The notes under the pieces were generated by a model that searched no databases, was not told the origin of the DNA, and saw only the letters and a list, made by a program, of their open reading frames with translations. A stretch of 23,704 nt of DNA. It comes from Xylographa opegraphella. Its lineage: Eukaryota. Within the stretch, counting starts at the first letter, position 1. Each line of letters opens with the position of its first letter. The position numbers and the translations under genes are program-made. The stretch spans positions 62,001 through 85,704 of the forward strand of contig JALDZX010000073.1 in the NCBI GenBank assembly GCA_022813865.1, in the 5' to 3' direction. Of this stretch, positions 1 to 23,704 are shown in pieces.

Positions 1-155
1 CACATGTTTGCCCAGCTCTCATACTTCCTTCCCGCTCACCGTCCTGAAACCCAACCACGTACAGCATCCCGAAGCCCCACCTTTAATCTCCTTCTATCCT
101 ATTATTCACGGGTTCCGCCGCCATGTATCATACTTGTAGTGAGCTCTGCTCGTAG

Positions 156-821
156 TCAATGCGATTCGTCCTTTATCAGCGCCACGATCATACTGTAGAG
201 GTAGAAGAAGAACATCACAAGGTGGAATCCAAGCTTGATGAACGATTCCTGTATTGAAACATCCAGTTAGAAAGACCCTCTCAAAAGCTTTGGCTTAGTG
301 ATTCTCTGACCTTCTTGTGCACGTTCAGTTTCCGGAATATCTCCGTTGCGTCGAGGAGATGTTGATTGTCGAATATCCTATTCATAGGTTATCACTGCTT
401 TCGAGTTCCGAACAACCGTATTTGCTTACTTCTTTGCGTTGAATGCGAGCAGAGGGAGATTCAGGAGTAGTGCAATCCAATATCCGTTGATCAGGAAAAG
501 GAAAGTGAGGAAGGCATGTACGGCAGCCTCGGGTATAATGTACATATTGAGCCGATTACAGAGGTCGATCGGATTGATATAGTCACTGTTGAGATATACA
601 TGTTAGCCATGGTGAATTCAAAGCTTCGGTGGAGTAGTTGGCTCAGTGTAATCCGGTGCATGAAACTCCTGCCATAACTGCATAACTGAGCAGCTACCAG
701 GGACGAGGGAGTCTGACCATTCCAAGTCACTGTACATGATTGTGAAGAAGACTTGTAGAAATAGATTGACGGCATTGATTAGCACGGCTAGCAAGTATAG
801 CCATGCTTCTCCGGACATCAT
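156..821 (-). CDS. ERV14: Cornichon-family ER export cargo receptor, 4 exons
   Basis: Spliced by eye (introns about 717-586, 429-378 and 310-249, all GT-AG with CTAAC-like branch sites): [47 protein letters not shown]...[47 protein letters not shown]. These are hallmark cornichon motifs. Confidence 0.95.
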
Positions 822-1405
822 CTTGGGCTATGGTGCGTTCCCGTTGTACTGATTGGTAGTCGACCAGATCGCGATCTCGCTAGGAGTTTCAAGAGAGGTT
901 CCGAAGCCGGTTGTGCACCGAGGATTTATGTTGCGATATAGCTGTTCAAGCTTTTCCAGAAGATAGTAAGCGGCCTGCGTCGAGGGGAAACTTGGTGTAA
1001 AGTAGACTCCTGAGGAAAACCAGACGAAAATCACAAACGCGACAAGCCCCACGATGTCTCTGGAGTATTGCGTGTCGAGATGCAGACTAGATATACTGAG
1101 GCGCAGGTACGCGAAGTTGCTGCACTGCGAAAAGTTGTTGATTTGATTCGAAGATACGGCGTCAAACTAGGCTCGCGTGCTGAGCAAGCTCAAATCTAGA
1201 TACGGCCATGCCCTAAGGTATCCTACCTTATATGCAACCGGACGTCACATGCCGACAACAAGGAATGATCAGCGTCAATTTCCCATTACGAAGTATTCCT
1301 GCTATAATAACATATCTCTACGACCGGTATACAACAGAATGCTTGGATCCTCGGTCGCTCAATTATTTGAATGATTTGCGAAATCTATACGCCTTGCTAC
1401 GAGTC

Positions 1406-2853
1406 TCATGAGGCCAGTGGGACCTCACGATACCCTTCACGCATGAAGCCTCGAAGTTCTTCCAGGCCCTGCCTTACCACCTGCGTCTCGTTCACGAAGC
1501 CTATGCGTACATACCCCTTGAAGGCTTTGTCATCACCAAAACATCGACTTCCAGGGCAAAACATGACCCCTTTTCTCTCTTGCAGTAGCTTGCAAAGTTC
1601 AACGTCGTCTACCTCCTGACCTTCCCTAGAGAACTTTACGAAAGCTGTGGTTCCAGCCGTCGGCTTCACCCATTCGCAGGCCCATCTGTGGCGCTCGATA
1701 AACTCCTCTAATATTGCTAGATTTGTCTTGGCAAGCTGAATGTTTCTGCTCAAAAGACTATGAATCGTCTCAGGGGCCAAGGCGAAGGTGGCCACCTGAT
1801 CGTCCAGACGGCTCACTGAGATAGTGGTATAATCTCTTGCGCTAGCACATGCCTCTACCAATTCTCGAGATCTAGAGGCGATCCAGCCAACTCTAATTCC
1901 TGCCAGCGCGTATGCTTTCGATAATGAGCCGGTGGCTACAGCCTTTGGGTAAGAAAGCGAGAGAATCGAGGGGGGGAACTCGGGATCCAGTGGACCGATA
2001 GAATGGAACAGAGGTCTATAAACCTCGTCGCTGAAGAGAATTAGATCGTGCTCTTGGGCGACTTCGACAAGTTGCACAAGCGTACTCTTCGGAATTATGG
2101 CACCCGTCGGATTGTTTGGGTTGCTGCGTCGTCGTGTTAGCATTCTTCAGAATTCTATATCATGCTAAGAACGATTACTTTATGATTATCATCTTTGTAT
2201 TTGGTCGTATAAGATCTTTTAATTCTTGAATGTCAAGTTGCCACTTTTTGTCTTCCTGAGCTTTCCATAGACTGACGTCTGCGCCTAGGCTCGTAGGCAC
2301 AGTGTACAGCTGTTGATACGTTGGATAATGGCAAATCACATGGTCTCCCTTCTCGATAAGGGCATAAAGTAGGATAAAGTTGGCTGCGATGGCACCCGGG
2401 GTGATCAGAATGTTTTCAAATGGAAGTGGATTTGCAGTCTTCGCCGAGTAAAGTCTTGAGAGATTTGAGCGTAGATTTTCAGAGCCCCGTATTTCCCCAT
2501 ATACAAGCTTGGTAGAAAGATCGACAATCTTCTTCTCTTTCGACTCCGAAAGCTTCTGTAGATCTTCTATGCTGATCGAAGCCGCACATGTCTCTGCTAT
2601 ATTAAATTTCGCAGTCGTCTCATAGGCATCCATCCACTTAATCACGAGTACGGTGTCAGTCATAAACTAATTATACTGGCAATACTCCTAAAACAAGCGA
2701 CATGGGTATACATATCTTCTTTTGTACATGATTGCGGTTCGATTTGATTTGAAATTTACTGAATTGTACTTACTTGTGCTGAAAGAGAAACATTGGATGT
2801 TAGGTATTACTCACTTGTTCAACCTGGAAAGGCGCAATTTTGGCTGAAGCCAT
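1406..2853 (-). CDS. PLP-dependent aminotransferase class I/II, 3 exons; substrate unknown
   Basis: Exon 1 MASAKIAPFQVEQ (ATG 2853), intron 2814-2637, WMDAYET...YGEIRGS...PTYQQLY, intron 2178-2124, then NNPNNPTG, FSDEVY and the PLP-lysine motif SLSKAYALAGIRVGW. Confidence 0.9.
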
Positions 2854-3000
2854 CTCCAACCACGTTCAGATGGACGGAAATATCCCGAATACAACAACAA
2901 GCACAAGAGTTCAGTTAGAACATATAATACGAGGTCACCTAATATTGAAGTGATATATAATCCAAGAAGCTTTTGTATATCGAAGACACCAGCAATGGAA

Positions 3001-3028
3001 TTGTGTGGTGAGTTGATGAGCCGTAACA
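3001..3028 (-). mobile_element. 28-bp LTR terminus remnant
   Basis: Reverse complement TGTTACGGCTCATCAACTCACCACACAA matches 21176-21203 at 27/28 positions. Confidence 0.7.
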
Positions 3029-3048
3029 CCACCCATTCACTTCAACTA

Positions 3049-3125
3049 AAAAAATAATAAAAAAATAATAAAAAAATAATAAAAAAATAATAAAAAAATA
3101 ATAAAAAATAATAAAAAAATAATAT
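3049..3125. repeat. AT-only tandem repeat, about 7 copies of A6-7TAAT
   Basis: Directly visible (aaaaaaataat)n; it accounts for the spurious F/Y/I-rich ORF at 2939..3244. Confidence 0.85.
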
Positions 3126-3231
3126 AAAAAAAAGAATAAAATTTGTAATATTGTTAAATATATACGTAAACTATAAAAATACGCTAAAACGCCAAAATTA
3201 TAAATTCGAAACTCGATTAAATCATTATTTT

Positions 3232-3288
3232 TATTAAAAGGCACGTGTATTTGGATCAGGGCGGGGGCAACAGTAATCGTATATTCGG
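3232..3288 (+). mobile_element. LTR end truncated by assembly gap (same family as 3802-3992)
   Basis: 57 bp identical to 3802-3858, followed by an N-run. Confidence 0.75.
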
Positions 3289-3338
3289 NNNNNNNNNNNN
3301 NNNNNNNNNNNNNNNNNNNNNNNNNNNNNNNNNNNNNN

Positions 3339-3400
3339 AAGGTGCTAGTCCTGATCCAGCCCGACCCCTATTACCTGTGACTGATGTCATAGCCGTCACA
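3339..3400. mobile_element. Terminus of a high-copy LTR (gap-flanking family, ...GCCGTCACA)
   Basis: The same ~62 bp recurs at 21297-21358 and in reverse complement at 23643-23704, always next to a gap or the window edge. It has a TG/CA end and abuts the integrase relic. Confidence 0.75.
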
Positions 3401-4714
3401 CATAGAAACAAATTTCGATCGACTTTATCATAAAACTATCAAAGTCAGAAAATTTACTACAGAATTAAAATATGATTCGATAATGATATTTGTGGATAAA
3501 TTTACGAAATAATTTATTATCGTATTTTTTAAAGAAACGTTTACAGCCGAGCAACTGACTTTTCTCTTGTTAAACAGATTTATAAAAAATCATGATTTCT
3601 CAGTAGAAATAATATTTAATAGAAATAAATTGTTTATATTCAACTTTTAAGAGACTTTAATGTTTGAACTAAAAGTAAAACTAAAGATGTTAACGATTTA
3701 TTACCCACAAACGAATAAACAGATAAAAAGAATAAATCAGAACTTGGAAATGTATCTACGACACTTTATCAATTTAAAACAAAATAATTAAATATTATTA
3801 TTATTAAAAGGCACGTGTATTTGGATCAGGGCGGGGGCAACAGTAATCGTATATTCGGTGAAGTTCGGTATAGGCCACGAGAACGTGACATATACCTCCT
3901 ACGCTAGTACTGAACTACGCTATACATAAATAGAACTAGCCTTCAGGTATTCCTTTATGCCTACCAGCAAGTGATGCTTCTACCAATTAACAATTATTAC
4001 CTTTAAAACAATTGGTATTAAACGACAAACAATCTGCAATAATAAAATTATTACTTTTTTTCGCAAATATAGAATATCATTCACAATTATTTAAAAACAG
4101 AAAATCAGAACTTAATATTAATAAAGCAATGATATTAGCCAAAGATTTGAAGGTTACGCATAAAATGTTATTAAAAAGATTAAATAGAACAATCACAAAA
4201 TTACTGCTAAAAATACAAAAATACCAAGAATAAACCTTAGTTAAAGGAGAGGGATAAAGTATATCTATTTACAAAAAATTTAACAATCAGCAAGAATCGA
4301 AGCAAGAAGCTTAATCATGTCAAAGTCGAACCATTCTTAATCAAGCAAGTCAGAAAATCAGTTAATTACCTCCTTAACCTGCCAAAAAATATAAGAGTAC
4401 ACCCAGTGTTTGATATATTATTATTGGAACCAGCAGACGCAAGTACTCCATTACAGACAACCTTCTAATATAACAAAAAGGAAGAACAGGAATTCGAAGT
4501 AAAGAAAATCCTGGACAAGCAAGGTCAGAGTTACCTGGTCAAATAGAAAGAATATCCAGAATCGAATAATACTTGAGAACTACTTACTAGCCTTGGGAGC
4601 TGCCGGGAGCTTCTTCAACAGTATCGCCAAAAAGAGCAAGTATCTTGGAAGGGGAAGCTTCCAAGATCCCAGGAAAGAAAGAGGGAGAAAGGACCTCGGA
4701 GGGATCGCTGGTAG
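3401..4714 (+). pseudogene. pol C-terminus: integrase core, GPF/Y region and chromodomain, with RIP stops
   Basis: Translates to ISIDFIIKL..YDSIMIFVDKFTK..EIIFNRNKLFIFNF*..YYPQTNKQIKRINQNLEMYLRH (degenerate SDRDKLF and HPQTDGQTER), VHPVFDILLLEPA, and EFEVKKILDKQGQSYLVK*KEYPESNNT*E (chromodomain, TGG mutated to TAG/TGA). Frame ends at TAG 4712-4714. Confidence 0.9.
3802..3992. mobile_element. 191-bp solo LTR nested in the integrase
   Basis: Ends T[A]TTAA...TTAACA with 5-bp TSD ATTAT (3797-3801 and 3993-3997). Excision restores the integrase frame QNN*ILLLPLKQLVLNDKQSA. Confidence 0.85.
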
Positions 4715-5150
4715 AAGCCATAATTTTACGATTTTTATCCTCTTTTAGAACCTCGATGTTAAACATTTCCCGCTAAAACAAGGATCGACTTTCGATCTTA
4801 AGGTCCAAAAGCCGGTTCTTTTTAGCTGCAAGTTTCGCAGCCTTACGAGCCACTAGCGCGGCTGCCTTAACCCTCGTTGCCTCAAGACTGGCCTCCAGCT
4901 GGGCAATCTTCTTACGAAAACGACGTTTCTTTTCTTTCAAAGCCTTTCTATCGACATCGGTAACAATTAACGAACAACGTACTTTCACCTCAACATATTG
5001 CGCGTAGAAATCAGAATGCGCAGACATCTGGCACAAGACACCTTCTTTAACACAGCGATCGCAGGGATACATTACAAATTTTCCTTTTTAACGAATATCA
5101 ATAGATTGGACTTTTCGGCGATGGGAACCAGACGACTTATGTTTAGGCAT
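4587..5150 (-). pseudogene. Retrotransposon antisense ORF: Zn(II)2Cys6-like motif plus coiled coil, RIP-inactivated (187 aa reconstructed)
   Basis: One frame from ACC-ATG (5150) to TAG (4587-4589), broken only by TAA (5088-5090) and TAG (4773-4775), both CAR->TAR. Motif C-x2-C-x6-C-x8-Y(TAC)-x2-Y(TAT)-x6-C. Confidence 0.75.
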
Positions 5151-5206
5151 GGTGAAAAGAAGCTGCTGGAATTCTTTCGGAGCAAGAATCTGGCGGGGGG
5201 AGCTAG

Positions 5207-5544
5207 TAATAAGGTTCTGACCAATAATGTGTGGAACAGGGGTCGGAGGAACCATGACCCGATGCCTCCGTTGCCTCCATGGCCTCGGCCACGGAGGCAT
5301 GGAAGGCATAGGAGGCATCTTAGAATAGGACTTTTATATAGAATGGAGTATTTCTTTTATAGTAGAAGGCGTGTTCAACTCATGTTATGATCTTAGGATA
5401 ACATACTTCAATACGAACCCTCTGTACGAAGACTATTACTCTTGGAGAACTATTCACCTGTTACTGTGCCGTCCTATTCATTCATTGACGAATCAAACCC
5501 AGATCCCTAATCGAACTATACTAGTGAGAAGCAGGATCGTAACA
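5207..5544 (+). mobile_element. 3' LTR (338 bp) of the chromoviral element
   Basis: Starts directly after the PPT with T[A]ATAAG (TGATAAG in the second copy) and ends GATCGTAACA. Colinear with the reverse complement of 21434-21780 plus 22018-22037. Confidence 0.85.
5331..5340 (-). promoter_or_regulatory. Candidate TATA box TATATAAAAG in the LTR, oriented toward the antisense ORF
   Basis: About 180 bp upstream of ATG 5150; the identical 10-mer is at the homologous position in the solo LTR (21641-21650). Confidence 0.5.
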
Positions 5545-5935
5545 GATATCTGCTACGTAGCTTTTATCGCTTACGTAGTAACGCGTGCGTAACGTAATTC
5601 TACTGGAGTATATAAAGCCTTTCGATACAGTAGAGGCCTATAGTATAAGGACTGCAATACGCCGGCGGGGCGCATAAATCAAGCAGTAAAGAAACGTAAG
5701 CAGTAAACAAACTAATTTGTTTACTGTATACTGCGATGCGTCCGCTAGGTCTGACCTATCAAAGAGGTCAGCAGGGTGTAACGATACACGTCAGGGGTGT
5801 ATGAAAGAAAGGGGGGTAGCGGAGTCGTTACAAGGATTCTTGGGGCCCTGCGCCGCAATTCGCTGATTATTGAAGTCTCCTACAAGAGCTTTCCCTATGC
5901 TGGACATCATCATCGACGATAAGTGGCAGACTGTC

Positions 5936-7333
5936 CTATATTCCGATGGCATCGCGTACCTTAGCGAGCACGCGCGCGGAATTATCCCTAGCTTCATTCG
6001 CGCCGTGTTGCGCTACATCCTTGAGATGCGAATGATTCTGGCCTTCCATTAGGCTTGTGTACCTTTCCCGGAAGCCAGATAAGCTTGATGAAACCTTGTC
6101 AGAGACAAGTTCCTTGAACACACGCATTTTGAGATTCCTGCATTCCCCGGCCCATAGCTGAGGAGACCTCCGGTCCGGATCTACGTGGCTCAGGATCTCC
6201 AGCAAATTCGACACTCCCGGTCGTGCAGCGATATCGAACGAGATGCCACTGATCGAGTCAGTCAGAGCATGCTTGATCTTTAGATGGATCTCTTCCGGCG
6301 AATCAGTGAGCAGAATTTTAGAACGAGGATCTTTATTGGACTTGGACATTTTTTGCAAAGGATCTCTGAGCGACATTACTCGCTTTGCCGGCGCTGTGGG
6401 AATAAGTAAATTGAACAGGCAGTGAACAATCTGGAACCTACAGAGTAGCGTAGTTGGTTGAACAAGAATATTACCGTGTACGCTGTTGAAGTCGTTCACA
6501 CATGCTCGAGTGAATTCAAGGTGCTGGACTTGGTCCTCCCCCACCGGCACATGTGTAGCCCTTTCCAAAAATGAGCGAATGGCTTGGAAGTAAACGGTAG
6601 GATAGGCGCACCCATGTACAAGTACATCTGCTGCTTGGAGCACCGGATAGGAGAAAAGACCGAGGTTCAGTTTCTCCTTTGCATTTTGCTCCAGAGGCAA
6701 TACACCGTCTTTAAGAGCCAGTTTACTCTGCAATGTATCAGCCAGCGAGTTCCCGGAATGTGGATAGCAGAGCACAGTCGGAACACCATACCTTCCACTG
6801 TGTCATCCTTGACAGATATCCCATCGAGGCAGTACAACTCAAGATCCACATCATTTCGACATGTGCTGGTACCTAGCTATCCTCAGCTCCTGTAACCTCC
6901 CCGCAGTGTAAGTGATTGTATGACAAGCAATGCGTACAGCAGACTGGCAAAAAATGGTGCTTCTCTTGTGGTCAAGCCCAACTGCCAAAAGCGATGCAAT
7001 AGTTTCCACGGTCCATCGTTGTAACTGGAATTTGTTTTGGGGTACCGTCAACGCGTGCAGATCGACGACTGAGAATATCAATTTCGTATCACGCGCAGCC
7101 TGATCTTGTAATTGGACCCATTGCTGTAGAGCACCGAGGTAGTTCCCAAGGTGTGGTACGCCGGTAGGCTGGATTCCTGAGAAGACAACCTGCGCCGGAA
7201 GCGGCTCGGAAGTTGTCGGCTTCGAGAGTGTTGAGCCACAACGCTTGAAATGGAAGGATTGAACAGGAAGGCCCACCACCTTTGGTAATAGGCGCAGAGT
7301 GTGATGCCTCACCGCATGGTCCACAACAACCAT
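5936..7333 (-). CDS. MSW1: Mitochondrial tryptophanyl-tRNA synthetase, 5 exons
   Basis: FSGIQPTGVPHLGNYLGA (HIGH motif), RMTQWK, YPVLQAAD, VPVGEDQVQHLE and KMSKS; bacterial-type TrpRS with N-terminal extension. Introns 6937-6873, 6791-6728, 6611-6561 and 6441-6394. Start ATG inferred. Confidence 0.93.
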
Positions 7334-7649
7334 TTCTTGTCTTGAGCATAAGCATAGGTTTTCGGAACTCGGCAATGTCGAGATAGACACGGAATCCACT
7401 ATGGGATTCTAGAGGAGTGGCGTCAAACGTCGGGTTCCGAAAACCAAATATAGGATACCATAAATGGAAGTGTTCCACCAATACATACGGAGTACTTACA
7501 AATCCCTACAGGCTAAAATACACGAAATTTACAAGTAATATCAAGCTTGATAGGGACCAATATAAGCAACAGGAGCCGAATTAATATTATAGCTGATATC
7601 TATTCATGTACTCGTAATGTTGATGCTCTTTGATCCTCGCTATGCCAGT

Positions 7650-8690
7650 CTACATGGTTCTGAAAGGGCGTACATCCGTATCTCGAAACCCGTCACTTTT
7701 CATCATCTCCATGACCTTCTCGGAAGTATTGAGATTTCTCTTCCTTCCGAAGTGGGCCCACTTCGGCTCCAGAACCTGCTTAAGGTTGTCCAGGCTAAGG
7801 TCCATTGTCTTACCAACACCTGTAATTGGGTTTAGAATTGACGGCAGTGTATGCAGGGAATGATCACGCATACCAAGCGGCAAATAGTTCCACACATTCG
7901 CCTTCATACCAATGCCATGGTAAGCGTGCTTCCGCAGGAAAGCCAACCATATTTTTACGACGTCAGGGTGACCATCTTGAATCTGGATCAGCCGCCGCAG
8001 GGTAATTCTCTCAAAGTTCTCCTGACTCTTCTTATAAATAAAATTACTTCGTGGGACTGTCCATCGCTCTGTAATGCGTGGTAGTGGTATCGGCCCAGCG
8101 GCAGGCAGATTGAGGAAATATGCGGCCCGTAACGCAAAATCTGCGAAGAACTCGACGTTCCGCACGCTATATGAACGTAGTTGAAGGTCACAAGATGGAA
8201 CACCGTAATTGGCTTTGCGCTTGAGAGGCCTCAAGTATACAGCATGAACACTTCGTGGAAGTCTGGGCATGGTTCTGACAGTATCTGGATTGAAAACTTC
8301 GGATTCAGTGTCTTCAGGGTGCGTAGGGAGGTAATGGGGTCCGCCCATGGAAGATCTAGTATTGGACTTAGCAGTGACTATGCGAAGTGCCTTCGAACTA
8401 AGGCTGTCATACTCCACCATCTTTGCGCCAATCGAAGATGAAGGCGGAAGCCTGAATTAGGTTTATCAGCCATTGTTTAAGGAGAATTCTGATTCGAAAG
8501 TTCCCTACAATACCGTCGTGTCTGTTAGGTCTTCTTGCTGATGCTGTGAGGTGGTCATAAATGCGACACCCTGGAAGCGGAATGATAAGGTGGCTTGCAC
8601 AGGCACCAAGGTGATGACTGATTTCGCATGGTTAAGCCTGACACGTTTACTCAGAGAGACTGCTGAGCGAACATAAACAGGGAACGCCAT
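7650..8690 (-). CDS. RSM10: Mitochondrial small-subunit ribosomal protein uS10m
   Basis: CDLQLRSYSVRNVEFFADFALRAAYFLNLPAAGPIPLPRITERWTVPRSNFIYKKSQENFERITLRRLIQI is an S10 domain; Arg/Ser-rich leader MAFPVYVRSAVSLSKR. Introns about 8507-8453, 8412-8356 and 7873-7820; 5' exon structure is less certain. Confidence 0.88.
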
Positions 8691-8999
8691 GGGTGTTCTC
8701 GCCAGAATATAATAATTACTCTGATAACGAATTCTTGTCTGAAGCGGTAATAAATGTTAATAGCGTTGCCTATCTAGTCCTAATAGATCCTAAGGTATTT
8801 TAAGTCAAGACTAGCGCAGTATTTGCAATATAAGGTTGAATAGCATTCCATGATTATGATAACTTTGTACAAACCGTCTTGATATCTCGGCATTATCTGA
8901 TTGTCTATATTCCTTGAGACAGGGACCTCTACCCATTCGATCACAAGGCAAGCTGTCCACTTTTTCGTTGGCAAGCAGTCGGCATCTCACACATGGAAA

Positions 9000-10275
9000 A
9001 TGGACGAACCTGTGAGCCACAATGTGTTCGAGAAGGCTATGAGATCAGTTCATTATGTACAAAGGCTTTTGCCCACAGACTTATTGAAACCAAGGATTGG
9101 AATCATTTGTGGTTCTGGACTTGGTGAACTTGCGGATGCTACAGATTCTAAGCTTCGGGTTGAAATACCCTATCAGGATATACCACACTTTCCCCGAACT
9201 GCCGGTACTCGCTCTGCCAATCCTGCTTACAAAACAAGTCTATATAATTGATAGAAAACAGTGCAGGGGCACAGTGGCAAGCTTCTATTCGGCTTCTTCA
9301 AGGACGATCAAATTCCAGTTGTTCTCATGGTGGGAAGAGCACAGTGAGTTCAGTTGCCCTTACAGCACATCAATTAATGACTCGCGCAATATACAGCTTC
9401 TATGAAGGGCACACAATCCATGACATCACATTTCCGATTAGAGTGTTGAAATTGCTTGGAATAGAAATACTGATAAGTACGTCGCGTTATAGTAAACCTT
9501 ACTAGTAGATTACTGTTAATTTAATTGTCACCAGTCACCAATGCTGCTGGTAGTCTCAATCCCGCTTATGTTGTAGGGGATATTGTCATTCTGCACGATG
9601 TGAGACTTCTACAATAGCAGTGCTATTCATGGATTGATACTCGTCCAGCACTTGAACCTTGCAGGGCTAGCTGGAATTCATCCCCTGAGAGGGCCGAATC
9701 CTGAAGAATTCGGCGTTCGCTTTCCCTCGCTTTCGGACGGATATGACCTTCATCTGCGGAGAACAGCTCATGAGGCATGGAATCAGCTGAAATTCAAGCA
9801 GAGCACTAGGAAACTTCACGAGGGTGTTTATGCTTTTGTTGGAGGCCCCAGGCATGATATTCTAGCTTGTATTGAAGTTCCGCGTTAATGGCTGACAAGT
9901 GCTAGTTATGAGACTAGGGCGGAATGTCGTATGCTTCGTGGATTTGGCGCGGATGTTGTAGGAATGTCGACAGTACCAGAAATCATTGTTGCTCGTCATA
10001 GTGGAGTGCGTGTCCTCGCCATGAGTCTGGTGACCAATAATGCAGTTCTGAGCGCTGTACCACACGGTGACGACCCATCCCTTCAAGGTTTTACTGGATC
10101 TCAACTTTTGCGATCCAGTGAAAAGGGTAAGGCAACCCATGAGGAAGTCCTAGAAGCGGGCCGAATGGCAGCCATGGACATGCAGGTACTGGTCCCTGAA
10201 ATCCTTGGCGCGATGTGATACTAATCCGTTCAGCAATTGGTGCGTCTCATTGTTCGGAAATCGTCTGACCATTAG
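9000..10275 (+). CDS. PNP1: Purine nucleoside phosphorylase (trimeric PNP family), 7 exons
   Basis: [53 protein letters not shown] and SLVTN motifs. Final intron 10186-10233 gives ...[16 protein letters not shown] (stop at 10218 if retained). Confidence 0.93.
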
Positions 10276-10324
10276 CTTAATCCCAGACTGTCTTGAGTCT
10301 ATATCTTGTATTTAGTGGTTCGGA

Positions 10325-11272
10325 TCAGTTGCAAAAAGCCCCATTTCTTTTTGCTTTCAGCATTTTGTAGTGTGCCTTCCTGCCACTGCGTTTTGCCAAC
10401 TGCACTTCATTGTACTTGCTCTTGAATCGACCAGATGAAGCTTCTCCAACCATGACCTCTTCCAATAGAGTCCCTCTGCGATCCTTATTCTGGAGACGGG
10501 CACTGAAGAATTCGGTTGGATCTTCAACGATAGTACCAACTTGAGAGAATTCAGGTGCCTTGACTGATATGTTATCTTTCTTGTAATGCCTCCGTGGGTC
10601 AAGCACCGAGCGCAATTTCAGAAGCTGTAGATCACGCTTCAAGTCATGGGTAAGATTCGTCCTCGGAAGGTTCAACCAGTCCGGCCCGGCGGTTTCCTTG
10701 CTTGACTGTTCAAAATTAGCTTGTCTTTGAATCCAATAAATATAACAGCCTTGGGAGTTCAAATCGCCTCAGAGTAACTATGTAAAAAATGCTCTCAGGG
10801 AGGGCAGCGCGGTACCCAAGACGGGACCGGTAAATTCTGCATCAAGTATTGATTGGGATAATATCCTCACGGGCAGGGAAGTATTGACAGTGGAAAGTGT
10901 AGATTAACCTTAATAACCTTCTTCGTTACCGTAAGAGGATCTTCGAATCGGCGAATCTTGCTAGAGAGCTGTCGCTCATGGTCATCAAGCAAGCGATGGG
11001 TATCTGCTTTGGCAATGTCCCTATTCACGATAACATAGGGTCCTCTCATCGTTCCTAAGTCGAGTCTCAAACGACTGCCCACTTGTCAGACACAAGACGA
11101 GAGGGAGAAAAAGCGTGTGTTTAAGCTCATACCCGACAGGAATTTTAGCCTGTCCAGTCTGGACATTAAGGATTGAAGTCTCATTTTGGTCACGAAGATG
11201 GCCGCTCAGCCTGGCTTCTGCATTGCGTAATAATAGGTCAATCTGTTCGTCGGAAAGGCTTCCGGGGTCCAT
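10325..11272 (-). CDS. FCF2: Fcf2 pre-rRNA processing protein, 3 exons
   Basis: TAGPDWLNLPRTNLTHDLKRDLQLLKLRSVLDPRRHYKKD...FSQVGTIVEDPTEFFSARL is the Fcf2 domain. Start MDPGSLSDEQIDLLL; second intron 10908-10706. Confidence 0.9.
10766..10874 (-). ncRNA. Intronic box C/D snoRNA, snR63/SNORD46-type guide for LSU rRNA Am2256 (yeast numbering)
   Basis: Box C variant GTGAGGA (10870-10864), box D CTGA (10772-10769) and short GCC/GGC terminal stem. The guide CATAGTTACT directly 5' of box D is complementary to LSU rRNA AGUAACUAUG. Confidence 0.8.
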
Positions 11273-12370
11273 CGCCACTTCAGGAGGCGCAGTCGGGGTC
11301 GGATATTGGTATGAAGGAGTAGAGAGGGTGGGTGTACGAGTTAAAATCCAAAATTCCACTTTGCCTCAAAGTCGATTTATAGCGTGGGGGCCAAGCGTTC
11401 TCGGACCGCACTGCGTGTTTTTGCTGCGGAGGGGCGTTGACTGAAAGGTTCACCATCGATGATCACCCATCAGTCAGGTTCCAACTCAATTCGTAGCTGC
11501 AGGTTAACATCATTATATCCGGGAAAGTCACAGAACGATGGGAAGATGTCAGCAAATCAGCGACCGCCCCCGTTCTCGGCCAATCATCATCCGCTGCCTC
11601 GGATTCGAGACAGCTCATTCACGCCTTGCGGAATCCATGCACTTCCATTGGTCCTCCTGCCCCAGTCAGGACTGTTGAAATTGATGCAAAGTATTCGAAA
11701 TTATCGAAATAAAGCGTGCCTATTATGAGGAGCTGCCTTTCCCGACCGTACCTACAGTAAGCCTTCTTGCGTTGACGTGGTCGTGGGCTGAATACTCTAA
11801 TAAGCCATCTCCTCTCCTCGCTGCTTGCTCCGCTGCGCAAGATCTGGAATTGGCTCCCGTGCATGCTTGCATCATTCCCGGCCCCTAGTCACCGACTTGC
11901 TTCGACCTCTCTGTTTCGCTAGATTTCACTTCGCAAAACCCACCAGGAACAGCCCACGATCGGCCATCGAGCTGATTCGCTGTACTTGCTCAGCCTTGGT
12001 CAAGTGCCAGTCATTGCGCGCTGGCAGGACATCACCGCCCACTCTAATCAAGGTGCGCAATTGTCGCTTTTGGGCAACAATTGCGCGATGATGGTCACTT
12101 GGTTGACTATAGTAGTTGTTGCTCCTAGACCGCTACGACTATCAAACCTCGATCGGTGTTCGTCGCGATCCTCCCGGTCACCACACCTTTTTGTTGATCC
12201 GCAGCCTGCACCTCCGGCTTGAACAGCAACAACGTTCCAATCTCCCATCCACACGGCTCCCCGCCTGGTCCGTTATCCGAGATCAGTTGTCACACCGACT
12301 TAAAGCGTACCGAGTATCTGCACGCCTATACTCAAGCATCCGCTTTCTCTGCGCGCAAACACAGTTGACT

Positions 12371-13628
12371 ATGGAACAGAATCCCGTAGGAGGCGGGCAA
12401 GGACAGCAGCAGCAACCACCACCACGGTATGATCTGACCAACGGCGGACATTATGGTATGCTGCAATTCCCATGTCTTCCACGTAGAACATGAATCCTAA
12501 GCCATGCACGGAGAACGTGTGGCATGCTACTATCCTTCACTCCAAAGCTCTTGTGCTAACTGAACATCCAATCGCAGGCGCAAGCGCTCTGGTAAGTGCT
12601 CCAGTTTGTGATTTATTCCACCTGACTCAATGCAAATTCCAATGACCTGCTAACATTCGGATTAGCTGGCGGCGCATGGTCATGCGCCTGGAGCAGATCT
12701 ATATCAAGGAACATGGGCGAATGTATGTGATTTGACCAACATATCATACTAGCGAGGAAGCAAATACTAATAAAGAAGAAGGTCAATCAAGGCTTACATG
12801 GGACGTATCGTGACATCTTGATGACCTATTGGCAACAAACCATCTATAATCTCGAGAACGAAGTACACGACTACAAACTCCATCATTTACCTCTGGCACG
12901 AATAAAGAAGGTAATGAAAGCAGATCCGGAAGTCAAGATGATTTCTGCGGAGGCCCCCATCCTCTTTGCAAAGGGTTGTGACATTTTCATAACGGAATTG
13001 ACCATGCGTGCATGGATCCATGCCGAGGAGAACAAACGACGTACGCTACAGCGATCAGACATTGCCTCAGCCTTGGCCAAATCAGACATGTTCGACTTCC
13101 TCATTGACATTGTTCCTCGGGAAGAAGCTGCAGGTCATGCAAAGCGCTCAGGAGGGCAAGGAAGTAGCAATACCGCCGCGGCCCAATCGGCTTCCACGGC
13201 TAATCAGATCGCTCCACCACATGGCAACGTTCAGCAACAGCCCCATCAGTCGGCTCCGCAACAGCATCACATGCCCCCCCCCGAATACACGTTAGCGCAC
13301 AACTCAATGCCCGCGGAACCGGACTACGGGCGACAGCAGAGTATGTATGCGCCACAAGTTCCTCCGGATCCCACCCATGCGTACGGACAGCCACAGCAAC
13401 AGATGTATGGACAGGAAATGTATGGATACTCTGCATTGCCACCACAGCAGGTGAGAGTTTCTCCCATTTAGGTTACTGCCTGTGCTTACCAATTCACAGA
13501 TGTACCAAGTAAACCAACGTGGTCCAGATCCGACAGGAGCTCAAGATCCAGGTCATCATTATCAGAGGCACGACGGGGGTGAGGGAGATGCAGATGCGGA
13601 GGGCGAGCGGGACTACGAGGTCGGCTAA
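12371..13628 (+). CDS. hapE: CCAAT-binding complex subunit HapE/Hap5 (NF-YC), 5 exons
   Basis: Histone fold [70 protein letters not shown]; 14-nt exon 12578-12591; last exon MYQVNQ...DYEVG* ends at 13628. Confidence 0.95.
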
Positions 13629-13828
13629 CGAAGATTTTCATCGTGTCTTCCCATATTTGTTCGTGGTCAGATATGTCGATAATCTTTGCCTTCTAGTCGA
13701 AACATTCGGTTGAAAGTTCTGGAAAATCAAAAATTGTTCCTCTTATTATATAGCAATCCTCGGAGATGTGGGTTCTAAAGCAGAATCCGAATTTTAGCTT
13801 ACGTACAGCTGTCCCATGGGAGCTGTAT

Positions 13829-16625
13829 TCAGTGATACCCAAATCTGGAAGAAAAAGTAGTGAACCCATCAGACCTGCTGGCACCTTGTACTGAGTGCGT
13901 AAGCCTGTAGTATTATCAGCCTGAGAGTCCGAGCTTGGTAGAATTTCATAATTACTTTTCCAGTAGCAGCGGTCCGTTCAATGCATCCACTCTTCCGTAC
14001 TTCTTATTACGTGTTGAGACATCGTAGTATTCGTCCGAATTCTCGGCTTGCATCAGATTGATCGTCTGCTGCAATTCGTCCAAGTTTTGCTGAAGGATTG
14101 GATTACCAAGAGTGTCCACGAAGTCGGAAAGGAAGCGGACGTCCTTTGCAAGAGCCGCAACACCGTTTGGATTGATCTTCTTGACGTCCGGAGAAAGCGG
14201 AAGAGACTTAACACGGTGACATCAGTTACACGATAATCGGCAGGAATATTTCAGCTCATCCACATACCAATATCATGGACGCCGCGTGGCTAAGGGCATC
14301 AAAATAGATTAGCTCTTTAATCTCGGTAGGTAAGCCAAGCAGTACGGTATTCATGATGTTCGAGAGATATTGGGTTAAGGTCTGCATGTAGTTGCTGGGT
14401 TCCTTTTCAAGAGTGTGTGCAGTCCTGGAAAGAAAAACATGTGTAAATCAGCCAAGTGCACCAAAACATGACACGTCTTTGGATTCAAAGGACTTACCAA
14501 TCGTACTCGGCTGTTTCAATCAAATCGTCAATCTTTGAGTTTACCAGCTCAAAGATCCGTTTTTCCGCCGTCTTTTTGTTGCTTCGAAATTGCTCGGTGG
14601 CAACAAGAATAATACTACCACCAACAGAACTAGAAGACCTTGCGGCTACTAGAAGTTGTTCCAACTCTTGGCAAGCTATCTCGAAATGCTCTAGGTTGAT
14701 CAAGATCTGAACAATCTGGCCAAGGTATTGTGAACTCAGCCGCTCGACTAGGGAATGGCAAACCTTCTCGGAGAGTAGCTCGTCCAGTGACTAATGATGA
14801 TTCAGTAGTGAAACATTATTGCTTTCAGAAAACAAGTACCGTCTTTAGCTTGTCGTCAATAATTCTTGGTTGCTGGAAATGGTCATCAGAGAAGAAATAG
14901 AACTGATTTAAGAAGTTCCGTATGTCTATGCAGCAGAGAGGGTACATCTGCGAGAAGGGTAGAACACATGGAAATCTGGAGTGTATCAGTCCGGGTGTTA
15001 TCCTGACTTGAATGCTTCCAAAAATACCTAAGCTCATCCGCGGGTTTATCAGGCGTGTACCAACTTACGTTTACAACTTTCTCGTACTCGTCTAGGCTAT
15101 TTATGGGCATCGGCATGTAGTCGTCCGTTGAGATAATCTACACCAAGTGTTAGGTTGGGTCCTTATGCTGAGATCTAACTATACCTCTTGGAAGTCGTCG
15201 CTGAATCTCCTCTTGAGTAGCTCGGCGTATTTCTCAAACAGTGTAAGCAAAAAATTATCAAGAGCTCCAACCGGATAACCCCAAGACTGTATTCTGTGTC
15301 AGGGCTATCGGGTCTAAGTTCCCGGGTTGACAGACCTCCATGGTTTGTATGAAAAGAGCGATGACGCCTTTGATCTTCAGTAGCACTTCCGCATTATCGA
15401 CTTGATGCAACGCTTTTGCAATCAATGCTATAGATGTCTGACACATGGAGTCCCAAAGTTCCTCGACCTAGCATGTCAGTTAAATGGTGATCACATAGAC
15501 AGTGCCATGGTGAGGTCACACATCTTCTGTAGCTCGCAGTCCAGGCGCTTTCTTCATCGTAGCCTTCTCGACTATTGCAAAGCCAGCAATACCTTCTAGA
15601 AGTTCACTCAAGCTCGATTCTTCAGAATCAACGAGCGTAATCGATGTGGGCATAAGAAGCTCTTTCTGCTGCCGCCTTGTAGCTGCATACTCGGCTCGGA
15701 ATTTGTCGGTCTGCCCCAATGCATTATGAATATGCATGCATTCGAACAATGGTGTAAACTCAACCTGTACGTCTTCGTTGTCAAGTGTATCGAACTCGAT
15801 GTTTTCGTCAGAAACCAATTCGAGAGCGGAGTTCAGCTTGAAGCTGCTCAGATAGGTAAACTTATCAGCTCGCTGCTTTTGCCGAGTCCTTCGCTGCTCG
15901 GTATGGTAGAAAGCAACCTCTCCTAAAAATTGTGACGTCTCCCGTATGCGGAATAACCAAGTATTGAGGTCGGTCATTACCGCATCTGCAATCAGTTTTT
16001 TCGTCGTCGGGACGGATTTCTGGATCATATCTGAGATACTGTACTGTGTCACTTCACGGAGCTGTACATTCTGCAGCTCGTCGAGAGCTCTCAGCGCCGC
16101 ATAGTGACTCTTCTTTCCCAGCAGGTCGTGGACCTGATTGGCCAGACGCAAAACCTCCAAACAATCAGTCAGCGCCTGAGTAGCTTCATCGATGTTCTGG
16201 CGGACTCCACGGGATTCGACCAAGGCTTTTTTATGCTCCGCAAAGTTTTCGGTACTCGCTTGATTGGCTTGATTAAGCCGTAATATCTCCCTGGTAAGAT
16301 TCACCGTGCCTTCACGAACATGAAGCAATTGGTTGACTGAGGCTGTAAATTCCTGATGATTTGTACTACAGATCTTCTCAATATCCGCTTCTCGATCATC
16401 GGAGTATTGAGATAGGGCATGAAGAAGCAGATAGCCTCGGCTCTCCTTGCTCGTGTCCTTGATCGCAGGAACCAGCTCATCGAAAAAGTCGTTGTCAGAA
16501 GATGCGAGCACAATCTGGCACAAACCGCCATTAAAATCTCAAGAAAATCTGGACTGTCCGATACAATAACTCACCTGTGGAACAACATAGTCGATTTCAT
16601 TGCGTGGTTCTGTTGTGGCAGGCAT
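13829..16625 (-). CDS. SEC15: Exocyst complex subunit Sec15, 10 exons
   Basis: Nine GT-AG introns join the ORF-track fragments from MPATTEPRNEIDYVVPQ to ...FSSRFGYH*. Recognised segments include DLNTWLFRIRE, DDYMPMPI, FPCVLPFSQMYPLCCIDIR and QIVQILINLEHFE. Confidence 0.9.
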
Positions 16626-17623
16626 CGCTCATGTCGTATCGTCTGGAGGAAGATTGTCGGAAGTTGTTTCCGGTCATCCAGCTCGATGGCTCTCCTGCAC
16701 GACATAGAAGTTATTAATCCATTCCATCATGATTGCCCTAGGACATGCTCGGTCTTAATTACAGCTTTGTACGACCAAGGTGCGGATAGCAGCATAGGAC
16801 TATCCTGGTATTAGCGCCGCAACAACACAAACACCGATGAGGCTAGGAATACATTATGTAGGTCCTAAGTACTTGTCTCCACTTCATAAATCCTTGACGA
16901 ACATCAATTCGCCAGATCTCCAAGTTGATTGTCCTTTCAGAGTAGAGGTATCATTTGTAATTATTGGAGTCTGTGTTTACGTTACGTCAATCCAACTTGT
17001 CTCCTTGTACTTCTAGTCTATCCAAAGAGACTGCCCTGTACTTTCTATATGTTACTAGATGCACAAAAGGAAAAATAAAGCTTTCGCTTCATATCGATAT
17101 CAACAGAGAAAGGCTTCCTGGCACAGTGTTACCACTGGGCATATGTCCAAGAGCTCCCAAGCGATATTGCACAATGGAGGGCCGTTCCTCTTCTCCGGTA
17201 CCTTATGGCATCTCCTTCAAGTGCGATAGGGTTAGCCCGGAACCCTACGCTAGGCGGGGCGCGACTTCCTATCACCTGTAATGACGACGCTTAGGTCTGC
17301 GCTAGTGCGTTACAGGTAGCTTATATATCTGAAAATTCTGCGGGTTGGAAATTCCCTCTCCTCTCTTCTCATTAAATCCGAAAGTTGAAGCTGTCAGCAT
17401 GTGTGCCGAGCATGCACTCAAATTTCTGACCCGCACTTCAACCGACAGCCTATCAGTCATTCAGAACCTTGAGAAAAGCTAGCTTTCTTCGCCCATCAGT
17501 TTTTTTTGAGCAAATCCTCATTCTTGCACAACTGGGTCAAATATTGCTCGCGTCATCATCCTTACTTAACGTCCCTTACCTGTTTCTAATCGTTGAGACC
17601 AACCCTCGAGTCTCTGAACAGTC

Positions 17624-20622
17624 ATGACGGACAGGATGACTGCCACCACGTACAGTCCTTGCTCACCTTCGTCAGGCGGCGCGGAGTCAAATCACTGTAC
17701 GCCGGGAACGAAGTTGACAGATTTCTCGCCTGAAGACTTCCGTGGACAGTCAAAGCTCAGCTACAATGGTAACCCGAAAACTAATCACCCTCCAGCTTTC
17801 GCTCTTCAAGGTGTTCCTCTCAAGTTCAGTCCTCACAGTAAAGCTCCAAATTTGAATTCAATGGGTACCCAGGACCCTTTCACTGTCACATCCAAAACTC
17901 TTCATGTTAATGATAATACCGCTTCTGGCATCAAATTATCTCCAACAGCTGCAGCTTTCAAGCCGTCGCAGACAGAATTCCATCTTGCTGCTGTACTTCG
18001 ATCTGAGCCAATCCCAGGTGGTGTTTTACTCCCAAGTTCAGGACAATATCTGAAAGCACCGCAAGATGCACGTAATGGTTTAGGGGTTTCCTATCTCAAT
18101 GCTACCTCTGTACCAGATATTGATCTTTCGCAACCCAAGCTTACTCAGAACATCTTATCTGTTGCTGGAGGTGTAAGTCAGTCGCCGATTGGTCCACCAG
18201 CAAGCAGCAACTGCACGATTCCGTCTACATTCACTATCTCATCGCCGACAGACACGGTTCCAAGACACACGAATAGCTCAAGGTATCTTAAGATTCGTGT
18301 ACCAACGGATACCACGCAAGATATGCTCAACGCAATCTTCATTGTAAGAATACTTACAGTAAGGAGATGATTCACTTGCTGAAACTTGTAGAACCTTTCC
18401 TCGCCAACACCGAAACTGGTTGTCATCTCTAAGATGACCACCGAAGGCTTCATTTTCGCCCGCTTCTCCGATCTTCGAGATGCGAAACAGGCTTACTCGA
18501 CCTTGAAGCACACACAGACAAATTGGCTCATGCAGTTCATCAACGTGAAGTACTTCGTACTTAATTACAAACCCCATGACCTTGCTTTCACCTCGGAGTT
18601 CGAGGGCCTGATTCAGGTAACCGCCTTATGTGAAGGCAAAGCTCTGCATTTCAATCCACAGCTCATCGCGTACTTGATGAAGGAGATGCTTGAAAATTAC
18701 GGAGATCTTATGGAATTCAGCATCTACTCTATCACTAATCCAAGCGTTACTGTTCGTGCAGAATATTACGATATTGAAGCTGCCGAGAAAGCTGTGATGC
18801 AACTTAATGGATTTAGAGTATCTGTGAGTCGATCTTGACTCTGGGCTCCAGTTTAGAATTGATGGAGAGCAGACGTATCTACTGACTGCCACGCATCATG
18901 CTCCGGATATTGTTACTTCTTGCGCACTTAGTACGCCGAAGAATCGGGGACCTCTTATCATGGGTGATGGAGACAGTGATCTAAAATCGTCCTTCAGCAA
19001 GCTTAGTGTGACTGATGATCATGGTCGTACTCATTCTGCGGTATGCGGATCAAAGTTAGTATTATCTGTATCCCCTACTTGAGTGTATCCATGCTGAGAG
19101 CACGACGTTGTATAGTGGTAATTTCCAAGGATACACAACATCTCCGTCTACTCCAGGGTATAGCGCACGCGATCGCCAAGAGAACTCACAGCAGTCAAAT
19201 ACGTATGGCTATTCGCATCATGGGATGCCCAATCTCCCTTGGCAGGCGTGTGCAACAGCGCCTGGGGGTCAAAAGTGTATGATGCCTCCAAATCTACAAG
19301 GTTATCTTGGTCCAATGATTCAACGACATTATGGCCCTCACAAGAGTGGCCCACGCCACAACCACGAGTATTCATCAGGCCACCACAACGTTGTCGATAT
19401 CGAACGCATCCGCCAGGGACTCGACGTTCGTACAACAGTATGTATTCAGTTCGGACTTGAAGGCGAACTCTAATGTCTCCTACTACGCAGATTATGCTAC
19501 GCAACATTCCCAACAAGATTGATCAGGTACTTTTATTCGTCCTTTATGTCTCTGCTATATTCTCTAGCTCATACCGGAGTAGGCCATGCTTAAGGAGATT
19601 GTGGACGATACTAGTCGAGGAATGTACGACTTCATGTATTTACGCATCGGTATGCCGAATTTTCCTTTTACGGCTCGGTGTGTCGTCTAACAACGATTTA
19701 CAGATTTTGCAAATAATTGCAAGTGGGTACATGTAAAGCGAAGAATGTCTCCTGAGCTGAACGAATTTTGCAGTGTTGGCTATGCCTTCATTAATTTCGA
19801 AGATGTAAGCAGCTTGCTCATGTATAAATAGTGCTTGTTATGTACTAATTACTATTTCTACTCAGCCATATTGCATCATCGATGTAAAGTATCTTCCTTC
19901 TACTGATTCGTCTTCTGGCTGATCTCTAGGACTACAGTTTGTGAAAGCTCGCGCTGGTCGCCGGTGGTAAGAAGTATTGGCCGGAAAACTATACATTGAA
20001 GCTGACGCATTCTTAGGAACCGATTCAACAGTGACAAAGTTGCAGAGGTTTCCTACGCCAGTAAGTTCGCTGTTCTTTGCATTGATTATTGCTAAGTACA
20101 TCAAAAGCAATCCAAGGTAAAGATTGCTTAGTTCAGAAATTTCGCAACAGTTCCGTCATGTTGGAACATCCGTCCTTCCGTCCCAAGGTTCTAGACCTTG
20201 CAATCCAAGTACGACATAGACATTGACAAAGGCCAGATCTTCCATACAGGTAAGGACGCTATCGGAGGAAAAGAGGAAAAATTCCCAGGACCCGACAATC
20301 CTTCGAAGATGCGCCGTAGTGTAGAAAACGCAGAGCACGTTGGTGAGTCCGTCCAATGCAATCTGAGGCGGGAAGCGAACGCTGATAAAGACGCTTTATA
20401 GGTCTCTTCGCTCCTCGGGCTGGTCAGTTTTTCAGGGATCAACAACGCCGAAGTTGCTCTCAGTATGATCGTGGTACCCGCTATGCGGAATATGAGAACT
20501 CCAATGCATTCGAAAGTCGTACGGTTCCCAGAATATTTCCGCAGCAGCCAATGGGAGGCACTGCTCATCTGCACCACAGTCCTCAACCTAATCTACCATT
20601 TAGTTACCAGCAGTACTTCTAA
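17624..20622 (+). CDS. mei2: Mei2-like RNA-binding protein, about 14 exons
   Basis: Spliced C-terminal RRM3: DVRTT|IMLRNIPNKIDQ|AMLKEIVD..YDFMYLRID|FANNCN|VGYAFINFED|...WNRFNSDKVAEVSYAT|IQGKDCLVQKFRNSSVM..RPK. Degenerate RRM1/2 at 18.4-18.8 kb and an S/P/T-rich N-terminus. Confidence 0.9.
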
Positions 20623-21175
20623 TCAATGACTCCTTGTGGGACTCCATGGTATTGCTGCCACTTGCGACCGCTACAATTTTGGTCTCCTTACGGAATCCGT
20701 CTTTTGTACAGTCGTATTGTACTACAGGCATAAACTGGAGGTCCAGGTAGACACGATGTTCTTTTCCGCTTCAGCGCGTTGAGCATCTTGCAAAAGAAAC
20801 AACACAATAACCCATTGGTGGCAGGAATTAGGCCCAGAAGACAGAAGTCTTTGTTGAATATGAGGTCGGGTTGGAGTGCTGCTTCGGATTGATTGGAGGA
20901 ATCTTGTCATCAATTCTTGTTAGAAAGTGTGTTTGTTGTGTTGCGGCATAATAGTGTTCATAGTTGGTACTTGCTTTGGCGGTCGAGCTCATGTCGCTGC
21001 TCAATAATGGATTGCAGAAGTTGAAGTTATTTGCTCATGTAGCCACAATCAGATTGTTGATACTCTTTCGCTAGCTAGATAGAGACAAATTGGCGATATA
21101 TACGGAGCCACACACCATAAGTCCTTAGAATCTGTTTACTCAAACCGTCATAAGTATTTAAGGATCTTAATCTAA

Positions 21176-21278
21176 TGTTACGGCTCATCAACTTACCACA
21201 CAAGCACGCCTAGAACGTAAGCTTTAGGTGGACGATTTCAACCCAGATTAAGATGGAGAAGCGATGAGGCTGCTCCAT
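21176..21278. mobile_element. LTR terminus truncated by gap
   Basis: Begins TGTTACGGCTC; similar along its length to the reverse complement of 21919-22012 (shared CCTAGAAC, TAGGTG, CGATTTCAACC). Confidence 0.75.
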
Positions 21279-21292
21279 NNNNNNNNNNNNNN

Positions 21293-21358
21293 ACTCAAGG
21301 TGCTAGTCCTGATCCAGCCCGACCCCTATTACTTGTGACTGATGTCATAATCGTCACA
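21293..21358. mobile_element. Terminus of the gap-flanking high-copy LTR
   Basis: Near-identical to 3339-3400; the three differences are transitions. Confidence 0.75.
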
Positions 21359-21433
21359 CTTTAACTTTAAATACTTAAATTAATATTAATAAAATATATA
21401 AAAAGATTAACTCGCAAAGAATTTATACCCAAT

Positions 21434-22037
21434 TATTACGATTTTGAATATCACTGGTACAGCTTGATCAAGAATCTGGGATGAATTCGTCAATGAATGA
21501 ATAAGAAAACACAGTAACAGATTTATCGTTTTTACAGAAATAATAATTTTCGTACAAAATTGTATTGAACGTTTTTATTTTATAAAACAGATTATAACAT
21601 AAATTGAACACGTTTTTATAACAAAAAAGATTCTTCGCTTTATATAAAAGTTTTGTTTCGAGATGCCTTCCATGCCTCCTCAGGGAGGTAATTGAAGTAA
21701 AGGGGCATGCCTCCCATGCCTTCTCAGGGAGGCAGAGGAGGCACCCGAACTAAAATTCTTTCGACCCCTGTTTTACACAGTGTAACGGCGTGTTACATGG
21801 CACTTTAACAAGTGATAGACGGAACGGGACTAAAGCGCGTCCGGGACTCAGGCTAGTTCGAAAGCGGTTANNNNNNNNNNNNNNNNNNNNNNNNNNNNNN
21901 NNNNNNNNNNNNNNNNNNTAAACTTGCTTCCTTGTATTATTCTAGGTTGAAATCGCTCACCTATAGCTGTGGTTCTAGGCCTGCTTTTCTGGTGAGATAG
22001 CGAGCCGTAACACACAGTATTGATCAGAATCTTATCA
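21434..22037 (-). mobile_element. Solo LTR of the same family as 5207-5544, interrupted by a nested LTR element
   Basis: Shared blocks ATTCGTCAATGAATGAATA, CACAGTAACAG, TTGAACACG, TATATAAAAG, CGACCCCTGTT. Ends T[A]TTACG...CTTATCA; TSD CCAAT/CCAGT (21429-21433 and 22038-22042). Confidence 0.85.
21781..22012. mobile_element. Younger LTR element (solo LTR or collapsed full element) nested in the solo LTR
   Basis: TGTAACGGC...GCCGTAACA ends, perfect TSD CACAG (21776-21780 and 22013-22017), internal N gap and normal GC content. Confidence 0.85.
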
Positions 22038-22042
22038 CCAGT

Positions 22043-23237
22043 ATTAAATAAATAACCTTTAAGTAAAAATTAACGATAATGAAAAAACGATTTAAACGTT
22101 AATAATTTGTAAATTAAAAAAATATTAAAGATTAAAACATTAAATTAAATAATTTTCAAAATTAAATTTATAAAAAAACTAACGAGTCAACAATATCGAT
22201 AAAAATAAAAAAATTAATATATAAAATTATTAAATAAACTTAAACATTTATATTATAGAACAATATATAATAATGTTTGTATGAATGCTTACAGTAAAAT
22301 TTATTAAAAAAAACTATAAGTACAATAATTATGTAGAAAAATTTATTATAATATTTAAATTTAAAATAAATACTTTAAAAATAAATGCCCTTCATATTTG
22401 AAAAAACGAAAATATTTACAATTTTTAAAATACGTACAAAAGTTTGACTACGAATTTATTATATATAAAACCCGTTTAAAAAGAAAACTGCGAAAATTGG
22501 TTATAACAATAATATTTCTATAAAGAAATATATAATATATATAGAAATCAAAGAAATCAACGGCTATTTTAAATAGAAAAGAATAATTTTATTTATTATA
22601 AAAAGAAGGAGAGGCGATGCCGAGGGTTTTGCAGGAGTCGAAAAACGTTTGAAACCCTCACAAAATCAAGGACTACGCAATATCACTGGAAGCTTTAAGA
22701 AAATTGGTACAGAGGAATTACAGGCAGAGGCTTATATACCTTCGATCAGCTTACATTTTAATAAAACCCAGGATATCGCAAAGCAACGCATGCGAGACAT
22801 TGATAAAACGCGAGAAATAATCACGGCATGCAATAAAATTAAAGCGAAAATAGGACCTCGATCTAAATATATTACCCTGAGCGACACAAAACAATAGGTA
22901 ATAAAAAAATTAAAAAAACATTATATTATTAAAGAACAATAAAACGCGAATTTAGCAACGTCAAAAAAAATTATAATAATTTATTATAAAAATAAATAAA
23001 ATAAAAAATAACTAAAGTATCAAAAGTAAACGGGCAAAATATCTGCCCAGCGCAGCTCTTTCGATAAAAAAACGATCAAGCTGCGACAAGAATTTCACAA
23101 GGTTAAAAATTCGCTAACGATGTAAATTAAAATCGAAGGCATAAATTTTAAAGTTTTTTTAACAATAAAAAAAGTGCCGAATATCAGGCCGTAGTGCGAA
23201 AACGGAGGATACGGTCAATTATAAATAACTCGATATA
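22043..23237 (+). mobile_element. Heavily RIP-degraded non-LTR (Tad1-like LINE) ORF2 fragment
   Basis: LKPSQNQGLRNITGSFKKIGTEELQAEAYIPSISLH resembles the post-RT 'QN..LR.I.GAF...L.AE...PP' block of fungal LINEs. A downstream 'S LTM*IKIEGINFKVFL..KKVP' resembles their C-terminal block. Boundaries approximate. Confidence 0.65.
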
Positions 23238-23434
23238 TGTTGAAAGGTACGATGGGTACTGAAGCGCAGTGGTCATTCTAGCAGAATATATGGGTAAACA
23301 AGTGTGTTGTATTAGCTATGAACAGCTACGAGACTATATGCTCGCGCACTAGCGTCACCGGGCCTACGGCGGCCCGAGCCCTCGCTTAGCAGCTCTCGCT
23401 ATCCTGCAGGCAGGCCGGGACTCTATTTCTAACA
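23238..23434. mobile_element. LTR-like GC-rich insert (197 bp)
   Basis: TGTTGAAA...TTTCTAACA ends and a sharp GC contrast with the flanks; no TSD found. Confidence 0.5.
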
Positions 23435-23642
23435 AAAATCATTATATCGTTTGAAAAAAATTAAAAAAAATTAAACAAAAAACATTTTAAATTTTTTTCA
23501 AGCAAATTTTTCTTTGCATTTATATAAATAGTATAACTACGTAATTAATTAAATTTTACGTAAAAAGATTAAATTCGTAAAAATTATTAAAATTACGTTA
23601 AAACTTTGAAAAATTACAACGTTAAAAAATATTTACGAATAT

Positions 23643-23704
23643 TGTGACGGCTATAACATCAGTCACAGGTAATAGGGGTCGGGCTGGATCAGGACTAGCA
23701 CCTT
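23643..23704. mobile_element. Terminus of the gap-flanking high-copy LTR (inverted copy)
   Basis: Reverse complement of 3339-3400 with one mismatch. Confidence 0.75.

Follow-up and report, generated by a model that had tools for sequence, protein, structure and literature searches.

The segment at 5241–5340 of the window (the whole stretch of 23,704 nucleotides analyzed here, which is fungal nuclear DNA) is the U3 part, up to the TATA element, of the 3′ long terminal repeat (LTR) of a dead Ty3/gypsy chromovirus. It carries a nested palindrome of five GGA(A)GGCA units next to a TATA element whose sequence, in most genomic copies, is symmetric. Judged from the sequence, the two may together form a bidirectional U3 promoter module, a palindromic GGAGGCA site cluster with a symmetric TATA in an HBZ-like layout. 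The chances of this interpretation appear about evenly balanced.

Such a module would work in both directions from a single site. The GGAGGCA palindrome would provide binding sites for a sequence-specific and probably dimeric factor, encoded either by the host or by the element, and the array with the symmetric TATA would constitute a two-faced core promoter. The forward face would drive the genomic RNA when the module stands in a 5′ LTR, whereas the face turned the other way would, from the 3′ LTR, drive an antisense accessory gene that starts at the ATG at 5150, across the polypurine tract. For sense transcription the array would lie upstream of the TATA, at the usual position of U3 activator sites, and for antisense transcription between the TATA and the gene. 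The layout of the sequence leads us to infer promoter activity in either direction and binding of a factor by the array.

A truncated chromovirus and its 3′ LTR

To the left of the LTR array, the + strand holds the AT-rich, stop-ridden tail of a Ty3/gypsy pol gene in which two domains are recognizable. The degraded pol includes an integrase C-terminal SH3 domain of the Tf2-1 type at 4241–4465 (Pfam PF24626, E 4.5e-10, 39.9 bits against a cut-off of 30) and ends with a chromodomain at 4508–4633 (Pfam PF00385 Chromo, E 1.8e-06, 28.2 bits against a cut-off of 25.1), both on the + strand; the Chromo match was obtained on a read-through of 4469–4711 that crosses two W-to-stop codons. The pol frame ends at the TAG at 4712–4714 (+). 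Since no recognizable remnant of the element exists upstream of about 4240, it is truncated on the 5′ side, where it is broken off around 3400 and at an N run. The window contains no direct (same-orientation) LTR copy, and no matching 5′ LTR with a target-site duplication around one element; the missing 5′ LTR shows truncation and is no argument against LTR identity. The element is a 5′-truncated, dead Ty3/gypsy chromovirus on the + strand.

Direct reading places a purine-rich spacer at 5151–5202 (+), with a polypurine-tract-like core, GGCGGGGGGAG, at 5192–5202. The LTR that follows (copy A, + strand) covers 5204–5544. Its right end at 5544 is firm and its left end falls between 5204 and 5228, an uncertainty of about 24 bases, as delimited by alignment with a second copy and by the divergence of contigs; TG stands at 5228 and CA at 5543–5544. 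The second copy (copy B, − strand) is inverted and mutated by transitions. The two were recognized as an inverted pair at 5448–5542 / 21436–21530, which alignment extends to about 5228–5544 / 21434–21779, and weaker likeness reaches 5204 / 21797, so that copy B occupies 21434–21797. Identity between copies A and B is 0.72 inside the LTR and 0.31 after 5544. Copy B lies 15.9 kb from copy A, past host genes that Pfam identifies as a class I/II aminotransferase, a W/Y-type tRNA synthetase, ribosomal protein S10, a PNP/UDP phosphorylase, an NF-Y histone-fold protein, exocyst Sec15 and an RRM protein. Neither pol nor a polypurine tract stands beside it, and it is plausibly a solo LTR.

The LTR sequences compared were the two full copies, A and B, and other genomic copies were seen through the contigs and contig depth of run X1. 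Nineteen of these contigs diverge immediately past 5544. Summed contig depth, which is not equivalent to copy number, is 6,412–140,998 in the LTR bins against about 160 in the unique flank, and it rises about 5-fold from bin 5080–5163 to bin 5164–5247. Because pol lies upstream on the same strand, a purine run intervenes and the sequence is repeated with a sharp end, 5204/5228–5544 is the 3′ LTR of a + strand element. The preliminary description of this DNA had called the segment an LTR, and the order of pol and purine tract, the TG..CA ends and the repeat depth bear this out. Its solo LTR at 21662–21742 is a genuine second copy, but one that extends over about 21434–21797. Runs X2 and X3, from other organisms of the same study, yielded short integrase-like pieces only, or no match.

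Two observations concern the behavior of the LTR in the genome. The last 70–100 bases (5475–5583) reach a summed depth of up to 140,998, against 6,412–60,289 in the remaining LTR, and this piece may be common to other repeat families. One run X1 contig runs from 5549 back to 5207 (343 bases back), possibly representing two LTRs in tandem somewhere in the genome.

An opposite orientation was also considered, in which the segment would be the 5′ LTR of a minus-strand element, with TGGTCAGAACC (5222–5212) as its primer-binding site and the antisense open reading frame (ORF) as gag. This idea was rejected because the + strand pol frame with its chromodomain extends to 4714, because in other copies the pol tail runs on to 5181 and into the LTR, and because the family of the antisense ORF is not gag-like.

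The GGAGGCA array

The array comprises five GGA(A)GGCA units in a nested palindrome of 59 bases (5261–5319), identified by direct reading, TRF, pattern search and folding. TRF assigns it a period of 9. Four units are exact GGAGGCA, at 5263–5269 (−), 5272–5278 (−), 5293–5299 (+) and 5311–5317 (+), and the fifth is GGAAGGCA at 5301–5308 (+), making two inverted and three direct units. Its core is an inverted repeat at 5272–5299 whose arms, 5272–5284 and 5287–5299, form 12 of 13 pairs around a TC loop; the sole mismatch is A.C at 5279/5292. A related CGGAGGA lies nearby at 5244–5250. In copy A, CCG occurs at 5259 and 5268 and CGG at 5286 and 5292.

This concentration of units exceeds chance expectation. 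GGARGCA occurs 15 times in the window, where 5.06 ± 2.39 occurrences are expected and none of 100 shuffles reaches 15, and 8 of the 15 fall inside the two arrays. Four occurrences of one 7-mer were reached in only 3 of 5000 shuffles of 5255–5325 and in 1 of 5000 of 21655–21750. Predicted RNA folding is likewise far from that of shuffled sequence on both strands, with z values of −7.36 (+) and −5.45 (−) for copy A and −3.98 and −3.29 for copy B.

The array of copy B (21664–21743) contains four exact GGAGGCA units and two TGCCTT(CC) variants in a different arrangement, with an insert of 26–27 bases that looks like a local duplication. No CGG or CCG is present in it, and its units are flanked by G or C/T. 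Compared across the two copies, the conserved core of the unit reads as GGAGGCA and not CGG. The preliminary description had proposed five units, two inverted and three direct, a hairpin, a related CGGAGGA at 5244 and retention of the motif in another arrangement in the second LTR, and all four points hold up on direct reading and pattern search. It had also noted adjoining CGG/CCG triplets; these are real in copy A, but they are not kept in copy B.

Searches for a known identity of the array gave little. Rfam returned no family at threshold, only generic hairpin likenesses such as MIR1219 (30.9 bits, gathering 79). The host-factor motifs CreA, PacC, Crz1 and NF-I-like, compared by eye, were discarded, as none of them fits the array.

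A symmetric TATA element

The TATA element (5331–5341), identified by direct reading and in contigs, carries the sequence TATATAAAAG, which is exact in both copies, at 5340–5331 (−) in copy A and at 21641–21650 (+) in copy B. Its distance from the array is 12–15 bases in both. The family differs from the window copies at one informative letter. In 5166 of 5807 of the run X1 depth (7 contigs), position 5334 is C, not T, and with C there the twelve bases 5332–5343 are identical on both strands. The TATA is therefore symmetric in most genomic copies, and both window copies have undergone a C-to-T-type change in it. Since most of the depth has C at 5334, the minus-strand bias of the TATA is not a feature of the family. 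That bias, pointed out in the preliminary description, is correct for the two window copies and fails for the family, while the exact retention of TATATAAAAG in the second LTR was correctly observed.

Majority letters also alter the core hairpin. G at 5279 accounts for 4731 of 5372 of the run X1 depth (3 contigs) and closes the single mismatch of the arms, and T at 5290, with 4577 of 5552, turns a G-C pair into G.U.

Mutation and conservation of the array

Plain identity scarcely distinguishes the array from its surroundings: copies A and B agree in 44 of 58 ungapped columns (0.76), with 27 gap columns in addition, against 143 of 195 (0.73) in the rest of the LTR. Transitions give a different picture. 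Relative to copy A, C>T/G>A changes in copy B affect 2 of 37 G/C sites in the array and 43 of 100 outside it (Fisher p 1e-5), and in CpY context 2 of 21 against 33 of 55. The G+C content of copy B is 57% in the array and 27% in the remainder. The earlier claim that the array is conserved thus stands for the sparing from transitions and falls for plain identity. Copy B is dead and selection at that locus is impossible, so the sparing may reflect mutational bias; either part of the divergence is older than the insertion, or the mutator acts poorly on the palindrome.

The arrangement of the array is fluid between copies. One run X1 contig lacks 5239–5302, most of the array, and because this genomic copy exists the array is dispensable for genomic persistence.

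The context of the transitions was recorded as well. Neurospora-type RIP prefers CpA. Changes between copies A and B favor C before C or T (14 of 22 and 19 of 33) over CpA (7 of 28) and CpG (3 of 17), unlike that preference.

The antisense gene

An antisense accessory gene, a pseudogene in the window, occupies 4587–5150 on the − strand, as defined by phmmer relatives, alignment and translation. The minus frame 5333–4587 has 249 codons with internal stops at TAA 5090–5088 and TAG 4775–4773. Two of the six cluster Cys residues are replaced by Tyr, and a stop stands where the best relative has Gln. The damage is of the transition type; the gene is dead here, a fossil. Neither a Pfam domain in the antisense ORF nor relatives in a word-indexed protein search with the read-through ORF were found. 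A phmmer search of 1.84 billion representatives, however, recovered 26 relatives at E ≤ 0.001, 5 of them at ≤ 1e-10 and 1 at ≤ 1e-30. The best, P0002, has 177 residues and 46% identity (E 4.7e-31), and its residues 1–177 align to query residues 62–246, through both stops to the end. Query residue 62 corresponds to ATG 5150 and to the first residue of P0002. In the alignment, 15 of 25 relatives start at the Met-Pro of ATG 5150 and 3 start later; the 7 others have predicted N-terminal extensions, 5 of which keep Met-Pro at that position. The gene starting at ATG 5150, as first proposed from the sequence, is well founded in this family. Scans of metagenome contigs with P0002 and P0032, and of viral contigs with P0002, gave no match.

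Members of the family are about 170–190 residues long and share the motifs MPK..ST.RR, CX2CX6CX8CX2CX6C, a long helix, RE..NI.ELE.DE and a PGSS tail. The predicted extensions of the seven relatives are rich in Pro, Ser, Phe and Leu; they could be the antisense of a purine run, a hint that these relatives are placed likewise. Tyr is found at cluster Cys columns in 5 of 25 relatives, which suggests the kind of damage expected of repeat-mutated transposon genes.

The gene fills the whole gap between pol and the polypurine tract, and its ATG 5150 is 54–78 bases from the LTR edge with the purine tract between them. Because nothing but the purine tract occupies this gap, the antisense promoter would have to be the LTR read backwards. 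On this anatomy the LTR is probably the promoter of the antisense gene, as the only structural option. Transcripts beginning far into the LTR would carry the array at their head, where it is predicted to form a hairpin of −41.5 kcal/mol on the antisense RNA, accompanied by ATGs at 5318, 5309, 5300, 5280 and 5255. Since an earlier start would add this hairpin and five upstream ATGs, an antisense start downstream of 5255 would be more likely.

Two further features of the region were noted. The conserved C-terminal tail of the antisense product (..APGSSQG, 4587–4640) lies opposite the last chromodomain helix, an overlap of about 15–40 codons that may hint at relatives occupying the same place. 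Two run X1 contigs join 4447 or 4595 to 5181, omitting 585–733 bases with the antisense gene; the genome may also contain forms of the element that lack this gene or have a strongly diverged version of it.

A Zn2Cys6-like product

The six-Cys cluster of the family is well preserved. Four of its Cys columns (C30, C33, C49 and C59) are invariant and the other two (C40 and C52) show conservation of at least 90%, and the spacing CX2CX6CX8CX2CX6C fits the Zn2Cys6 pattern CX2CX6CX5-12CX2CX6-8C, of which the window copy keeps four of six Cys. Sub-threshold matches to Pfam Zn_clus (PF00172) occur in 14 of 26 members at E ≤ 1, the best at 0.0054; no family member reaches the Pfam gathering score for Zn_clus, and the window copy has no match to it. 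Three Patellaria atrata members bear the UniRef label Zn(2)-C6 fungal-type. In the AlphaFold model of P0002 (pLDDT 87.0), two short cluster helices are followed by a 77-residue helix (65–141). The best 14 of the Foldseek matches listed are all Zn2Cys6 DNA-binding domains, at E of at least 0.44, and the Zn2Cys6 matches include Pho7, Gal4, Leu3, AlcR, Ppr1, Put3 and Hap1. VIA gives Z 2.2–2.7, with Leu3 aligned at an rmsd of 1.7 Å over 35 residues.

Other comparisons were less informative. A PDB profile search returned coiled-coil noise, with LAC9 only at E 3.4, and look-alikes in the Atlas are unnamed Ascomycota clusters of 62–210 members that serve as a lead only. Homodimer prediction for residues 1–145 of P0002 scored 0.02, against a mark of 0.32, and speaks neither for nor against a dimer. 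Canonical DNA-binding Zn2Cys6 clusters have a basic loop between Cys2 and Cys3, the place of a conserved Gly-containing loop in this family. The antisense protein is best described, from its predicted features, as Zn2Cys6-like and not as a proven member of the class; the zinc-cluster character proposed at the outset survives in that form, through the six-Cys pattern of the family.

Alternative explanations

Several other accounts of the array compete with the bidirectional promoter module. One, an unlikely one, denies the array any function. A GC-rich U3 minisatellite prone to slippage and template switching could have undergone neutral expansion, inversion and deletion, with the antisense gene expressed from elsewhere or its adjacency incidental. 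The arrangement that changes between copies A and B, with its insert and duplication in B, the genomic copy lacking most of the array and a plain identity not above that of the rest of the LTR are all compatible with such drift. It accounts less readily for the same 7-mer being exact four times in each copy at an equal distance from the TATA, or for the sparing of the array from transitions, and it leaves no other room for the promoter of a conserved antisense gene. A role of the array as a nucleic-acid structure is improbable. The genomic RNA would have the hairpin in its 3′ U3, immediately past the polypurine tract, or the hairpin would belong to an antisense leader; a small-RNA precursor and a DNA cruciform are further forms of this idea. 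Folds on both strands far below those of shuffles, folding kept in copy B despite rearrangement, the majority G at 5279 closing the only mismatch and the generic Rfam hairpin likenesses argue for it. The majority T at 5290, however, makes a G.U pair, no Rfam family is reached at threshold, and an equally good predicted fold is to be expected of a palindromic protein site. The antisense-leader form, which the preliminary description had raised, is unfavored, since it would put the strong hairpin and five ATGs ahead of the conserved start. A coding role, with the minus-strand units as in-frame ATG-CCT-CC (Met-Pro-Pro repeats) that extend the antisense protein at its N terminus, looks highly improbable and is largely refuted by sequence comparison. 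The minus frame meets no stop from 5333 until 5090, it contains the ATGs at 5318, 5309, 5300 and 5255 as well as that at 5150, and the array has a period of 9; but a + strand frame is likewise open across the array, as expected of a GC-rich palindrome, the frame of copy B breaks after 10 codons, and residue 1 of P0002 aligns to ATG 5150, where most relatives also begin.

The promoter module leaves the identity of its factor to either host or element, and an autoregulatory loop would settle this in favor of the element. In this loop, which the preliminary description had raised, the array would be the operator of the element's own Zn2Cys6-like protein, bound as a dimer, through which the protein would control its own transcription, that of the element, or both. 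On the sequence evidence this is doubtful. The invariant or nearly invariant Cys columns, the weak Zn_clus matches with the Patellaria atrata labels and the modeled cluster with its long helix and Foldseek matches point toward it. So do the gene that adjoins the array and the occurrence of CGGAGGCA in three units, both inverted and direct, once position 5279 is given its majority G. Against it stand the failure to reach the Pfam threshold for Zn_clus, with no match in the window copy, the weak fold scores and the replaced basic loop; moreover, CGG/CCG, the Zn2Cys6 operator half-sites, are absent from the array of copy B. A wider proposal, which the same sequence features make more doubtful still, is that of an ascomycete chromovirus lineage that has its own antisense Zn2Cys6-type factor, binding its own palindromic GGAGGCA operator. 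This would include expression from the 3′ LTR via the symmetric TATA and co-evolution of the cis and trans halves.

Relation to known systems

The antisense accessory genes of deltaretroviruses offer the nearest layout. HBZ is a bZIP factor. Passages of PMC7264820 describe the antisense promoter of HTLV as lying inside the 3′ LTR (PMC7264820). As with HTLV-1 HBZ, the last sense gene and the 3′ LTR here flank a transcription-factor-like antisense gene, and the only promoter available to that gene, deduced here from anatomy, would be the LTR read backwards. Unlike HBZ, this is a fungal retrotransposon with a Zn2Cys6-like product and a TATA beside the array, known at present from sequence.

Plant retrotransposons also carry extra antisense ORFs between pol and the 3′ LTR. 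Examples named in passages of PMC7264820 are Grande gene23, RIRE2, Retand and PvRetro13, with functions given there as unknown; some of the products are nuclear, and the Grande gene has its own upstream promoter (PMC7264820). These ORFs occur in long internal regions, and the same passages report no protein similarity to known families (PMC7264820). Compared by description, the extra gene has the same position and orientation in both cases, whereas the gene here fills the gap between pol and the polypurine tract, overlaps the chromodomain and has a zinc-cluster pattern.

The array itself can be set beside two familiar kinds of element. The U3 regions of LTRs often contain short repeated enhancer units just upstream of the TATA, in a number and arrangement that vary between copies. 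The units of the array resemble these in lying upstream of an LTR TATA in a copy-variable arrangement, but they differ in forming a nested palindrome beside a symmetric TATA, which would suit both directions. Zn2Cys6 dimers usually bind CGG half-site repeats. Like Gal4-type factors, the antisense protein has a six-Cys cluster followed by a long helix, and with the majority letter at 5279 the units of copy A include CGG three times; unlike those systems, the domain is below the Pfam threshold, the unit core is GGAGGCA and the array of copy B has no CGG.

In a limited literature search no description was found of a fungal antisense gene in an LTR element, or of one with a recognizable DNA-binding domain. 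One figure legend on fungal and plant chromoviruses mentions an 'additional ORF with unknown function' (PMC2864245). As a cis element the array is a familiar kind of U3 repeat, and what appears new is its pairing, within a chromovirus of fungi, with an antisense gene of zinc-cluster-like type. If the LTR module and the zinc-cluster gene cooperate, they would make a transposon that encodes its own transcriptional regulator readily accessible to study, and the module would be a ready-made bidirectional promoter that solo LTRs scatter beside host genes. Should the protein also bind the array, the retrotransposon would possess a self-contained on/off circuit, and HTLV-1 HBZ would have a counterpart in fungi. 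If module and gene do not cooperate, the array would be an ordinary U3 repeat.

Another repeat in the window

A short repeat is present in four copies of 91–98% identity, at 3224–3401, 3794–3858, 21297–21359 and 23643–23704. Its ends are complementary (GGATCAGGGCGGGGG... and ...CCTGATCCAGCCCGACCCC), and three of the four copies lie beside N runs. The repeat resembles the terminal inverted repeats of a MITE or another small DNA transposon that has inserted into AT-rich repeat regions.
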